Of a stretch of 64,000 nucleotides of DNA, positions 1-64,000 are shown piece after piece. The DNA is taken from assembly GCA_965206645.1 (NCBI GenBank), contig CBDBKE010000004.1, positions 384,001-448,000 of the forward strand, given 5' to 3'. Below the pieces are notes generated by a model. The model was not told the origin of the DNA. It made no database searches and saw nothing but the letters and a program-made list of their open reading frames with translations. The position numbers were made by a program, and so were the translations under genes. The number at the start of each line of letters is the position of its first letter. Position 1 is the first letter of the stretch. Source of the DNA: Terriglobia bacterium. GTDB lineage: Bacteria; Acidobacteriota; Terriglobia; JAJPHL01; JAPKYU01.

Positions 1-1430
1 ACTTCCGCCAGCGCCTGCTGCTCAAGCCGGTCTACGAGGTCGTCGGCCTTGACGCCTAGCCCCCTTCGGCCGGAGACCTCGACGTAAGGCCGCTTCTGCT
101 CTTCCGGCGATAGCTCAACGTCCAGCTCGCGGCAGCAGCGCGGTGACAAAGCGACCATCTCGTAGGCGAAGTGCACCGACCTGTCGGCGTGCTCGGTAAA
201 GCCCAGCGCCTTCAAGCCCTGTACCACGATGTTTTGCAGGTAGGACTGCCGCACGTCAATTACGTTGTAGACCACCTCAGCACGGCCGAACGGCGGAACC
301 CCATCCTGTGGCGGTGTGGCCGTGGTGACCCAGACCTGATGCCCGTCGGGATAGCGGTGGAGAGGCCGGTAATGAAAGTCGCGGTCCAGAAGGCCAAACT
401 TCCAGAGCTGATAGGCAATGTCCTTGCCGACGTAGGTCACCGTACCATTGGAGCGCATGATCACCTTGGCGTCGGCCGGGGAGCGCTCTGCGGCATCGGG
501 GTCTTCCACGGCGGCGCCGGTCGAGTCCACCGGCATGACCCAGCAGCCCCGGTTGCGGCCCTCGGTTTCGAGATGAATGGCGCCACGCTCTTTCAGCAGA
601 GCGAAGGCCTGGTCCCAAAATTTCAGCCGCAGGATTTCGCTCTCGCGAGGCAGCAGGTCATACTGAACATTCAGCCGGGACATCGTGGCTAGGTGAGCGT
701 GCACGATGTTCTCTGCGATGATGTCAGCCAGCTCTGCTGCCTCACCCTGCCCGTGTTCAATTTCCCGCAACGCCTGGCTGCGCAGCTCCAACCGCGCCGG
801 GTCCTCGTCATAGAGGCGAGAAACGCGCGCGTACAGGTCCCAGCAGTAATAGTCGAATCGCACCGCGGGATCGGCGAGCAGTTTCGTCAGGTCAGCGGTT
901 GTCTTCCGCTCCAGGTGCCGGAATCCGACGACCACGTCGGCGACCTGGACGCCCGTGTTGTCAATGTAGTTCTGCACTTCGACCGGGCGGCCGCGGCCGC
1001 GCAGAGTCCGCACCAGCGTGTCGCCCAGCGCGGCGTTGCGCAGGTGGCCGATGTGCGCGGCCTTGTTGGGGTTGATGTTGGTGTGCTCGACGACGATCTT
1101 CGCCTCGCCTGCCGCCGGCTCGTCCCGCTCGCCGCGCACCAGCCCTGCCAGATACGCCGACCGGTCGAAGAACACGTTGATGTAGCCGCCTCCGGCCGGT
1201 TCCAATCGCTCCACACCTTCGATCGCCGGCATCGCTTTCACCACCTCCTGGGCGATTTGCCGCGGCGGGCGCTTCAGCGTCTTGGCCAGCTCGAAGCAGA
1301 AGGGGAACGCCAGTTCACCGAATTCCGGCCGGCGTGGCTGTTCGACCAGCAGGGGCAGCGACACCTGGTAGCGGGCGCGAAGAAATTCCTGGAAGGCGCT
1401 CCGAATCCGTGTTTGCAGGCGCAAGTACAT
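1..1430 (-). CDS. argS: arginine--tRNA ligase (3' end runs off the window)
   Basis: Hand translation from ATG at 1430 (MYLRLQTRIR...) gives EHTNINPNKAAHIGHLRNA (HIGH motif) and VSGRRGLGVKADDL. It is missing from the ORF track because it has no stop in the window. Confidence 0.95.
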   Translation of the reverse strand, partial: MYLRLQTRIRSAFQEFLRARYQVSLPLLVEQPRRPEFGELAFPFCFELAKTLKRPPRQIAQEVVKAMPAIEGVERLEPAGGGYINVFFDRSAYLAGLVRGERDEPAAGEAKIVVEHTNINPNKAAHIGHLRNAALGDTLVRTLRGRGRPVEVQNYIDNTGVQVADVVVGFRHLERKTTADLTKLLADPAVRFDYYCWDLYARVSRLYDEDPARLELRSQALREIEHGQGEAAELADIIAENIVHAHLATMSRLNVQYDLLPRESEILRLKFWDQAFALLKERGAIHLETEGRNRGCWVMPVDSTGAAVEDPDAAERSPADAKVIMRSNGTVTYVGKDIAYQLWKFGLLDRDFHYRPLHRYPDGHQVWVTTATPPQDGVPPFGRAEVVYNVIDVRQSYLQNIVVQGLKALGFTEHADRSVHFAYEMVALSPRCCRELDVELSPEEQKRPYVEVSGRRGLGVKADDLVDRLEQQALAE

Positions 1431-1575
1431 TGCTGTTGTCAGTTTCCCCTGGATCGTCCAGAATGATAGGTTTAAGCAAGGGGTGTCAACCGCCAAGTGA
1501 GTTGCCTGTCCTCTACTGCCCCGAAATGGCGGTGACAATTTCGCTACGAGCCAGGTTGCCACAAGGCATCGTCCT

Positions 1576-2784
1576 ATGAGAATTGCCTATCTTGAGTGCT
1601 TCTCAGGAATCAGCGGCGACATGCTGCTGGGCGCGCTGGCAGATGCGGGTGCGCCTGCCTCGGCGCTGGCCGCGGTACCGGAAAAACTGGGGTTGTCAGG
1701 AGCTTCGGTGCGGCTGGAGAAAACCAAACGATCGCACATTAGCGCCATCCAGGCGCACGTCGAAGAAGGAGAGAAATCGGGACATCCACACCGGTCGCTG
1801 TCCGCCATCGAGAAGATGATCGCGGGCTCCTCGCTTTCTGAGCACACCCGGCAAACCGCAATCGCCGTCTTCCGCCGCCTGGGCGCGGCCGAAGCGCGCG
1901 TCCACAACGTTCCGATTGAGAAAGTTCACTTTCATGAAGTGGGCGCCGTGGATTCGTTGGTGGACATTGTGGGCGCCTGCGCGGGCTTCGAGCTGCTGGG
2001 CATTGAGAAGCTGTACTGCTCGCCGCTGAACGTGGGCAGCGGTACGGTACGCACCGAACACGGCGTTCTGCCGGTGCCGGCTCCAGCCACCGTGGAGCTG
2101 CTGAAAGCAGTCGCTGCGCCGGTGTACTCGTCGGGCCCGGCGGCCGAGCTGGTCACGCCCACCGGCGCTGCCGTGGTGGCGACGCTGGCCGCCGGTTTTG
2201 GCGCGATGCCTCCGATGAAAGTGGTGGCGGCTGGTTACGGCGCCGGCTCTCGTGATTTCCCCGAGCAGCCAAACACGCTCCGGATTCTGATTGGGGAACT
2301 CGCCAGCACCTCGACAGAAGCAGCCGCCCCGGCTCCGACCGTCTGCGTGGTTGAGGCCAACATCGATGACATGAATCCACAGATCGCCGGGCACCTGACC
2401 GAGCAGGCGCTGGCCGCCGGCGCGCTCGATATCTACTTCACCCCGGTGCAGATGAAGAAGAACCGGGCGGGGATGGTGGTCTCGCTGGTGGTCGAGACGG
2501 CAGACCGCGACCGGCTGGCGCGCCTGCTGTTCCGGGAGAGCACCACCATCGGCGTGCGCATCTACACGACCGAGCGCCGCACCCTGGACCGCACCCACGT
2601 TACGGTGGACACCGCCTACGGGCCGCTTCGGGTCAAAGTCTCCCAGCTGGAGGGCGAAATCCTGAACTTCGCTCCGGAATTCGATGACTGTCAGCGCGCC
2701 GCCCGCCAGAGCGGCGTCCCGCTGAAACGGGTGCTGGCCGAGGCCAACTTCCGCTACCTTGAGAAGCACGGAAAAACGGACTGA
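1576..2784 (+). CDS. larC: nickel pincer cofactor biosynthesis protein LarC
   Basis: N-terminus AYLECFSGISGDMLLGAL; VHFHEVGAVDS, PVPAPAT, ELVTPTGAA, MKKNR and ESTTIGVR motifs. Confidence 0.93.
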   Translation: MRIAYLECFSGISGDMLLGALADAGAPASALAAVPEKLGLSGASVRLEKTKRSHISAIQAHVEEGEKSGHPHRSLSAIEKMIAGSSLSEHTRQTAIAVFRRLGAAEARVHNVPIEKVHFHEVGAVDSLVDIVGACAGFELLGIEKLYCSPLNVGSGTVRTEHGVLPVPAPATVELLKAVAAPVYSSGPAAELVTPTGAAVVATLAAGFGAMPPMKVVAAGYGAGSRDFPEQPNTLRILIGELASTSTEAAAPAPTVCVVEANIDDMNPQIAGHLTEQALAAGALDIYFTPVQMKKNRAGMVVSLVVETADRDRLARLLFRESTTIGVRIYTTERRTLDRTHVTVDTAYGPLRVKVSQLEGEILNFAPEFDDCQRAARQSGVPLKRVLAEANFRYLEKHGKTD

Positions 2785-2789
2785 GCGGC

Positions 2790-4799
2790 ATGGGCAAGTA
2801 TTACCTGACGACTCCCATCTACTATGTCAACGCCCGGCCCCACCTGGGCCACACCTATTCCACGATCGTGGCGGACGTCGTCCGCCGTTTCCGGCGCATG
2901 CAGGGTCAGGAAGCTTTCCTGCTGACCGGCACCGATGAGCACGGCCAGAAAGTGGAGCGCTCCGCGCAGGCTGCCGGAATGAACCCCCAACAGTTCTCCG
3001 ACCGCATCTCAGAAACCTTCCGCTCGCTGTGGAAAGATCTGGGGCTCCAGTGTGACTTCTTCGTCCGCACCACTGAACCGGGCCACGCCCGTGCCGTGGC
3101 CCGGCTGTTTGAGGCGGCCCGGGATGCTGGCTACATTCATAAGGGCAGCTACACCGGCTCCTACTGTGTCTTTGACGAGCTCTACGTCAGCGAAGGGAAG
3201 GCAGGCGCGCCCTGTCCCGAGTGCGGCCGGCCCACCGAGCAAGTGACCGAGGAGAACTACTTCTTCCGGCTGTCGGCCTTTCAGGATCGGCTGCTCCAGC
3301 TCTACCAGGAGCAGCCGGAGTTCATCCGGCCGGAGTCGCGCCGCAACGAAGTCATCTCCTTCGTGCGGGGCGGGCTGCGCGACCTCTCCATCAGCCGCAC
3401 CACTCTGAAGTGGGGCATCCCGCTGCCCACCGGCGACAACCATGTGTTCTACGTCTGGTTCGACGCTCTGACTTCCTATATGAGCGGGATTGGCTACGGG
3501 CAGGGCAGGGAAGAGGAAGAACGCTGGAAACGTCTGTGGCCGGCCGACCTGCACCTGGTGGGGAAGGAAATCCTGCGCTTCCACGCCGTCTACTGGCCGG
3601 CCTTCCTGATGGCCGCCGGCCTGCCCCTGCCGCGCTCGATCTACGCCCACGGCTGGCTGCTGTTCGAGCGGGACAAGATGAGCAAGTCGCGCGGCAACAT
3701 CGTGCGCGCCCAGCCCATCCAACGGGTGGTGGGCGCCGACGGGCTGCGTTACTTCCTGCTGCGCGAGATCGTCTTTGGCCAGGACGGCTCGTTCAGCTTC
3801 GACGCCCTGGTGGACCGCTACAACAGCGACCTGGCCAACGACCTGGGAAACCTGGCGAAGCGTACCCTGGACATGATCGCCCGCTACTGCGGCGGTCGCA
3901 TCCCCCAGGTTTCAACCGCTGCCGGGCTCAGCGATGTTGACCTCAGGGTTGAGCACAAGGCGGGAGAATCCACGGAAGCGGCCGTGGCTGCCTTCAACGC
4001 CCTGGAGTTCTCGCGCGGCCTGGAGGCTATCTGGGCGTTGATCTCAGCGGTCAACAAGTACCTGGTGGAGACGGCGCCCTGGGCGCTGGCCGAAAAGGCA
4101 GACCAGCAGGCGCGGCTGGCCACGGTGTTATACACGGCGGCCGAAGCGCTGCGCATCGCGTCGGTGCTGATCGCCCCGGTCACCCCTGTCGCTGCTGCGC
4201 GTATCTTCCGGCAACTGGGCCAGCAGGAGGAAGTGGGCGAACAACTGCTCGCCAACCTGAAGTGGGGTCAGTTGCCGGCCGGCCAGCAAATTAACAAGGT
4301 GGAGGCGGTCTTTCCTCGGCTGGACCGAAAGGCCGCAGTCACAGAATTGCGCCACCTGGAGGAGGCGCTACAAAAGGAGGAGGCCTTGGTTCCAGAAAAA
4401 CCAGCACCGGGCGTGCAGGATGAAGCAGCCCAGTCGGCGGCTCCGTCGGCCGCCGCGCCGGCCAGCAACCCGCGCATCAGCCTGGAGGATTTCGTGAAAG
4501 TGGACATGCGCGTCGGTACGGTGCGCACCGCCGAACGAGTGAAGGGAACTCAGAAGCTGCTGAAGATAACCGTGGACATCGGCACCGAGGTGCGCCAGGT
4601 CGTCGCCGGTATCGCCGAGGAGTATCCGCCAGAATCCCTGCTGGACCGCAAGGTCGTTATCGTCGCCAACCTAGCTCCCCGGAAGCTGCGCGGCATTGAA
4701 TCCAACGGCATGGTACTGGCAGCGGTGGTTGGTGAAGCGGGAACTCCCGCACTGGTCAGCGTGCCGGACGATGTCCCGAATGGTTCCCGGCTACGCTAG
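2790..4799 (+). CDS. metG: methionine--tRNA ligase with C-terminal tRNA-binding domain
   Basis: YLTTPIYYVN..PHLGH, GTDEHGQK, KMSKS motifs and a C-terminal OB fold (NLAPRKLRGIESNGM). Confidence 0.98.
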   Translation: MGKYYLTTPIYYVNARPHLGHTYSTIVADVVRRFRRMQGQEAFLLTGTDEHGQKVERSAQAAGMNPQQFSDRISETFRSLWKDLGLQCDFFVRTTEPGHARAVARLFEAARDAGYIHKGSYTGSYCVFDELYVSEGKAGAPCPECGRPTEQVTEENYFFRLSAFQDRLLQLYQEQPEFIRPESRRNEVISFVRGGLRDLSISRTTLKWGIPLPTGDNHVFYVWFDALTSYMSGIGYGQGREEEERWKRLWPADLHLVGKEILRFHAVYWPAFLMAAGLPLPRSIYAHGWLLFERDKMSKSRGNIVRAQPIQRVVGADGLRYFLLREIVFGQDGSFSFDALVDRYNSDLANDLGNLAKRTLDMIARYCGGRIPQVSTAAGLSDVDLRVEHKAGESTEAAVAAFNALEFSRGLEAIWALISAVNKYLVETAPWALAEKADQQARLATVLYTAAEALRIASVLIAPVTPVAAARIFRQLGQQEEVGEQLLANLKWGQLPAGQQINKVEAVFPRLDRKAAVTELRHLEEALQKEEALVPEKPAPGVQDEAAQSAAPSAAAPASNPRISLEDFVKVDMRVGTVRTAERVKGTQKLLKITVDIGTEVRQVVAGIAEEYPPESLLDRKVVIVANLAPRKLRGIESNGMVLAAVVGEAGTPALVSVPDDVPNGSRLR

Positions 4800-4806
4800 C
4801 GGCTCG

Positions 4807-4868
4807 GTAGCGGCAGGCTTCAGCCTGCCATCGCCTCGGCGCCGTGGCGGCCTGAAGGCCGCCGCTAC
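4807..4868. repeat. GTAG-type REP doublet (REPIN-like inverted pair)
   Basis: GTAGCGGCAGGCTTCAGCCTGCC...GGCGGCCTGAAGGCCGCCGCTAC; related copies at 17753 and 33208. Confidence 0.75.
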
Positions 4869-4879
4869 GTGGGTTCGTT

Positions 4880-5665
4880 ATGTTAGTTGATTCTCACTGC
4901 CACCTGGACTTCCCCCAGTTTGATGCGGACCGCGAGGCCGTGTTGCAGCGCGCTGAGCAGGCCGGCCTCCGCGCGCTGGTGGCGGTTGGGGTAGGGAAGG
5001 GGCCACCGGAACTGGATGCTGGGCTGCGCATGGCCGCACTGCGTCCCTGGATCTACCCGACCATCGGCATTCACCCGCATGAGGCCAAGCAAGCCGACGA
5101 GGCGGCCTTTGCCAGCCTGGAGCGCCTGGCGGCCGAGCCCCAGGTCGTGGCCGTAGGAGAGATTGGGCTGGATTACCACTATGACCATTCGCCGCGCCCG
5201 CTGCAGCAAGAGGTCTTTGTGCGCCAGATGGAGCTGGCCCGGCGGGCCGCAAAACCAATCATCATCCACTGCCGCGAGGCCTGGTCGGACTGCCTCGCTC
5301 TGCTGCGTATCCACTGGCGCCCCCACGGCCTGCCTGGCATCTTTCATTGCTTCAGCGGGGACCCGGCCATAGCCCGCGAGGGTTTGGAAATGGGCTTCTA
5401 CATTTCCTTCGCTGGTAACTTGACTTTTCCAAAGGCGGGAGAGCTGCGCGAGGTGGCGCAGCAGATTCCAAAGGACCGCCTGCTGGTGGAAACCGACGCC
5501 CCTTACCTGGCCCCTGTCCCCCACCGTGGACGGCGGAATGAGCCGGCGTTTGTGGCTGCGGTGGCTAATCAAGTAGCGGTCCTCCACGGGGTTGCCCCGG
5601 AGGAGATGGCCGAGCAGACGACTCGTAATTTTTTTCGATTGCTGATGCCCGATGCTTGCTCCTAA
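4880..5665 (+). CDS. tatD: TatD family hydrolase/DNase
   Basis: DSHCHLD, GIHPH, VGEIGLDYHY, IHCRE and LVETDAPYLAP motifs. Confidence 0.95.
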   Translation: MLVDSHCHLDFPQFDADREAVLQRAEQAGLRALVAVGVGKGPPELDAGLRMAALRPWIYPTIGIHPHEAKQADEAAFASLERLAAEPQVVAVGEIGLDYHYDHSPRPLQQEVFVRQMELARRAAKPIIIHCREAWSDCLALLRIHWRPHGLPGIFHCFSGDPAIAREGLEMGFYISFAGNLTFPKAGELREVAQQIPKDRLLVETDAPYLAPVPHRGRRNEPAFVAAVANQVAVLHGVAPEEMAEQTTRNFFRLLMPDACS

Positions 5666-6668
5666 ACTGTTTCCGAAGATGCCCAAAAGCTCGCTCATCA
5701 CCCGAGAGGAGATATTCGAGCTGGTCCGGGAAGACCTGGAGCAGGTCGAACGCGCCTTCGGCACCGATACGGTCTGTTCGGTGGAAGCGGTGACCGCCAT
5801 CGGGCACTACCTCCAGTTGAGCGGAGGCAAACGCCTGCGCCCTGCGCTGGTGCTACTGGCCGCGCGGGTGTGTGGCCACTCCGGCGCGGCGGCCGTTCAG
5901 TTGGGCGCGGTGGTGGAGATTATCCACACGGCGACGTTGGTGCACGACGACGTCATTGACGGAGCCGACCGTCGCCGCGGGCGCCCCTCGACCAACTTCC
6001 GCTGGGGTAACCATATCAGCGTGCTGGCCGGCGACTGGCTCTACATGCAGTCGTTCCAGATTGCGTTGCGGGAGCGCAACTTTCGCATCCTGGATCTGCT
6101 GATCTACATCACCCAAATGATGGTGGAGGGTGAGCTGCTGCAGCTAGAAAAGCTGGGCCAGATCAATGTCACCGAGCAGGACTATCTGGACTTGATCCGG
6201 CGCAAGACAGCATGCCTGTTTGATATCTCCATGCGGCTAGGTGCAGTGCTCAGCGCGAAGGAGAACGCCGAAGAGGAGCTGGGCGAGTATGGCCGCAACC
6301 TGGGGACAGCGTTCCAGTTGGTGGACGATCTGCTGGACTTCACCGCCAGCGAAAGCGCGCTCGGCAAGCCGGTGGGCAGCGATCTGAAGGAAGGCAAGGT
6401 GACCTTGCCGCTAATCTATGCGTTGCGCCGATGCACTCCCGAAGAGCGCCGCCGCGTCGAGACGGTGTTGGAGGAACGCGCCTTCCGCAGCGTGACGCAG
6501 CAGGAAATCCTAGACATCCTGGCGCGCTACCATACGCCGGCCGAAGTGATGGCGAAGGCCGCCGAGTACGCCCGACGGGCCGTGTCCCACTTGAAAGGCT
6601 TCGCCGACTCGCCCTACCTGCGGGCCCTGGAAGCCCTGCCGGAGTACATCCTGCACCGCGAGCACTGA
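5652..6668 (+). CDS. ispB: polyprenyl (octaprenyl-type) diphosphate synthase; true start may be 5679
   Basis: GGKRLRP, LVHDDVID..RRG and FQLVDDLLD (two DDxxD motifs). Confidence 0.9.
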   Translation: MLAPKLFPKMPKSSLITREEIFELVREDLEQVERAFGTDTVCSVEAVTAIGHYLQLSGGKRLRPALVLLAARVCGHSGAAAVQLGAVVEIIHTATLVHDDVIDGADRRRGRPSTNFRWGNHISVLAGDWLYMQSFQIALRERNFRILDLLIYITQMMVEGELLQLEKLGQINVTEQDYLDLIRRKTACLFDISMRLGAVLSAKENAEEELGEYGRNLGTAFQLVDDLLDFTASESALGKPVGSDLKEGKVTLPLIYALRRCTPEERRRVETVLEERAFRSVTQQEILDILARYHTPAEVMAKAAEYARRAVSHLKGFADSPYLRALEALPEYILHREH

Positions 6669-6672
6669 GAGC

Positions 6673-7503
6673 GTGCAGGGGCCCGCAGCCACGATGACCT
6701 CAACCAGCCCCGGCCGTCGAGTGGCTCTGTTGACCGCGGTGCTGGGAGCCATGCTCTTGCTGCCCGGCCTCCACGCGCACCACGAGGCCATCTTCGGACC
6801 GCAATCCTCCGTGTTGATCTCAAGGAAGCGGTTTGTCTCCACCCAGTACGACCTGGTCAATGAGGGGCGAACTCCCGACACTAAGGGCCGCAGCCACATC
6901 GGCGTCCTAAGTGTGGGCACCTCCGTTGGCAAACGATGGTCTGTGATGGCAACGGTTCCCTTTGAAGCTGAACGGGCGTTTGACGAACAGGCTACCGGCA
7001 TCCAGGATGCGGTATTGGCACTACGCTATTCGGCCGATTTGAGGAACCACGAGTCGTTGATGGGAGTTTTGACGGTCGAACCTCCAACGGGCACGTTAGA
7101 ACATCGCGCGGTCGGACTCGGGGGTGGGCTCATTTATGGGCACGAATGGGGGCACTGGTCCCTGCTCACATATGGCCTGGGTCGCACGGAGTCTTCGCTC
7201 GAAGAAGGGGAGAAGCGGGGAAACCGACTGTTCCTCGGCGGAGGCTTGGGGTACGAGACACATGACTTGCCGTTTAGCCCCCAACTCGGAATCTCATGGG
7301 AGCGGACGGGGCGGCGGCGCGAAGAGGGGGAGCTTATCCCCGAGTCGAACTCCTCGGCCCTGATGATTCACCCGACGCTAACCAAGGCCGTTAGCGAGTC
7401 GCTACAGACTTTCCTCGTCGTGTCGTTGCCCCTCGTACAACGAAGCGGCACAGAGGGGTGGCAGAGGTTTCGGATAGCGGCCGGACTGATTTGGGCGTTT
7501 TGA
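6673..7503 (+). CDS. putative outer-membrane beta-barrel protein
   Basis: Signal peptide ending LHA, mature N-terminus HHEAIFGPQ, amphipathic beta-strand pattern, C-terminal Phe. Confidence 0.6.
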   Translation: MQGPAATMTSTSPGRRVALLTAVLGAMLLLPGLHAHHEAIFGPQSSVLISRKRFVSTQYDLVNEGRTPDTKGRSHIGVLSVGTSVGKRWSVMATVPFEAERAFDEQATGIQDAVLALRYSADLRNHESLMGVLTVEPPTGTLEHRAVGLGGGLIYGHEWGHWSLLTYGLGRTESSLEEGEKRGNRLFLGGGLGYETHDLPFSPQLGISWERTGRRREEGELIPESNSSALMIHPTLTKAVSESLQTFLVVSLPLVQRSGTEGWQRFRIAAGLIWAF

Positions 7504-7618
7504 GACCGGCTGCGACCGCCTTTCCCAATACCGTAGCGCTCCCGTTTCACCGGTAACATCAAGCCAGCAGCTTGCATGCTACAATCGCGGCGCAAGAAAA
7601 TTTTACGGTGCATGCAAA

Positions 7619-8194
7619 GTGACGGCCAAAGGCGTAGAGGTCGAAATCAAGCTGGCGGTGGTGAATGCCAGCGCGATGCGGCGAGCCCTGCGCCGTCTGG
7701 ACTTTGTGCTGGCGGGACGCGAGTGGGAACGCGATATCGTTCTTGACACTCGCAGCCTGGCGCTACGGCGCAGCCGGTGCCTGCTGCGGCTGCGTCACCA
7801 CGGACGGCGCTGGAAGCTGACCTTTAAGGGACCTGCGGCCGCTGACCGGCGCTACAAGACCCGACCGGAAACCGAGATCGAAATCCAGGAGGGGCTGCGC
7901 CTGCTGCAGATTCTGGAGCAGTTGGGCTACCTCCCGGTCTTTCGCTACGAGAAACGGCGCAGCACCTACTGTCCAAGGGGCCGTAGAAGGCGCCAGGACG
8001 GTATCGCCAGCCTGGATGTGACCCCCATCGGCACGTTCCTGGAGCTGGAAGGGCCCGGGCGTTGGATTGAGCGGACCGCTCGGTCGCTCGGCTTCTCCCG
8101 GCGAGACTACATTACCCAGTCCTATGCTTCCCTGTATCGGCAATATTGCCGCGCGCACGGCCGAAAGCCGTCGCACATGGTCTTCCGCTCATGA
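7619..8194 (+). CDS. CYTH-domain (class IV adenylate cyclase-like) protein
   Basis: EVEIKL (ExExK), LRLR, LTFKGP, YEKRR and FLELEG motifs. Confidence 0.88.
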   Translation: MTAKGVEVEIKLAVVNASAMRRALRRLDFVLAGREWERDIVLDTRSLALRRSRCLLRLRHHGRRWKLTFKGPAAADRRYKTRPETEIEIQEGLRLLQILEQLGYLPVFRYEKRRSTYCPRGRRRRQDGIASLDVTPIGTFLELEGPGRWIERTARSLGFSRRDYITQSYASLYRQYCRAHGRKPSHMVFRS

Positions 8195-9428
8195 TTTACC
8201 TGACGGAGCTGCTGCAGCTTCCTGTTGTGGGTCGTGCTGGCCGACAGCTCGGGCGCCTCGGTGAGCTGGCTCTGGTGCCAGCCGAAGATCCACGGCGCGT
8301 CGCCCATTTCGTCCTGCGCAGTCGCAAGGGCCGCCTGGCCATCCCGTACAACAACGTGCAGGAGAGCGGCCCGGAATGCTTGCGTCTCAACGTCGAGGTA
8401 GAAGAACTAGGGGAATACTCTGCCCGCGACGACCAGTTACTGGTAACCAAAGACCTGCTGGACCAATAAATCATTGATATTCACGGGCGCAAGGTAGTGC
8501 GGGTCAACGACGTGGGCTTTTTGCAGCAGCGCTCCAACGGGGCCTGCGAGGTGCGGCTGGCCGAGGTGGACGTGGGCGTCAGCGGAGCCTTCCGTCGGCT
8601 GTTCCGGGGGGTGTTGCCGCCACGCCTGATTCGCAAGCTGGAGCGGCCCCTGGCTCACCGGTCATCCCCTGGGAGTTCGTGGACCTGATCGAGGCCGACC
8701 CGCAGCGGCGCCTGAAGCTGAAAATTTCCCACGAGAGGCTGGCCCGCCTGCACCCGGCTGATTTGGCCGACATCGTCGAGGAACTGGCGCCCGCCGAGCG
8801 CGAAGCTCTGTTTGAAACCCTGGACGAAACCAAAGCCGCCGAAGCGCTCTCGGAAGTACTGCCCAGGGTACAGAAGTCGATCATCGAAGCGCTGGAGGTG
8901 GAAAAGGCCGCTGACATCGTCGAAGAAATGCCGCCGGATGAGGCTGCCGATTTGCTGGCCGAACTTCCTGAGGAAACCTCGGAAAAAATCATTGAGGACA
9001 TGCAGCCGGCTGAGGCCGAAGAACTCGAGGAGCTTCTAGAGTTCGAGGAGGACACAGCCGGCGGCCTGATGACAACCGACTTCATCGCCCTGGGGGAGGC
9101 CGGTACGGCCGAGACGGCCATTGTGGCGCTGCGCGAAACACGCGACGTGGCGCGTCTCACGAACACGCTGTTCCTGTTGGACGGGCAAGGCCGGCTGACA
9201 GGGGCGCTGCCGTTGGCAGAACTGTTCCTGGTGTCTCCCTCCTCTCCTCTGGCGGGGCTGAGGTCCGAGCCCTTGTTATTCGTGGTGACTGACGCCACGG
9301 AGCGCGACGTCATCGAGCTGTTTGACAAATACAACGTGCTGACCCTCCCGGTGGTGGACAAGGAATCCCGGCTCGTGGGAATCATCACTGCCGACGACGT
9401 TATCAGCCTGCTCAAGTCGAAACTGTGA
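8191..9428 (+). pseudogene. PRC-barrel/MgtE N-terminal/CBS-domain protein, interrupted
   Basis: In-frame TAA at 8467-8469 in DLLDQ*IIDIHGRKVVRVND; frameshift near 8658 before VIPWEFVDLIE; then LHPADLADI (MgtE-N) and TAGGLMTT...GIITADDV (CBS pair). Confidence 0.85.
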
Positions 9429-9438
9429 TCCCGCGACC

Positions 9439-10685
9439 ATGGTCCTGCAACGGCTCCGCAGAGCGAGACTCCACATCGTGGTATTCCTCTCGGTGTTGGG
9501 GCGGGCTTTATCACCGCCAACGTCGACAACGATGCCGGAGGGATCTACACCTACTCGCTGGCCGGGGCGCGCTTCGGATACCAACTGTTGTGGACCATCA
9601 TACCGATGGCAGTGGCCCTGGTCGTGGTGCAGGAGATGTGCGCCCGTATGGGCGCGGTGACGGGTAAGGGGCTGTCCGACCTGATCCGGGAGGAATTCGG
9701 CTTTCGCACAACGTTCCTGCTTATGGGGGCGTTGCTGCTGGCCAACTTCGGCAACGTGGTCGCTGAGTTTGCCGGGGTGGCGTCCAGCCTGGAGATTTTC
9801 GGTGTCAGCCGCTACATTTCGGTGCCCACGAGCGCGGCTCTGGTCTGGCTGCTTGTGGTGCGAGGCGACTACAAGCGGGTGGAAAAGGTCTTCCTGGCCG
9901 CCTCGGCCTTCTATCTTTCCTACATCGTTTCGGGATTTCTGGCGCGTCCGGATTGGACCCAGGCTGCGCTGCACACCGTCCGCCCAACGCTGAGCCTGCA
10001 TCCCGCCTACGTCATGATGATGATGGGGATGATCGGCGCAACCATTGCTCCTTGGATGCAGTTCTACTTGCAATCCGCAATAGTGGAAAAAGGAGTGCAG
10101 GCGCGCCAGTACCCGGAGTCCCGGGTCGAGGTGATCGTGGGCTGCATCTTCGCCGCGGTGGTGGTGTTTTTCATCGTGGTGGCCTGCTCGGCTACGCTTC
10201 ACGCCATCGGCCAGCACGACATCGACGATGCCGCCCAGGCCGCCGTCGCCCTGCGACCTCTGGCGGGCCAGTATGCCATGCTGCCGTTCGGCCTGGGCCT
10301 GTTCAATGCCTCCCTCTTTGCCGCCTCCATCCTGCCGCTGGCCACCGCCTATTCGGTGTGCGAGAGACTGGGTTTCGAAGCCGGGGTTAACAAGAGCTTC
10401 CGGGAAGCCCCTGTTTTCTATTGGCTGTATACGCTGCTGATCGTCTTCGGTGCCGGAGTGATTCTGGTGCCGGGCTTCCCGCTGATCCCCATGATCCTGT
10501 TATCGCAGGTGGTCAACGGGGTGCTGCTGCCCTTTGTGTTGCTGTTCATGCTGCTGCTGATCAACCGCGTGGACCTGATGGGCGAGTACACCAATTCCCG
10601 CAGCTATAACCTAGTCGCCTGGAGCACAGTGGTGGTCGTGATTATGCTGACATTCATGTTGCTAGTGGGCGGTTTGCGCGGCTAG
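9439..10685 (+). pseudogene. NRAMP-family divalent metal transporter with a 1-nt frameshift near 9501 (possible sequencing error)
   Basis: LSVLG[P]GFITANVDNDAGGIYTYS is split across frames; downstream QEMCARMGAVTGKGL and GATIAPWMQFYLQS. Confidence 0.85.
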
Positions 10686-10699
10686 AGAGGTTCTAGGGA

Positions 10700-12991
10700 T
10701 TACGTGCGCACTTTCAACAGCAGGTAGACCCCCGCAAGGCCAAACAGCACATCGGGCAACCAGGCGGCTAAAGCGGGAGGCAGCTCATTGATGTTGCCTA
10801 GCTTTTCAAACAGCCCCGCCACGGTCCAGTAGAGCATGGCGATCCCGATGCTCACCGCCACACCAGCCATTGCGCCGCGGTGCCCGACGGTGAACGCGAA
10901 CGGGACGGCAATCACGGCCATAATCAGGGCAAACAGGGGGAAGGAAAACTTCTTGTGGAGCTGGACGGAGAGCTTGACCACGTCAAAGCCGCTCTGGTGC
11001 AGATCGTCGATGTAGCGGTTCAGTTCCCTGTAGTTCATCTCGATCGACTGCTTCACCTCTTTCTTGAAGTATTCTGGCCTTTCTTGCACATGTGGAAAGA
11101 CTTGTACGTCAAATCTCCGGAAGCTAGTCACCTCCATCTCGTCGGTTTCCCGCACCCAGCCGTTCTCAAACACCCAGTTGTCCAGCCGGGGCTCCCAGTG
11201 GGCGCGCTCAGCCCAAATCCGTCGCCGCAGTTGAAAGCTCGCCGGGTCCAGCTCAAAGATGCTGACTCCTCCCATCACGTTCTGCTCCGGCTCAAAAAAG
11301 TTGTAGTAAAAGATGCGCGACTCCTGGCCGAAGATCCATTTGCGGTCCGGACGGAAATAGGTTTGCGGGGGCCGCCCTTTAATGCGGCTGCGCAGGGCTT
11401 CCTGCTTTTTGTTGGCCGAGGGCAGATAGAAGTGATCGAAGGCAAACAGAGCGACGCTGAGCACGGCTGCCGCCAGCAACACGGACAGGCTCGCCCGGTA
11501 CAGGCTGACACCGCAGGCCTTCATCGCGGTGAATTCGTTTCGTTTGGTGAGAAGGCCGAAGGTCACCAGGACCGCCACTAACACGCTGATCGGCGCAATC
11601 ACGTAGATGAGCTGGGGGGCCAGGTAAAGAAAGTACGAGGCGATGGTGCTCCACGGAGCGCGGTTCTGATAGATGTCATTCAACAGGTCGAAGAAGGTGA
11701 CGGCTTCGGCCAGAAAAAGGAACCCGGCGAGCAAGACCAGGAAGTAAAACAGGAACGTGCGGATCAGGTAGCCATCCAGCACCAGGGGGAAGTTCGGGTG
11801 GAGCCAGCGCCGGGGCAGGGAAGTGAAGCCGGCGGAGTGGCGGCGCAGCCAGCCTGCCTGAGGAAATTCAAAACGCCCGCGAATCCGATGGAACGCACCG
11901 CCCAGCACCCCGCTCCGATCGACTCGCACCAGGAGCAGGCATCCAAGCAGGAAGAAGAAAGTGTTGGCTAGCCAGAGCGCGGGTCCCGGGCCCAGCCGTC
12001 CTTGGCGCGCCATACTGATCCCGGCGACCAACAACAGGTAGTAGCAAAACACCAGCAGAAGCGTCAGGATCACACCCGTGGATTTGCCGCCGCGCCGAGA
12101 GGAAAGGCCCAGGGGAATTCCCACAAGGGCCAGCACCAGACAGGCGGCCGGCAGAGCCAGCCTCCGGTGCAATTCGATGCGAGCCAGAAGGCCGTCGGGA
12201 TCGCCGGGGGGTCGCGCCAGCAGTTCACTGGTGTAATGCCCAGTAAAACGCCTGGCCTGCATCTCGGCGGGCCGTTCCAGCGTCACCGGGATGTCGCTCT
12301 GCAGGAAGTGGGAAATCAAGTATTCTTCCGGCTCCGGCCGGACCTCGTGACGGCTTCCGTTGACTAGGTGGAGCTGCAGCTTATTTCCGCCCGAGTCAGG
12401 CAGGACCCGACCCCGCTCGGCAAACGTCACCGTGGGGCCGTTTTTTGAAGCCAGGTCCGCTAAGAACACGCCCCGCCAATCGCTTCCGTCCCCACGCACA
12501 TCGTTGACGTAGAGGACCAGGTTGGGAAAGCTTTCCTCGAAGACCCGTGGCTGGATGTTGGCCGGCACCTGAGAGGCGGCCAGCGCGTTCTGGATCCGCA
12601 CCAATTCTCGCACTGCCCGCGGCGCCAGGTAGATTGAGGTGAAGGAGCTCAGCGCGGCCCCGACCAACGCGAAGGCGGCTACCGGAACCACGAAACGTGC
12701 CACACTCAAGCCAGCAGCGCGGACGGCCGTCACCTCGCTGTCGCTAGCCATCCGGCTCAATCCGATGAGAATACCGACTAGAACCGCCATGGGGATAGTC
12801 AACGCAAGCGTAGGCGGCAAGGTCAGCAGGAACAGCCAGATGACCGTCCCAAAGGAGGCCGACCGTCGGACCAGCAGCTCCAACAGCCGCCCCACGTCCC
12901 GGGCAAACAGTACGAAGGTGAACAGCGCCAGCCCTAGTAGGGCGTGCGTCAGAATTTCCTTGAGGATGTAACGATTTAGGATCCTCATCAA
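10700..12991 (-). CDS. lptF/lptG: fused LPS export ABC permease LptF-LptG
   Basis: Two tandem YjgP/YjgQ units (RILNRYILKE...SEVTAVRAAGLS; LDGYLIRTF...NEFTAMKACGVS). Confidence 0.92.
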   Translation of the reverse strand: MMRILNRYILKEILTHALLGLALFTFVLFARDVGRLLELLVRRSASFGTVIWLFLLTLPPTLALTIPMAVLVGILIGLSRMASDSEVTAVRAAGLSVARFVVPVAAFALVGAALSSFTSIYLAPRAVRELVRIQNALAASQVPANIQPRVFEESFPNLVLYVNDVRGDGSDWRGVFLADLASKNGPTVTFAERGRVLPDSGGNKLQLHLVNGSRHEVRPEPEEYLISHFLQSDIPVTLERPAEMQARRFTGHYTSELLARPPGDPDGLLARIELHRRLALPAACLVLALVGIPLGLSSRRGGKSTGVILTLLLVFCYYLLLVAGISMARQGRLGPGPALWLANTFFFLLGCLLLVRVDRSGVLGGAFHRIRGRFEFPQAGWLRRHSAGFTSLPRRWLHPNFPLVLDGYLIRTFLFYFLVLLAGFLFLAEAVTFFDLLNDIYQNRAPWSTIASYFLYLAPQLIYVIAPISVLVAVLVTFGLLTKRNEFTAMKACGVSLYRASLSVLLAAAVLSVALFAFDHFYLPSANKKQEALRSRIKGRPPQTYFRPDRKWIFGQESRIFYYNFFEPEQNVMGGVSIFELDPASFQLRRRIWAERAHWEPRLDNWVFENGWVRETDEMEVTSFRRFDVQVFPHVQERPEYFKKEVKQSIEMNYRELNRYIDDLHQSGFDVVKLSVQLHKKFSFPLFALIMAVIAVPFAFTVGHRGAMAGVAVSIGIAMLYWTVAGLFEKLGNINELPPALAAWLPDVLFGLAGVYLLLKVRT

Positions 12992-13286
12992 TTCGACCGG
13001 ATAATTCCCTAAAGCTGTCTTATACCCTGATTTTTCCTAACCAGGAAGGGCTTCTCAGTCCAAAACAGGAAAGACTGGGGAAGGCGAAACGATCAACTGA
13101 TTTATTGTCAATGACTTCCTTGGATTGTTTCAAGAAAAGCCACCGGCCTCTTGGGAAAGACCTGCGGGCTTGTGAGGAAGGACCTGAACGTTTCTTAACA
13201 TACTCCAGCTGGACCAGCATAAAGGTGGCCGGAGTCGCACGTGTAGGCGGTGCGTGTGGAGACTAGCAGTATGAAATGGCTGCTCT

Positions 13287-14435
13287 TTAGGAGGCGCGTT
13301 TCAGGCGGGCTGGCTGCTCCTTAACCGCAGCTGAGGCAGTAGCCTGGTTGCGCGGGAGCACATCGTCCTTGCTCAGGCCAGCCATGGCGTGGACTGGCAG
13401 GCCTTCGGCTTCCTTGGAAAACGTCAGGCGCTCCCCGGAGGCATCGAAGTCCACCCGCACCAAGTCGCCGATGCGCACCTGCTCGGTGGCAATCAAGTTC
13501 GACAGCGGATAGACAAGCTGCCGCTCCAAGATGCGCTTCAGGTGCCGAGCGCCGGATTTGGGATCGGTGCCTTCGCGCAACAGGTAGTGCTTCGCGGGCC
13601 CCGTGCACTCATAGATAAAGGGTGGGCCCTGGACCGACCCCAGGATGCGCTCCTGGATAAAGCCCAGCTCCAGATCCAGGATTTCTCCCAACTGCTCTTC
13701 GCCGAGCGGCTTGAACACCACCACCTTATCGATCCGGTTTATGAACTCGGGAGCGAATTTCTTGCGGGCTGCGTCCAACCCGGCACCGGAAATTTTTGCC
13801 CAGAGCTTGCCGCTATCGTCCACCGGCCTGCTCACAAAGCCAATGCGGGGTGAGACAATGGCCGACATTTCGGCAGACCCGAGATTGCTGGTCATGAAAA
13901 TCAGAGCGCGGGAAAAGTCCACCCGCCGATTGTCTCCCAGCGTCAGGGTGGCTTTGTCCAAGATGCCCAGCAGCAAGTTCCACAGCGCGTCGGACGCCTT
14001 CTCGATTTCGTCGAAGAGCACGAAACTCAGGCCGCACTGCTCGGTGTGGTGCTGGTTGAGAACTTCCTGACTCAGCAGCGGATGCGTCTCCCGATGACCC
14101 AGATACCCGGGCGGCGACCCAATCAACTTGGCAATTTCATGGCTGTGCTGGAACTCGGCACAATCAATCTTGATGACCGCGCGCGGGTCGTCCAACAGGG
14201 ACTCCGCGGTTGCCTCCACCATCCGGGTCTTGCCGGTGCCGGTGGGCCCAAGGAACAGGAAATTACCGACTGGCCGGCCGGGCGTATTCATACCTGCCAG
14301 GTAGGTCTGGTAAACCTTTACCACCTGCTCAATGGCCTCTTCCTGGCCCACGATGAGCTTGCGAAGGCTTTGGTCGAACCCTTCCGCCTTCCTGCCCACC
14401 AGGTTGGCGTCCAGAACCTTACGCGTGCGAGTCAT
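13287..14435 (-). CDS. stand-alone ClpA/ClpB D2-type AAA+ ATPase
   Basis: FLFLGPTGTGKT, KLIGSPPGYLG, VLFDEIEKA, FAPEFINRID and GARHLKR; no N-domain or D1; AAGGAG upstream of ATG 14435. Confidence 0.9.
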   Translation of the reverse strand: MTRTRKVLDANLVGRKAEGFDQSLRKLIVGQEEAIEQVVKVYQTYLAGMNTPGRPVGNFLFLGPTGTGKTRMVEATAESLLDDPRAVIKIDCAEFQHSHEIAKLIGSPPGYLGHRETHPLLSQEVLNQHHTEQCGLSFVLFDEIEKASDALWNLLLGILDKATLTLGDNRRVDFSRALIFMTSNLGSAEMSAIVSPRIGFVSRPVDDSGKLWAKISGAGLDAARKKFAPEFINRIDKVVVFKPLGEEQLGEILDLELGFIQERILGSVQGPPFIYECTGPAKHYLLREGTDPKSGARHLKRILERQLVYPLSNLIATEQVRIGDLVRVDFDASGERLTFSKEAEGLPVHAMAGLSKDDVLPRNQATASAAVKEQPARLKRAS

Positions 14436-14458
14436 GATGTTCACTCCTTCAGGGTCCT

Positions 14459-14474
14459 AGCAACTTGGATGCCA
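14459..14474 (-). promoter_or_regulatory. putative sigma-54 (-24/-12) promoter of the AAA+ gene
   Basis: Minus strand reads TGGCAT-CCAAG-TTGCT, matching TGGCAC-N5-TTGCW with exact spacing, just upstream of the RBS. Confidence 0.65.
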
Positions 14475-14606
14475 AAGGCACCCTGCCGGATTCGCTTACA
14501 TTTTATAGACGCACGAGGATGGCTCCTGGGTTCCGCGCTACAGGAAACGGGAGATTTCCACCCGAAAGTTGCTTTTGTAGCAGACCGACTTGTTCTTACG
14601 AGAGAG

Positions 14607-15326
14607 TCACTTCCGCGGGGGCATCAGTGGCCGCATATCTACGCTGCTAGCCAGTGCCTGGGGCGGCAAGCGCAGTAGATGCAACACAGTCTGGGCAATG
14701 TCCTCGGCGCGTAGCTTCCAGTCCTTGTGAGCCCTTCGCGAAGTGGAGCTGCTGAAATCCGTGGAGACGCTGCCGGGAAGGACACAACTCACACGGATGT
14801 TGTCGTAGCGGACATCGAGCATGAGGGCTTCGCTGAAGCCAATAAGTCCAAACTTCGAGGCATTGTAAGCGGCACCGCCTGCGAAAACATTCTTGCCCGC
14901 TAGGCTGCCGATATTGATGATGTAGCCGCCTCCGCGCCGTTTCATTAAGGGAATGGCCAGACGGCTGCAATAGAAGACTCCGGAAAGGTTGGTGTCGATG
15001 ACTGTGCGCCAGTGTTCGAGTGGCAGCTCAGCGACACTGCCGAAGAAACCGACCCCGGCGTTGTTCACCAACACGTCCAGGCCATTGAAGCGTTGCTCGA
15101 CCGCGCCAAACAGAGCTGCCACCTGCTCCTGCTGTCCTACATCGCAAGGGACAGTGACGGCCCGAGGCCCCAGCAGGGAGCCACTCCGCTCCAGGTTGGG
15201 GCGGTCTCGGCCGCAGATAGCCGTTTCAGCCCCTTCGTTCACCAGCGCCTGGGCAATCGCTAGCCCGATACCGCGTGAGCCGCCCGTTACCAGCGACGTC
15301 TTTCCGTCCAGAAAGCCCATCATCAA
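14607..15326 (-). CDS. SDR family oxidoreductase
   Basis: TGGSRGIG, NNAG and YNASK motifs. Confidence 0.93.
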   Translation of the reverse strand: MMMGFLDGKTSLVTGGSRGIGLAIAQALVNEGAETAICGRDRPNLERSGSLLGPRAVTVPCDVGQQEQVAALFGAVEQRFNGLDVLVNNAGVGFFGSVAELPLEHWRTVIDTNLSGVFYCSRLAIPLMKRRGGGYIINIGSLAGKNVFAGGAAYNASKFGLIGFSEALMLDVRYDNIRVSCVLPGSVSTDFSSSTSRRAHKDWKLRAEDIAQTVLHLLRLPPQALASSVDMRPLMPPRK

Positions 15327-15371
15327 CCTCCGAGTTTTTGTGTGGCTACAACCGAAGAATACTAAGTCAGT

Positions 15372-16064
15372 TTAAGCCAGGCGAGGCCCCAGAAAGCGAA
15401 ACTCAATCTCTGGCTGGAAAAATGCCGCCACCGGCGTTTTCAGCTCTTCATGCGTCAGCACCCCGAGCGCGACCCATTCGTCTAGTTGAACACGCTCCAG
15501 GATCAGGTCGTCGGGGTCCATGAGCGCGTGTGCCACGGGCAGTTCCGCGTGCCGGCCGGAACGTAGAGGCAGGAAGCCTCGCAGCACCTGGGTGACAGCC
15601 AGGATCACTCGGGCTCGGTCGCCGAGGCGGGGGAAGTACCGGCGACGTTCCGAGCTCCGATGCGCAGCGATCTCGCACACACGGCCAGAGACTTCGGCGT
15701 GGACGAACACGTCGTCACCCCGGAATCGCCAAGAGAATTGGTGCGCTCGAGCCGCCACGGGAGTCACCGCCCGCATTGCTACCGACCAGCTGCTTAGGCC
15801 CATGCGCAGAAAGTACACCCCGGCGGTCCCGCGCCGCTGGACATAGACCCGATAGTTCACTTGGTGGAACCGGAGGACCGGGAAGGGGAACCTGGCGGGG
15901 CGCAACGGATCATAGGAAAAGACAAGAGTGGCCACCAGGGCGTGATCACCCTCCTCGCCAACCCGCTCCAGTTCGTAACCGGCTGGCACCAGCGACTGAA
16001 TGCGCTCACGCGGCACTAGGTACGCCAGCACCAGTAGGTTACGCAGCCGAGCGAGAAACTCCAT
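15372..16064 (-). CDS. DUF2071/YqjF-like protein
   Basis: LAYLVP...LVPAGYEL...FHQVNYRVYV...GVYFL pattern. Confidence 0.65.
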   Translation of the reverse strand: MEFLARLRNLLVLAYLVPRERIQSLVPAGYELERVGEEGDHALVATLVFSYDPLRPARFPFPVLRFHQVNYRVYVQRRGTAGVYFLRMGLSSWSVAMRAVTPVAARAHQFSWRFRGDDVFVHAEVSGRVCEIAAHRSSERRRYFPRLGDRARVILAVTQVLRGFLPLRSGRHAELPVAHALMDPDDLILERVQLDEWVALGVLTHEELKTPVAAFFQPEIEFRFLGPRLA

Positions 16065-16158
16065 CGGGAGTCAGTCCCGGATTTGCCGATCCAGGCTAAG
16101 CGGGGTAACCCATTGGGAATCAAGACGTTGGCTCATGTGCCGTAATCCGAAAAGCAGG

Positions 16159-16186
16159 AGTTGACATAATATCTCTTATCAGACGA
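16159..16186 (-). other. dif: putative dif site (XerC/XerD chromosome dimer resolution)
   Basis: Minus strand TCGTCTGATAA-GAGATA-TTATGTCAACT has 11-6-11 architecture; the right arm differs at 2 positions from the E. coli XerD arm TTATGTTAAAT; intergenic. Confidence 0.75.
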
Positions 16187-16366
16187 AAGTGCAGCGGCTC
16201 CCGTAACCCCCGCAATTGCGGCAAGCCCCTGCCTTCACAATAGTTCGTGCACTCTCCTCTCACAGTATCGGCCCGTTCGCGGCGGAATGGCGTGTAGGCG
16301 CGGCTGCGGCTGGCGCCTGCGGGGTGGGCGCAGGCGGGAGCGCCTACGCCGTGCTACCATGAAGGA

Positions 16367-16768
16367 TTGGCAAGTACAATGCCCGGCACGAAGCCCAACA
16401 CCAATGCAGCCATCGTGGACATTTCCAAGAGCAGCGGCGTCGCGATCACATGGCAGGACGGTCATCACAGTGAATATGGGCTGCAATACCTTCGGGACCA
16501 CTGTCCTTGCGCCATGTGCGGGAAGGTAGAAAAGGTTCCCCTTGCGGCGGAACCCTCCAACCCGCTCCCCATGTTCAAGCCGCGGGCCCGCATCCTGGAC
16601 GTGGAACCTGTCGGCCGCTATGCCATGCGTTTCTTTTGGAGCGACGGGCATAGCACCGGCATCTATTCCTACGAGCACCTGCGCCAGATCTGTCCCTGCG
16701 CAGAGTGCAGCCCGGCTAGCCAGCCGTCAACTCCCAGCCGGCCGTCAGCTCAATCACTCGATAAGTGA
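16367..16768 (+). CDS. DUF971 / GBBH N-terminal-like metal-binding protein
   Basis: ITWQDGH, LRDHCPCAMC, VGRYA and WSDGHSTGIYSYEHLR. Confidence 0.9.
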   Translation: MASTMPGTKPNTNAAIVDISKSSGVAITWQDGHHSEYGLQYLRDHCPCAMCGKVEKVPLAAEPSNPLPMFKPRARILDVEPVGRYAMRFFWSDGHSTGIYSYEHLRQICPCAECSPASQPSTPSRPSAQSLDK

Positions 16769-17724
16769 AGCCGGCAGTAGGCGACGGCAATTTCTGCCGC
16801 CACGCGGGCGTTATCTTCCAGCAGCGCCAGGTTGGCAGCCAGCGCTTCCCCGCCCGTCAGCCGGGCCGTCTCGGCCAGCAGAAACGGCGTCACCTCTGGC
16901 CCGCGCACCTGCGCGGCCCGAGCTCGGTTTATAGCTACCTCAGTAGCTTGCTCCACCGTGGATCTTTCCAGAGCAGCCCTGGCCGGCGGTGGATTAGCGA
17001 TCAGAACCGAGCCGGTATAACCCAGGGCGCGGCTGGCGGCTACGGCGTGCGCCGCCGCCTTGGGCGTATCCACTCGGTGTGCCAGGCACAGGCCGGATTC
17101 ACGCGCCAGGAACGCGGGAAACTCATCGGTGCCGTAGCCCAGAACCGGAACGCCGAGAGTCTCCAAAGATTCCAGAGTTCGGGGCAAATCCAGAAAGCCT
17201 TTGACGCCGGAGCAAACCACAGTCACGGGGGATCGGGCCAGTTGCGGCAGGTCGGAAGAAACGTCGCCATCTCCGGCCCGCGCACTTGCGCGGCCCGCGT
17301 GCCGTTTCCCTGCCCCAGCTCCTCGGTGCACGCCGCCAATGCCACCTGTGGCCAGAAATCCGATTCCAGCCATGCCGGCCACGGCAAGCGTGGCGCTGAC
17401 CGTGGTGCCACCGGAAAGCCCGCGCGCCGCCGCCACTCCCAAGTCGCGGACAGCGCATTTCATTGGCGCGCTCCCGGGCAGTGCCAGGCGCTCCTGCTGT
17501 TCTCCGTCGAGTCCGACCCGCACGCAGCCATCCAGCAAAGCGACGATAGCTGGGATGGCGCCGGCCTGGCGCACGGCGTGCTCACAGGCCGTCGCTGCCT
17601 CCAGATTTTGCGGATGCGGCAAACCATGGGTGAGCACTGCTGTTTCCAACGCTACCACCGGGCTACCGCTGTCCAGGGCGGCGCGAACTTCCTCGCTAAT
17701 CAGAAGAGTGGTTCTATTCTGCAC
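16750..17724 (-). CDS. psuG: pseudouridine-5'-phosphate glycosidase (start approximate)
   Basis: PVVALET..THGLPHPQN, GGTTVSAT, ATGGIGGVHRG, DVSSDL and VTPFLL. Confidence 0.92.
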   Translation of the reverse strand: MQNRTTLLISEEVRAALDSGSPVVALETAVLTHGLPHPQNLEAATACEHAVRQAGAIPAIVALLDGCVRVGLDGEQQERLALPGSAPMKCAVRDLGVAAARGLSGGTTVSATLAVAGMAGIGFLATGGIGGVHRGAGAGKRHAGRASARAGDGDVSSDLPQLARSPVTVVCSGVKGFLDLPRTLESLETLGVPVLGYGTDEFPAFLARESGLCLAHRVDTPKAAAHAVAASRALGYTGSVLIANPPPARAALERSTVEQATEVAINRARAAQVRGPEVTPFLLAETARLTGGEALAANLALLEDNARVAAEIAVAYCRLHLSSD

Positions 17725-17752
17725 TCCCGCTGCTGTCTTTTGCCTGCCGGAG

Positions 17753-17801
17753 ATAGCGGCGGCTTTCAGGCCGCCATGGCAGGCTAGAAGCCTATCGCTA
17801 C
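17753..17801. repeat. degenerate REP doublet
   Basis: ATAGCGGCGGCTTTCAGGCCGCC-AT-GGCAGGCTAGAAGCCTATCGCTAC, related to the 4807 copy. Confidence 0.6.
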
Positions 17802-19150
17802 GGCTTGATCCCGACCACCGCGTAATCCTGGCAGCCGAAGTAGGTCTGATTGAAGCGCCGTGCCTCCTGGTTCCAGCGCTCCACGTCGTCGGTGCCCGTC
17901 TTTGGTGCCAGTAGTGGTAATTGGGGCAGCTGGGGCGCCACCGGGGAGACGTAGTGCGTACGCAGTTCACGAAAGCCGGCCTCCCCCATCCAGAATCGCA
18001 ACTGCGCCGCCGGCACGGGACGCACATGTGTCGGATCCACAAAGAAGCTCTGACTATAAATGGCCAGGCACTCCGGGTTCTGCGTTTCCAGCAGCAAGGC
18101 GCCTCCCGAACGGAGCTTGCGATAAGACAACTCGACCAAGCGCACGTAGGCGGCCGTGGGCAAATGCTCGATAAATTGCGCTGAGAAGATTCCGCCAAGC
18201 GAACCGTCGGGGATAGCTTCGAGGAAGGCGAAGGCGTCCCCGCAGGCAACCTCCAGGCCCTGCTCCCGGCAGCGGGCCGCCATGTCCGCGTCCCGGTCTA
18301 CGCCCCGCCCCACGATGCCGTTGTCGAGCAGCAATTTGAGAAACTCGCCCCGGCCGCAGGCCAGGTCCAGCACCGGACCTCGCTGTTGGAAGAATTCCAC
18401 GTAGGGGCTCTGGCGCTCGCGGACTTCCTGTTCCGGGCCACGGAAACGCCCTTCGAAATAAGGATAGTCAAAAGCGGGTACGGCAGCGGTCCCAAGGCCG
18501 CCGCTGGAAGCACCGGCGGCCGCTTCAACGCCGGTGAGGCTGCGCAGCCGCTGGCGGACCAGGCGCACTTCCCCGCGCACTTCCTCTTCCAACCGCCGGG
18601 TAGATTCGGCGTGAAGTTTCAGATGTTCGTCGCGATGGCGGGCAAGGTCATCCCAGATGCGCTGCTGGAGAGAATTCAGCGCGTCATTCAGTCGGGTCAC
18701 GTTCGCCATGATGCGGCCATCCAGCGACCTGTGCTGCGCCGCAACGGTTTCGCGCAGATGCTCTAATTCGGCCAGTGTCTCGCGCCGGGCACGATCCGCG
18801 GCTTCGGCCACCTGGGCCAGCACTAGCAGGTTGCGATTCTGCTCGGCGAACAACTGCCGCGTTTCCTCCATTGTCTCCAGCACAGCGCGGTTGAATTCGC
18901 GCTGCGGATACACAAACCAGCGCAACGAGCGCGCCACGAGGCGCTTCAACGCCTGCAGCAGCTTGTTGTGCAGGCCGGGTGGCCGTGGGTTCACCGTACC
19001 CACCTGGGAGGCCCAATTCGCGGCCGCCTGGTGCCTCGCTTCCAGCGCCTCCAGCGAGGGCAAGCGAAAGTCCGGCACTTCCGGCACGCGCCCTTCTACT
19101 CGCTGCTGGATCCGCTCGCGTAGCGCAGACAATGTCTCCACCAGGTTCAC
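17798..19150 (-). CDS. coiled-coil + class I SAM methyltransferase (putative glycan chain-capping enzyme)
   Basis: Long heptad-like N-terminal half; FEGRFRG, VLDLACGRGEFL and FFVDPTHVRP; lies downstream of wzm/wzt. Confidence 0.85.
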   Translation of the reverse strand: MNLVETLSALRERIQQRVEGRVPEVPDFRLPSLEALEARHQAAANWASQVGTVNPRPPGLHNKLLQALKRLVARSLRWFVYPQREFNRAVLETMEETRQLFAEQNRNLLVLAQVAEAADRARRETLAELEHLRETVAAQHRSLDGRIMANVTRLNDALNSLQQRIWDDLARHRDEHLKLHAESTRRLEEEVRGEVRLVRQRLRSLTGVEAAAGASSGGLGTAAVPAFDYPYFEGRFRGPEQEVRERQSPYVEFFQQRGPVLDLACGRGEFLKLLLDNGIVGRGVDRDADMAARCREQGLEVACGDAFAFLEAIPDGSLGGIFSAQFIEHLPTAAYVRLVELSYRKLRSGGALLLETQNPECLAIYSQSFFVDPTHVRPVPAAQLRFWMGEAGFRELRTHYVSPVAPQLPQLPLLAPKTGTDDVERWNQEARRFNQTYFGCQDYAVVGIKP

Positions 19151-19626
19151 GAAAGTTTGCCCTCTGCTTCCCTGCCCTCCTGGTTCCCCAGGAATTCTAC
19201 CTCCACTACATAACGTGGTTTTTTAGCTATGAGAAATTGTGCGTGCGAGTTGCACACCTGGCAATCATCCTGAAAAACGATCGGCAGATAGGCAAACGAA
19301 GGCCCGTGACTACCATCGAGTGTGTCCATTATCCCACCAATGTAGTCGTTAAGGCTCTTTTCGAGGTTCCGCGCAAAAACTGTTATTTTGATGCCGACCG
19401 GACCTTCGGTCCACTTGCGGCCACGCATTGCTCTGATCGCAGCTCTTCGGAGTTTCATGAACCGGCTATGATATTGGTGATTCGGGTTCCGAATGGAAGC
19501 CCTGATTTCCTTGTAGGGAGGCAGCCCTGACACACGAATGACACTTCGTTCTCCGGCCTCGGGTTCCGGCTTTGTCGGTAGATACCCGGGGTCAGGAAAC
19601 GGCGAAACATCTCTCGTCTTGGGCAA
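19147..19626 (-). CDS. RusA-like hypothetical protein
   Basis: GPVGIKITVF...LNDYIGGIMDTL...IVFQDDCQV resembles the RusA core (DxDNxxK.lD.L...DDxqV). Confidence 0.55.
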   Translation of the reverse strand: MPKTRDVSPFPDPGYLPTKPEPEAGERSVIRVSGLPPYKEIRASIRNPNHQYHSRFMKLRRAAIRAMRGRKWTEGPVGIKITVFARNLEKSLNDYIGGIMDTLDGSHGPSFAYLPIVFQDDCQVCNSHAQFLIAKKPRYVVEVEFLGNQEGREAEGKLS

Positions 19627-19636
19627 TAGAGGCTAC

Positions 19637-20920
19637 CTATAGCGCGATCGCCACGCCGGCCGGGATCTTTTTCACTGTCACTTTGGCATGCAAGTTCGCA
19701 ACTCCGGCGGCCTGGCGCGAGTCTATCACCTGAAACGACAGCACGTCGTCGAGCCAGTCGTGACTGGAGCCATCGGCGGACTGGGCGGCCACCGTCAGCG
19801 TATACTCCTGCGGCGTCAGCCAGCAGGGAAAAGTAAAGTTGACCTCCAGCAGGTCGCCGGCGTCCAGCGGCCCCAGCGAGCCGCACCTCTCCTGTTCCAG
19901 CAGCGTGTTGGTTCCGTAGACCTCCATCCCTATGCGCGTGCGCAGCATCATGCCCACGACGGGATTGGGATGAGGCTGGACGAAGCGCGCCAGCACGCGG
20001 ACCGAGGCGGTTTCTCCGGAGCGCAACACACGCACGGGCAAGCCTTCTTCATTGAACAGTTGCGCCTGCAACACCTCGGCCTGGCGGTCCCCGTGGCGCA
20101 AGGACCACTCCAGTGGGAGCGCTTCCTGGTCCCCAACCACCTCCTGGGCCGGGGCGGCGTCCGCAACCGCGAAGGCACGTTGCCGGTCCTTAATCAGCGC
20201 GTTGTAGTGGTTGGCGACGTCGCCGGGCTCGCCCTCCGCCAGCGTCCGGCCTTCATAGAGCAACATGGCCCGGTCACAGATCAGCTTCACCAGACCCAGG
20301 TCGTGCGACACCAGCATCACGGTGACGCCGCGCGCCTTCAGTTCCTGGAATTTCTGGATGCAGCGGTTCGCGAAGACGGCGTCACCGACCGCCAGCGCCT
20401 CGTCCACCACGAGCACGTCCGGGTCCACATGGATGGCAGTGGCAAAGGCCAGACGGACCCACATGCCGGTGGAATAGGTCTTCATCGGTTGGTCCATGAA
20501 CGCGCCGATTTCGGCGAACTCGGCGATGCGCTGGAAGTTGCGTTCCACGTGCTGGCGTCCCAGACCCATGATCTCGCCGTTCATGAAGACGTTTTCCCGC
20601 CCGGTGAACTCGGCATTGAATCCGGCTCCCAGGTCCAGCAGCGCCGCCACCCGCCCGGAGGACCACACCCGTCCGGCGGTCGGTTGCAGGATGCCGGTCA
20701 TAATTTCCAGCAGCGTGCTCTTGCCGGAGCCGTTGGGGCCAATGATACCGAAGCTCTCGCCGCGGCTGACCTGGAAGGAAATGTCGCGCAGGGCCCAAAA
20801 CTCGCGATGGAACGAGCGTCGGCCCAGCCAGGCCATTTCCTTCAGGCGATCCGAGGGTGCGCCGTACATGCGGTACAGCTTGGAGACTTTGGTGGCGACA
20901 ATGGCAGGACGAGCCATCAC
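19637..20920 (-). CDS. wzt: polysaccharide ABC transporter ATPase with Wzt C-terminal carbohydrate-binding domain
   Basis: GPNGSGKSTL, YSTGMWVRLAFA and VDEALAVGD; C-terminal ~170-aa Wzt_C region. Confidence 0.93.
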   Translation of the reverse strand: MMARPAIVATKVSKLYRMYGAPSDRLKEMAWLGRRSFHREFWALRDISFQVSRGESFGIIGPNGSGKSTLLEIMTGILQPTAGRVWSSGRVAALLDLGAGFNAEFTGRENVFMNGEIMGLGRQHVERNFQRIAEFAEIGAFMDQPMKTYSTGMWVRLAFATAIHVDPDVLVVDEALAVGDAVFANRCIQKFQELKARGVTVMLVSHDLGLVKLICDRAMLLYEGRTLAEGEPGDVANHYNALIKDRQRAFAVADAAPAQEVVGDQEALPLEWSLRHGDRQAEVLQAQLFNEEGLPVRVLRSGETASVRVLARFVQPHPNPVVGMMLRTRIGMEVYGTNTLLEQERCGSLGPLDAGDLLEVNFTFPCWLTPQEYTLTVAAQSADGSSHDWLDDVLSFQVIDSRQAAGVANLHAKVTVKKIPAGVAIAL

Positions 20921-22161
20921 AGAATGTCAGCAAACGATTTGCGGGATTTCCAGAACCAGCCAAAGCCGAGCACGTAGGCCGCCAACCCTGCGGCTGCCAG
21001 CCAGCCCAGCGCCGGCCAAGGTGGCGCCGTCTGCTCCAGGAAAATCGCCCGATAGGAACGCACCAGCACGTAGACGGGGTTCTTTTCTAGCAGCCACAAG
21101 CCGCTGGCGGGCAGGGCCGATTCGGGGTAGCAAATGGGCGTGGCGAAGAACCACAACGTGAGCAGCGCCGCCATGAATTGTCCCGTATCACGCAAGAATA
21201 CGCCCAACGCCGCCAGGAACCAGCACAGCCCGACGGTCAAAAGAACCTGGGGGACCAGCACCACCGGCAGGAGAAGTGCGGTAGCAGGAATTCCGCCCCG
21301 GAGGTAGATCAGGCCGACCAGGTAGACGAGCAGGGCGGAAAACTGGCTGACAAGCCCTCCCACCGCGATATTGACCGGGAGAATCTCCACGGGGAACAGT
21401 ACGCGGGTCACCAGCGTGCGGTGCTCCAACAGTACCGAGGGGGCGCGTGCCAGCGCTTCGCTGAACGCCAACCAGGGAAGGATCCCGCAAATGAAGTAGA
21501 GCAGAAAATCCAGGGGGCCGGATTCTTCCGGGCGCGGGCCGAAGCGCACCTGAAGAACCAGGGCAAACACGAAAAAGTAGGTGAGCATCAACAACAGAGG
21601 TTGGATCACCGTCCAGAAAAGCCCGGCCATCGAGCCGCGATAGCGACCGTGAACGTCGCGGCGCACCATGGAAGCGATCAGGGCGCGGTGGCGCACCACT
21701 GTGACGAAAGGTGCGACCAGAAGGCGCCCAAGGCGCCGTCGGGTGAGTTCCCAATACCGCCCAAAGGAAGTCAGGCGGTAGGGTTTGGCCCACAGCACCC
21801 CTGCTCGGTTAACCTCGACGCGCAGAACCAAGCAATCCGAGCCTCGCGCGTAAAACCAGGCCACTGGCTCCTCCACCGGAGAGACCAGCACCCGATAGGT
21901 CCCTTCTTCAGGTGGAAGCCGGAGGGTGAGGGAGGTTTCTACAGTGCTGCCTGGCGGTACCTCGACCCCGAACGGCGTGCGTTCGCCTTCCTCCAGTAGC
22001 GCCTCGGATGTTTCATCCAGGACCTGATAAGCCAGGAAGACCGGACCGTTGGCGGGCCAAGGGCGGTCGCTCAGGTTGCGAACCTGCACGCGCATGCGCA
22101 CCGACCGGGCTCCGACAGGATTCACCTCGGTGGCTGCCAGGTGGGCGCGGAAACGGGTCAT
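20917..22161 (-). CDS. wzm: polysaccharide ABC permease Wzm with an extra N-terminal Ig-like domain
   Basis: RDVHGRYRGSMAGLFW...TPICYP...FADIL; ~130-aa N-terminal beta domain (VQVRNLSDRPWP...VPPG..LRLPPEEGTY). Confidence 0.9.
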   Translation of the reverse strand: MTRFRAHLAATEVNPVGARSVRMRVQVRNLSDRPWPANGPVFLAYQVLDETSEALLEEGERTPFGVEVPPGSTVETSLTLRLPPEEGTYRVLVSPVEEPVAWFYARGSDCLVLRVEVNRAGVLWAKPYRLTSFGRYWELTRRRLGRLLVAPFVTVVRHRALIASMVRRDVHGRYRGSMAGLFWTVIQPLLLMLTYFFVFALVLQVRFGPRPEESGPLDFLLYFICGILPWLAFSEALARAPSVLLEHRTLVTRVLFPVEILPVNIAVGGLVSQFSALLVYLVGLIYLRGGIPATALLLPVVLVPQVLLTVGLCWFLAALGVFLRDTGQFMAALLTLWFFATPICYPESALPASGLWLLEKNPVYVLVRSYRAIFLEQTAPPWPALGWLAAAGLAAYVLGFGWFWKSRKSFADIL

Positions 22162-22449
22162 GGGAACTTGGGCCTGCCACAGCCGCTACGCCGAAACACG
22201 GCGCGCTCGGTTTGTTCACAATACCCGAACGCTGCCGTGGCGGGCAACCCCAAAGCTCGCTAGAGGTCCGCCCTGGCCGCCTGCCTGGCAGGCGGCTGAA
22301 AGAGTACTTGAGTGACTTGAGGGGTTGCTCTCTGGCGGTCGAGGCTTAGTGAAGCCTGGCGCTCAGTGCGACGAGGTGACAATGCTGGCTGTCCACCCAG
22401 GTTGAGGAGACGCTCACCTGCACTCAGGTGAGCGCGTGCAAATCATCCA

Positions 22450-23478
22450 CTAGGGATCCCCACGGACGACCGGTGTCCCCCGCTGCACTTGGCTGTTCGC
22501 CAGGGCAAGCACGTCTTCCGACAAGGCGCCCTCCTCGGGCGCGGCAGATTGGCCCGAAACCCTCCGGCTCCCCTGGCGACTCCTCCAAAGCACCCCCACC
22601 AACAGGGCTGCGCCGGCCGCCAGACGCAGCGGATACAGCAGCAGATGTACCAAGTGCAGCAGCCAGGGGCGTCGCCGGCGCACCGTTAAAGCCTGGTAAA
22701 AGATGCGATGCTCGAGCCGCCAGGAGAAATGACGCCACACTATCCGCAGACGCCAGGCCAGGTAGGCGTCGCCGTTTTCATTGTAGATTTCGCGCAGTCC
22801 CAGCGGCAGCCAAAAACCCAGCACCTTGATGTGCGTGTATCCTTCGTTCGTGCAAGGGATCACCAAGTGTCCCGAGCGGTTGCGTCCCAGACTCAAACTC
22901 AACAGGTCCTGCCAGCAGCCCGGGGAGAACACCCGCAATGGTGTGTAGGAGTCAAACAGGTGGGCTGCTGGCCCCACCAGGCGAACCGGAAGCAGGCCGT
23001 GGAGAGCAGCGCCGGGGTATCGGCGCCTCAGATCGGCGACGATGGTCTTCAGGTACAGTCCCGAGGCCGAACCTAGTACGGTCACCCGGTTGGGACGGCG
23101 TGTCAGCCAGGCCAGCCACAGGAACCGAGGCAACGAAAGGGAGACTTCTTCCCCGGCCGGCAGGGTGAACGTCACCCTCCCGCGTAGCGCGAAAGCCATT
23201 AGTTTGAGCGCGCGCGAATGACCCGCAGCCAGGCATATCACCTGAACTTGCCGCGATGAGCCGAGGAACCAGAAGAGCTGAAGCCATACCCACAGCCAAC
23301 CGGCCGCCGTAAAACCCAAGACCTGGTGCGGGAGCAAACCGCCCACGCGAACCAGCTCCTCTCGCTGCTCTACCCTTACCAGCACCCGCAGGTTCGCCGA
23401 CGTGAGTCCGGAGCGCGCCCGGCCCAGTGCCTCCACAGCACCACCAACCTCGCCGGTGACGAACAGGATAGCCTTCAT
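22450..23478 (-). CDS. hypothetical membrane-associated protein in the glycan cluster
   Basis: 342-aa ORF translationally coupled to the upstream GT; two loosely repeated halves; hydrophobic C-terminus. Confidence 0.65.
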   Translation of the reverse strand: MKAILFVTGEVGGAVEALGRARSGLTSANLRVLVRVEQREELVRVGGLLPHQVLGFTAAGWLWVWLQLFWFLGSSRQVQVICLAAGHSRALKLMAFALRGRVTFTLPAGEEVSLSLPRFLWLAWLTRRPNRVTVLGSASGLYLKTIVADLRRRYPGAALHGLLPVRLVGPAAHLFDSYTPLRVFSPGCWQDLLSLSLGRNRSGHLVIPCTNEGYTHIKVLGFWLPLGLREIYNENGDAYLAWRLRIVWRHFSWRLEHRIFYQALTVRRRRPWLLHLVHLLLYPLRLAAGAALLVGVLWRSRQGSRRVSGQSAAPEEGALSEDVLALANSQVQRGTPVVRGDP

Positions 23479-24662
23479 GCCGGCCGCTCCAGCAGGAAGT
23501 GCCGATAGCGCCGGGCGACGAAAGGGCCCTGGTTCTGCAAACTAAAGTGAGCCGTGGCGAAATTACGGGCTTGGCGGCGCAGGCGACGCCACAGAAGGTC
23601 GTCGCGCAGCAATCGAAGGATCTGCTGTGCAAAGACGGCGGGCGCGTCGGAAATCAGCAAATGCTCGCCCTCTTCCGTCCCGAGTCCGAGCGGCGCAAAG
23701 CTGGAAGCCACCACCGGAACTCCAGCCGTCATCGCCTCCAGGATCTTGGTACGGATCCCGCCGCCGGTGAAAATGGGCGCGATGTAGACACGGCTTTCCG
23801 CGTAGACGGCGCGCAAGTCCTCGACGAAGCCTCGGTACTTCGCCCCGCTGTCATGCATGTGGCCCAACAAGGCGTTGGAAGCGCCGGCCCCGATGACCGT
23901 CAGCCGCGCGTCCGGCTCCTCGCGCTGCACCTGCGGCCACACCGCGTCGAGGAACCAACGTAACCCCTCCTCGTTTGGCGTGTGGGGAAGAAAGCCGACA
24001 AAAAGCACCTGCAGTGCTTGGGGAATGTCTGGCGCTGGCGTGAACTGTTCCGAGTCTATTAGTAGAAACGGGAGCGCCTCCACCCGGGCCTCCGGCGCAA
24101 GTTCCAGCGCCCGCAGGCGCTCTTCTTCAGAAGTGACCAAGACCCGGTCAAAGCTACACAACGTGCGCCGATTGTGGCGGATGGTATCGAACGAGCCGAG
24201 CAATTGGGTGAACCGAGCACGGCGCTTCAGCGACTGCTTCCACCCCAAGTAAAAGTGCCACCATTCCTGCACGTGTGCTCGGATCAACCGGATAGCCGGG
24301 ATGCCGTCGGCGTACTCGGCCATGTTGAGATACTCCACCTGCACCAGATCCGGGCAGAAGGAGCGGGCCAGCTCCGCCACCCGGTGTTGGAGCGTCTTAT
24401 CCCGCAGATTGGAAAAATAAAAGGGTGTGGAGGAAAAGGCGTCCAGGTGACGGCGCTCCGGGGCCGGGACCAAAGCAACATCCCGGCAGATCAGCCGCAG
24501 CCCCTCCTCGGCCTGGCGAAGCAGGTTGGGCGGGCAGAAGCCGGCAAAGGCAATCTCAAAATCGGAGCGCAGCGCGCGCAGGTATCCAAAGATGGCGCTG
24601 CCGGCGCCGTGAAACACCGGGTAGGGCGTGACAGGAGAAATGATCATCAGGCGCGGTTTCAT
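23475..24662 (-). CDS. glycosyltransferase family 4
   Basis: LFVGFLPHTPNEEGL and GGIRTKILEAMTAGVPVV. Confidence 0.9.
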   Translation of the reverse strand: MKPRLMIISPVTPYPVFHGAGSAIFGYLRALRSDFEIAFAGFCPPNLLRQAEEGLRLICRDVALVPAPERRHLDAFSSTPFYFSNLRDKTLQHRVAELARSFCPDLVQVEYLNMAEYADGIPAIRLIRAHVQEWWHFYLGWKQSLKRRARFTQLLGSFDTIRHNRRTLCSFDRVLVTSEEERLRALELAPEARVEALPFLLIDSEQFTPAPDIPQALQVLFVGFLPHTPNEEGLRWFLDAVWPQVQREEPDARLTVIGAGASNALLGHMHDSGAKYRGFVEDLRAVYAESRVYIAPIFTGGGIRTKILEAMTAGVPVVASSFAPLGLGTEEGEHLLISDAPAVFAQQILRLLRDDLLWRRLRRQARNFATAHFSLQNQGPFVARRYRHFLLERPA

Positions 24663-24726
24663 GTGCTCCCGGTTGCCCTCTTCGAATCTGCGCGGTCCCG
24701 CCGACCCGCCAGGCTGCCTGACCCGG

Positions 24727-26778
24727 CTAGAACGAACTGTACAATTCCATAGGATAGCGTCGCTGGACCGGCCCCACTTTTTGGCCGACCGCGTAGATGA
24801 TGTCACCCCGCAAATCGCTGGGAAATCCCCACTGCTTAAGCAACTGATCGGCCGTCACGTAGCGCATCGCATCCTGCTCGTTCAGCCAGCCGGTTTCCAG
24901 GCGCGCCAACTCCAGCCCGGAGCTTTCGAACAGGACGCGAACATCTCCCGGCGCGTACTCGCGGTTGTGCCGGCCTTCCACTTCCGCGCCCGCTCGGGGT
25001 ACCCCATAAGTGTGAAACAGCCCTGGCTGGCAACCGTGCAAGATCGCCTGCAGTCCTCGCGTTCCAGTGATATTGGGGGTGCTCAATACCAGGTGCCCAT
25101 CCAGCTTCAGCACTCGGTTGATTTCCGCCATCATGTGCATGGGGTCCTGCGAAAGGTGCTCGATCAGCTCGCAGCACAGCACTGTGTCGAAAGACTCATC
25201 GGGATATGGAAACCGGTCCTTTTCCGCATCAAACAGATCGATCCAGCAGGAAAACTCTTCGCCTGTGGCGGAGTAGGTGACCTTATGATCGCTGCGTCCG
25301 GCTTTGCCGAAGTAGCAGCCACGGATCTCCCGATAGCCCAGAAAGCGGCGGAGGGCCGGCGTGATTTGCATATAGCAGCCCATTTCCAGGATGCGACTGC
25401 TTCCTCCCGTCACGGCGGGCGGCGTGATTTCTAGGGTCCGCAGCAGACGCTGGTGGTGCACATGGACATAATCCTCTGTTTCCCGGCTGGTAACGCTAAA
25501 CGAGAGGATGTATTCCGCTGCTGCCTCCCGGTCTAGGGTCGCGACAGTCGAGCCGGCGGCAGCGACTGGCTGGCCCGACGCGGCTTGTTCGCGGAGAAAC
25601 CCAGCATACTGTTCGGCGACCTTCTCCCAGGAGCACTCTTGTGCCGCCCAGCGGCTTGCCGCTTGACCCAGAGCTTCACGCAGTTCGGGAGTATTCAACA
25701 GGGCTGCCAGGTATTCGGTCAGCCACTCAACTTCCCTGCTACCTGCGGGCCCATTGCTTCCGGGCCCGTCGCCTACGGGCAATTTGAGGCAGGCATCGTT
25801 TGGCAATTCTGAGTAAAAACCCAGGTCGGAGACCACCGCCGGCTTCCCCAGAGCCATTTCCCGCAATAAGCTGCCCGAGGACTCTCCGGCCGTGGGATAG
25901 CGCAGGTTCAGGCAGACATCGCAGGCGGCCACGTAGTCGAGGAAATCCTCCAGGGGGACGAAGCCGAGCAGGTGCACACAATCCTCCAGATCCAAGCGTT
26001 GAATGAGAGGGCGCAACGGGTATTGGGGATGCTCTTCGCCGACTAACAGCAGGTGGGCGTCAGGAAAGGCGCGGCGCAGCCGGGCCAGAGCATGAATCGC
26101 ACTGTAGATGCGCTTGTAAGGTTTCAGGAAGCCGAAGGCGCCGATCAGTAGCCCCTGATCCAGACCGAGCCGTGCCCGGGCCTGTTGGAAATCCACGCGC
26201 GGGGCGGCGACCCCGTGAGGGATGCGAGCTAACGGCAGGCGGAATCTCGCTTGGCGCACAAGCCCAACCATGTACTTGCTGTGGACAATGGCGGCCTGGC
26301 TGTTTTCCAGCAGTCGCCGGTTCATAGGGATGCGCTCGTACTCCGGCTCGGTTTCTCCGCGCAACACCTTGTGCGCGTGATCCAGCGCCGCCGGCCCGGC
26401 GTTGTACTCCAGTTCCCGGAGGTAGCCGTCCCAGTCGTTCCGTGTGATGGTCACATCAGCCAGCAAGTAGTGCAGGTTAAATTCGTGTAACACCACCACG
26501 CCCGGGACGCGCACCGCCAGGTCGTAGATATAAACGTGCAGCGGGTTGTTGCCGACCTGGTAGAGGACGGCGTCGTAGTGCCTCCGGGCATGTTCTTCCT
26601 CAAATTCCCGCCAGTGCCGGATGCGGACAAGGTTCTGCAAATCCTGGCTGGCCGGGGTGTAATTTTCAATGAATACCTCCAGTTGGCAGTGCCGGGCTAG
26701 GTGGGGCAGCAGGGCCTCGCTGTAGTCGGCGATTCCCGAGCGGTTTGGGCTCAGCGGCGAGAAATAGGCGACTCGCAT
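24727..26778 (-). CDS. GT4 glycosyltransferase fused to a C-terminal SAM methyltransferase
   Basis: FSPLSPNRSGIADYS, LRYPTAGESSG..LREMALG; then ILEMGCY...FPYPDESFDTVLCCELIEHL...LSTPN. Confidence 0.9.
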   Translation of the reverse strand: MRVAYFSPLSPNRSGIADYSEALLPHLARHCQLEVFIENYTPASQDLQNLVRIRHWREFEEEHARRHYDAVLYQVGNNPLHVYIYDLAVRVPGVVVLHEFNLHYLLADVTITRNDWDGYLRELEYNAGPAALDHAHKVLRGETEPEYERIPMNRRLLENSQAAIVHSKYMVGLVRQARFRLPLARIPHGVAAPRVDFQQARARLGLDQGLLIGAFGFLKPYKRIYSAIHALARLRRAFPDAHLLLVGEEHPQYPLRPLIQRLDLEDCVHLLGFVPLEDFLDYVAACDVCLNLRYPTAGESSGSLLREMALGKPAVVSDLGFYSELPNDACLKLPVGDGPGSNGPAGSREVEWLTEYLAALLNTPELREALGQAASRWAAQECSWEKVAEQYAGFLREQAASGQPVAAAGSTVATLDREAAAEYILSFSVTSRETEDYVHVHHQRLLRTLEITPPAVTGGSSRILEMGCYMQITPALRRFLGYREIRGCYFGKAGRSDHKVTYSATGEEFSCWIDLFDAEKDRFPYPDESFDTVLCCELIEHLSQDPMHMMAEINRVLKLDGHLVLSTPNITGTRGLQAILHGCQPGLFHTYGVPRAGAEVEGRHNREYAPGDVRVLFESSGLELARLETGWLNEQDAMRYVTADQLLKQWGFPSDLRGDIIYAVGQKVGPVQRRYPMELYSSF

Positions 26779-26814
26779 GTCAGTTGCTGCTCCGGTTGCC
26801 CGGATCCCACCCTC

Positions 26815-27675
26815 TCAATTCGCTTCGTCGAGAAACTGCTGCAGGGCCTGGCGCCACTCCCACAGTGGCCCGACGCTGAGCTGGGCAAGCCGGCAACTGC
26901 TCAGGACGCCATAAGCGGGACGAGGGGCAGGCCGAGCTGATTCATCGCTGCTAATTGGTTCGACGGGCACCGGCGAAGCTAAACCTCTGGTAGCTGCCTC
27001 TTCGAGGATCGCCAAGGCGAATTCGTACCGAGAGCAGAAGCCCCCGCCAGCCGCATGCACAATCCCGGTGGCGTCGGTCGCCAGCAACGCAACGAGAGCC
27101 TCGGCGAGATCGCGCGTCCAGGTTGGACAGCCCACTTGGTCATGAACAACCCGAAGGGGCTGGCCGCGTCGTGCTCGCTCCAGAATAGCGCTGATGAAGT
27201 GACGCCCGTAGCGGCCATACACCCAGGCGGTGCGCACGACAAGATGGTCAGGGTGTTCCCGCACGGCGCGCTCGCCTTCAAGCTTGGAGCGGCCATAGAC
27301 GCTCAGGGGATTCGTGGCGTCCGCCTCCATGTAGGGGCGGCGCAGGGTGCCATCGAAGACGTAGTCAGTACTGATGTAGATCAGCCGCGCGCCGCACTCG
27401 GCGGCGGCCTGAGCTACATTGCGCGCTCCCTCGGCATTCACCTGCATCGCCTGGGTCGGGTTGAGTTCGCACCCGTCCACATCGGTATAGGCCGCGGCGT
27501 GGACCACGGCCTGCGGACGGGCGGTACCCAAACTGGTGCGAACTGCCTCTGGCTGGGTGATATCGCAGTCGGACCTGCTTAACAAAACCAGCTCATGACG
27601 TTGGGAGGCAGACGAAAGCACGCCGGCCAGTTCACGCCCAAGCATGCCTGCCGCCCCGGTCACAGCGACCCGCAT
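26815..27675 (-). CDS. rmlD: dTDP-4-dehydrorhamnose reductase
   Basis: TGAAGMLG, ISTDYVFDG, YGRSKLEGE and DQVGCPT. Confidence 0.96.
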   Translation of the reverse strand: MRVAVTGAAGMLGRELAGVLSSASQRHELVLLSRSDCDITQPEAVRTSLGTARPQAVVHAAAYTDVDGCELNPTQAMQVNAEGARNVAQAAAECGARLIYISTDYVFDGTLRRPYMEADATNPLSVYGRSKLEGERAVREHPDHLVVRTAWVYGRYGRHFISAILERARRGQPLRVVHDQVGCPTWTRDLAEALVALLATDATGIVHAAGGGFCSRYEFALAILEEAATRGLASPVPVEPISSDESARPAPRPAYGVLSSCRLAQLSVGPLWEWRQALQQFLDEAN

Positions 27676-27679
27676 GGCC

Positions 27680-28729
27680 TCAGGACTCGCCGCTCTGGCC
27701 GCCTAGCATGGCGCTCAGCGACTCCTCACGCCGGGTGTAATGCCGTTCGTAGTACTGGCGGTAGGCACCGTCGCGCACGCGCGCGACCCACTCCGGGTGC
27801 TCCACGTACCAGGCGACCGTCTTGCGGATGCGCGCAGGGAAGCTCTCCCGCGGCAACCAACCCAACCGGGTTTGCAGCTTGGAGCAGTCCAGGGCGTAGC
27901 GACGGTCGTGCGCCGGGCGGTCCGCTACGAACGCAATCAGCGAGCTGGGCTTGTTTAGAAGTTGAAGCACGCTGCGGGCCACTTCCAGATTGGTCCGCTG
28001 CTCGGCGACACCGATGTTGTAAATCTCGCCCGGCTCGCCCCGGTGGAGCAACAGGTCCAGCGCCCGGCAGTGGTCTTCCACGTAAAGCCAGTCACGCACG
28101 TGCAGGCCATCGCCGTAGACGGGCACCGGGCGGTCCTCCAGGGCGTTGGCGATCACGAGCGGGATGAATTTCTCGGGGAATTGGAATGGGCCGTAGTTGT
28201 TCGAAGCACGACTGATCAGCGCAGGTACACGGTAAGTGCGGGCGTAAGCCAGCACCAGCATGTCGGAGGCGGCCTTGGCCGCCGCGTAGGGGTTGGTCGG
28301 CGACAGCAGCGCATCCTCGCCGGCCCAACGGACCTCCGGAAGCGAGCCGTACACCTCGTCGGTGGAGACGTGCACGAACTGCTTCACCTTGGCGCGGCGC
28401 GCGCACTCCAGTAAGGTGTGCGTTCCCCAGACATTGGTCTCCAGGAAGGGAGCGGCGCTTTCGATGCTGCGGTCCACGTGCGATTCGGCCGCCAGATGCA
28501 CAACAGCGTCGACATCCGCCATCAGCTGCTCGACCAGCTCCGCGTTGCACACATCGCCCTGGACGAAACGGTAATTGCTGGCATGGCTGCAGTCCGACAG
28601 GTTCTCCAGGTTCCCGGCGTAGGTCAGCTTGTCCAGGTTGGTGATGTGGTAGTTTGGATGCTCCTGAAGCAGGAAGCGGATGAAGTTCGAGCCGATGAAG
28701 CCTGCCCCACCCGTCACCAGCACGCGCAT
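27680..28729 (-). CDS. rmlB: dTDP-glucose 4,6-dehydratase
   Basis: TGGAGFIGSNF, DKLTYAGN, AAESHVDRSI, STDEVYG and QFPEKFIP. Confidence 0.97.
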   Translation of the reverse strand: MRVLVTGGAGFIGSNFIRFLLQEHPNYHITNLDKLTYAGNLENLSDCSHASNYRFVQGDVCNAELVEQLMADVDAVVHLAAESHVDRSIESAAPFLETNVWGTHTLLECARRAKVKQFVHVSTDEVYGSLPEVRWAGEDALLSPTNPYAAAKAASDMLVLAYARTYRVPALISRASNNYGPFQFPEKFIPLVIANALEDRPVPVYGDGLHVRDWLYVEDHCRALDLLLHRGEPGEIYNIGVAEQRTNLEVARSVLQLLNKPSSLIAFVADRPAHDRRYALDCSKLQTRLGWLPRESFPARIRKTVAWYVEHPEWVARVRDGAYRQYYERHYTRREESLSAMLGGQSGES

Positions 28730-28731
28730 GG

Positions 28732-29382
28732 TTACCTGTACTGGGTTTCCCAGTCGTAGTTGATGTCTGGGTCGTTGTAGGGGATGCGGCCTTCGTCCTT
28801 CGGATCGTAGAAGTGGTCCGTGGCGTAGACTAGCAGCGCCGGCCGGGTCCCCAGCACCTTATAACCATGGCCCACTCCGGGCGGGATCCGCAACGACCAG
28901 GGCCGCAGCTCGCCCATGTACAGCGTATTCTTCATCCCGAAACTGGGTGATCCCACCCGCAGGTCGTACAGACTCACCTGTAGCATGCCCAGGACCGGCG
29001 CCCAAACGTCGGTCTGGCGCAAGTGGTAATGCAGAGCCTTGATCGTGCCGGGATAGGAGAGCGCGGCCGAAACTTGCAACGCGGCGACGGAAAGGCCGCC
29101 CTCCAGGCCCTGGCCGACCCGCAACACCTCCAGGAGGTAGCCGCGGTCGTCCGGCCAGAGTTGGAGAGGAACAATGCCGACTCCCTCGATGAGTCGCCCG
29201 GACCCCTCCTTGACAATTACTTCCCCGAGACCGCGCTGGCCTCCGGCAGCGATGGCTAACTCCAGTCCCTCCCCCTGCGCTACCGGTTTCAGCTTCGCTC
29301 CGACTTTCTGTCCCAACGACGCCACAGCCCTCCTAGCGGCGGATGACGCTTGCCACACCGACATCGTCCGTTTTGTTTGCAC
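28732..29382 (-). CDS. rmlC: dTDP-4-dehydrorhamnose 3,5-epimerase family protein (start uncertain)
   Basis: DDRGYL.E, KALHYH, DLRVGSPSFG and IPPGVGHGY. Confidence 0.9.
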   Translation of the reverse strand: MQTKRTMSVWQASSAARRAVASLGQKVGAKLKPVAQGEGLELAIAAGGQRGLGEVIVKEGSGRLIEGVGIVPLQLWPDDRGYLLEVLRVGQGLEGGLSVAALQVSAALSYPGTIKALHYHLRQTDVWAPVLGMLQVSLYDLRVGSPSFGMKNTLYMGELRPWSLRIPPGVGHGYKVLGTRPALLVYATDHFYDPKDEGRIPYNDPDINYDWETQYR

Positions 29383-30097
29383 CGGTTTCGGCCACCAGAT
29401 TGGTCGCCCGGCGCAGCGACTCGAAAGTGCCGGCGTCGGTCCACCAGCCCTCGAGAAAATCGTAGGTCATCGTGCCCTCCCGGATGTACTGGTTGTTCAC
29501 GTCGGTGATCTCCAGTTCTCCACGGGCCGAAGGTTCTAACTCCCCGATTTTCTCAAAGACCGTCGAATCGTACATGTACACGCCGGTCACCGCGTACCGC
29601 GACTTGGGGAGCCGCGGCTTTTCCTCGATGCCTACCACGCGTCCGTCGCACACTTCAGCCACTCCAAAGCGCTCAGCGTCTTCCACCTCTTTCAGCAGCA
29701 ACCTGGCGCCACACGACTGCTGCAGGAAATCGGCGACCGGTCCGGCGATGTTTCTCTCAATGATGTTGTCGCCCAGGATCACGCAGATGCGATGATCGTC
29801 GGCGAAATGCTGGGCCAGCGACAGCGCCTCCGCGATGCCGCCCTCCCCTTCCTGGTAGGTGTAGTTGACGTGACTCAGCCCGAATTCCTTCCCGTTGGCC
29901 AACAGACGCAGGAAATCACCGGCGTTTTTCCCACCAGTGACCACCAGGATGTCTCGAATCCCTGCGTTCACCAGCGTCTCGATCGGGTAGTAAATCATCG
30001 GTTTGTTGTGCACAGGAAGCAGGTGCTTATTGGTAATCTTGGTGAGCGGATCGAGCCGACTCCCGGTCCCGCCCGCAAGCACTACCCCTTTGAGCAT
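29333..30097 (-). CDS. rmlA: glucose-1-phosphate thymidylyltransferase
   Basis: GVVLAGGTGSRL.PLT, PSARGELEITD and WTDAGT. Confidence 0.93.
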   Translation of the reverse strand: MLKGVVLAGGTGSRLDPLTKITNKHLLPVHNKPMIYYPIETLVNAGIRDILVVTGGKNAGDFLRLLANGKEFGLSHVNYTYQEGEGGIAEALSLAQHFADDHRICVILGDNIIERNIAGPVADFLQQSCGARLLLKEVEDAERFGVAEVCDGRVVGIEEKPRLPKSRYAVTGVYMYDSTVFEKIGELEPSARGELEITDVNNQYIREGTMTYDFLEGWWTDAGTFESLRRATNLVAETGANKTDDVGVASVIRR

Positions 30098-30345
30098 AGG
30101 CGGTAATCCTCCGCTGTCCTGCACCACAAGAAGGGAGTCATGGCGCGCATTCCAGGTTTCAGACGCCACCGGAGAACTCTGAATGGCGAAGGCCCTATTG
30201 GGCAAGACGCCAAGTATACAAGCTTTTCCCGAGCCAGGAAACAGCTTATTGCTCCTGGAGACGAGCGCCTGGGATTGTGAACGTGTGTCTCAGAATGCCC
30301 AGGTGTTACAATACGGGCTCCAATTTACAGAGAAAAACAAACGAT

Positions 30346-30738
30346 ATGCCATGTGAACGCTTCGACTGGCAGACGCTGCCTCGCGAGCAACTCAGTCCGG
30401 GGTTGGCACGGCAGTTCATTTCCGGGGAGAAGGCGACGGTGGCGCTCTTCCGTTTCCGGAAGGGCGGTACCGTGCCAGCTCACTCGCATGAAAATGAACA
30501 GCTGAGTTACGTTCTGGAGGGCTCGCTGCGGTTCCATCTCGAGGACCAGAAGTCGCCGCAAGGCCAGAAACAGGGGGAAGGCGCCCGGGAGCTCGACGTG
30601 CAGGCGGGCCAGGTGCTGCTGATTCCCTCCCACGTCGCCCACAGCGCACTGGCGTTGGAGGACTCGGTGGTGCTGGACATTTTCAGCCCCATCCGCAAGG
30701 ACTGGCTGAGTGGGGCTGACGCCTACCTGCGAGGCTGA
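30346..30738 (+). CDS. cupin-domain protein
   Basis: HSHENEQ..YVLEG and IPSHVAH. Confidence 0.9.
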   Translation: MPCERFDWQTLPREQLSPGLARQFISGEKATVALFRFRKGGTVPAHSHENEQLSYVLEGSLRFHLEDQKSPQGQKQGEGARELDVQAGQVLLIPSHVAHSALALEDSVVLDIFSPIRKDWLSGADAYLRG

Positions 30739-30755
30739 GGCCGCAGCAAACCAGC

Positions 30756-31547
30756 ATGGATTTGGGGATTCGTGACCGGGTAGCCATCGTGGCCGCCTCC
30801 AGCCGCGGCCTGGGCAAAGCCGTCGCAACGGCCTTGGCCGCCGAGGGCGCGCGCGTGGCGATGTGCTCGCGCAATGCCGAGGCCGTCGAGGCCGCCGCCC
30901 GCGACATCGCCAGCCGTCACGGTGTGGAGGTGTTCGCGCGCCCCGTGGATGTAACTCAGCAGGACCGGGTGCGCGAGTTCGTGCGGGAGGTAGCCGAGCA
31001 CTTCGGGCGCATTGACATCTGCGTGACCAATGCCGGCGGACCCCCCGCCAAGACCTTCCTCAATATCAGCCGCGAGGAGTGGTTGGCGGCGGTCGAGCTG
31101 AACCTGATGAGCACCATCTACCTGGCCCGTGAAGTGATTCCGCATATGCAGCGGCAGCAGTGGGGCCGATTGGTCACCATCACTTCGGTGTCGGTCAAGC
31201 AACCGCTGGACAACCTGCTGCTGTCAAATTCGGTGCGGGCGGGTGTGACCGGGCTGGCCAAGACCCTGGCCAACGAGTTTGGTAAGGACAACATCACCGT
31301 CAACAACGTCTGTCCGGGCTACATGCTGACCGACCGGCTGGAGGAGATGTCCGGGGTGCAGGCGCTGGCCGAAGGCATCAGCCGGCAAGACCTCCAGACC
31401 CGCTGGGCCCAGAACGTGCCCGTGAGACGCCTGGGTAAGCCCGAGGAATTTGGGGCGGTGGTGGCGTTCCTTTGCTCTGAACGCGCCAGCTACCTCAGCG
31501 GCGTCAGCGTCCAGATAGACGGGGGCCTCATCAAGGGGTTGTTCTAA
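30756..31547 (+). CDS. SDR family oxidoreductase (3-oxoacyl-ACP reductase-like)
   Basis: MDLGI..RVAIVAASSRGLG, TNAGGPP and LSNSVRAG. Confidence 0.92.
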   Translation: MDLGIRDRVAIVAASSRGLGKAVATALAAEGARVAMCSRNAEAVEAAARDIASRHGVEVFARPVDVTQQDRVREFVREVAEHFGRIDICVTNAGGPPAKTFLNISREEWLAAVELNLMSTIYLAREVIPHMQRQQWGRLVTITSVSVKQPLDNLLLSNSVRAGVTGLAKTLANEFGKDNITVNNVCPGYMLTDRLEEMSGVQALAEGISRQDLQTRWAQNVPVRRLGKPEEFGAVVAFLCSERASYLSGVSVQIDGGLIKGLF

Positions 31548-31629
31548 TTCTCGGAAAGGCAGGACGCCAGTTCGTCCGGACCCTAGATAAAAAACCCAAT
31601 TGGGAACCTAGTCTTTAGGAGGCTTTGAC

Positions 31630-32544
31630 ATGAAACGAGAGATGGTCTTTTTCGCGCTTGTCATCCTCATTGGAGGTTTTGTACATGGGCAGGAGCTGGA
31701 CCCAGCCACACGCTGGGCCACCATTGCATTCAGCGAGTATCGGGTTTCATCCAACATCGTTTACAAAACTGCAAGCGGTCACGACCTCAAGCTCGATGTC
31801 ATCACCGCCGGCAATCCAGAGGAAGTCCGGCCCACCCTCATCTTCATCCACGGAGGCGGCTGGGTGGGATCCAGCAAGGAACAATTCATGTTGTTCCCCC
31901 TCCCCTATCTGGCCCGCGGGATGAATGTGGTCAACGTGCAATACCGCCTGGCACGGATGTCACTGGCGCCGGCGGCGGTCGAAGACTGCCGGTGCGCGCT
32001 GCGCTGGGTCTACCGCAACGCCAAGGAATATGGCTTCGACACATCGAAGCTGGTGATGGCTGGCGAGTCCGCCGGCGGCCACCTCAGCCTGATGACGGGC
32101 ATGCTCGATGCTAGCGCGGGATTCGACAACGAGTGTCCCGCGGAGCAGCCGCCCGGCAATCCTCCGCTGAAGGTTGCGGCCATCGTCAACTATTGCGGAA
32201 TCGCCGACGTCACCAACGTGCTCGAAGGCCCCAGGCGCAAACACTTCGCTGTGCAATGGTTGGGCAGCCAGCCCAACCGGATGGAGCTGGCCCGGCGGCT
32301 CTCCCCAATCTCGCACGTTCGCCGCGGCTTGCCGCCGGTGATTACCGTGCACGGCGCCGCCGACAGCACCGTGCCCTACGAAGACGCAGTCCGGATGCAC
32401 CAGGCGCTGACTCAGGCCGACGTCCCCAACCAGCTCGTCACCATCCCTGGTGGGCAGCACTGGAGATGGCCCCGCGAAGAGTACCTGAAGGCACAGCAGG
32501 CGATCTTCAAGTTCCTGGAACAACACGGAATCTTGTCTCGCTGA
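31630..32544 (+). CDS. secreted alpha/beta hydrolase (esterase)
   Basis: Signal peptide; IHGGGW, GESAGG, HGAADSTVP and GGQH. Confidence 0.92.
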   Translation: MKREMVFFALVILIGGFVHGQELDPATRWATIAFSEYRVSSNIVYKTASGHDLKLDVITAGNPEEVRPTLIFIHGGGWVGSSKEQFMLFPLPYLARGMNVVNVQYRLARMSLAPAAVEDCRCALRWVYRNAKEYGFDTSKLVMAGESAGGHLSLMTGMLDASAGFDNECPAEQPPGNPPLKVAAIVNYCGIADVTNVLEGPRRKHFAVQWLGSQPNRMELARRLSPISHVRRGLPPVITVHGAADSTVPYEDAVRMHQALTQADVPNQLVTIPGGQHWRWPREEYLKAQQAIFKFLEQHGILSR

Positions 32545-32564
32545 AAGACTGGGAGCTACCACGA

Positions 32565-33188
32565 TCACCAATCACTCAAGACCACAACGTGCAGCTCGCC
32601 TGGACCGTGCACACCTATGCTGAGGGTCAGCTCGATATCTGCCGTGCGGCTGGGGCCAGTGACCAGCACCATGGCGCTGGAACGCGTGGCCAGCTCGGGC
32701 TCGAGAGTAAAAAGCTCCGCCAAGCCGGAGACGATGCGCGAGGCCGGCACGAGACAAGCATTGGCCGGCGGCAGCAAGGAAAGCGTGCGCCCTTCACCTT
32801 CAGTGGCGAACAAGACTAGCGTCCCGGTGTCAGCCAGGCCGTAGTCAGCCTGGGTGATCGAGAGCGCGGCATTCTCGGCGGCAAAGCTGCCTTGGGGGTG
32901 AAATCTGGTCCCGTTGAGACCGAGCGATTCCACCGTCGCCCGGCGCGCCACCACCACTTCCTCGCCCTTCTCCAGGGCGAGTTGCTCCAAATGCTGGCGC
33001 GCAGCAGCGGCGTCAGCGGCCACGAAAGTCTTGCACCCGAGCGCCTGCACCTCGTTCAGGAAACCAGCCAGCAGTTCCTCCCGAGTGCGCGCCGGGAAAT
33101 CCAGCAGGACTGGAGGCGCTTCCGGGTCGGCCGGCAGTCGTAGCCTCGCCTGAATCTCCCCCAGAATTTTTTCGCGCGCCGACTTCAT
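32565..33188 (-). CDS. lutC: lactate utilization protein C (LUD domain)
   Basis: LADTGTL, RTLSLLP and TGPSRTADIE...GVHGP. Confidence 0.92.
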   Translation of the reverse strand: MKSAREKILGEIQARLRLPADPEAPPVLLDFPARTREELLAGFLNEVQALGCKTFVAADAAAARQHLEQLALEKGEEVVVARRATVESLGLNGTRFHPQGSFAAENAALSITQADYGLADTGTLVLFATEGEGRTLSLLPPANACLVPASRIVSGLAELFTLEPELATRSSAMVLVTGPSRTADIELTLSIGVHGPGELHVVVLSDW

Positions 33189-33207
33189 GTTTCGCAGACT
33201 TGCTCAG

Positions 33208-33240
33208 GTAGCGGCGGCCTTCAGGCCGCCGTGTGGCTAC
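33208..33240. repeat. single GTAG-type REP copy
   Basis: GTAGCGGCGGCCTTCAGGCCGCC is the exact reverse complement of the right half of the 4807 doublet. Confidence 0.75.
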
Positions 33241-34607
33241 TAGCGCCGTTTGCGCCACCACTGGCGGAAAGAGGACTCCAGGGGCACGGGCAGCTCACGC
33301 GTCTTCTTCCAGGCAGCGGCCGGGCCGAGCGGCAGGGGCGCGAACCGTGCGCCCATCCCTGCCAATTCATACAGGTGGGGCCGTTCCATCACCCACGCCC
33401 AGACGCGGAAAGCCAACTTCTCCAGCCGGTGGCGCTCCGTGGCCGATTCGGTCTCATGGCGCCGCAGGGCCAGCAGTAATTCCGGGATGCGGATCTTCAC
33501 TGGACAGACGTCGCGGCAGGCGCCACACAGCGAGGAGGCGTAAGGCAGCTTGGGTTCGGCGGCCAGGCCGAGAATCTGCGGCGTCAGAATGGCGCCGATG
33601 GGTCCCGAGTACACCCCCGGATACGCGTGCCCGCCGATTTTGCGGTAAACAGGGCAAACATTGAGACAGGCTCCGCAGCGAATGCAGTAGAGCGCCTCGC
33701 GCAGCAGCGGGTCGCCCAGCGCGCGGGTGCGCCCATTGTCCAGCAGGACCAGGTGGAACTCGGCCGGTCCATCCGGCTCCGACGCGCGCCGCGCTCCGCT
33801 CAACACGGAAACGTAGCTGGTCAACTTCTGCCCGGTGCCGCTGCGGGCGATCAGCCGCAGGAACACCGCCAGATCGGCCATGCGCGGAATCACCTTCTCA
33901 ATTCCCATCACCGCCACATGCAGGCGCGGCACCGAGCTGCAGAAGCGGATGTTCCCCTCGTTCTCCACCAGCACCAGGCTGCCGGTTTCAGCCACGGCGA
34001 AATTCGCGCCAGTGACGCCCATCCCGGCCGTCAGAAACTTCTGGCGCAGCATGTTGCGTGCCGCGGCGGTCAACTTGGGAATTTCCTCGGTGCGCGGCAG
34101 CCCCAGCTTTTGCTCGAATAGGTCGGCCACCTCCTTGCGGGTCTTGTGGATGGCTGGGGCAATGATGTGGGAGGGCTTCTCGCCGGCAAGTTGGATGATG
34201 TACTCGCCCAGATCGGTTTCCACTGCCTCGATCCCCTGCCCCGCGAGCGCGTGGTTCAGCTCGATCTCCTCACTCAGCATGGACTTGCTCTTCACCACTT
34301 GTCGGACATGGCGGGCGCGGGCCAGTTCCGTGATGTAGGCGCAGGCTTGCTCTCCGTCGGCAGCCCAAAAAACGTGGCCACCGCGATCCAGCACACGCGC
34401 CTCGAGCTGCTGCAGGTAGTGGGAAAGATTCTCGATGGTGTGGCGTTTGATGGCGTTGGCCTGCTCGCGGAGTTGTTCCCATTCCGGCAAGCCCTGGGCG
34501 GCCCTGTCGCGCAACTCAACGAAGCGGAAGGTGGTCGCCGCCAGAGTGCCCTGCAGGCGTAGGTCGTCGAGGGCAACGTCAATGCGGCGGTCGAAGGAGG
34601 CCCTCAC
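33240..34607 (-). CDS. lutB: lactate utilization Fe-S protein B
   Basis: VKSKSMLSEE, ETDLGEYIIQL, NEGN, CIRCGACLNVCP and CGACRDVCP; the GTG start overlaps the lutA stop. Confidence 0.95.
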   Translation of the reverse strand: MRASFDRRIDVALDDLRLQGTLAATTFRFVELRDRAAQGLPEWEQLREQANAIKRHTIENLSHYLQQLEARVLDRGGHVFWAADGEQACAYITELARARHVRQVVKSKSMLSEEIELNHALAGQGIEAVETDLGEYIIQLAGEKPSHIIAPAIHKTRKEVADLFEQKLGLPRTEEIPKLTAAARNMLRQKFLTAGMGVTGANFAVAETGSLVLVENEGNIRFCSSVPRLHVAVMGIEKVIPRMADLAVFLRLIARSGTGQKLTSYVSVLSGARRASEPDGPAEFHLVLLDNGRTRALGDPLLREALYCIRCGACLNVCPVYRKIGGHAYPGVYSGPIGAILTPQILGLAAEPKLPYASSLCGACRDVCPVKIRIPELLLALRRHETESATERHRLEKLAFRVWAWVMERPHLYELAGMGARFAPLPLGPAAAWKKTRELPVPLESSFRQWWRKRR

Positions 34608-35350
34608 GAGGATGCCCTGGCCGGAGTGGCCAGCACCTCGGCGACGTGCAGGCAGCGCAGTGGCAGGCCCAGCCGGCGCGCCCGTCCCTCCAGGTGCATT
34701 AGACAACCCATGTCACAGGAGACCAGCGTGCTGGCGCCCGAGCGACCCACGGACCGCAGCTTTTCGTCAGCGATAGCGGCCGAGAGCTCGGGGAACTTGG
34801 CCGAGAAGGTGCCGCCAAAGCCGCAGCACTCCTGCGCCTGGTCCAGCTCGCGCAGTTCCAGGCCGCGGACGTTTTCCAGCAGAGCGCGCGGCTGGCGGCT
34901 GACGCGCAATTCACGCAGCAGGTGGCAGCTTTCGTGGTAAGCCACCGCGCCGGCAAAACTCGCCCCCACGTCCTGGCGGCCCAACACCGACACCAGAAAC
35001 TCCGTGAATTCGTAGGTCCGCGCTCCCAGGCGCTCGGCTTCGGCCCGCTCTACGGTTCCTTCAGGGAACAGTTCGGGGAAGCCGTGGCGCACCATGGCCA
35101 CACAGGAGCCGGAAGGCGCCACGATTGTCTCGCTGTCGCGGAAGGCCGCCAGCCACGCCCGGGCCACGCGCCGCGCTTCCTCACGAAAGCCGCTGTTGAA
35201 CGCGGGCTGCCCGCAGCAGGTCTGCGCCGGCGGAAAGTCTACGGCCACGCCGCAGCGTTCCAGCACCGACACCATTCCGCTTCCGACATGCGGAAAAAAT
35301 TGGTCTACCAGGCAGGTGATGAACAGGGAAATTGGGGCCGGAGCCGGCAT
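34604..35350 (-). CDS. lutA: lactate utilization protein A (CCG domains)
   Basis: LFITCLVD, QTCCGQPAFNSG, YHESCH, ECCGFGGTF and DMGCLMH. Confidence 0.95.
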   Translation of the reverse strand: MPAPAPISLFITCLVDQFFPHVGSGMVSVLERCGVAVDFPPAQTCCGQPAFNSGFREEARRVARAWLAAFRDSETIVAPSGSCVAMVRHGFPELFPEGTVERAEAERLGARTYEFTEFLVSVLGRQDVGASFAGAVAYHESCHLLRELRVSRQPRALLENVRGLELRELDQAQECCGFGGTFSAKFPELSAAIADEKLRSVGRSGASTLVSCDMGCLMHLEGRARRLGLPLRCLHVAEVLATPARASS

Positions 35351-35389
35351 CCAGAACGGATTGTAACATGCCGGCCAATTGGTGCTACT

Positions 35390-36022
35390 ATGGGACCCGT
35401 GACAGGAGTGCTGGTTTTGCTGGTGCCAGTGCTCGCGCTGGCGGGTCTGGCAATCTGGTACTGGTCGGTGGCGCAGGCGCGCCGGCACCGCGCGCTGGAA
35501 GTCGTGTCCTGGCTGCAGGGAGGGTTGGCCGGTCGCGGTCGTGTGGCTGGTACACGGTGGCTGACCTCCAACGAGTTGCTGACGCAACTGGATCTAGAGA
35601 GCAATCGGCTCTATACCGCTTCCGCTCACGTCTGCCTGGGAGGACCCAACTCCCCGGATGTCCTGACACTGCGCTGCGACCTGGATTACCCACCGAGCTT
35701 TGCGATCGAAGTAACATCCGAGCGCTGGAAGTTGGTCCCGGCCGACGCCCCTCCCAACTTCGGCGAAGGTCCACGCGTGCAGACCCGGCGCCTGGGGGTG
35801 TACGTGGTCACCGCCGAGCATCGCGTCACGCAGAATTACCGTGAGCTCATGCGTTCTCTGCTGAACTCGCACGCGATTCAGGTGGAGCGATTGCTGCTCA
35901 GTCCTGTGTCGCCGCACCTGGAGCTGAGCCTCAATCTCAACTTTGCCTCGCCGCCCCCGCCAGGGCCGCTATTCCGGTTATTGCAGCGGCTGGCAGAGCT
36001 TACACCGCAATACTCGCGCTAG
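35390..36022 (+). CDS. hypothetical protein with N-terminal TM helix
   Basis: Divergent from lutA; hydrophobic N-terminus; coding-like composition. Confidence 0.6.
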   Translation: MGPVTGVLVLLVPVLALAGLAIWYWSVAQARRHRALEVVSWLQGGLAGRGRVAGTRWLTSNELLTQLDLESNRLYTASAHVCLGGPNSPDVLTLRCDLDYPPSFAIEVTSERWKLVPADAPPNFGEGPRVQTRRLGVYVVTAEHRVTQNYRELMRSLLNSHAIQVERLLLSPVSPHLELSLNLNFASPPPPGPLFRLLQRLAELTPQYSR

Positions 36023-36057
36023 CGTCCCATTTCCGAAAATCGCTTTATAATCCGGTA

Positions 36058-36534
36058 ATGGCTAACGAACTGATCAGCACAGTTGCCGTTTCGACGACGT
36101 TGGGTGCCGCCTTGGTTGCCGGTATCTTCTTCGCCTTCTCAACATTCGTCATGACCGCTCTCAGCCGCCTGCTACCCGAACAAGGGATCGCAGCCATGCA
36201 GTTCATCAACGTGGCGGTACTCAACCCCTGGTTCTTTGCCGTGTTTTTCGGAACGGCGCTGGGCTCGATAGCTCTTGCCCTACTTGGAATCTTTTACTGG
36301 GGTGCACCTGGGTCGACCTATCTGGTCTCCGGCAGCCTACTTTACTTGATCGGCTGTATCTTGGTGACCATCGTGTTCAACGTCCCGCTCAACCATGCAC
36401 TGGCCGCTGTGGAACCGGGCAGCAAAGAGGGTGCTGAAATGTGGACCCGGTACCTCTCCACTTGGACTACATGGAATCACCTTCGAACAGTCGCGTCGCT
36501 GGCGGCCGCTGCATCGCTCGTCATGGCAACTTGA
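36058..36534 (+). CDS. DUF1772 / anthrone oxygenase family membrane protein
   Basis: AGIFFAFSTFVM.AL, AMQ.IN, NVPLN and WTTWNHLR. Confidence 0.9.
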   Translation: MANELISTVAVSTTLGAALVAGIFFAFSTFVMTALSRLLPEQGIAAMQFINVAVLNPWFFAVFFGTALGSIALALLGIFYWGAPGSTYLVSGSLLYLIGCILVTIVFNVPLNHALAAVEPGSKEGAEMWTRYLSTWTTWNHLRTVASLAAAASLVMAT

Positions 36535-37171
36535 TAATCCCACTTTATTCGGCATAACCATCAGATCGTAACAGGCCTGTTAATTTTCGAGTTAAGACAG
36601 GCGGGAAAACGACCGACCCAAACGTAAATTTTGAGGGGATGGGTGGTAGGAATTACCACCATTAGTGTGCTTTTGCTCAGTATTACGGCGAAAGACTGTT
36701 GCTGGGATAGCAACGATCAATCGCTCAGCGCCTCTCTCAGCCGACGACCGGACCGGGGAAGGCCCAGGGCTCGGCCTGGGCGAGTACGTGGCGCACACGG
36801 CGAATCTAGCCCGCGCCGAATGGCGCATCCACGGCGCGCCGCACGTCCTCCGAGCTCCTAGCCGTTCTCCAGCATGTATGGTTCAAGCTTCAGCCATTTG
36901 ATGGATTCTAAGCACTTAAATGGGAATCTTCATTCTCATCATCTGGCACTTCCACGAGAAAACTCTACCAGCAGCAAGATAGAAATACCTACTCGGCTTG
37001 GACTGAAAGCTCTGCGGGAGAGACAGTTCTGCCGAGTCCGGTGCAACTCATGCTCTTTCAGAGACTTGCATTACCGGCCCCTCTAGCGGGACAAGTGGAG
37101 AGTTTAACATCCCGATTCTGGGCCAGGCCTTGCACGAGGCGTGCTTAAGGCCCGTCAGCATTTCTCGGCCG

Positions 37172-37774
37172 TCACTTGGCTTCCGCTGCCAACAGGTTCT
37201 CGAACGCCACCTGCAGCTTTTCGTGACTGCCGATAATCGTGCGGCCCCAGGTGATCATGTGGGAGGGCGCATCTTCCGCTGGGTCGGGCCACCTGGCGGG
37301 CCGGCCGTAGAGAAAGAAGGCGTCCCACTCGACGCGATCGGAGCCGGGACGAGTCACGTGGGAGGCGTACCAGCGGCCCGCGACTTTTTGCGCGTCCCAG
37401 AAGTGGGTCACCCGGGAGTCGGCGAGCCTGTCGGTGGGCCACTCCGAACGGGCATCGGTGGGAATCATGTTGAACCACACGGCATACACCGCAACGTCCA
37501 GCTTGGGATTTTTCTCCAGGATCTTTTTCTGCACCCACCGGGTGCCGGCCGTGCAGACGGGTCACGTGGGAGAAAGCAGCAGCACAATGCGGATCTTCCC
37601 CTCGTCGCGGTTGAAGGTGGCCTGAAGATCCTCGACCCGCGCCAGGGTGTTCAGCCGCGTATCCTCCGCGGCCCAGAGGTCGCGAACCGGCGGCAACGAA
37701 GACAGAAGAGAGATGGCAACCAGCACGAAGGTCCAGGGACGGCCGTGGCGCATGTTTCGGGCTTTGTTCATCAT
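37172..37774 (-). CDS. exported thioredoxin-fold selenoprotein candidate (SPT-U-PVC, UxxC), ~200 aa
   Basis: ORFs 37562..37801 and 37172..37534 are in one frame, separated only by TGA at 37562-37564: RIVLLLSPT-TGA-PVCTAGTRWVQ; signal peptide; GGAGAG before ATG 37774. Confidence 0.8.
37531..37545 (-). promoter_or_regulatory. putative bacterial SECIS hairpin
   Basis: GCACCC-GGT-GGGTGC stem begins 16 nt after the UGA, with G as the first loop base. Confidence 0.6.
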
Positions 37775-37988
37775 GGTTCTCTCCATCTTGGTTCTCTGCA
37801 ACGCGTCCGATGCACGGTAAGAGTCCCCTTATCCCCTCTTCCGGGTAGTTTCCCACCTATCCAGGCGGGTCAGGCCGCCTCCTCAACCATGCTCCGCAAC
37901 TTCGTGCCCTTGTACTTGCCCCAGCACGTGGGACATGGCCCGTACTTCTCAGCCTGGGGTGGCGGCGATTCCCGCTACGATGAATGAG

Positions 37989-39647
37989 CCGGAATTTCCA
38001 TTTTGAGCTTCCCCTTCACCCGAAAACCTATGCCTCTTACCCTGTCGTGTCAATCGCAAATCGCCCGGGCCTCTTTGAGGTGGTAGTGCGGCACATTTTG
38101 GCTGTTCTTCGGAGTCGCTGTGCGGGTTTCGCCTGCCCAGCCTGCCTCGCCGCTGACACTTGTCCGGCCCGACCACTTCTGAGCACCTAAAATTACCCTC
38201 TCTCCTGGGTCGCTAGCCGTCTGGCAGCGGCAGTGCCGAGATCGTTCGCAGCATGCTGCTGAACAGCCTCCGGCTCAAGTGCCCTTCGGCCAGCAAAAGC
38301 CAGTAATATCGCGCATGTTTCACCAGCCGTCCTCCCGTTTTCACCAGCCGCTGCTGCAAACTCGTCAGCGACCAGTTGTTGATCCTCTTCGGTAGCACCA
38401 GCCGCCGCCACAGGTTTCCCAAGTTGTAGGCGATCAGGCTCAGCCATAGGCGCACCTCGTTCGACCGAAACCGATGGCAACTCAGCCGGGTCATCTTTAC
38501 CGCCTGCTTGCCTTCCTTGATCCATTGCTCTGCGGTGCCCCGCTTGTTGTAGAACCGGACCACCGCCCGGCTGTCGGTCTCCAGATTGGTGACGATGAAC
38601 CCCACGCGAGGGAACAGTTCGCCAAAGTGGAACTCCACCTTCGCCACCACCCGCCGCGCCTTTTTCCAACTGGCTGCCTGGTAGAGAAAGCTCTTGTGCC
38701 AGACCACCGGCTTGTGGCTCGGTCGCCCCACTGACCGCGTCAACAACTCCGCGATGTCCCTCTCCAGACTGTCGTTGGCCGGGATGCGAATCGCATACTT
38801 CACGTCCCGCTCCTCCAGTGCGTCGTAGATCTCCGGCTTGGCGAAGGCGGCGTCGGCGCGAAACACCACTTCCTTGCCCAGCTTCTGCTGCCGTTCGATC
38901 TCTGGCAGGAGAAGTTCTTCCCAATCCTCGGCGCTGTGCACGTTGCCGGGTCGCAGCTTGGCCGCCAGACAGTCACCCTCGCGACTGAACAGCAACAACG
39001 GGTGATAGCAACTCGACTCGAAATGCCCGTTGTAGGCGCTCTGCTCCTGTTCGCCGTAGACCGGGATCTCGGTGCTGTCCATGTCCAGCACCACCCGGCG
39101 CGGCGCATCCATAGCTTCCGCCCTGGCGATCAAATCCCGGTTGATCGCTGCCAAACCAGCAAGGTTCTCGTCTTGCGTCAGCAGTTCTGTCTCGAACGAC
39201 TGTAACCGGGAAGTCAGGGCTGCGCCACGTTCCCAGATCTTCTCCGAACCGATCAGCCGGAACGTCGGATCTTGGGAAAGCCGCTCGGCGTCGTTGACGT
39301 CTTCGTATCCTGCCAAGCGGCTGTAGATGGACTGCCGCAGCAAGTCAGCGAGGGGCAACCGGGTGTTCTTCCCCCGAGAGTCGATCAAGTGCTGTTCGAT
39401 AAGTTCGCCGAACCCCAAACGTTCGTCCAACTCGCGCACCACAATCAGACCGCCGTCGGAAGTGATTCGCGATCCCTGAAATGTGACCCGCAGAAACCGG
39501 TTGAATGACAGTTGAAACGCCTGTTTTTGGCTCTCACCCATTCGGTGTACACCTCCGGAAGGCAATGTTGATGCTGGAACCCGCATCAATACTGACGTTG
39601 GAGTCATTCAGAAGGTTGCCGCCGATAGTTCATAAAGGAAATCCGGG
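37989..39647 (-). mobile_element. IS1380-family insertion sequence
   Basis: Imperfect terminal IRs CCGGAATTTCCATTTTGA / CCCGGATTTCCTTTATGA (14/18) flank the transposase; no clear target duplication. Confidence 0.85.
38213..39541 (-). CDS. IS1380-family DDE transposase
   Basis: ITSDGGL, AGYEDVNDA, LDMDST, YNGHF, LRPGNVHS, RADAAF and YNKRGTAEQWIKEGK. Confidence 0.95.
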   Translation of the reverse strand: MGESQKQAFQLSFNRFLRVTFQGSRITSDGGLIVVRELDERLGFGELIEQHLIDSRGKNTRLPLADLLRQSIYSRLAGYEDVNDAERLSQDPTFRLIGSEKIWERGAALTSRLQSFETELLTQDENLAGLAAINRDLIARAEAMDAPRRVVLDMDSTEIPVYGEQEQSAYNGHFESSCYHPLLLFSREGDCLAAKLRPGNVHSAEDWEELLLPEIERQQKLGKEVVFRADAAFAKPEIYDALEERDVKYAIRIPANDSLERDIAELLTRSVGRPSHKPVVWHKSFLYQAASWKKARRVVAKVEFHFGELFPRVGFIVTNLETDSRAVVRFYNKRGTAEQWIKEGKQAVKMTRLSCHRFRSNEVRLWLSLIAYNLGNLWRRLVLPKRINNWSLTSLQQRLVKTGGRLVKHARYYWLLLAEGHLSRRLFSSMLRTISALPLPDG

Positions 39648-39729
39648 TTTATACCTACTTCGCCAGTGCGCCGTACCGGCTCGCCCGCGCTCCCCAGACC
39701 CAGAGCCAGACCTAAAGCCAGACCTCAAG

Positions 39730-40641
39730 TTAATCGCCGGCGCTCGACTCTTCGGCCTTCACACGCACCTGCGCTCCGGCCCAATCCTCGATGAGGGTAA
39801 TGGCCGACGCGTAGTCCTCCTCGCCGTGGCCGCGGGCAATGGAAGCGCCGAATAACTGGTGCACCACGGCCAGCCCCGGCAGCGGCACGCCCAATTCCTG
39901 GCCCGATTCCAGCATCAGCGAGAGGTCCTTGTGCATCCATTTCAAGGAGAAATTGGTGCTCCAATTCCCCTGAAACACCGCGTTCTTCTTGTACTGGTAG
40001 ATGCTGGCCTGAGCCGCGCTGTTCTGAACGATCTCGAACATCAGCTCAAGCGGAACGCCCGCCTTGGCCGCCAGCACAAAGCCCTCGCACATACCGTGGT
40101 AAGTCAAGGCCAGTACCAGATTCTGGGAAAGCTTGGCGTGCAGGCCCATACCGTTAGCGCCGACGTAGTACAGGTTCTTTCCCATCGGCAGGAAATACTC
40201 GCGGACGCGATCAAACACGGCGCGGTCGCCGCCAATCATAAACGTCAGAGTCCCCTTTTCGGCGCCCGCCTTGCTGCCGGTGCAGGGAGCGTCGAGAAAA
40301 TGCGCTCCCCGGGCGGCGAACTCGGCCGCCACGCGGCGGCTCACCGAGGGCGAAATCGTGCTGCAATCCACCACCGTGGCGCCTTTGCGAATGCCGTGGA
40401 GGAGGCCCTGCGGGCCGACCGTCATATCTTGCAAGTGGTCGGAATTCCCCACGCAGAGGAACACCAGTTCACACTTGGCCGCTAAATCGGCTGGTGAGGT
40501 CGCCACCTGGGCACCCTCTTTCCCCAGTTGCTTGGCTTTCTTCAGGGTGTGGCTGAAGACGGTCAGTGGGTGCTTCGCCGCCAGCAGCTGTCGCGCCATA
40601 GGCATGCCCATGATGCCCAAACCGATGAATCCCAGTTGCAT
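39730..40641 (-). CDS. beta-hydroxyacid dehydrogenase (2-hydroxy-3-oxopropionate reductase-like)
   Basis: GFIGLGIMG, DCSTISP, LDAPCTG, AKL and MHKDL. Confidence 0.9.
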   Translation of the reverse strand: MQLGFIGLGIMGMPMARQLLAAKHPLTVFSHTLKKAKQLGKEGAQVATSPADLAAKCELVFLCVGNSDHLQDMTVGPQGLLHGIRKGATVVDCSTISPSVSRRVAAEFAARGAHFLDAPCTGSKAGAEKGTLTFMIGGDRAVFDRVREYFLPMGKNLYYVGANGMGLHAKLSQNLVLALTYHGMCEGFVLAAKAGVPLELMFEIVQNSAAQASIYQYKKNAVFQGNWSTNFSLKWMHKDLSLMLESGQELGVPLPGLAVVHQLFGASIARGHGEEDYASAITLIEDWAGAQVRVKAEESSAGD

Positions 40642-40695
40642 TGTTTCCTCCGAGTAGATCGATTCATTGAAGATTGATTCATTGGGAAGTTTTTG

Positions 40696-41991
40696 TTAGC
40701 CTGCGACCAGCAGGCGGAGGTCCCGCACATTATTGCCGGTGGGACCGGTAACCAGCGCATCGCCGAGGGCAGCGAAAAAGGTATAGGAGTCGGAGCGGCG
40801 AAAGAAGGCGACCGGGTCCATCCCTCCGACTCGGGCACGGGCCAGCGTGGTACCGTCGGCCACCGCGCCCGCCGCCGGGCTGTTGCCGTCCACGCCGTCG
40901 GTTCCCGCGCTCATCACGACAATGTTCTCCCCCTCGATCTTCGTTGCGCAGTAAAGAGCAAACGCCAGGTTCCGGCCGCCAACCCCATCGCCGGTCACCG
41001 GACAGCTCAACTCCCCGCCGCTGATCAGGCAGACCGGCCCGCTGGCCTGCCGCCGCAAGACTCTCAGCTTGCCGAGTAGATGATCTGCGGCCTTCTCCAG
41101 CGGCCAATCGTCGCAGCTCAGGTCAGACTCCGGTTTCCAGCCCCGCGCTTCGGCCAGACGCAGTAGGGAGGCGATCCCGTCCGCATTGGCGAGGATCGCC
41201 CGGTAGTAGCAGTTTGCAAAGCGCCGATCGCCCGGCTTGGGCGTCTCCGGGATTTCCCCGGACCCCAGCCGCCTCCCGTACGGTTCAGGAAGCTGGGCCG
41301 CCATGCCGTACCGCTTCGCCACTTCCAGGCATTCGGCAACTGTGGACTCGTCCGCCATGGTGGGTCCGCTGGCTACCGTAGAGGGCGTGTCGGCCGGAAC
41401 GTCCGACACGTAGAGCGTAAGCTGCTTGGCCGGATAGGCAGCCAAGGCGAGGCGCCCTCCCTTGACTGCCGAGAAATGTTTCCGCAGCACGTTCATCTCG
41501 TAAATGTTGGCGCCACAGGTGACCAGAAGCCGGTGAAACGCTGCAGCGTCCTCCAATGGGATGTCGTCAAACAGGGGCTTCTCCAGCAACGCCGAGCCTC
41601 CGCCGGAGATAAGAAACAACAACAGGGTTTGTTCGTCAGCTTCGGTGGCCAGGGTGAGTGCGGCCTCAGCGGCTTCCAGGCTCTCTGCATTGGGATAAGG
41701 GTGGCCACCCACGATGTAGCGAAAGTGGGGAAGCAATTGCCGGGGCGGCGCGCTGGGCACCACCAAGCCGCGCACCCGGCCTGCGCCCATGATCTGGTCC
41801 ACCGTGGCCGCCATCTCTGCGGCTGCCTTTCCGAAAGCCACAACTCGAATGCTTCGGTACTGATCGAGCGCGTACAGGTCGCCGCTCACTTCCAGCACTG
41901 TGCCTTTGACCCAAATGCCTGCCTGCATCCGCAAAGGCAGCTCCAGCTCGCGGAGCGCATCCAGGAAGATCTGGCGGAGAAGTTCACGCAT
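40696..41991 (-). CDS. glycerate 2-kinase (DUF4147 + MOFRL)
   Basis: FGKAA, LISGGGSAL, RKHFSAVKGG, GGRN, GTDGVDG and TGPTGNNV.D. Confidence 0.92.
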   Translation of the reverse strand: MRELLRQIFLDALRELELPLRMQAGIWVKGTVLEVSGDLYALDQYRSIRVVAFGKAAAEMAATVDQIMGAGRVRGLVVPSAPPRQLLPHFRYIVGGHPYPNAESLEAAEAALTLATEADEQTLLLFLISGGGSALLEKPLFDDIPLEDAAAFHRLLVTCGANIYEMNVLRKHFSAVKGGRLALAAYPAKQLTLYVSDVPADTPSTVASGPTMADESTVAECLEVAKRYGMAAQLPEPYGRRLGSGEIPETPKPGDRRFANCYYRAILANADGIASLLRLAEARGWKPESDLSCDDWPLEKAADHLLGKLRVLRRQASGPVCLISGGELSCPVTGDGVGGRNLAFALYCATKIEGENIVVMSAGTDGVDGNSPAAGAVADGTTLARARVGGMDPVAFFRRSDSYTFFAALGDALVTGPTGNNVRDLRLLVAG

Positions 41992-42064
41992 GCAGGCTAG
42001 ACAAACTCTTCAAGACTCATTGCGGGTCAGGCAAGAATGGCAGGAGTGCCCTGCCTCGCGCGGG

Positions 42065-43054
42065 TCAGCCTTTGCGCTCCAGCACGTCGCGGTTCACCAG
42101 GGTGGGCGGGGTGCGCCCACTCAGTCCGGCAATGCAGTTCTCGGCAGCCAGAAGCGCCATGCGATCCCGCGTGGCCACAGAGCCGCTGGCAATGTGTGGC
42201 GCCAGCACCGCGTTGTCCAGCTTCAGCAGCTCGGGATGCACCTTGGGCTCGCGCTCAAACACGTCCAGGCCGGCGCCGGCCAGCCGGCCCGCCTTGAGGG
42301 CGTCTACCAGAGCCTGCTCATCCACCACCGGCCCACGCGCGGTGTTGATGAGGATGGCGGTGGGCTTCATCAGCGCCAGTGTCTCCGCGTTAATCAGATG
42401 CCGTGTTGTGGGCAGCAGCGGCACGTGCAAACTCAGGAAATCGGCCTCGCGCAGCACCGTGTCCCTCGGTACGAATTCCACACCCAACTCGCGCTCCACC
42501 TCCGGCTTGGGGCGAAACTCGTCGTAATAGATCACCCGCATGTCAAACCCGCGAGCGCGGCGCGCCATGCTGGCGCCGATCCGCCCGATTCCCAGCAGAC
42601 CCAGCGTGGCATGGTGGATGTCGGCTCCCAGGAACAGGTCCATCTTCCATTCCTTGAATTCCCCAGCACGCACGAAGCGGTCGGCCTCGGCGACGCGACG
42701 CGCCGTGGTCATCAGCAGGGTGAAGGCGAAATCGGCGGTGGTGTCGGTGAGTACATCCGGCGTGTTGGTGAGCATCACGCCGTGGCGAGTGGCGGCCGCT
42801 ACGTCCATATTGTCGAAGCCGACAGCCACGTTGCAGGCGATCTTCAAACCGGGTGTGGCGGCGAGCAGCTCCTCATTGATCTTGTCCTGTAGCAGGCAGA
42901 TCAGCCCTTGCCGGCCGGCCAGCCGGCCCCGCAACTCCTCGGCCGACAGCGCCCGGTCTTCTTCGTTGACATCCACGTCGTAATTTTGCTTCAGCATCTC
43001 GATCGCTTTCTGCGGGATGCGTCGGGAAACCAGAACTTTGGCACGTTCGCTCAT
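42065..43054 (-). CDS. gyaR: glyoxylate/hydroxypyruvate reductase (D-2-hydroxyacid dehydrogenase)
   Basis: AVGFDN, TNTPDVLT, GIGRIG, INTARG, GLDVFERE and PHIAS. Confidence 0.9.
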   Translation of the reverse strand: MSERAKVLVSRRIPQKAIEMLKQNYDVDVNEEDRALSAEELRGRLAGRQGLICLLQDKINEELLAATPGLKIACNVAVGFDNMDVAAATRHGVMLTNTPDVLTDTTADFAFTLLMTTARRVAEADRFVRAGEFKEWKMDLFLGADIHHATLGLLGIGRIGASMARRARGFDMRVIYYDEFRPKPEVERELGVEFVPRDTVLREADFLSLHVPLLPTTRHLINAETLALMKPTAILINTARGPVVDEQALVDALKAGRLAGAGLDVFEREPKVHPELLKLDNAVLAPHIASGSVATRDRMALLAAENCIAGLSGRTPPTLVNRDVLERKG

Positions 43055-43273
43055 AGAGGCCTCGTTTCAGATAATCAGCGGCCCATCCTACAGTCTTGAC
43101 GCTTGCCGCGCAAGTGGGTGGTGCCATTGGGCAAACAGTCCCCCAGGCCACTCAGGCGCCAGGTGGTGCCCGAGGGAACTTAGCCTGTTCCCATCCGGGG
43201 CATGAAACCTTGCAGGCGCGGGTGGAATCATATTAAGTGCAGGCTTTTTTGCGCAAGGAACGGCTTGCTGGCA

Positions 43274-44122
43274 ATGGCTATAGAGACGAGGTCGGCGAAG
43301 CGGCTTTCGATCCTGCCGAAACCTTTGGCCGCTATCTTGCTGCTTTCGCTTCTCTATTCGGGCAGTTCGGTCGAGCCGCGCCCGACCAAAGAAAATCCGA
43401 GCCCGGCGCCTGCCCTTGAGAGTCCGGGGCACTACAGTTGGGACAAGGTCCGGGGCGGGATGCGGGAACTCCGCAGCCGATTTGACGCCAAGCAGCTCGC
43501 GTTGCTGGAAAAATTGAATCGCAGCGACCTGCGCCATCTTGCCCGACAGGATGGTCTTGTGATTCCCGAGCGGTGGGACCTCGATGAGCTTGCCTACAGC
43601 TCGCTTGCTCACACCTACACTTGGGCCGAGCAATACCCCAAAGCCGTCGTCATCCGCCAACCACTACAAGTGTTCGGCGCGTACCAGAAGGGGAAGCTGG
43701 TTCACTGGGGCCCGGTCAGCACGGGACGAAAAACCGCGCCCACCCCGTCCGGTCTTTTCCACATGAACTGGAAGTCCAAGGGGCGCCACAGCACGGTCAA
43801 CGCGTCCTGGTTCATGCGCTGGTACTTCAACTTCCACCCAAAACGCGGGCTGGCTCTGCATGCGTATGGATTGCCGGGACACCCGGCCAGCCATGCCTGC
43901 GTGCGTCTGCTGCCCCGCGACGCCAAATGGCTATTCCATTGGGGGGAAGGCTGGAAGCTTGGCCCGCACAGCTGGGACGTGGGAGAGCAAGGCACCCCGG
44001 TGCTCATCCTGGGTCATTACGACTTCAATTCCCCGCCCCCCTGGCACTCCACTGACCGCATTCAGGCAGCGACCAATCTGCCGGTGCCCACCCCTGAACG
44101 CCCCATTCCCAACTCCGGCTGA
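43274..44122 (+). CDS. L,D-transpeptidase (YkuD domain)
   Basis: GPVSTG...TPSG and ALH...PASHACVRL. Confidence 0.9.
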   Translation: MAIETRSAKRLSILPKPLAAILLLSLLYSGSSVEPRPTKENPSPAPALESPGHYSWDKVRGGMRELRSRFDAKQLALLEKLNRSDLRHLARQDGLVIPERWDLDELAYSSLAHTYTWAEQYPKAVVIRQPLQVFGAYQKGKLVHWGPVSTGRKTAPTPSGLFHMNWKSKGRHSTVNASWFMRWYFNFHPKRGLALHAYGLPGHPASHACVRLLPRDAKWLFHWGEGWKLGPHSWDVGEQGTPVLILGHYDFNSPPPWHSTDRIQAATNLPVPTPERPIPNSG

Positions 44123-44318
44123 GATCCACCCGCCTGAGATACACGTGGGGGTAATGGGTCAGTTTCCGGAAGGGCGTTCAGTGCCGGTGATTCTAGAACC
44201 ATGCTACTAAGCTGAGAAAGGCCTCGGCCGCTGCAATCCCAAGCTAGACGACACGCCAAGATCAATGTACCGTCTCGTGAAATATGCCGGCGAAGAGCCG
44301 CAGACTGCGCAAAATCCT

Positions 44319-44761
44319 TTACTGAGGGTCACGTTCAATCAATTCGGCGATTGTATGGTGCTCGATTCCGCCTTTTGCAGGGTGATGGGCTTTAAGGATG
44401 ACCAGTTGGAAACGACCTTGGGTGGCACCAGCGCGTAGGTCTAGCACGGATTCCTTCGACCAGTGACCAAGATTGCCGTGAGGGCCTACGGAGGTGACCT
44501 TGTAGGGCTTGTGGCCGGTTGCGATCGTTGGATGGCCGATGTCAGAGATGTCGACATAGTGGGAACCCGAGCCGCCGCTGATGCCAATAAAACCGGCTCC
44601 ACACGTCATACGGTGAGCCTGAAAATCCTCTAGTTCGACCGGTTCCACCTTTTCGATTCCGACTTCTTCGCCGAAGCGGACAATTTGGAGTATATGGCTC
44701 CCAGACTCGCCGACACACCGCGTCTCATAGGCAAGGTAACCGTTGCCAGCACAGAAGTAGC
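44319..44761 (-). pseudogene. hypothetical gene remnant truncated at its 5' end by IS256
   Basis: Open frame running right up to the IS256 left IR; lower GC than its neighbours. Confidence 0.5.
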
Positions 44762-46199
44762 GAGAGTGTCTCACCTTTAGTTGAAAGTTGAGCGGCGGTT
44801 CGCTGACCTGGTTCCGTAGAATCGGGTTGGGAAACTTTCTGGAAAGGGGAACCGCCGTGCAGAGAAGCTACCACATCCTAGGCCGGAGCGATAGCCGAAG
44901 CTCCCGCAAACTGGCTGCCTACCTGGCTCGCCACGGGCAGTTTCTGCTGCCCTGGGTGGAGTTGATCGAACAATCGCGGTTAGCCGTCGACGAGCTGATC
45001 GACGTGGTGGGTAGGGCGGCGATTGAAGCGGTGCTGGAGTTGTCGGCCGCGCAGGTGGCCGGTCCACGCCGTCAGGGCCGGCGGCGCCGTGGGGTGGGCT
45101 GGTATGGGCGCCAGCGGGGACGGGTGCGCCTGAAGGAGAGAAAGCTGGCCGTGCACAGGCCACGGCTCCGGCGGCCAGGCCGGGGAGCGGGGAAAGAAGT
45201 TCCCCTCCCGGCCTACGAAGCCATGCAGGAGGGCGAGGGTCTGGGGGCCCGGATGTTGGATATCTTGCTGCGGGGCGTCTCGACCCGGCAGTACCAGCGG
45301 GTGTTGCCGGAGATGGCGGACACCGTGGGTGTGTCGCGCTCCACGGTCAGCCGGGAAACGATGGAGGCTGCCGCAGCCGAGTTAGAACGTCTGTTGAACC
45401 GCCGCTTCGAGGAAGTAGAGTTGCTGATCCTCTACATCGACGGGATGGTGTTTGGCGACCATCACGTGATTGCGGCTGTGGGCGTGGATGCGGAAGGGCA
45501 CAAGCACGTGCTGGGGATTCAGCAGGGGGCTACGGAGAACGCCGCGGCCGTCCAGGACTTGCTGGAAGGTTTAGTGCGGCGAGGGGTGCAGCCGGCCCAG
45601 AAACGGCTGTTTGTGATCGACGGCTCGAAGGCCTTGCGGGCGGCGATCCGCGCCGTGTTCGGGGCCGAGCAGCCGGTGCAGCGCTGCCGCGCCCACAAGT
45701 TGCGCAACGTCCTGGACCGGTTGCCGGAGCCAGAGCGGGACCAGGTGCGGGCGGCGATGCGGGCCGCCTGGCGGTTGGATCCGAAGACCGGCAGGGCCAA
45801 GCTGGAGAAGTTGGCCCAATGGTTGGAGCGAGATTGTCCGGCCGCGGCGGCCAGCTTACGGGAGGGTCTGGAGGAATGTTTCACCATCAACCGGCTGGGG
45901 CTTCCGGCTTCGCTACATCGCTGTCTGGCACCACCAATCTCATCGAGAGTCCGCAGGCGGGAGTGAGGTTGCGAACTCGCCGGGTGTGCCGCTGGCGGGA
46001 TGCGGCCATGGTCCAGCGCTGGGTCGCCTCCAGCTTCCTGGCCACGGAGAAAAACTTCCGCCGCCTGATGGGGTACCAGGACCTGTGGATGTTGAAAGCG
46101 ATCCTCGAAGGATCAAAGTCGGCCACTCGACGGGAGGTGGCGTAGTATGATGGCTCCGAACCGCCGCTACGAACTTTCAACTGAGTTCAGGACACCCTC
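44762..46199 (+). mobile_element. IS256-family element
   Basis: IRs GAGAGTGTC...AGTTGAAAGTT / GAGGGTGTC...AGTTGAAAGTT; flanks do not form a target duplication. Confidence 0.88.
44857..46145 (+). pseudogene. IS256 transposase with a 1-nt frameshift near 45929
   Basis: GVSTRQY, LYIDG, FVIDGSKAL and QRCRAHK; CL[A]TTNLIESP is split between ORFs 44788..45966 and 45819..46145. Confidence 0.88.
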
Positions 46200-46461
46200 C
46201 TCTCATGATCAAATGTTAACTCGTGTCGTCTAACTTATGTTTGGCCGACCTGGATGAAACCGGCCCTGGCCGCCCTAAGACGAAACCCCTGCACGCGGGT
46301 CGCGGCGAGTTGTTCATGAAGCTCCGCTCCAAGAAACTTTTGGTGCTGGAAACCATACTTCAACTAGAACGCCCGGTCAACCTGGGCTCCCCGACCTGGA
46401 TGTATAGTCGGCTTACCGAAAACTGACCCACTACTCGGCTGGGATACACTTTGGTGCCGCG

Positions 46462-47694
46462 TTACTTTTCCCGGTAGGCGGCCAGGGCCGGGTGGTGCAG
46501 ACCGTGCCGGCGAATGAACCAGATGACAGACAAGAAGCAGATGCCTCCAGCCACCTGCGCCGCCAGCGCGGTGTGCATTGCGGTCAGCAAGCCGTAGCGG
46601 TCGGCGATTTTTCCAACCAGCCATCCTGCAGGGACGGTGGCGCAGAGGTTCACAAAGAAGTAATTTAACCCCAGCGCGGTGGCATGGGCGCGCGCCGGAA
46701 TCAGGTCATGGATGGTAGCGGCCGACGGCCCGTGGTACCAGGTCATGAAGAAGCTGCCCAGGGCGAAGGCGCCGAGGAAGTGCAATTTGCTCGGCGTGTT
46801 CAGCGCGTACAGGATGAGCGGCGCAGAGATTAGAAATCCTAGCGAAATCGCCAGAACACGACCCCCGGGAAAGACGCGCGCCAAGCGGTCGGCCAGGGCG
46901 GCGCCGGTCAGGACCCCGAAAATGCCGGCGACCACTACGATCGAGCCCAGGCTGATGCCGGCTTCGCGCAGTCCCATACCTTTATGTTCGTGAACGAAGG
47001 TTGCGCCCCAAATGACATAGGTGTGACCAGCAAAGGTGATGAACCAGCTGCTCACCATCACCATCAGGAAGGCCGGGACCCGCAGCAGATCACGGATGGG
47101 GACTTGCTTTTCACTGCGCTCGCGGCGGGGTTCCGGCAGGCGCAGGACCGTCAGCGCCAGAATCAACCCCGGGATCCCGACCAGGAAAAAAGCCGGGCGC
47201 CAGCCCACCCACTCCGCCAGGATGCCGCCCAGGGCAATTCCCATGGCGCCGCCGATGAACATGCCCAGGTCGAATCTCCCCTGCACCCGGGCGCGGACTT
47301 CGCCAGGAAATGTAGCCGTCACGATGGCGCTAGCGGCCGGCGTATAAGCAGCTTCGCCCACTCCCACCATGGCCCTTGCCACGAGCAAGGAGCGGAAGGA
47401 GGTGGCGAGGCCGCTTAGGAAAGTTGCCCCGCTCCAGAACAAAATGCCGTAGCTGATCACTTTCTTGCGCGAGGTGCGGTCGGCCAAAATGCCCAGCGGC
47501 AGGGTGCCCACGGCATGGACAACACTGAAGACTGCAACCAGCAAGCCGATCTGCGAATAGTTAAGCGCAAACTCCGCGCCAATCAGCGGGAACAGCGGGT
47601 AAATGATCTGCCGGTCCAGATAGTTGACAAAATTCAGCAGCGCCAGGATCAGCAGGACTTTCTTCTGAGGGCCGGTGAAACGTGGCGTTGCCAT
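46462..47694 (-). CDS. MFS transporter (spinster-like)
   Basis: LNFVNYLDRQI, GILADRTSRK and ARAMVGVGEA; ~12 TM segments. Confidence 0.92.
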   Translation of the reverse strand: MATPRFTGPQKKVLLILALLNFVNYLDRQIIYPLFPLIGAEFALNYSQIGLLVAVFSVVHAVGTLPLGILADRTSRKKVISYGILFWSGATFLSGLATSFRSLLVARAMVGVGEAAYTPAASAIVTATFPGEVRARVQGRFDLGMFIGGAMGIALGGILAEWVGWRPAFFLVGIPGLILALTVLRLPEPRRERSEKQVPIRDLLRVPAFLMVMVSSWFITFAGHTYVIWGATFVHEHKGMGLREAGISLGSIVVVAGIFGVLTGAALADRLARVFPGGRVLAISLGFLISAPLILYALNTPSKLHFLGAFALGSFFMTWYHGPSAATIHDLIPARAHATALGLNYFFVNLCATVPAGWLVGKIADRYGLLTAMHTALAAQVAGGICFLSVIWFIRRHGLHHPALAAYREK

Positions 47695-47930
47695 CGCTGC
47701 CTCCACACAGAGCGGTTGCCTCCACACAGAGCCCCCAGGGGGGAGGCCGTCGCTTTTCGAACGCCGAGTCTCGTCCACGCGGGCGCGGTTGTCAACCAAC
47801 TTCGGCGCGCTGTCCGACAATGTTAGTGGGTATGCGGTGGCGGGCTGCCTAGTCTAAAGTAATAGGTTGGTCGCTATATGTTATTAGTTACAACAAATAG
47901 ACTTATACGCAACACCCATTCTTTGATTAT

Positions 47931-49255
47931 TCATAGTCTTTCTTGGAAGACGAAATAAGAGGACGTCCACATGTGGGTGGGGATGGAGCCCGGGGCGGCT
48001 GCCGTCAGGATGATTTTGAACAGGTCGCCGTCGCCCAGCGTCTCGAGCAGGTTCTGAGAAGCCCGCAGAGGCTCGACCCGCGCCAGATAGCTCAGGATGT
48101 CGAAAATGACCTCGGTCGCCGGTGCCGGCCGGGTGCGAAAATCGTCGGCGACGAACTCCAGTTGCGAATCAATCTCGTGGAAGTGCCATGCCAGCGCGGC
48201 GCAAAAGTCTACGGCTCGTTCGAACCGCTCCAGCATTTTCCCGTCTGGGAGCTGACCGGGCGGCCCGACATCGGGTAAGCAGCGGTCAAAGACCAGTTGC
48301 ACCCGCCGCTCGTCCTCCCGTGCGAACTCCCGCACCTTCAAGGCGGAGGTGTGAGCCGACGCCTTCCAATCCACAACGCGTGCGCTGTCGCTAGGTTGGT
48401 AGTCGCGGATGTTGTACAGGTCGTGCCCCCGCCCGCGGTAGAAGCTCTCCAGTTCCCCGCTGAGCAGCGGCAGGATTTCATGAAACTCCTCGGTCGGCTC
48501 CACCGCCGGATAAACCAGCAGCTCGTGGTGTACGGGCACCTTCAGTACTTTTTCTAAATAACCGAATGGGAAGCGGGACCGGAGCGCGAACTGCTCCTGG
48601 CGATAGCTGCCCCGATGAGGAAAGCGCACCTCGATCGACTGCGCTACGGTAGAACCGCCCCGCAGGTAGGGGAAGTAGACGCCCGGCCCGAGCAGGTCAT
48701 CGATGGGCGTTTCCGGCGGATGCGTTGCAGCCAGCGCTTCGACGTCTCTAACCCTGTCACGGCCACTGAGAAGGACGGTAGCCGCCACTTGCCGTTGCGG
48801 AGTCGCACGCGGGCAAGCGCAGGCTGGCGGGCAAAGACGTGGTCAGGCAGCAGAATGTCCAGCTCCAGGCTCCGCAGCACCATGCCCGACACCACCCCGG
48901 AGACCAGCAAGGAAGCCAACATCGCCGCCAGGATTAGAAACAGCATATTGTTCCCGGTGTTCAGCGCGGCGATACTCGGCACGAAGATGCTGCCTATGAA
49001 CAACGAGCCGGCGCGCGTCAGGTGATAATCCACGCCGGCCCGGAGCCAGCCGATGTTTGTGCGCCGTGCCAGGTAGGGGACCGTCGTCACGGCAACGAAG
49101 CCGGCCAGAGCCAGGGCCAGCGAACCGGTCACGGCGACGCCCAGCAGGCTGCCCTCCTTCGCCAACACGCCGGAATACACCGCCATCAGGAAGGCAATGG
49201 AAAGGGCCAGCATCCCCCCTCCAAACCGCTTCCAGGCGGGAACGTCAACTGCCAT
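47931..49255 (-). pseudogene. DUF58-domain protein with a 1-nt frameshift near 48706 (possible sequencing error)
   Basis: AALNTGNNML in the 5' ORF; SRFPFG, LVYP, IRDYQPSD..R.VDWKASA and VREFARE in the 3' ORF. Confidence 0.85.
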
Positions 49256-49304
49256 AGGGGATCAGAAAAACGCTGTGCTACAATGGAGAGCGGTCAGAAA
49301 CCAA

Positions 49305-49355
49305 TGGTGGGCGACAGGGGACTCGAACCTCTGACCTCCTGCGTGTGAAGCAGGT
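49305..49355 (-). tRNA. 3' fragment of tRNA-Val(CAC), probably an integration (att) junction
   Basis: Minus strand CCTGC-TT-CAC-AC-GCAGG-AGGTC-AGAGG-TTCGAGT-CCCCT-GTCGCCC-ACCA; the D-arm and 5' acceptor strand are absent. Confidence 0.88.
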
Positions 49356-49462
49356 CACGTCCTTCTTTCAGTTACATTGCTTCCATCCGTTTCCTCGTAT
49401 TATCAATAACTTGGGGAACCTGCTTTCACTCAGTCAGCAACCCCACTCGCTTCCGAACATAG

Positions 49463-49487
49463 GGTTTTGATACGGTTTTGATACGGT
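49463..49487. repeat. 11-bp tandem repeat GGTTTTGATAC x2, putative integrase arm-type sites
   Basis: GGTTTTGATAC GGTTTTGATAC GGT, ~110 bp inside the att junction. Confidence 0.55.
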
Positions 49488-49630
49488 ACCATCTTCTTTA
49501 GAGGCGCAGAGCCGCCCTTTCCACGACTCCCCTTCATTTCGTCCTCTTGCACTTTTCTTCAAGCTGGTACGTCATGTCCTCAGAACCTGTTTTTAGCAAT
49601 CAATATGCTCTTGCGAACGGTGCCGTTCAG

Positions 49631-50237
49631 CTAGCAGGGCTTCCGTTTCAGACAGATCCCTTCCCCGATCACGATGAAGGCCGCCGCCCGCGCCGTCCCA
49701 TCGAGGATCGCCGAAAGCTCTTTCCAGTACGCCATCACGGCGGCGCACCACTTGGACAGATCGCGCTCCGATGCGTAGAGGTTATCTCCGGCGAGTGGTG
49801 CGACGAACCAGGACGCCAGCACCGCCGCGAGAGGTGATTTCGCATCGTCGCCTTTCTTCGCCCATCCGAGCCGCGAGAGGACTGGGTTTAGGAAGAGATC
49901 GGGCCGAAGTTTTGCCAGCTCGCTAGCAGATGGTCCCGCCCCGTGCTTGATTGCGTTCGCGGCCATCCTGAGTTTGTAGAGCTTCCCGGCGCAGGCGAAA
50001 CTCCGGCACTCGACGCCGTATGCGGCCAGACGCTTTTCGAGTTCCGCCGTCTGGAACGATCCATTTTCTTCCCTGGCCGCTTCGGCTGCCGCAGCCGCTT
50101 CTTCCGCGATGCCACCAAACGCCGGAGCCACCCTTCTCAAGTGCCCCGGCGTGAAAACCTTGGATCGCTGGAACGTAGACCCCCCGAAAATAATGGGCCC
50201 AGAACCGGGCATTCGGAACCATGTACCCATGGTACAT
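49631..50237 (-). pseudogene. hypothetical protein with a frameshift near 50131
   Basis: FWAHYFRGVYVPAIQGFHAGALEK and VAPAFGGIAEEA...ANAIKHGAGPSA are in different frames. Confidence 0.55.
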
Positions 50238-50349
50238 CGCCCGGCCGGCATCCGGTCTCGACGCGCCGGGGCACCCCGGCCGCGTTCGGCGCGTGGGCCG
50301 CGCTCGATCCGGACATCGACTCCTACATGTCACAGGCGACGTTCTTCCG

Positions 50350-50710
50350 TCACAGGTCCTTCACACTATTGTTGAGCTGCTGGGCGCCATCGGCATATAC
50401 CAGCAAATCATCCTTCCCGAATACAGCAATGTTGTTGCGATTCCCCAAAAACGCGCCTCCGGCCTGACGCTCATGCAAGATGAGGAACCCTGCCGCCGTC
50501 CGGTCGGCGGTAATGCGGACGTTCAGACAGAATCGGCGTAACTTCTTCATCACCTCGATAGTCTGAGGCTCTGTCGTGCCACTTGTCCCGCTAAAACTCG
50601 ACACTACTGAGCCTTGTACAAATACCGTGACTCCGGGCGCATCCTCATTGAGCATCCGTGTTCATGGCGATCACTAAAACCAGCACCACTCCAGCAACTA
50701 ATGTTCGCAT
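50350..50710 (-). pseudogene. small secreted hypothetical protein with a frameshift near 50651
   Basis: GGAGG RBS and signal peptide MRTLVAGVVLVLVIA; the body continues in another frame (NEDAPGVTVFV...). Confidence 0.55.
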
Positions 50711-50804
50711 AGCGATAGTCCCTCCTTCAGAAGTTTCCCGGCTGCTCCAGCCTCGGTTATCCGACCGGAGGCGACAATGCCCCAGCTCCCGCCGCTTCGT
50801 GGGG

Positions 50805-51229
50805 TCAGTCCAACCGGGCTCCTTGGCGCCATTGCCAGGGCTTGATGAATTGTCCTTGCCAGATACCACGATTGTCTTTCCGGGCTTCATCTTCAGCGGC
50901 AACGTACCGTTTCGAGAAGCGCCGATAAGCAAGTGCTTGGCCTTGACGGACAAGCCATCCGTTCAAGTCCATGTCGTCCAGGTAGCAGACGGAAATCAAA
51001 CGGCCGTACTGGTCCCTCGTGTCACCCTTGCACGTGATGGACGCCTTGCCGATCTTTACACGCAGTGCCGAAGTCGCCTCCTTTCCGCAATCGTAGCGCT
51101 TCCCGTCACGCTTGCACGTCTGTCTTGATTCCGGCGCGTCAATCCCCTCCAGGCGCAACTTTTCACCGGCAATCTCCACGGTGTCGGCGTCGATGATGCG
51201 AGCCACGCCGGTCAGAGTTTCGGCACTGC
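50805..51229 (-). pseudogene. thermonuclease (SNase) whose 5' end is cut off by IS3
   Basis: IIDADT, LRLEGIDAPE..Q.C, DQYGRL, LVRQGQA and RGIWQG; no start codon before the IS. Confidence 0.85.
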
Positions 51230-52509
51230 TGACCTGCCTGGCGATTTCCGGACCAGCTGAAGCCTGAGAGAATGGCGCCCTCGGAGAAACGAGGGAGCCA
51301 TGAAGAAGACCCGGTTTACCGAAGAGCAGATGGTGACGATCCTCCGCGAGGCCGATCAGCGGCCCGTTCCGGAGGTGGCCAAAAAGAACGGCGTCAGCGC
51401 CCAGACGCTCTACGCCTGGCGGAAACACTTCGGCACGTTGGAGCCCGCCGATGTGAAGCGGCTGCGGCAGCTCGAGCAGGAGAACGGCCGGCTGAAAAAG
51501 ATGGTGGCCGATCGAGATCTGGAGATCGACGTGCTCAAGGAGATCACCCGAAAAAAATGGTAGGCGCACGCGTGCGCCGGCCGCAGGTCGCGTATGCACG
51601 TGCACGCGGTCTGTCGGGTCGCCGCGCGTGCGCCTTGCTCTCCGTCGCACGGTCCACGCTGGGCTACCAGTCGCGGCTGGTCGACCGGGATGCCCCGGCG
51701 CTGGCCGCGATGCGTCGTCTGGCGGCGCAGTATCCGCGGTACGGCTATCGCCGGATTCGGATTTTCCTAAAACGCGAAGGGCACACGATGAGCACGGACC
51801 GGACCCATCGCCTCTGGCGCCAGGCGGGGTTGCAGGTGCCTCGGCGGCGGCCGCGGCGCCGGGTCGCCCTGAGCCGGCCCCGCCCGGTGCCCGCCACTGC
51901 GGTCAATCACGTCTGGGCGTACGACTTCGTGTTCGACACCTGCGCGAATGGGCAGACGCTCAAGTGCCTCACCGTCGTCGACGAATGGACCCGCGAGTCA
52001 CTCGCGATCGACGTGGCCGGCGGCATTCGGTCCGGGCGCGTTATCGAGGTGCTCACGCAGCTCGTGAGCGTCCACGGAGCCCCACGTTACCTCCGGTCCG
52101 ACAACGGCCCCGAGTTTGTCGCGGGTGCGATTCTCCGGTGGCTGCTCCAGGCGCAGATCGAAACCGCGCTCATCGAGCCGGGGAAGCCGTGGCAGAATGC
52201 GACCGACGAATCGTTCAACGGGAAGTTCCGCGACGAGTATCTGAGCCTGCAGTGGTTTCGGAACCGCGTGGACGCGAAGGTGGGGATCGAGCAATGGCGA
52301 CGGCACTACAACGACGTGCGACCGCACTCGAGCCTTGGCTATCTGACGCCAGCCGAGTTCAAAGCGCAGCTCCGTGCTGGCTCGGATGACGGTGGGCGCT
52401 CGCCGGCGATGCCGGCTCACGCTGACCAAGAAGAACACGAGAGCGACTTAACCATGCCGACTGGCGCTGTTCTCCAGTAATCGGTGGTCCGAAGAAAGCC
52501 GGCAGGTCA
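51230..52509 (+). mobile_element. IS3-family element, 1280 bp
   Basis: IRs TGACCTGCC...GGACCA / TGGTCC...GGCAGGTCA; TG...CA ends. Confidence 0.93.
51300..52480 (+). CDS. IS3 transposase OrfAB (orfA 51300-51563; programmed -1 frameshift at the A7 run ~51551)
   Basis: MKKTRFTEEQ HTH; YGYRRI, WAYDF, SDNGPEF, PGKPWQN and ESFNGKFRDE. Confidence 0.93.
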
Positions 52510-52796
52510 CAACAATGCTTCAACTCGAACGCCCGCAGGCCATACAAAGACAGGAGTAACCTGATGCTTACCGTTGCCGCGTTCCCGCGGGTGTCGCCGC
52601 GAACCCGTTGCTACTGCCTGTAATCTAGAAAGCAACTCAAACACCTTCTGAGCAGCGGTTGGCGAAGATCCGGTCGCTGAAGGCCGTCTTCACAGGACAA
52701 ATCCGCGGGGTTTTCAAAATTGCGCTACATCAAGCCGGCGCACTTCGGAGAGGCTTGGTTTTCTAATTCCCTTCCAAGGTCGACGAACGGATCACA

Positions 52797-55700
52797 TCAG
52801 TCGCTGAGCAAATACTGAGTCACCAACGCACGTGTGATGGCTTCACCGCGTCCGGAAAGCTTTCGAACGTTTTCTTCCGACATTGCGGAGAAGTCGGTCG
52901 GGTAATGGATCACTTCCTCACGATCCACCCAGTTGGCGGATTTCAGAGGTACACGACGATCGATCTGTCCGAGACCTGCGTAGACAAACCCGTCAAGTCG
53001 CCCGAATTTCGCGTGATCGTGAAGCCGCTGTTTGGTAGCGTCCTGGACTTTGCGCATGACTGCGGACATGACCTGGGTCATTCGTTTTGTCCAACTGATG
53101 GGCACCCCCTTGCCGGTGAATTGCCCGGCGCCGGCGTCGCTCGCGATGATGATGTCGGGGTTGTAACTGATTGCGCTTACCTCGAGATCTCGGCCAGGCT
53201 CCATCACACTCACGCCTAGATTCTCGAACACGCCCCCGTCGGTGACTATCACGCGGCATGTATCGGTTTGCCCGTTTCTCTCCAAAGACTTCGTCCAGTC
53301 GAACGGCGGAAGGAATGGCGGGTAGGCGGCCGTGGCCGTCACCGCGTCGGCGACCCGGAGTTCGCTCGCCGGTGCCCAGCCGTATCTCCAAGTGCCGAAG
53401 CGTTCGTTGCTCATACGGAATGCAGTGCCGGTTCGGAGCTCACAAGCGTTGAAGACGATCGCCTTGCCTTGGCGCGTGGGCGCATCGCAGTTCTGAGTGC
53501 CGACTACGCCAGCGATCGCGTCGGCAAGGACGTGTGTCCGCGAATAGCGATGTCGGAGTGGCCACGACCAGCGCGAGACGAGGTTGCTGGCACTGCGAAT
53601 CCCGGGAAAGAATGTGGAGACCAGATTTGCGATCCAGGTCATCAAGTCGGTGGCCAACGTTGGCAGAGCGACGACAGCAAAGTTCCACAGGAGCGAACCG
53701 AGGCGTGCGGGATGCAGGAGTTTTTTCAGCGCAGGTCTTACCAGACCGCGATGAAGGAATTTGACAGCGCTGTCATCGATTTCGGAGAACGCAGCTTCGG
53801 TATAGCCGACTAGGGCAGTCATGACCGAGCCGCCCGACACGCCGGATATCACATCGACCTCATCGAGTAACTTGAGGTCTTCGAGCGCACGCAATGTGCC
53901 AAGATGAAATGCGACGGCACGCGATCCGCCGCCGGATAGCGACAGCCCAATCTTCTTGTCGAGTGCCGCCACCGGAGGCGGAGTCGTAACACCGCCTCGT
54001 GCCCCGATTGTGATCTCCATTCCGTTTCGGTGCGCGGCCAATTCTCTCTTTTCGAACGCGTAAGCCCCAATTTGCGGCTTCTGTTCGGCGGCATGCCCGA
54101 CGATCACCATCAGCTGGAGGGCACCGTCGTCGGGTCCAGCCGCAAAAATGGTGGCGATGCCTTCGTAGTCCGTGGCGCTAGGCGTTGCTGGGCTGACCGG
54201 ATGGGAATGCCAGGTTCCGACGTAACGCACGATCCGGTGGGTGCGTTCTTCGTAGTCCTTGCACAGAGCTCTTGTGCCGTGGGTTCCGCAGCGGAAGAGC
54301 TCGGCGGAAAACGTGCTGTCCTGCGGCGGCCCACTGACGTTGGTCACCCATACGATTCCGAGGGTCTCGTCGAACTGTCCGAACAGTAGACCACCCGTTT
54401 CCTGTTCCGCGGATCGTTCTCGGGCCCCCGCGCGTATCCAGCCGATCATATCCCGCCAGACATTCGCCGACATCCGGAAGTCGAGCCCGTCCGCGACCCA
54501 CCGAATGTCCGGGCGAAACCTAAAACGCTGTTCACGAATATCGGGCGACTGGCAGATGAGAAAACCGCTGGCGATGTCACCAGCGTCGTCAAGCGCCTCG
54601 GCCAATGCATTGAGCGCCCGCGCCGAAAGGACGGCCACGTCGGCGTGCGATGCGACGAAGGTGGGATCGGAACATCCGGGTTCTGGCTGCCGGAGACCTT
54701 CGATAGCGTCAGACGTCCAGAAGGCCTTCGCCCACTCGCCGAGCCAGTCACGGTTCACGGCCGCAAGGCCTAGGCGGCGGAACATGTCGAGGGGTCCAGC
54801 TCGGTATCCGGACGGAGCGACGACTGCGACAGCGTGCTGCGCGGTGGCGCTGATCATCACCGAAGCGATTGGAATCTGCCGCTCGTGTTCCTTGAGTACC
54901 GCCTCAAGCTTGCTTCTAACACGGAGTGACGCGGTCGCATCGACCACGACGTCGATATCCGCGTCCCAATCGGTCCTGGTCAGGGTCTGGAAGACAATGT
55001 CCTCGATTCTCGCAAAAACTTTGACGTTTGGTGCGATCGATTGCACCCGACTGGCGAGTGCCGTGGCCTTTGGCTCGTTAGTGTCCGCAGCGGAAAAGTT
55101 CTGGCGAACCAGCACGCCCGGGGTTACGTGGTTTCGGTCGTAAAGCGTGAGTTCTGCGATTCCCGCTCGAGCGAGGTGCTCTGCAATGAGTGAGCCTATT
55201 GCTCCGCAGCCCCAAAGCGCCACCCGTTTTCCGCGAAACCAGTCCATCGCCGTGCCTTCGTCTCGCCGGGTTACGATCTCGGGACGGTTCTCAATCACAG
55301 AGCACCACCTTACACGTGCCTCGTTCCTCCATCTGATCAAGGTTTCGAAAACAGAGTTGATCAACGCTTGGAATTCTTCCGGGGTGTCTTCTCTCCTGTA
55401 GTGGTTGCTGAATTGGCAGGCGATCGAGGCTGCGCGCAGCTTGGCGACATCGTGCCCTTCGATTTCCCAAAATGTGAGGTGTTGGTGTCGTTGCGTGACG
55501 TCGCCGGCGACGCCTCGTGCAGGCGCACCGATCGCGACGTACAACGGGGCGCCCTTGGTGACACGCTCCGAGGCCAGCATCAGGTGAGCAAGCAGCCGAT
55601 AGCCCAGGGCACCTTTGCTTTCCAGGTGGTGGAGCAGGTGATGGACCATTCGGGGGTATTCGAACGGAAGCTCGAAGTTCAGCAAGACCGTGGGCGCGAA

Positions 55701-56297
55701 CAACACATCGTTCTGCAAATGTTGTACGGGCACCCACGCATTGACCTCAAGAAGGCCGGGCTTCGGCTGGTCGAGCACTGCGGCTCCGAACCATGGCCAA
55801 GTATCGCGGCCCGGCGTGTCGGCGTTCACACAGATCGATGTCAAGGCCACCGTATAGGCAACGGGCGGGTGCAAAGGACCTTCGGGATGGTCGAGTTCGT
55901 TGCGGGCTCCACGTCGAAACCACTCGTCGAGCTGCGCCAGGAATCCGAACATGCCTTGAGACGGGATCCACTGGGTGTCGAGGGATTGATACAGGCATAG
56001 GTGGCTTCCCCACTGAACGTGACCAAAGCCGTGGAATCGGGTGTGGGCAGTGTCGGCAGATGGCGGACTGAATGGGAAATCTGCCGGCACCCATAGCGTG
56101 ATGCCTTCGCGGTCGTGGAGCTGCAGACCGTCATCGACATGCTCGTGACGGGAGCAATCGAGCGTGATGTCGACGCCTAAAGAAGCACCCTGGTCGACGC
56201 TCTCTTCAACACCGATGATCTGAACCGGGGATCGATCGGTACCTGCTATGCGTCGCAGCTGGTCTAGCGCGGTCCGTTGGCCTTCACTAAGCGCCAC
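52797..56297 (-). CDS. E2-like + E1 (ThiF) + JAB + patatin phospholipase fusion, ~1166 aa
   Basis: E2: FPFSPP...HVQWGSHLCLY. E1: GCGAIGS, GVLVRQ, PEPGCSDPTF. JAB: ETGG...VGTWHSHP...PSATD. Patatin: LSGGGSRA, GVSGG, DGGVFEN. The GTG start at 56297 overlaps the MBL stop. Confidence 0.92.
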   Translation of the reverse strand: MALSEGQRTALDQLRRIAGTDRSPVQIIGVEESVDQGASLGVDITLDCSRHEHVDDGLQLHDREGITLWVPADFPFSPPSADTAHTRFHGFGHVQWGSHLCLYQSLDTQWIPSQGMFGFLAQLDEWFRRGARNELDHPEGPLHPPVAYTVALTSICVNADTPGRDTWPWFGAAVLDQPKPGLLEVNAWVPVQHLQNDVLFAPTVLLNFELPFEYPRMVHHLLHHLESKGALGYRLLAHLMLASERVTKGAPLYVAIGAPARGVAGDVTQRHQHLTFWEIEGHDVAKLRAASIACQFSNHYRREDTPEEFQALINSVFETLIRWRNEARVRWCSVIENRPEIVTRRDEGTAMDWFRGKRVALWGCGAIGSLIAEHLARAGIAELTLYDRNHVTPGVLVRQNFSAADTNEPKATALASRVQSIAPNVKVFARIEDIVFQTLTRTDWDADIDVVVDATASLRVRSKLEAVLKEHERQIPIASVMISATAQHAVAVVAPSGYRAGPLDMFRRLGLAAVNRDWLGEWAKAFWTSDAIEGLRQPEPGCSDPTFVASHADVAVLSARALNALAEALDDAGDIASGFLICQSPDIREQRFRFRPDIRWVADGLDFRMSANVWRDMIGWIRAGARERSAEQETGGLLFGQFDETLGIVWVTNVSGPPQDSTFSAELFRCGTHGTRALCKDYEERTHRIVRYVGTWHSHPVSPATPSATDYEGIATIFAAGPDDGALQLMVIVGHAAEQKPQIGAYAFEKRELAAHRNGMEITIGARGGVTTPPPVAALDKKIGLSLSGGGSRAVAFHLGTLRALEDLKLLDEVDVISGVSGGSVMTALVGYTEAAFSEIDDSAVKFLHRGLVRPALKKLLHPARLGSLLWNFAVVALPTLATDLMTWIANLVSTFFPGIRSASNLVSRWSWPLRHRYSRTHVLADAIAGVVGTQNCDAPTRQGKAIVFNACELRTGTAFRMSNERFGTWRYGWAPASELRVADAVTATAAYPPFLPPFDWTKSLERNGQTDTCRVIVTDGGVFENLGVSVMEPGRDLEVSAISYNPDIIIASDAGAGQFTGKGVPISWTKRMTQVMSAVMRKVQDATKQRLHDHAKFGRLDGFVYAGLGQIDRRVPLKSANWVDREEVIHYPTDFSAMSEENVRKLSGRGEAITRALVTQYLLSD

Positions 56298-57435
56298 GAC
56301 CGAATCCAACTGCCGTTGCAGGCGCGACGGCGGCGCCACTGGCAGCCTTCAGCGCGTCGCTCATCGACTTGCTGGATTCGCTCTTGCCGACATAGGCGAA
56401 CCCTGTCTCGCTGACCTCGAAGATGATTGGCTCGGGGTTCCTCTTGTCCGGATGTTCCTGGGTGCACATGAACTCGTTAGGGACGATGCGCTGATACTGT
56501 CGCTTCGCCTTGGCGTGTGGTGGATTATCACCTGGTTCGTTGCTCGCCGGCACAGGGTCCGAGCTCGAGACAACATATCCGGGATTGAGGGCAGCGTTGC
56601 CAATGTCACGCACGATGTCAGATTTCAGCGTCTCCTCGTCGCCGTCCTCGTCTTTCCAGTACATCACTGACTTCGAGCAATGATGGGGTGCGAGCAGGAC
56701 GTTCCAGGCCCGCTTTGCGGCTTTACTGCGGTCGAAGATTCGTCGGATGATCGGATAGCTAAGGTCTCCCATGAGCAGCGCTCGGCCGACGCCGGATTCG
56801 TTATAGAGGGAGATCTGGAAGGCAAGGCTACAATCGTTCCGGTCGCCGAAGCTGTCGTCCTTGAACGGGGCGTGCACAAACGCCTCAAATGCATTGGGGA
56901 CGTCCTCACCGTCCAAAGTTGTGATGGTTTGGCCCGGAATGGACAGGAATTCTTTGGGAAAGCCTTTGAAATCGGGCTCCTTGAGCAGGTCGTCGTAGCC
57001 GATGATGCGAATTCGACGGCCTCGTCCGGGATCGCCGCCAGCGTCTATGCCCACCTTAACACGTCGCATCGCCTCGTCGTGGAAGGCTTGCGCGTCTTCG
57101 CAGAGGTCGTTGTTCTCGCGGAATTCGCGGAACGTGCGCGGCGACATCCAGAGCTCGGAGATGATCACGCGGTCGTTCAGCTCCTCAAAGCCCTGGCAGT
57201 GGTCCAGATCGGGATGCGTGAGCGCGAATACCGACAGATACGGCTTGCCGCGAAGTTTCGGCAGAACCTTGATCAACTCGTCGATTACCGGCCAAGCTGG
57301 GTCGTCGTCCTCTTCGGACTTGGCCATGTGCCGCATGTCGACCTGTAGGTACACCGTCTCGGACACGCGAACGGTCGTGCTGTCGCCAGTGCCGACCGGC
57401 CAGAAGATGAAGCCTCGGGCAGGAGAGTAGATCAT
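56287..57435 (-). CDS. ComEC/Rec2-type metallo-beta-lactamase-fold hydrolase (putative nuclease)
   Basis: FWPVGTGDS, LTHPDLDHCQG, NDCSL, LMGDL and APHHCS; low-complexity tail ending VGFGRGA; AAGGGG RBS. Confidence 0.9.
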   Translation of the reverse strand: MIYSPARGFIFWPVGTGDSTTVRVSETVYLQVDMRHMAKSEEDDDPAWPVIDELIKVLPKLRGKPYLSVFALTHPDLDHCQGFEELNDRVIISELWMSPRTFREFRENNDLCEDAQAFHDEAMRRVKVGIDAGGDPGRGRRIRIIGYDDLLKEPDFKGFPKEFLSIPGQTITTLDGEDVPNAFEAFVHAPFKDDSFGDRNDCSLAFQISLYNESGVGRALLMGDLSYPIIRRIFDRSKAAKRAWNVLLAPHHCSKSVMYWKDEDGDEETLKSDIVRDIGNAALNPGYVVSSSDPVPASNEPGDNPPHAKAKRQYQRIVPNEFMCTQEHPDKRNPEPIIFEVSETGFAYVGKSESSKSMSDALKAASGAAVAPATAVGFGRGA

Positions 57436-57626
57436 ATTGAGCAACCCCTTATGCTATACTAGCACATGTTGGGGTCGGTTGGAAGTGCGAGGGTTTCAGT
57501 ACATGCGAGGTGAGCTCTGGGGAAATAACCGGCTCACCGTCAAAAAGCTCAGCCTTGAGCGGCCGCCGTTCTGACCTGCATGTCTCGACGTGACGAGTGC
57601 TGCGACGGGGCGAATAGGCACTTGCG

Positions 57627-58070
57627 ATGCAGTTTCCGGATCTTTGAGACAGCCTCTTCACCTTGCTTCTAAGGGCCTTTACCAACCATGGTGTGGGATA
57701 CTTGCTTATCGGAAGCATGGCCAAGTCCCATTACTCCCGTCGGCGCGAGCCGCTAGGCGAAATGGACCTGCTGATTAATCCCAAGCCCGAGAATGCAAGA
57801 AGGGTAGAGTCCGCTTTCCGGGAGCGAAATTATCATCAGCTGTTGCAGCTCGAACTGGAATAACTTGCCCTCCCAAATCAACAACACGCAATTTTCGACT
57901 GCGGCGTCCGCGTCGGCGTGTTCTTTCTCTTAAGCCGAATTTTAGTTTGTGTAAAGCCTTCTCCCGCTTAGAGACAGAGGTCGTTGACAGCATAAGTGTG
58001 CGGGTCGCATCTGAATGTGATTTGGAAACGCTCGACTCACTGAGAGAACAGAGCGCACGAGCACGTTGAA
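57627..58070 (+). pseudogene. degenerate minimal nucleotidyltransferase-like gene
   Basis: VGYLLIGSMA..HY...EMDLLINPKPENARR, with in-frame stops. Confidence 0.5.
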
Positions 58071-58154
58071 CCGGAACGAGCTTCCCTAGCAGTCCAAGGT
58101 TATAGTCAGATTGTTCATAGGATCAAACGGATCGCTCGTGACCGTGTCGGAATA

Positions 58155-58867
58155 GTGGTATCGGAAGATTTTGGTGTTGCTGCATCAGGAAGGCTGGCCG
58201 GTGGGCAAGTCTCTGGTGAGGCGATTGTATCGGGAAGAAGGACTGACGCTGCGACGGATGGTGCCAATGAAACGCCGGGTGGCAGTGGAACGAACAGAGA
58301 GAATTAAACCCAGCGGACTGAACCAGGTGTGGAGTCTGGACTTTCTGGCGGAGCAGTTGGCCGATGGCAGGTGATTCCGAGCATTGACGGTGGTGGATGT
58401 ATTCGCGCGGGAAAGCCTAGCGGTCGAGCCGAGACAGAGTCTGATAGGGGGAGACGTGGTCCGAGTGCTGCAGCGGATTCAGAAAGACCGTGGGGCGCCG
58501 AAGGCGCTGTTCTGCGACAATGGATTGGAGTTCACGAGCCAGGTGATGGACTTCTGGGCGTACCGGAACGGAGTGAAGATCGACTTTTCACGCCCGGGAA
58601 AGCCGACCGACAACGGGCACATTGAGTCGTTCAACGGAACGTTCCGGGACGAGTGTCTGAACACACATTGGTTCCCGACGCTCGGGGATGCCAGGGAGAT
58701 CATCGCAGCATGGCGAAGGGAGTACAATGAGAGTCGTCCTCACAGGGCCCTGAGGGAGAAGAGGCCGTACGAATTTGCTCATCAAATCGCGGCTCGCCGC
58801 GATTTGATGGGTTCGAAAAAACCGCAATACTCACCTTGAAGTTGGTACGAAATCTCGGGACCCCTCA
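58155..58867 (+). mobile_element. IS3-family remnant (truncated orfB with an internal TGA at 58372)
   Basis: YRKI...RLYREEGL, WSLDF, DGR*FRALTVVD, DNGLEF and ESFNGTFRDE; right end ...GGGACCCCTCA. Confidence 0.85.
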
Positions 58868-58914
58868 GTCATATAAACCGGAATAAACTTTTTGGCTCTC
58901 CGGCGGTTGCGAGT

Positions 58915-59054
58915 GGCGTTGTTGCGTAATTCGCGCTCGCGGCGAACCGGGCCGAGAAGCTCATCCGCCTCAGTACACGCGCTCCGACCGTGGCATTCCA
59001 AGCTCCGCCATCCGGTTCAGCACAGCGCACTTGATCGCGGCTTCGACTTTTTGG
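58915..59054 (-). mobile_element. IS5 (IS903-group) 3' remnant
   Basis: Minus strand encodes VEAAIKCAVLNRMAELGMPRSERVY*; end GGCGTTGTTGCGTAA resembles IS903-group IRs. Confidence 0.65.
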
Positions 59055-59173
59055 GGTGTTGTCAAGTTGAGGCTGACGGGTGTTTCTGATGCCCAGCATG
59101 GCGCGTTCAAGACGGGCTGGAGCCCAGTATCCTGGGGGTCGATCGACTAGCTTTTCGTCAACTTGACAATGCC
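59055..59173. mobile_element. 119-bp MITE-like element with IS6-like IRs
   Basis: GGTGTTGTCAAGTTGA ... TCAACTTGACAATGCC (14/16 inverted match); no transposase inside. Confidence 0.7.
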
Positions 59174-59854
59174 GGCGACGGCGTTCTCGTTTAGAGGGAC
59201 GGCGTGCTGCATGAGGCTCTCGAAATATCGCATCGAGAACTGGACCTGGGTCGGCCAGAGGACACGCTGGCGGGCGTCCTGCGGGGTCCAAAGCTCCAAG
59301 CCCTCAATGACTGTTCCCTTGATGGTGACGGACCGGCCGTCTTTGCTGGCACCGAGGCGGAAATCCGCGGCGGCCAGCCGGTTGAGCTGTTCTTTGACGG
59401 TCTTGATGGTGCGCCCGCCCACGTCGAGGCCGAGGGTGCGCTTCACGAAAGCCGTGAGGCTGTCTTCGAGCTCAATGTTGGGCGATTGCGTGCGCAGGGC
59501 CTCGGCGTTCAGGTGGTAGAGGACAAGCCGGGGTTTCGGCCCGAAGGGCAGGCCCACGTCCACGAAATCCTCGGTTGTCGGATCGAGGAGACGACCGGCC
59601 TGAAGCTCCAGCCGGACCATGCCGTTCTTGCGCTGCCATAGCCGCACGGCTTCGCCGGGGTCGCGGTAAGGCATGCAGGTCTGGCACAGGACGGAATGCT
59701 GGTAGAGGATCGATTGGGCTTCCTCGTCCTGGAGAGGCATCGAAATGAGCCGTTCATGAATCCGGGAAAGCGGTTTGTGCTCGGGCTTGATGATGGCGGG
59801 AAAAAGGTCGCCGATGCGCTGCATCCCTTTTGCGGTTTTGTCGTCTATCGGCAC
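59147..59854 (-). pseudogene. repA: plasmid replication initiator RepA (IncW/RepA_C-like), C-terminally truncated by the MITE
   Basis: HSVLCQTCMPYRDP, GLPFGPKPRL and HAVPL; the frame runs into the MITE IR right after HAVPLNENAVA. Confidence 0.8.
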
Positions 59855-59890
59855 TTCCCTGCCCTCCTTTCGCTAATTTGCTAAGTTTCG

Positions 59891-60145
59891 CTAATTAGCC
59901 GCCGTTTTTCTTCCCTGCTGCTTTTCCCATGAGTCCACGGCCCGCTTGAGGAGCTGGATGTTTTTGAGCTGTGCGTCGAGTGCGAGGCGCTTGAATTTTT
60001 GCCTGAATTCTGGAGGCACCTTGAAATTGAGATCGACGAGCGTTTCCTTGGTGCTCTGCCCCCGCTGGAGTGAACCCGATACCGCAGTGGGGCTCCCTTT
60101 GGTTGCGAGCAAGGTACCGGCGTTGATCGCTGATGGTTTAGGCAT
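59891..60145 (-). CDS. small ribbon-helix-helix partition protein (ParG-like)
   Basis: LNFKVPPEFRQKFKRLA...LLKRA; coupled downstream of parA. Confidence 0.75.
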   Translation of the reverse strand: MPKPSAINAGTLLATKGSPTAVSGSLQRGQSTKETLVDLNFKVPPEFRQKFKRLALDAQLKNIQLLKRAVDSWEKQQGRKTAAN

Positions 60146-60824
60146 GTACTTTGACTCTCTTCTGGGTATTCGCTAATTCGCTATTGTTCGCTAATTCGCC
60201 TATGCGTTTCTTGGTGAACCGCCAGAGTTCGGCGATTTCCGCGGCGGCGGGGCTGCTTGGATTGATCTCTGGGGCGGTGCGGCCATCGGTCATCGAGGAG
60301 GCATAGTCCACCCGGTCATGCACGACGGATTGGAACACCTGCCCGTGCTGGGAAAGCGCCGCGATGGTCTGGACGGTGATCCGGGCGTTGGCCTTGGCCT
60401 GGGTCAGCACAAAGGCGAAAGGCGTCTCTGATTCCTTGACCAGGTCAAGCGTAGCCCCCAGGGACCAGAGGTCGTTGGGGCTCGGGCGTGTCGGGATCAG
60501 CACCAGGTCGGCGCGCTTGAGCACTTGCCGGTTCTGTTCGGTGAGCGCGGGCGGCGTGTCGATAAAGCAGGAGGCGAAGCCCGCCTCAGCCAAGGTCTGG
60601 AGCTTTTCAGGAAGTTCGCGGAGGTTGACGGGCGCAAGCTTGGGGCTTTCTGCTTCGCGGAGGTTCCACCAGGTGGCCAGTGTTTGTTGGGGATCGGTAT
60701 CAATGAGCACGGCGGGACCGTTCTTGGCGTGCTCTGCGGCCACGGCCAGGTGCGCCGCGAGGGTGGTCTTGCCGCTGCCTCCCTTCTGGGACGTGATCAC
60801 GACTATTTTCATTGGCATCGCCAT
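60138..60824 (-). CDS. parA: type Ib ParA ATPase
   Basis: QKGGSGKTT, IDTDPQ, IDTPP and PTRPSPNDL. Confidence 0.93.
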   Translation of the reverse strand: MAMPMKIVVITSQKGGSGKTTLAAHLAVAAEHAKNGPAVLIDTDPQQTLATWWNLREAESPKLAPVNLRELPEKLQTLAEAGFASCFIDTPPALTEQNRQVLKRADLVLIPTRPSPNDLWSLGATLDLVKESETPFAFVLTQAKANARITVQTIAALSQHGQVFQSVVHDRVDYASSMTDGRTAPEINPSSPAAAEIAELWRFTKKRIGELANNSELANTQKRVKVHA

Positions 60825-61163
60825 AGGCTAAGGTACGCTAATTCGCTCTTTAGCGAATCTTAGCGCAATACGAACCCAAAAGAAAAGGGGGGGAGCGGAT
60901 CAGCCAGTGATTTTGTATCTCATTTGATAGTGTTTAATAGCATTGCACCACGCCCAAAACCGGGGCATTCGGGCCGCGTGGACGGGCCGAAAGGGAACCT
61001 TTCGGCCATACCAGACGCCTGAGCCGCAGCCGTGGGGCGCTGTCACCCGCAGGGCCGTAGCGCAGCGCAGGAGGTTTTCCCAGGGGGTGGACGCGGCGCT
61101 GGGCTCCTAGTGGGCCGGGTGAATTTTTCAGTAGCCTAAGACCGAGATGTTCCAGACCCGCTG

Positions 61164-62009
61164 ATGCTACAAACACGCATTAAAAACCGGCTGATTCGGC
61201 GCGGCATTGTCGCCTTGGCGCTGCTGGCTACGCTGCCCGGCATACCGGTCGCGGCGGGGCAGACATTTGACGAAGCTGTGGCAGCGTATGGCCGTGGCGA
61301 CTATGCCACAGCGGTGCGAGGGTTCCTCGTTCACGCTGAGCAGGGCGACGCCAGTGCCCAGTTCAACCTCGGGGTCATGTACGCCAACGGGCGGGGCGTT
61401 CTCAAGGACGAGGCCGAAGCTGTGCGCTGGTACCGGCTGGCCGCCGAGCAGGGCGACGCCGATGCCCAGTTCAGCCTCGGGGTCATGTACGCCAACGGGC
61501 GGGGCGTTCTCAAGGACGAGGCCGAAGCTGTGCGCTGGTACCGGCTGGCCGCCGAGCAGGGTCACGCCGGTGCCCAATACAACCTCGGGGTCCGGTACGC
61601 CAACGGGCTGGGCGTTCTCAAGGACGAGGCCGAAGCTGTGCGCTGGTACCGGGTGGCCGCCGAGCAGGGTCACGCCAGTGCCCAATACAACCTCGGGGTC
61701 CGGTACGCCAACGGGCGGGGCGTTCTCAAGGACGAGGCCGAAGCTGTGCGCTGGTACCGGCTGGCCGCCGAGCAGGGTCACGCCGGTGCCCAATACAACC
61801 TCGGTCTCATGCACGCCAAGGGCGAGGGCGTCCTCAAGGATTCCGTGCTCGCGCACATGTGGTCCAACATCGCTGGCGCAAACGGGAACGAAGCCGCCCG
61901 GGAGTTGCGGGACAGTCTTGAACGTGACATGACCCGCGCCGAGGTCAGCCGAGCGACTGAACTAGCGCGGGTCTGTATGACCTCGGACTATCAGGACTGC
62001 GAGCCGTAA
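61164..62009 (+). CDS. secreted Sel1-like repeat protein
   Basis: Signal peptide; 36-aa units AQ(F/Y)NLGVxYANGRGVLKDEAEAVRWYRLAAEQG. Confidence 0.95.
   Translation: MLQTRIKNRLIRRGIVALALLATLPGIPVAAGQTFDEAVAAYGRGDYATAVRGFLVHAEQGDASAQFNLGVMYANGRGVLKDEAEAVRWYRLAAEQGDADAQFSLGVMYANGRGVLKDEAEAVRWYRLAAEQGHAGAQYNLGVRYANGLGVLKDEAEAVRWYRVAAEQGHASAQYNLGVRYANGRGVLKDEAEAVRWYRLAAEQGHAGAQYNLGLMHAKGEGVLKDSVLAHMWSNIAGANGNEAARELRDSLERDMTRAEVSRATELARVCMTSDYQDCEP
61338..61845 (+). repeat. near-identical 108-bp tandem repeat (4 full units plus a partial)
   Basis: GAGCAGGG anchors at 61338, 61446, 61554, 61662 and 61770. Confidence 0.93.
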
Positions 62010-62139
62010 GCAGGGCTGGCATACGCAAATCCTTGAACATCGCGTCGTAGGAGAAATTAAGCGGGAGGAGTATTGATGGCCAAATCTTCGGCCAGGTGAT
62101 AGACCACCGCCGGTGGGTCGAGTAACACTGTCCTTTCCA

Positions 62140-62655
62140 TTATTCCTCCAAGTTAATCTGTTCCGTGTTTTTCCCGCGCGCCGCGTCTCGGATCTGCCGC
62201 ATTTTCTCCAGCTCAGAATCAGGAACGTCTGACAGGTCTTCGATGTGCGCGTCGGACACGTCGGCCACTTTTGCGACGGGCGGGAAGTGCTCAACGATGA
62301 CCCTGCTCGCGGTGCGAATTGCGGACACGCTGCCGTCATCGAGCAGCGAGTTCGCTACGTCAACGAACCGGCGGCGAACCTTCACAAGCTCGATCTGAGT
62401 GGCGTCTAAACACTCGCGTACGGTGAACTCGACAAAGGCGGCGCGTCGGCGCACCCAGTTGTGCTTCGTGGACCATCCTGTCCAGGCGCCGGGCGCGGAC
62501 GTTGCCTGAGCCTTGCCGGATCGTTGCCGGTATGCGTCACGCAACGAGCCAGTCTCGAGGTACGCGGCGAACGCTTCGTACGCGCGGTCTCTTTCGTCGG
62601 CGCGGCGGTTCCAGGGGTGCGGGGTGCCAGTCATGGCGACTATTGGGCCGATCAT
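62140..62655 (-). CDS. phage terminase small subunit-like HTH protein
   Basis: PWNRRADE..RAYEAFAAYL...SL...WSTKHNWVRR resembles a TerS-like family; C-terminal DLSDVPDSELE. Confidence 0.55.
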   Translation of the reverse strand: MIGPIVAMTGTPHPWNRRADERDRAYEAFAAYLETGSLRDAYRQRSGKAQATSAPGAWTGWSTKHNWVRRRAAFVEFTVRECLDATQIELVKVRRRFVDVANSLLDDGSVSAIRTASRVIVEHFPPVAKVADVSDAHIEDLSDVPDSELEKMRQIRDAARGKNTEQINLEE

Positions 62656-62879
62656 GGTACCTCCGGGTCGGCCCCGATCAGCTTCGTCAATTCGATCACG
62701 GCTTTGTATTCGTCGCCGTCCTCACGCCGAACCTTGTAGATTTTGCCCGTGCTCGTATCGGTAGCAGTCAAAACAAGGGGTGCTGGTCCTTCGTTTATGG
62801 CGTCATGGTAGCCACGGACTCGGAACCCGCGGTCTTCGATTTCTTTCACAGCGGCACGGGTAAGACTCAGCATGATCAC
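62652..62879 (-). CDS. hypothetical protein
   Basis: 75-aa ORF with ATGA-type overlaps on both sides. Confidence 0.6.
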   Translation of the reverse strand: MIMLSLTRAAVKEIEDRGFRVRGYHDAINEGPAPLVLTATDTSTGKIYKVRREDGDEYKAVIELTKLIGADPEVP

Positions 62880-63006
62880 TCGCCGTTGATGACCTCAACT
62901 GGCGTGCATCCACTCTCATCGCAACGACGGACTTCAGGCGGCTTCTCGCCCGGAAATGCGGTGCGTATCGTGTCTAGTCTTGGTACCAGGAGAAAGGCGC
63001 CTTCCA

Positions 63007-63146
63007 CCTCAACTGGTTTACCTGATCGGCAACGGTGAAGCCCCGTTGCGCCGGTGGTGGGGTTTTGCGGAGCGCCTGGACCGGGCCGGGCAGATCGGCC
63101 AAGGCTTCCCCGATCGGAACAAGCCGTCTCGCCGACGCTGCTGCAT
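63007..63146 (-). pseudogene. N-terminal fragment of a second plasmid RepA-like gene
   Basis: MQQRRRDG / LVPIGEALADLPGPVQAL...FTVADQVNQL (frameshifted); resembles RepA N-termini from memory only. Confidence 0.4.
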
Positions 63147-63175
63147 GGCTTATTCTCCCATGTTCCCTGACTTAG

Positions 63176-64000
63176 CCGGAATTTCCATTTTGAGCTTCCC
63201 CTTCACCCGAAAAGCTATGCCTCGTACCCTGTCGTGTCAACCGCAAACAGCTCTGGCCTCTTTGAGGTGGTAGTGCGGCACATTTTGGCTGTTCTTCGGA
63301 GTCGCTGTGCGGGTTTCGCCTGCCCAGCCTGCCTCGCCGCTGACACTTATCCGGCCCGACCACTTCTGAGCACCTAAAATTACCCTCTCTCCCGGTTCGC
63401 TAGCCATCCGGCAGCGGCAGCGCCGCGATCATTCTCAGCATGCTGCCAAAACGCTGCCGTGTGAGGTGCCCCTCGGCCAATAGCAGCCAGTAATAGCGCG
63501 CATGTTTCACCAGCCGTCCGCCGGTCTTGACCAAGCGCTGCTGCAAACTGGTTAGCGACCAACTCTTGATCCTCTGCGGCAGTGCCAAACGTCGCCACAG
63601 GTTTCCCAGATTATAGGCGATCACACTGAGCCCAAGCCGCACCTGGTTAGACCGGAACCGGTGGCAGCTCAGCCGCGTCATCTTCACCGCCTGCTTGCCT
63701 TCCTTGATCCACTGTTCGGCAGTGCCCCGCTTGTTGTAAAAACGCACCACCGCCCGACTTGGCAGAGTCAAGTTCGTCACGATGAATCCTACTCGCGGGA
63801 ACAGCTCCCCTGGGTGATGCTCCACCCTGGCCACCACCCTGCGTGCTGTCTTCCAGCTGGCCGCTTGGTATAGAAAGCCCTTGAACTCCACCAACGGCTT
63901 CTTGCTGGGTCTCCCCACCGGCCGAGTCAGCAACTCCTCAATGTCCCGCTGTAGGCTGTCGTTAGCCGGGATGCGGATGGCGTACTTTACCTCCCGCTCC
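63176..64000 (-). mobile_element. second IS1380-family element (partial; transposase 3' end at 63400)
   Basis: Same IR CCGGAATTTCCATTTTGA and YNKRGTAEQWIKEGK motif as the copy at 37989. Confidence 0.92.

What the first reader, a model, noticed from the sequence alone, without database searches (positions are those of the whole stretch)
52797..57435. Cyclase-less ubiquitin-ligase-like operon: MBL hydrolase plus a single E2-E1-JAB-patatin polyprotein
Seen: two overlapping, uninterrupted genes in an otherwise decaying island. The large gene carries catalytic motifs of four enzymes: E2 Cys (55995-55997), E1 GCGAIG and PEPGC Cys (54672-54674), JAB ETGG/HSHP..S..D (~54400-54170), and patatin GGGSR/GVSGG/DGG (~53935, ~53835, ~53237). 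Known: E2-E1 and JAB match the CBASS type II Cap2/Cap3 architecture; MBL + E2-E1-JAB operons are described as the 6A-MBL anti-phage type; patatin (CapV) is a CBASS membrane-destroying effector. Inference: a variant with a phospholipase effector fused to the conjugation/deconjugation machine. It would have two potential toxic outputs (nuclease and lipase) and no CD-NTase or free ubiquitin-like protein. I do not know of this four-domain fusion being characterised.
Basis: partly seen in the sequence, partly recalled or inferred. Interest (0 to 1): 0.93.

Follow-up and report, generated by a model that had tools for sequence, protein, structure and literature searches.

The report
6A-MBL phage-defence operon, patatin-fused form
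These two intact genes are a copy of the already named bacterial anti-virus system "6A-MBL", in a common but apparently undescribed form where a membrane-cutting lipase, usually the next gene, is fused onto the ubiquitin-type ligase.

Summary
There are two intact, overlapping minus-strand genes. One is an MBL-fold protein (56287-57435/57444). The other is a 1180-aa (probably 1166-aa) E2-E1-JAB-patatin protein (52797-56339).

Both genes pass NCBIfam's curated cut-offs for the named anti-phage "6A-MBL" system. Having no cyclase and no free Ubl is normal for that family.

The MBL carries a disordered C-terminal tail that looks like the conjugation handle. In 83 of 86 family members the tail ends in [G/R]FG plus 0-4 residues.

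The fusion is not an artefact and is not rare:
- 120 of the 120 best database clusters contain ThiF+JAB+patatin.
- Of 80 metagenomic 6A-type loci, 32 have patatin fused, 25 have it as a separate gene immediately downstream, and 4 have it elsewhere in the locus. Four carry a metallophosphoesterase in its place, 9 have nothing detected, and 6 cannot be judged.

Patatin is therefore a usual third part of the system, repeatedly fused and split.

I found no paper describing this branch, but the key paper (van den Berg 2024) was not held. This scan has reported the same thing in at least 12 other genomes.

Verdict: new variant of a known kind, moderate interest.

The parts
56287..57444 (-). MBL-fold protein of the 6A-MBL system. 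It is 385 aa from TTG 57444, but the likely start is ATG 57435 (382 aa), which follows an AAGGGG ribosome-binding site at 57445-57450.
   Evidence: NF058524 6A-MBL_enzyme scores 293.6 bits against a cut-off of 220. The AF2 model has pLDDT 87.6. The best PDB fold match is the ComEC MBL domain 9ic4, E 1.3e-12.
57199..57219 (-). Metal-binding motif THPDLDH (residues 76-82). It is a variant H-x-D-x-D-H form of the MBL motif 2.
   Evidence: H77, D79, D81 and H82 are invariant in 35 aligned MBL proteins. H191, D227, H254, H255 and H310 are also invariant.
56290..56376 (-). Disordered C-terminal tail of the MBL (residues 357-385). It ends in VGFG (56299-56310) followed by RGA. This is the proposed ubiquitin-like conjugation handle.
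   Evidence: pLDDT is below 50 for residues 357-385. 83 of 86 MBL proteins end in [G/R]FG plus 0-4 variable residues, and 4 end exactly at GFG.
52797..56339 (-). E2-E1-JAB-patatin protein. It is 1180 aa from GTG 56339, or 1166 aa from GTG 56297.
   Evidence: NF058523 6A-MBL_cap2_3 scores 360.2 bits against a cut-off of 320 over residues 72-746. PADLOC E1-E2 PDLC00857 gives 4.8e-77.
55815..56204 (-). E2-like domain (residues 46-175), with catalytic Cys115 at 55995-55997.
   Evidence: PF14457 gives 4.7e-19. C115 is invariant in 96 and in 57 aligned sequences. The predicted MBL docking surface is residues 27-140.
54834..55235 (-). E1 adenylation domain (ThiF, residues 369-502) with the GCGAIG nucleotide loop. 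The E1 Cys556 lies further on, at 54672-54674.
   Evidence: PF00899 gives 4.8e-21. G377, G379, A380, G382 and P552-S557 are invariant.
54096..54422 (-). JAB/JAMM metallopeptidase domain (residues 640-748), with E647, H711, H713, S721 and D724.
   Evidence: PF14464 gives 9.5e-10. PADLOC JAB PDLC00890 gives 8.6e-21. The residues are invariant.
52800..53987 (-). Patatin-like phospholipase domain plus its family-specific C-terminal extension (residues 785-1180). It has the GGGSR oxyanion loop, Ser835 and Asp1034. A variable hydrophobic helical insert lies at about residues 875-930.
   Evidence: PF01734 gives 3.7e-19. The AF2 model has pLDDT 91.0. PDB fold matches are patatin-17, PlpD, CapV and CapE. 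S51 and D250 of the domain are invariant in 41 fused and separate homologues.

Best explanation
This is an intact member of the 6A-MBL anti-phage family, a cyclase-less relative of type II CBASS. It is in the layout where the family's usual third component, a patatin phospholipase, is fused to the C-terminus of the E2-E1-JAB protein.

Shown here:
- Family membership of both genes.
- All catalytic residues are intact.
- The MBL has a ComEC-like fold and a disordered, conserved ...VGFG(+0-4) tail.
- Patatin is co-inherited with the ligase and has been repeatedly fused and split.
- The same position can hold a metallophosphoesterase instead.

Inferred by analogy with Cap2/Cap3 acting on CD-NTases:
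1. The JAB domain trims the few residues after the tail glycine and later reverses conjugation.
2. The E1 domain adenylates the exposed Gly and takes it onto Cys556.
3. The Gly passes to E2 Cys115.
4. The MBL enzyme is then ligated through its C-terminus to a target.
5. This switches on or localises the toxic outputs during infection. Those outputs are the ComEC-like phosphodiesterase/nuclease and the patatin phospholipase held in cis. The infected cell is disabled before phage release.

How the patatin is gated is unknown. My guess is gating in cis by the conjugation state of the ligase, not by a diffusible nucleotide.
For: Membership and conservation:
- NCBIfam equivalogs are above cut-off for both genes. 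PADLOC E1-E2 and JAB models hit.
- All listed catalytic residues are invariant in 96 full-length homologues.
- 11 of 12 genome loci, from four phyla or classes, have the MBL gene directly upstream. These two genes are the only ones shared in the flanks.

MBL tail and fold:
- 83 of 86 MBL tails end in [G/R]FG plus 0-4 residues.
- The tail is disordered in the AF2 model.
- The nearest fold is the ComEC MBL domain.

Predicted MBL-ligase complex, MBL against residues 1-610:
- ipSAE was 0.81 in 3 of 3 runs; the best of 3 controls was 0.00.
- That mark was reached by 58 of 80 solved complexes and 2 of 110 mismatched pairs.
- Runs agree in at least 92% of contacts, and partner pLDDT is at least 83.
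- My own alignments were used, so the calibration counts hold only roughly.
- A pass may reflect likeness to solved Cap2-CD-NTase complexes.

Patatin:
- The AF2 model has pLDDT 91, an intact Ser/Asp dyad, and resembles patatin, PlpD, CapV and CapE.
- 61 of the 74 assessable metagenome loci have a patatin in the locus, and 4 more have a Metallophos domain in the same position.
- Core and patatin tree distances correlate at r=0.84, against a maximum of 0.61 in 200 label shuffles.

Literature: Ye et al. [quoted passage not shown]
Against: - No experiment bears on this locus.
- The paper that tested 6A-MBL (van den Berg 2024) was not held. Its anti-phage activity is therefore taken from two secondary mentions.
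- The predicted complex docks the MBL on the E2 domain. It does not confidently place the last 9 tail residues in the E1 site.
- 9 of the 74 assessable loci and one genome (G236) have no patatin or substitute, so patatin is not essential to the family.
- The MBL's substrate is unknown. Its second-best fold match is a phosphorylcholine esterase, not a nuclease.
- Nothing shows how, or whether, conjugation controls the patatin.
- No promoter-like site was found (0 sites).
- The metagenome sample is the 80 best tblastn matches to one unfused query sequence, so the proportions are not unbiased.
Confidence: 0.6

Rival explanations
1. CBASS-like logic without a cyclase. The MBL is the sensor or signal-making enzyme, taking the place of the CD-NTase, and is primed by conjugation. 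The patatin is the only killing effector. The MBL is not itself toxic.
For: - The MBL sits exactly where the CD-NTase sits in type II CBASS and carries the tail (PMC11601596 passages).
- Patatin, or a swapped phosphoesterase, occupies the effector position in 65 of the 74 assessable loci.
- MBL-fold enzymes include small-molecule phosphodiesterases, and the fold hits include a cAMP-bound MBL protein and the Pce esterase.
Against: - 9 of the 74 assessable loci and genome G236 have only MBL plus ligase. In those, the MBL must then be the output.
- Fusing the effector to the ligase argues against a need for a diffusible signal.
- The nearest fold is a DNA-degrading ComEC domain.
Confidence: 0.2
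2. The patatin domain is not a killing effector. It is a membrane or lipid-handling module of the conjugation reaction. For example, it could place the ligase at the membrane, or supply or edit a lipid acceptor so that the MBL is lipidated in the way Atg8 is.
For: - A variable hydrophobic helical insert is present in the patatin domain of many homologues. In about half of the 41 sequences the maximum Kyte-Doolittle 19-residue window falls at domain positions about 84-135.
- Patatin and the ligase are tightly co-inherited and repeatedly fused.
- That Cap2-type E2-E1 enzymes are related to Atg7 is stated in PMC11601596 (passage).
Against: - The Ser-Asp dyad and oxyanion loop are invariant, as expected for a working hydrolase.
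- The position can hold an unrelated phosphoesterase, which fits effector swapping better than a dedicated lipid role.
- There is no evidence of any lipid conjugate.
Confidence: 0.08
3. It is not a phage-defence system here. It is an addiction or competition module of the mobile island, or an inactive passenger.
For: - It lies between IS3-type elements next to a plasmid RepA-like gene.
- Relatives lie on conjugative and mobilisable plasmids.
- There is no match in 50,697 phage records.
- No promoter-like site was found.
Against: - Both genes are intact, with every catalytic residue kept, while neighbouring genes are broken.
- Family models are curated as anti-phage.
- Neighbours in other loci are defence-type genes: SIR2, TIR and DEDDh-WYL.
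- Mobile-element carriage is typical of defence systems.
Confidence: 0.07
4. The fusion is an assembly or annotation artefact, with a missed stop or frameshift between JAB and patatin.
For: None was found. One metagenome locus (L060) does show the fused gene split by a frameshift.
Against: - The frame is open across the junction in the window.
- It is open in 11 independent genome assemblies.
- It is open in 32 of 80 metagenome loci.
- It is open in 37 of the 37 representatives of at least 1000 aa.
Confidence: 0.01

Closest known systems
6A-MBL anti-phage system (operon type 6a of Iyer, Burroughs & Aravind 2006, PMC1779556; tested by van den Berg et al. 2024, Cell Host Microbe, not held; NCBIfam NF058523 and NF058524)
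   Same: It has an MBL-fold gene followed by an overlapping gene for an E2-E1-JAB triple-module protein. There is no cyclase and no separate Ubl. Both proteins score above the curated family cut-offs.
   Different: The ligase carries a 396-residue patatin domain that the 665-position family model does not cover. Iyer 2006 describes 'usually two genes' and never uses the word patatin. NCBIfam and PADLOC have no model for this patatin.
Type II CBASS (CD-NTase + Cap2 E2-E1 + Cap3 JAB + effector such as the patatin CapV)
   Same: It has homologous E2-E1 and JAB modules. The partner enzyme has a flexible C-terminal Gly/Ala tail. A patatin-fold phospholipase sits at the effector position, with fold similarity to CapV and CapE at TM 0.50-0.66.
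   Different: There is no CD-NTase in the operon or the genome. The conjugated enzyme is an MBL hydrolase. E2-E1, JAB and patatin are one polypeptide. The patatin matches CBASS phospholipase models only weakly, and nothing indicates a cyclic-nucleotide-binding site.
Three-gene 6A-MBL + patatin operons in isolates and metagenomes, for example the Phaeobacter sp. G2 plasmid CP104102.1 and genome G150
   Same: They have the same three components in the same order, with the same patatin subfamily (35-44% identity over the whole domain). Patatin starts at a 4-nt overlap with the ligase stop.
   Different: In those operons patatin is a separate gene. In a Streptomyces plasmid the JAB is separate too. 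Some carry HTH plus ImmA/IrrE regulators upstream. No regulator was seen upstream in the window.
ComEC C-terminal MBL domain (PDB 9ic4)
   Same: It is the best sequence-profile and fold match of the MBL protein: E 1.6e-7, and E 1.3e-12 with TM 0.75 on the target.
   Different: Identity is only 16%. The 6A MBL is soluble and stand-alone, and it has an H-x-D-x-D-H motif and the conjugation tail. Its nuclease activity is inferred, not shown.

Membership tests
6A-MBL anti-phage system | A triple-module E2-like + E1-like + JAB protein in one polypeptide | tested here: met
   NF058523 scores 360.2 bits against a cut-off of 320. Pfam finds Prok-E2_A, ThiF and Prok-JAB in that order.
6A-MBL anti-phage system | An adjacent gene for the specialised MBL-fold protein | tested here: met
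   NF058524 scores 293.6 bits against a cut-off of 220. The gene lies directly upstream and overlaps.
6A-MBL anti-phage system | Catalytic Cys of E2 and E1, the JAMM motif, and the MBL metal ligands are intact | tested here: met
   C115, C556, E647/H711/H713/S721/D724 are invariant. MBL residues H77/D79/D81/H82/H191/D227/H254/H255 are invariant.
6A-MBL anti-phage system | Protects against phage | not testable with these tools
   This is known only from secondary mentions of van den Berg 2024. That paper was not held.
Type II CBASS | A CD-NTase (SMODS) signalling enzyme in the operon | tested here: not met
   There is no PF18144 match in the genome, which is 97.9% complete. The only upstream partner is the MBL.
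Type II CBASS | Cap2-like E2-E1 and Cap3-like JAB | tested here: met
   PADLOC E1-E2 and JAB models hit. The NCBIfam Cap3 model gives only 24.9 bits against a cut-off of 200, so this is homology, not equivalog membership.
CapV-type CBASS phospholipase effector | Matches the CBASS patatin effector models | tested here: not met
   PADLOC phospholipase effector PDLC00755 gives E 4.4e-5 and 20.8 bits, with no stretch passing on its own. NF053870 gives 26.8 bits against a cut-off of 400.
CapV-type CBASS phospholipase effector | Activated by a cyclic nucleotide | not testable with these tools
   No cyclase is present. No ligand site was examined.
Patatin-like phospholipase superfamily | Patatin fold with a Gly-rich oxyanion loop, a GxSxG serine and a DG[AG] aspartate | tested here: met
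   PF01734 scores 70.1 bits against a cut-off of 27.7. GGGSR, GVSGG and DGG are invariant. The AF2 model has pLDDT 91 and matches patatin-17, PlpD, CapV and CapE.

The most novel reading that the evidence does not exclude
The ligase may attach the MBL enzyme's C-terminal glycine to a membrane aminophospholipid instead of a protein lysine, as Atg8 is lipidated by the related Atg7/Atg3 enzymes. On this reading the co-inherited, often fused patatin domain, with its hydrophobic insert, is the lipid-handling part of that reaction. It would place the ligase on the membrane and make or remove the lipid anchor. That would be a bacterial protein-lipidation immune switch working without any nucleotide signal.
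Probability: 0.06. Interest if true: 0.88.

Novelty: new variant of a known kind. Interest (0 to 1): 0.45.

Why it matters
6A-MBL is one of the few bacterial ubiquitin-like conjugation systems with reported anti-phage activity, and its mechanism is unknown.

In most sampled loci a dedicated patatin phospholipase travels with it, either fused or as the next gene. Sometimes a phosphoesterase takes its place. This suggests the published two-gene description is incomplete. The system would then have a CBASS-like layout of a conjugated enzyme plus a swappable effector, but with no second messenger.

The single-chain form found here is the most compact version. It would be a convenient construct for asking how ubiquitin-type conjugation can gate a lipase directly.

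For this genome alone, it is an ordinary, horizontally acquired defence gene pair on a mobile island.

Tried and rejected
Literature. I ran nine full-text searches.
- '6A-MBL' found 2 papers, both passing mentions.
- (terms 'Bacterial homologs of innate', anti-phage, Pseudomonas aeruginosa, ubiquitin) returned 88 papers, of which 10 were listed.
- ('prokaryotic antecedents of the', metallo-beta-lactamase, JAB, E2-like) returned 8. These two searches supplied the papers I then read.
- Combinations of patatin with Prok-E2, JAB, metallo-beta-lactamase, Cap2, Cap3, MBL, E1-like or E2-like returned nothing that links patatin to this operon type.
- Iyer 2006 (PMC1779556; passages and Table 1 text) has 0 occurrences of patatin, phospholipase or lipase.
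- The Chambers preprint PMC10557695 has 0 occurrences of MBL, metallo or patatin.
- PMC12035536 had nothing relevant.
- van den Berg 2024 (pmid 39094584) is not held, and supplements are closed. I therefore cannot say whether that paper or its tables already list patatin-bearing 6A-MBL systems.

Tree of cores. A FastTree of 130 representative cores showed fused and unfused forms interleaved, with 27 changes and at least 18 forced. I first read this as repeated gain and loss. I dropped that reading after finding separate patatin genes immediately downstream of unfused cores. That tree has long branches and composition warnings, so it should not be used for more than this.

Promoter scan. It found 0 sigma-70-like sites in 52400-58400, against a shuffle mean of 1.4. 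This is uninformative.

Hydropathy. The patatin insert in the window's protein reaches only 1.47 on a 19-residue window. That is suggestive of membrane contact but is not a transmembrane call.

Phage collection. No match.

Unpublished genomes. The genome search tally of 4 of 401 genomes above cut-off includes the three genomes flagged unpublished (G152, G024, G049), but only as members of the 401. No locus or claim rests on them.


Full report
WHAT IS THERE

The minus strand holds two uninterrupted, overlapping ORFs. One runs 56287..57444 (385 aa). The other runs 52797..56339 (1180 aa).

The first most likely starts at ATG 57435, behind an AAGGGG ribosome-binding site. The second may start at GTG 56297. 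That would give 1166 aa, the commonest length among its homologues.

Pfam places four domains in the large protein, all above gathering thresholds: Prok-E2_A (46-175), ThiF (369-502), Prok-JAB (640-748) and Patatin (799-1044). Pfam finds nothing in the small protein.

NCBIfam identifies both genes with curated equivalog models (the second confirmed on the genome):
- NF058523, 'anti-phage 6A-MBL system cap2_3 protein': 360.2 bits against a cut-off of 320. It covers residues 72-746, so it stops before the patatin domain.
- NF058524, 'anti-phage 6A-MBL system MBL-fold protein': 293.6 bits against a cut-off of 220.

PADLOC's CBASS-type E1-E2 and JAB models also match.

The name '6a' comes from row 6a of Table 1 in Iyer, Burroughs and Aravind 2006. 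[quoted passage not shown]

I aligned the 96 homologues of at least 1150 aa, taken from the 120 clusters listed.
- E2 Cys115
- the E1 GCGAIG loop and Cys556 (PEPGC)
- JAB E647, H711, H713, S721 and D724
- patatin GGGSR, Ser835 (GVSGG) and Asp1034 (DGG)

In 35 aligned MBL proteins the metal ligands are invariant. They are H77-x-D79-x-D81-H82, H191, D227, H254/H255 and H310.

IS THE FUSION REAL, AND IS IT RARE?

It is real, and it is common.
- All 120 best clusters from the 5.8-billion-protein search carry ThiF+JAB+Patatin. 114 of them also carry the E2 domain; the other six are shorter.
- A scan of species-representative genomes found 12 loci at 60-81% identity. They are in MAGs labelled Vicinamibacterales, Alphaproteobacteria, Woeseiaceae, Thiotrichales, Pseudohongiella and a Prochlorococcaceae cyanobacterium.
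- 11 of those 12 have the MBL gene directly upstream. The twelfth is a fragmented copy.
- These two genes are the only ones conserved between the flanks.
- Such high identity across phyla points to horizontal transfer.

An exhaustive HMMER search with residues 1-770 gave 367 representatives (50% clusters) below 1e-30. Of the best 150, 42 carry the patatin domain, including 37 of the 37 that are at least 1000 aa long.

PATATIN IS A USUAL THIRD COMPONENT

On a tree of 130 cores, fused and unfused forms are interleaved. The explanation is fusion and fission, not gain and loss.

In 401 genomes sampled from the window's phylum, 4 pass the family cut-off. Besides the window's genome:
- G150 has MBL, then an 811-aa ligase, then a 393-aa patatin overlapping the ligase stop by 4 nt.
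- G059 has a broken ligase followed by a patatin ORF.
- G236 has no patatin.

A metagenome scan seeded with 60 unfused cores returned 80 loci. They divide as follows:
- 32 with fused patatin
- 25 with a separate patatin gene immediately downstream
- 4 with patatin elsewhere in the locus
- 4 with a 398-residue C-terminal calcineurin-like phosphoesterase instead (PF00149)
- 9 with nothing detected
- 6 not assessable

After clustering the cores at 80% identity there are 54 clusters, 21 purely fused and 16 purely separate. This sample is the best 80 tblastn matches to one query, so the proportions are indicative only.

Fused and separate patatins belong to one subfamily. They share 35-44% identity with the window's domain over its full length, apart from two more distant ones at 27% and 22%. 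Distances on the core tree and the patatin tree correlate at r=0.84, against a maximum of 0.61 in 200 label shuffles. The fused/separate state changes 6 and 4 times on those trees of 41 loci.

Named plasmids show every layout:
- Phaeobacter sp. G2: MBL, ligase, then patatin, with HTH and ImmA/IrrE genes upstream.
- A Streptomyces plasmid: E2-E1, JAB and patatin as three separate genes.
- Rhodococcus plasmids: near-full-length matches.

The phage collection gave no match.

THE MBL PROTEIN

Its AlphaFold2 model is confident (pLDDT 87.6, pTM 0.87) except for residues 357-385, which fall below 50.

The best profile and fold matches are both the MBL domain of ComEC (9ic4), with E 1.3e-12 and TM 0.75 on the target. 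Next come the pneumococcal phosphorylcholine esterase Pce, then RNase J and RNase Z. A phosphodiesterase, probably a nuclease, is therefore the best guess, but it is not shown.

Across 86 MBL proteins of the family, 83 end in [G/R]FG followed by 0-4 variable residues. Four end exactly at GFG. The window's protein ends ...AVGFG-RGA. A conserved glycine at the end of a disordered tail, with a short disposable extension, is what a substrate for E1 adenylation after JAB trimming should look like. Ye et al. state that 'Type II CBASS ... [quoted passage not shown]

I ran a controlled complex prediction of the MBL with residues 1-610 of the ligase:
- ipSAE was 0.81 in three of three runs. The best of three controls was 0.00.
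- That mark was reached by 58 of 80 solved complexes and 2 of 110 mismatched pairs.
- Runs agree in at least 92% of contacts, and partner pLDDT is at least 83.
- I used my own alignments, so the calibration holds only roughly.
- The interface joins the E2 domain (residues 27-140) to MBL residues 275-324 and 356-376.
- The last nine residues are not confidently placed.
- The pass may owe something to solved Cap2-CD-NTase complexes, so it shows likeness rather than proof.

THE PATATIN DOMAIN

The model of residues 785-1180 has pLDDT 91.0. It matches plant patatin-17, PlpD and the CBASS effectors CapV and CapE about equally well, at TM 0.45-0.69.

Sequence models of CBASS phospholipases barely register, and no NCBIfam or PADLOC model covers this subfamily. 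It is therefore a patatin-fold hydrolase with an intact dyad, but it is not a CapV orthologue.

Between the nucleophile elbow and the rest of the fold lies a long helical insert. Its sequence is poorly conserved but often hydrophobic. This may be a membrane-contact element.

MECHANISM

Shown:
- family membership
- intact active sites
- the conserved tail
- co-inheritance and modular replacement of the C-terminal enzyme

Inferred from the Cap2/Cap3 paradigm:
1. JAB exposes Gly382.
2. E1 adenylates it and forms a thioester on Cys556.
3. It transfers to E2 Cys115.
4. The MBL is ligated to a target, and JAB reverses the ligation.

Conjugation is proposed to turn on or localise the hydrolases during infection, producing an abortive outcome. 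Minimal two-gene systems exist, so the MBL can probably act as an output by itself, with patatin as a second, swappable effector held in cis. The main rival is that the MBL only senses or signals and patatin alone kills. A bolder possibility is Atg8-like lipidation with patatin as the lipid-handling part. I rate that at about 6%.

CONTEXT

The operon sits on a mobile, partly broken island:
- an IS3-family element (orfA/orfB) at 51300-52480
- broken IS3-type transposase pieces at 58171-58839
- a plasmid RepA_C ORF at 59147-59854
- an SNase-domain ORF at 50805-51650

The genome has no SMODS cyclase. No regulator gene was seen upstream of the MBL.

NOVELTY

The two-gene core is known, named and modelled. 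I could not find the patatin association, fused or separate, in any searchable paper. The one experimental paper was not available, and supplements are closed.

This scan has already reported the same system with patatin in at least 12 other genomes, including the same single-chain fusion (e1-3071259). My results agree with those notes and were obtained independently before I read them.

I class this as a new variant of a known kind, with moderate interest.

Noticed in passing
L051:2761-6237, also L052, L053 and L100 (metagenome loci): These are 6A-type E2-E1-JAB proteins of 1158 aa. Their C-terminal 398 residues are a calcineurin-like phosphoesterase (PF00149, E 2.1e-7) instead of patatin. 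This looks like an effector swap at the same position.
   Followed up: partly
L093:6916-7788 and 7793-8899: A second MBL-fold gene (Lactamase_B) lies between the ligase and the patatin gene. This matches the four-gene layout that earlier notes of this scan reported in other genomes.
   Followed up: partly
window 56297-56339: The large gene probably starts at GTG 56297 (1166 aa, as in most homologues), not at GTG 56339. The overlap with the MBL gene would then be 11 nt.
   Followed up: partly
window 51300-52480: This looks like an intact IS3-family element. orfA (HTH_Tnp_1, 51300-51563) overlaps an orfB frame that carries HTH_21, rve and rve_3, the usual frameshifted pair.
   Followed up: partly
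window 58171-58839: There are broken IS3-type transposase pieces in two frames (rve and rve_3 in 58384-58839), about 730 nt upstream of the MBL start.
   Followed up: no
window 50805-51650 (-) and 59147-59854 (-): A 281-aa ORF carries a C-terminal staphylococcal-nuclease domain (PF00565). A 235-aa ORF carries a plasmid RepA_C domain (PF04796). Both flank the operon.
   Followed up: no
L011:115-1197 and 6052-7728 (alphaproteobacterial MAG): This is a fragmented copy of the fused gene. Two pieces lie about 4.9 kb apart, and no MBL gene was found next to it.
   Followed up: no
L127 (Phaeobacter sp. G2 plasmid CP104102.1) 205-1092: An HTH gene and an ImmA/IrrE metallopeptidase gene lie divergently upstream of the MBL-ligase-patatin operon, like the CapH/CapP switch of CBASS. 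The window has no such pair.
   Followed up: no
L044 and L045 (genomes G150, G059): A divergent MBL subclade (28-29% identical to the window's MBL) ends in ...PAPRAG(NE) instead of ...VGFG. It has an inserted segment after the HxDxDH motif.
   Followed up: no

Follow-up and report, generated by a model that had tools for sequence, protein, structure and literature searches.

The MBL-fold enzyme encoded in a 64,000-nucleotide stretch of Terriglobia DNA (the window) ends in a flexible tail with a conserved aromatic-Gly motif which, judged from comparative sequence data, is most likely a handle for attaching the enzyme to other molecules via the neighbouring ligase/protease. Both proteins of the pair scored above the NCBIfam curated equivalog cut-offs for the 6A-MBL anti-phage system, the MBL with 293.6 bits against NF058524 ('6A-MBL_enzyme'; cut-off 220; residues 14–348 covered) and the ligase with 360.2 bits against NF058523 ('6A-MBL_cap2_3'; cut-off 320; residues 72–746 covered). 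The NF058524 model ends at residue 348 and is therefore silent on the tail. The window pair is an ordinary 6A-MBL member, to which the present analysis adds useful detail.

The 6A-MBL locus and its partner ligase

The name 6A-MBL reportedly goes back to van den Berg et al. 2024 (Cell Host Microbe). The operon type corresponds to row 6a of Iyer, Burroughs & Aravind 2006 (PMC1779556), and secondary mentions refer to 6A-MBL as an anti-phage system. The literature covered on 6A-MBL consisted of such secondary mentions and lay outside the primary van den Berg 2024 paper, so that some details may have been described before; within it we found no description of the tail motif, the extension or the patatin fusion. 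PADLOC 2.0 comes without a 6A-MBL model.

As in other 6A-MBL systems, a specialised MBL is followed by an E2-E1-JAB triple-module protein on mobile DNA, and the gene unit moves between phyla. In the window the MBL and cap2_3 genes are adjacent and co-oriented on the minus strand, with the MBL gene first and an 11-nt overlap (Table 1). An intact E2-E1-JAB gene directly followed the MBL gene in 72 of 80 genome loci, the remaining eight representing contig ends, frameshifts or IS insertions. The operon of these 72 loci comprised two or three genes, and no Ubl gene was among them. Likewise, the Pfam matches contained no nucleotidyltransferase, and the upstream protein adopts an MBL fold and is not a CD-NTase.

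Table 1 Features of the 6A-MBL pair, in window coordinates
Feature	Position	Strand	Details
6A-MBL system MBL-fold enzyme, 382 aa	56287..57435	minus	ATG at 57435, NF058524
Flexible tail, residues 353–382	56290..56379	minus	pLDDT <50
Handle Gly377-Phe378-Gly379	56299..56307	minus	conserved aromatic-Gly; Gly379 proposed as reactive C-terminus once trimmed
Extension Arg380-Gly381-Ala382, proposed pro-peptide	56290..56298	minus	codons CGT GGC contain the GTG of the next gene
cap2_3-patatin fusion gene (E2-E1-JAB-patatin)	52797..56297	minus	GTG 56297, 1166 aa; alternative GTG 56339, 1180 aa
E2-like domain, residues 46–175 (1180-aa reading)	55815..56204	minus	PF14457, 68.9 bits
E1 adenylation core, residues 369–502	54834..55235	minus	PF00899, 75.4 bits
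JAB/JAMM metallopeptidase domain, residues 640–748	54096..54422	minus	PF14464, 38.8 bits
Patatin-like phospholipase domain and C-terminal region, residues 799–1180	52800..53945	minus	PF01734, 70.1 bits, cut-off 27.7

The ligase matched the Pfam families Prok-E2_A, ThiF, Prok-JAB and Patatin, the PADLOC E1-E2 model PDLC00857 with an E-value of 4.8e-77, and PADLOC JAB models with E-values down to 8.6e-21. We identified the E2 catalytic Cys115 together with His99/His107, as well as the E1 crossover-loop Cys556 (PEPGCS) at about 54672–54674, located beyond the adenylation core. Invariant residues in an alignment of 40 ligase sequences, with identity down to 30%, were H99, H107 and C115 of the E2, G377, G379, G382, D401, R412, Q413, K424 and C556 of the E1, and E647, H711, H713, S721 and D724 of the JAB domain. 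The ligase thus retains the full set of catalytic residues required to adenylate a substrate, pass it through two thioester stages and carry out cleavage of the JAMM type.

The window ligase differs from the E2-E1-JAB arrangement of the 6A-MBL system by its C-terminal patatin phospholipase, a fused form that is common and was found in 46 of the 80 loci and in all 120 best ligase matches. The patatin motifs GGGSR (Gly-rich oxyanion), GVSGG (GxSxG serine) and TDGG (DGG aspartate) were present in the translation as well as in the alignment consensus. A lack of patatin could be rejected for most of the 26 unfused loci, as 18 encode it as a separate adjacent downstream gene, and three more showed weaker matches elsewhere in the locus. 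Fused or adjacent, patatin accompanied 64 of the 72 intact loci, and one relative carried a calcineurin-like phosphoesterase in its place. A single fusion event was likewise rejected, because the MBL tree (a quick IQ-TREE run on 80 rows, i.e. 79 loci and the window, with one frameshifted locus omitted and the last 35 residues removed) demands at least four changes between the fused and the unfused state, so that the fused forms do not make up a single clade. This swapping of the third part between fused patatin, separate patatin and phosphoesterase marks it as an exchangeable effector. A patatin phospholipase (CapV) is also a frequent companion of type II CBASS.

The MBL-fold enzyme and its conserved tail

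The MBL open reading frame spans 56287..57444 when read from a TTG start, and its translation ends in ...GKSESSKSMSDALKAASGAAVAPATAVGFGRGA in front of the TAG stop (56287..56289). The ATG at 57435 is preceded by AAGGGG, and identical database proteins are also called at 382 aa; this ATG is likely the true start, the in-frame upstream TTG at 57444 being less likely. A metal-binding motif is formed by H74-P-D76-L-D78-H79 together with D224 and H251/H252, and D33, H74, D78, H79, D224, H251 and H252 were invariant in a 51-sequence alignment. As Pfam (no family at E 0.01), PADLOC (only weak PDC-M48B/LmuA matches) and a PDB sequence search (nothing meaningful, best E 0.43) were uninformative for the MBL, its fold was set by the structure model with Foldseek and by NCBIfam. 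The AlphaFold model (pLDDT 90.2) is an alpha-beta/beta-alpha MBL sandwich whose top PDB matches are all MBL-fold, the closest being the ComEC beta-lactamase-like domain 9ic4 (E 5.2e-12, TM(target) 0.72); a beta-grasp fold was not seen in the model or in its best PDB matches. The enzyme shares with 9ic4 a metal motif of the HxDxDH type rather than HxHxDH, so that the model describes a ComEC-like fold with a matching metal-motif set, for which nuclease activity is predicted. In contrast, sequence identity is only 16%, and ComEC, a membrane protein for DNA uptake, has neither a conjugation tail nor a partner ligase.

Tail residues 353–382 are disordered in the model (pLDDT <50) and project from the confident MBL fold. 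They comprise a docking stretch (353–366), an Ala/Pro linker (367–374), the handle AVGFG (375–379) and the extension RGA (380–382), so that the ending AVGFG-RGA given in the preliminary description is borne out by the translation. Its wording of a low-complexity linker does not suit residues 353–366 (ESSKSMSDALKAAS), which are conserved to about the same degree as the tail linker, contain a short helix predicted by AlphaFold at 358–363 and form part of a predicted E2 interface (see below).

The handle was strongly conserved among homologues, on which the preliminary description had made its proposal depend. GFG was found in 117 of the 120 close homologues among the matches listed, the three exceptions having frameshifted or truncated ends, and was 100% conserved in the 117 aligned sequences. 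The average top-residue frequency per column in these 117 was 0.84 for the body, 0.72 for the linker, 0.97 for AVGFG and 0.70 for the extension. At larger distance, G379 was at least 90% conserved in a hand-picked alignment of 51 rows with identity down to 27%. Using the broader pattern [FYHW][GA], we detected the motif within the last 12 residues of 64 of 71 full-length 50%-cluster representatives (355–460 aa; taken from 150 matches listed, after 79 fragments or longer forms had been dropped), with 32 of the 71 carrying it at the exact C-terminus. Inside the same proteins this dipeptide has a frequency of 1.25%, and the motif occurs in 13% of internal 12-mers. Of the 80 genome loci, 79 carried x[FYW]G among the final 10 residues, followed by 0 (11 loci), 1 (7), 2 (25), 3 (15), 4 (20) or 6 (1) further residues. 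Conservation of the tail is, on these alignments, evidently more than chance. Some family members end in ...TGRFA, ...GGRYA or ...DKGFA, and an aromatic residue precedes every terminal Ala in the family.

The overlap of the tail with the next start codon, also noted previously, could be confirmed: the GTG start of the ligase, which is conserved across relatives, occupies 56295..56297 within the Arg380/Gly381 codons. The alternative GTG at 56339 would extend the overlap to 53 nt and is disfavoured: database calls for most homologues give 1166 aa, 14 residues fewer, the conserved ligase N-terminus GQxxALxQL starts at residue 20 when counted in the 1180-aa form, and the conserved start codon within the overlap sits at 56297. 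In 16 loci of the clade the residue after GFG changes between R, H, C, S and N, with the ATG/GTG of the downstream frame staying in place. The extension measured four residues in 112 and three in five of the 120 close homologues listed; in the window, a TAG stands in place of the last codon found in the nearest relatives, leaving an extension that is one residue shorter. The amino acids that follow GFG in relatives show no conservation at the protein level, and the last of them is usually E, Q, K, H or D, which points to Gly as the mature end. Since the ligase gene starts inside the extension, its residues seem to be dictated by the overlapped start codon and not by a protease site. At the sequence level, the overlapped start codon fully explains the pattern of the extension, in which we found no positive sign of a JAB recognition site. 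Furthermore, the 11 of 79 loci without any extension imply that trimming is not a universal step.

Predicted docking of the MBL on the E2 domain

We modelled the E2-E1 part of the ligase (residues 15–615) with the MBL (residues 1–379) as a 1:1 complex, though the enzyme is expected to be dimeric. The complex reached a score of 0.78, compared with 0.00 for the best of three controls; 58 of 80 solved complexes and 2 of 110 mismatched pairs attained the score mark, counts that are only approximate here because own alignments were used. The runs shared at least 91% of the contacts, and the pLDDT of the partners was at least 84. The model thereby supports binding of the MBL to the E2-E1 part of the ligase. 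The predicted MBL-binding surface on the ligase lies within residues 27–138 of the E2 domain and faces the MBL body together with tail residues 353–366 and 374. E2 residues 97–101 and 112, near Cys115, lie beside the MBL body. For an earlier suggestion that the tail be modelled in the E1 site the outcome is divided: binding of the MBL as such is supported, whereas its residues 367–379 (the last ~13) have no confident position, so that the confident interface is with the E2 domain and not with the E1 site. The solved complex of like kind is Cap2-cGAS, whose partner has a fold unrelated to MBL.

Proposed maturation and conjugation of the MBL

We consider it probable that the MBL is a pro-form trimmed to Gly379 and subsequently ligated to an acceptor via E1 and E2, with JAB reversing the reaction. 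The extension RGA would be removed, most likely by the JAB of the neighbouring protein, exposing Gly379 at the end of a disordered tail of ~27 residues. Gly379 would then be adenylated by the E1 and handed to Cys556 and further to Cys115 of the E2, which may ligate the whole MBL enzyme to an acceptor in the way known for Cap2 and the cGAS/CD-NTases of type II CBASS. The JAB domain would also undo the conjugation. The MBL may be held on the E2 domain by the conserved helix 308–317 and the tail-proximal residues 353–366, and the extension would be present mainly through translational coupling, the ligase gene beginning within it. Trimming, adenylation and transfer, as well as the target and the effect on nuclease and phospholipase, are steps that we infer. 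That the MBL itself serves as modifier, the core of the preliminary description, is not a new idea, and published work already assumes it from the parallel with Cap2/cGAS; it is well supported by comparison, through the conserved handle, the intact partner residues and the predicted binding.

The closest known parallel is provided by type II CBASS Cap2/Cap3 (Ledvina et al. 2023; Jenson et al. 2023), which likewise combines an E2-E1 fusion, a JAB and an enzyme substrate with a disordered tail. The catalytic cysteines are nearly co-positioned, with C115/C556 in the window ligase and C109/C548 in E. cloacae Cap2. [quoted passage not shown] In contrast to type II CBASS, the locus lacks a CD-NTase as well as any known nucleotide signal, the proposed substrate has a ComEC-like MBL fold, and the JAB is fused to the ligase. 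Moreover, 68 of 79 MBL loci carry 1–6 residues past the reactive Gly, whereas the CBASS cGAS logos are described as having a conserved C-terminus. This feature is reminiscent of the pro-forms of Ubl proteins (ubiquitin, Atg8/LC3, bacterial BilA/BubA), in which a few variable residues trail a conserved Gly and have to be removed by a dedicated peptidase ahead of activation by E1. Unlike these, the 'modifier' here would be a 40-kDa metallo-enzyme and not a beta-grasp protein, with an extension shaped by the overlapping start codon.

Rather improbable, in our estimate, is that the Gly is reactive and the extension is a by-product of the overlap, lost to a housekeeping carboxypeptidase or other peptidase or non-specifically, with JAB acting in deconjugation only. 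This would fit extension residues that follow the overlapped start codon and no protein motif, as well as the 11 of 79 loci that need no trimming yet still encode a JAB, and deconjugation is the role documented for Cap3 in CBASS. The same sister JAB, however, cleaves cGAS-GFP fusions exactly at the cGAS C-terminus (10.1101/2022.03.31.486616), so that a JAB of this clade can remove peptide-linked C-terminal extensions and the required activity exists. In addition, the JAB is fused to the very E1 needing the trimmed product, and in the related bacterial Bil/Bub systems pre-proteins are processed by JAB, according to PMC11601596. Trimming by the neighbouring JAB thus remains our preferred reading. 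The question of whether Gly or the terminal Ala is the reactive end, both having been offered in the preliminary description, is answered in favour of the Gly of GFG, since the C-terminal residue of relatives after GFG is E, Q, K, H or D, and many family members have the aromatic-Gly as their very end. Untrimmed use of Ala382, a usable ...GA end having arisen when the fourth residue of the extension was lost, could draw on the aromatic-Ala ends of some family members and of E. cloacae CdnD and on the window copy, which has one residue fewer than its nearest relatives and a Gly-Ala end. Ala382 is preceded by Gly, though, whereas the terminal Ala of the family always follows an aromatic residue; the RGA end occurs in only 2 of the 120 close homologues listed, 112 of which carry four residues, mostly ending in E, Q or K; and the conserved element is GFG and not the terminal Ala. 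We therefore regard this use of Ala382 as scarcely credible.

The model contacts bear on two further explanations. Confident contacts are made by the MBL body and tail residues 353–366 on the E2, and do not involve a tail tip lodged in the E1, as would be expected if the tail were a non-covalent docking or regulatory peptide that tethers the MBL to the ligase or fills an active site, with nothing ligated through it. Such a peptide leaves unexplained why the family has an invariant Gly/Ala at, or 0–6 residues from, the end and why the partner retains an invariant ATP site and both catalytic cysteines, and the sister CBASS system uses a like end covalently; we judge it unlikely. The position of the MBL body beside the E2 active site (97–101 and 112 near Cys115) is also where an acceptor would sit, and the MBL could then receive a modifier encoded elsewhere instead of being the donor. 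This is very unlikely given that 72 of 80 loci contain two or three genes and no Ubl gene and that the system travels between phyla as a two- or three-gene unit, and the terminal Gly would be left unexplained. Our favoured reading accordingly keeps the MBL as the donor.

As to the acceptor, the targets of conjugation in the sister CBASS system are described in print as unknown. The trimmed MBL might be ligated via Gly379 to a membrane lipid amine, as a bacterial counterpart of Atg8 lipidation, although we give this only an outside chance. Behind this idea stand, taken together, an aromatic-Gly terminus, a ligase resembling Atg7/Atg3/Atg10 and the near-obligatory patatin phospholipase, which hint at it. 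The aromatic-Gly ending resembles the ends of Atg8/Atg12 that are handled by Atg7. If lipidation were true, a ComEC-like nuclease would be anchored at the membrane, with a phospholipase acting on the same lipids to release, activate or kill.

Taken together, the comparative data lead to precise and cheap predictions for the chemistry of a named defence system. The mature enzyme is predicted to end at Gly379, having lost three residues, and to dock on the E2 domain through helix 308–317 and tail 353–366. Because Lys363 is the last Lys/Arg before the handle, trypsin would leave a predicted 16-residue remnant (AASGAAVAPATAVGFG) on targets. Most MBL members would be made as pro-forms, unlike the CBASS cyclases and nearer to the precursors of ubiquitin and Atg8, and the family may represent a neat case in which a gene overlap creates the need for proteolytic maturation.

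The MBL protein and its C-terminal tail

The minus-strand ORF 56287..57444 encodes a protein terminating in ...GKSESSKSMSDALKAASGAAVAPATAVGFGRGA*. The MBL-fold protein (MBL) likely starts at the ATG at 57435, which is preceded by AAGGGG, and from there comprises 382 residues, equal to the called length of identical database entries. A Pfam search at E 0.01 returned no match for MBL and a PDB search by sequence found no relative. NCBIfam models identified MBL as '6A-MBL_enzyme' (NF058524; 293.6 bits, cut-off 220) and the E2-E1-JAB-patatin fusion encoded directly after it, cap2_3, as '6A-MBL_cap2_3' (NF058523; 360.2 bits, cut-off 320). Within this named system the locus is an ordinary case, in the common fused-patatin form; 6A-MBL is cited as a Pseudomonas aeruginosa phage defence, jumbo phage included (PMC13276650; 10.1101/2025.09.30.679545; PMC13700489).

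In the AlphaFold model of MBL, built from a 51-row alignment, residues 1–352 were confident (pLDDT 90.2) and residues 353–382 disordered (pLDDT below 50). The top structural match in the PDB was the ComEC beta-lactamase-like domain (9ic4; E 5.2e-12, TM 0.72 for the target), with other MBL-fold phosphodiesterases and RNase J ranking next, and the metal ligands H74, D78, H79, D224, H251 and H252 were invariant in the same alignment.

Translation bears out the tail given in the preliminary description, GFG followed by RGA, and aligning the C-termini of MBL homologues showed that this proposed ubiquitin-style conjugation handle is conserved. GFG plus three to four residues terminates 117 of the 120 close homologues (best 120 of 2938 matches, 72–100% identity), with four residues in 112 and three in 5; the remaining 3 C-termini are frameshifted or truncated. 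Within the alignment of the 117, GFG is 100% conserved, and the mean column conservation was 0.97 for AVGFG, 0.84 for the body, 0.72 for the Ala/Pro linker and 0.70 for the extension, the residues beyond GFG. For the distant set we took one representative per 50% cluster (E ≤ 1e-3) and, from the best 150 of 617 matches, kept 71 of 355–460 residues, leaving out 79 fragments or longer forms. The motif [FYHW][GA] lay within the last 12 residues of 64 of these 71 and formed the exact C-terminus of 32, compared with a dipeptide frequency of 1.25% and an occurrence in 13% of internal 12-mers within the same proteins; the endings include GFG, TYG, GHG, RHG, EYG, RYA, GFA and RFA. Across 80 genome loci from many phyla, x[FYW]G was present in the last 10 residues of MBL in 79, the exception (L024) being frameshifted, and the extension in these 79 measured 0 (11 loci), 1 (7), 2 (25), 3 (15), 4 (20) or 6 (1) residues. 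As judged from the sequences, what the family retains is an aromatic residue with Gly, at times Ala, directly after it, placed at the C-terminus or a few residues short of it, where a disordered tail ends.

Gene junction and genomic setting

For cap2_3 we take the GTG at 56297..56295 as the most likely true start, since the called length of most homologues is 14 residues below that of the downstream ORF and the conserved N-terminus GQxxALxQL comes directly after this codon. The proposed overlap of the tail with the next start codon thus holds, this GTG lying inside the Arg380/Gly381 codons. The residue after GFG in the window's clade is R, H, C or S, with Y or N in some members, because the cap2_3 start codon spans extension codons +1/+2: CGT GGC, TGT GGC and AGT GGC each contain GTG, and CAT GGC contains ATG. 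In two clade members that terminate exactly at GFG, start and stop codons overlap (GGA TGA), and a 4-nt ATGA/GTGA overlap is the usual junction in more distant loci. These patterns argue that the extension is mostly a result of translational coupling and that its amino acids are not under selection for recognition. The window has a TAG in place of the nearest relatives' fourth extension codon, shortening the extension to RGA, which fits a dispensable peptide.

Features of the MBL/cap2_3 operon and its flanks
Feature	Residues	Window position	Strand	Remark
GFG	377-379	56299..56307	-	382-aa MBL numbering
RGA	380-382	56290..56298	-	382-aa MBL numbering
MBL stop TAG		56287..56289	-	
Downstream ORF (cap2_3)		52797..56339	-	1180 aa counted from first GTG
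Prok-E2_A	cap2_3 46-175		-	Pfam
ThiF	cap2_3 369-502		-	Pfam
Prok-JAB	cap2_3 640-748		-	Pfam
Patatin	cap2_3 799-1044		-	Pfam
Full IS3-family transposase (HTH_21 + rve + rve_3)		51272-52480	+	flanks operon
Truncated rve/rve_3 fragment		58384-58839	+	flanks operon
Plasmid-type RepA_C gene		59147-59854	-	just upstream of operon
ParA/MinD-type ATPase gene		60138-60824	-	just upstream of operon

The operon lies between IS3-family transposase genes and next to RepA and ParA genes, in a stretch that is mobile and plasmid-like. The flanking IS3-family genes suggest that it was carried on, or rearranged by, insertion sequences. The identical database proteins are located on a 2.2-Mb contig, and the RepA_C/ParA surroundings may represent an integrated plasmid or a chromid-size replicon. 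MBLs of 50–80% identity among the 80 loci occur in Alphaproteobacteria, Gammaproteobacteria, Acidobacteriota, Cyanobacteria, Dadabacteria, Chloroflexota, Gemmatimonadota, Actinomycetes, Spirochaetia and a Peribacteria (CPR) MAG, a spread that points to frequent horizontal transfer.

Two further genes lie in the vicinity. A secreted-looking protein (61164-62009, +) contains five near-identical Sel1 repeats (PF08238, E 4e-56), highly alike as protein, and the ORF at 50805-51650 (-), which overlaps the IS3 transposase ORF at its start on the opposite strand, encodes 281 aa with a staphylococcal-nuclease (SNase) domain at the C-terminus.

The cap2_3 partner and its predicted complex with MBL

Over 40 cap2_3 sequences, with identity down to 30%, the catalytic residues were invariant: His99, His107 and Cys115 of the E2, the GxGxxG motif (G377/G379/G382), D401, R412, Q413 and K424 of the E1, the crossover-loop Cys556 in PEPGCS, and the JAMM residues E647, H711, H713, S721 and D724. 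An intact E2-E1-JAB gene lies directly 3' of MBL in 72 of the 80 loci, the other 8 being short contigs or affected by a frameshift, a truncation or an IS insertion; the operon includes no Ubl gene. At one acidobacteriotal locus (L059, 7100-11000) one or two insertions interrupt the ligase gene; they carry ORFs of 511 and 552 aa on the minus strand, and E1 and JAB-patatin pieces lie to either side.

The patatin is fused to cap2_3 in 46 of the 80 loci, as in the window. Among the 26 unfused loci, 18 have a close relative of this patatin as a separate gene immediately downstream, and another 3 show weaker patatin matches elsewhere in the locus. In a Syntrophorhabdus MAG (L020, 2315-5788; MBL tail ...VGFGENR), a calcineurin-like metallophosphoesterase (PF00149) is fused to E2-E1-JAB in place of the patatin, and at least four changes between the fused and unfused states are required on the MBL tree. 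The phospholipase is therefore a regular, exchangeable third component, and most simply the effector.

We folded E2-E1 residues 15–615 (40-row alignment) together with MBL cut at Gly379 (51-row alignment). The complex model scored 0.78, compared with 0.00 for the best of three controls. Of solved complexes, 58 of 80 came up to the score mark, as did 2 of 110 mismatched pairs; both counts are rough because the alignments were user-made. Runs shared at least 91% of contacts, with a partner pLDDT of at least 84, and the model supports predicted binding of MBL to E2-E1. On the ligase side the confidently predicted interface comprises E2-domain residues 27–138, including 97–101 around the invariant His99 and 112 near Cys115, and on the MBL side helices 272–286 and 312–321 and tail residues 353–366 and 374. 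Helix 312–321 adjoins the invariant P305, P306, A310 and Y314. The last 13 residues of the cut MBL received no position in the model, which thus speaks neither for nor against their entry into the E1 site.

Proposed course of MBL conjugation

An aromatic-small C-terminal ending is common to the MBL family and the cGAS/CD-NTases of type II CBASS, and C115 and C556 of cap2_3 nearly coincide in position with C109 and C548 of E. cloacae Cap2 as described for that system (10.1101/2022.03.31.486616). The same source reports the cGAS C-terminal end adenylated in the Cap2 E1 site, loss of defence with V. cholerae cGAS G436E, a ...KTGRFA C-terminus for E. cloacae CdnD and cutting of cGAS-GFP fusions by Cap3 at the cGAS end (10.1101/2022.03.31.486616). 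Sequence conservation and this analogy together make a conjugation handle in the MBL tail a well-supported reading; its central idea, MBL as a conjugated enzyme, is current opinion and not new.

We infer every chemical step. Most likely, RGA would be cut off MBL, probably by the fused JAB, Gly379 would then be adenylated, and MBL would be passed via Cys556 and Cys115 and ligated to an acceptor, a link that JAB would also undo. The main alternative is removal of the extension by something other than JAB. Beyond the preferred course of JAB trimming and ligation, the present analysis adds a family-wide definition of the MBL handle, an explanation of the extension by the start codon of the downstream gene and a testable predicted docking surface of MBL on the ligase, and it suggests that most members of the MBL family would be pro-forms.
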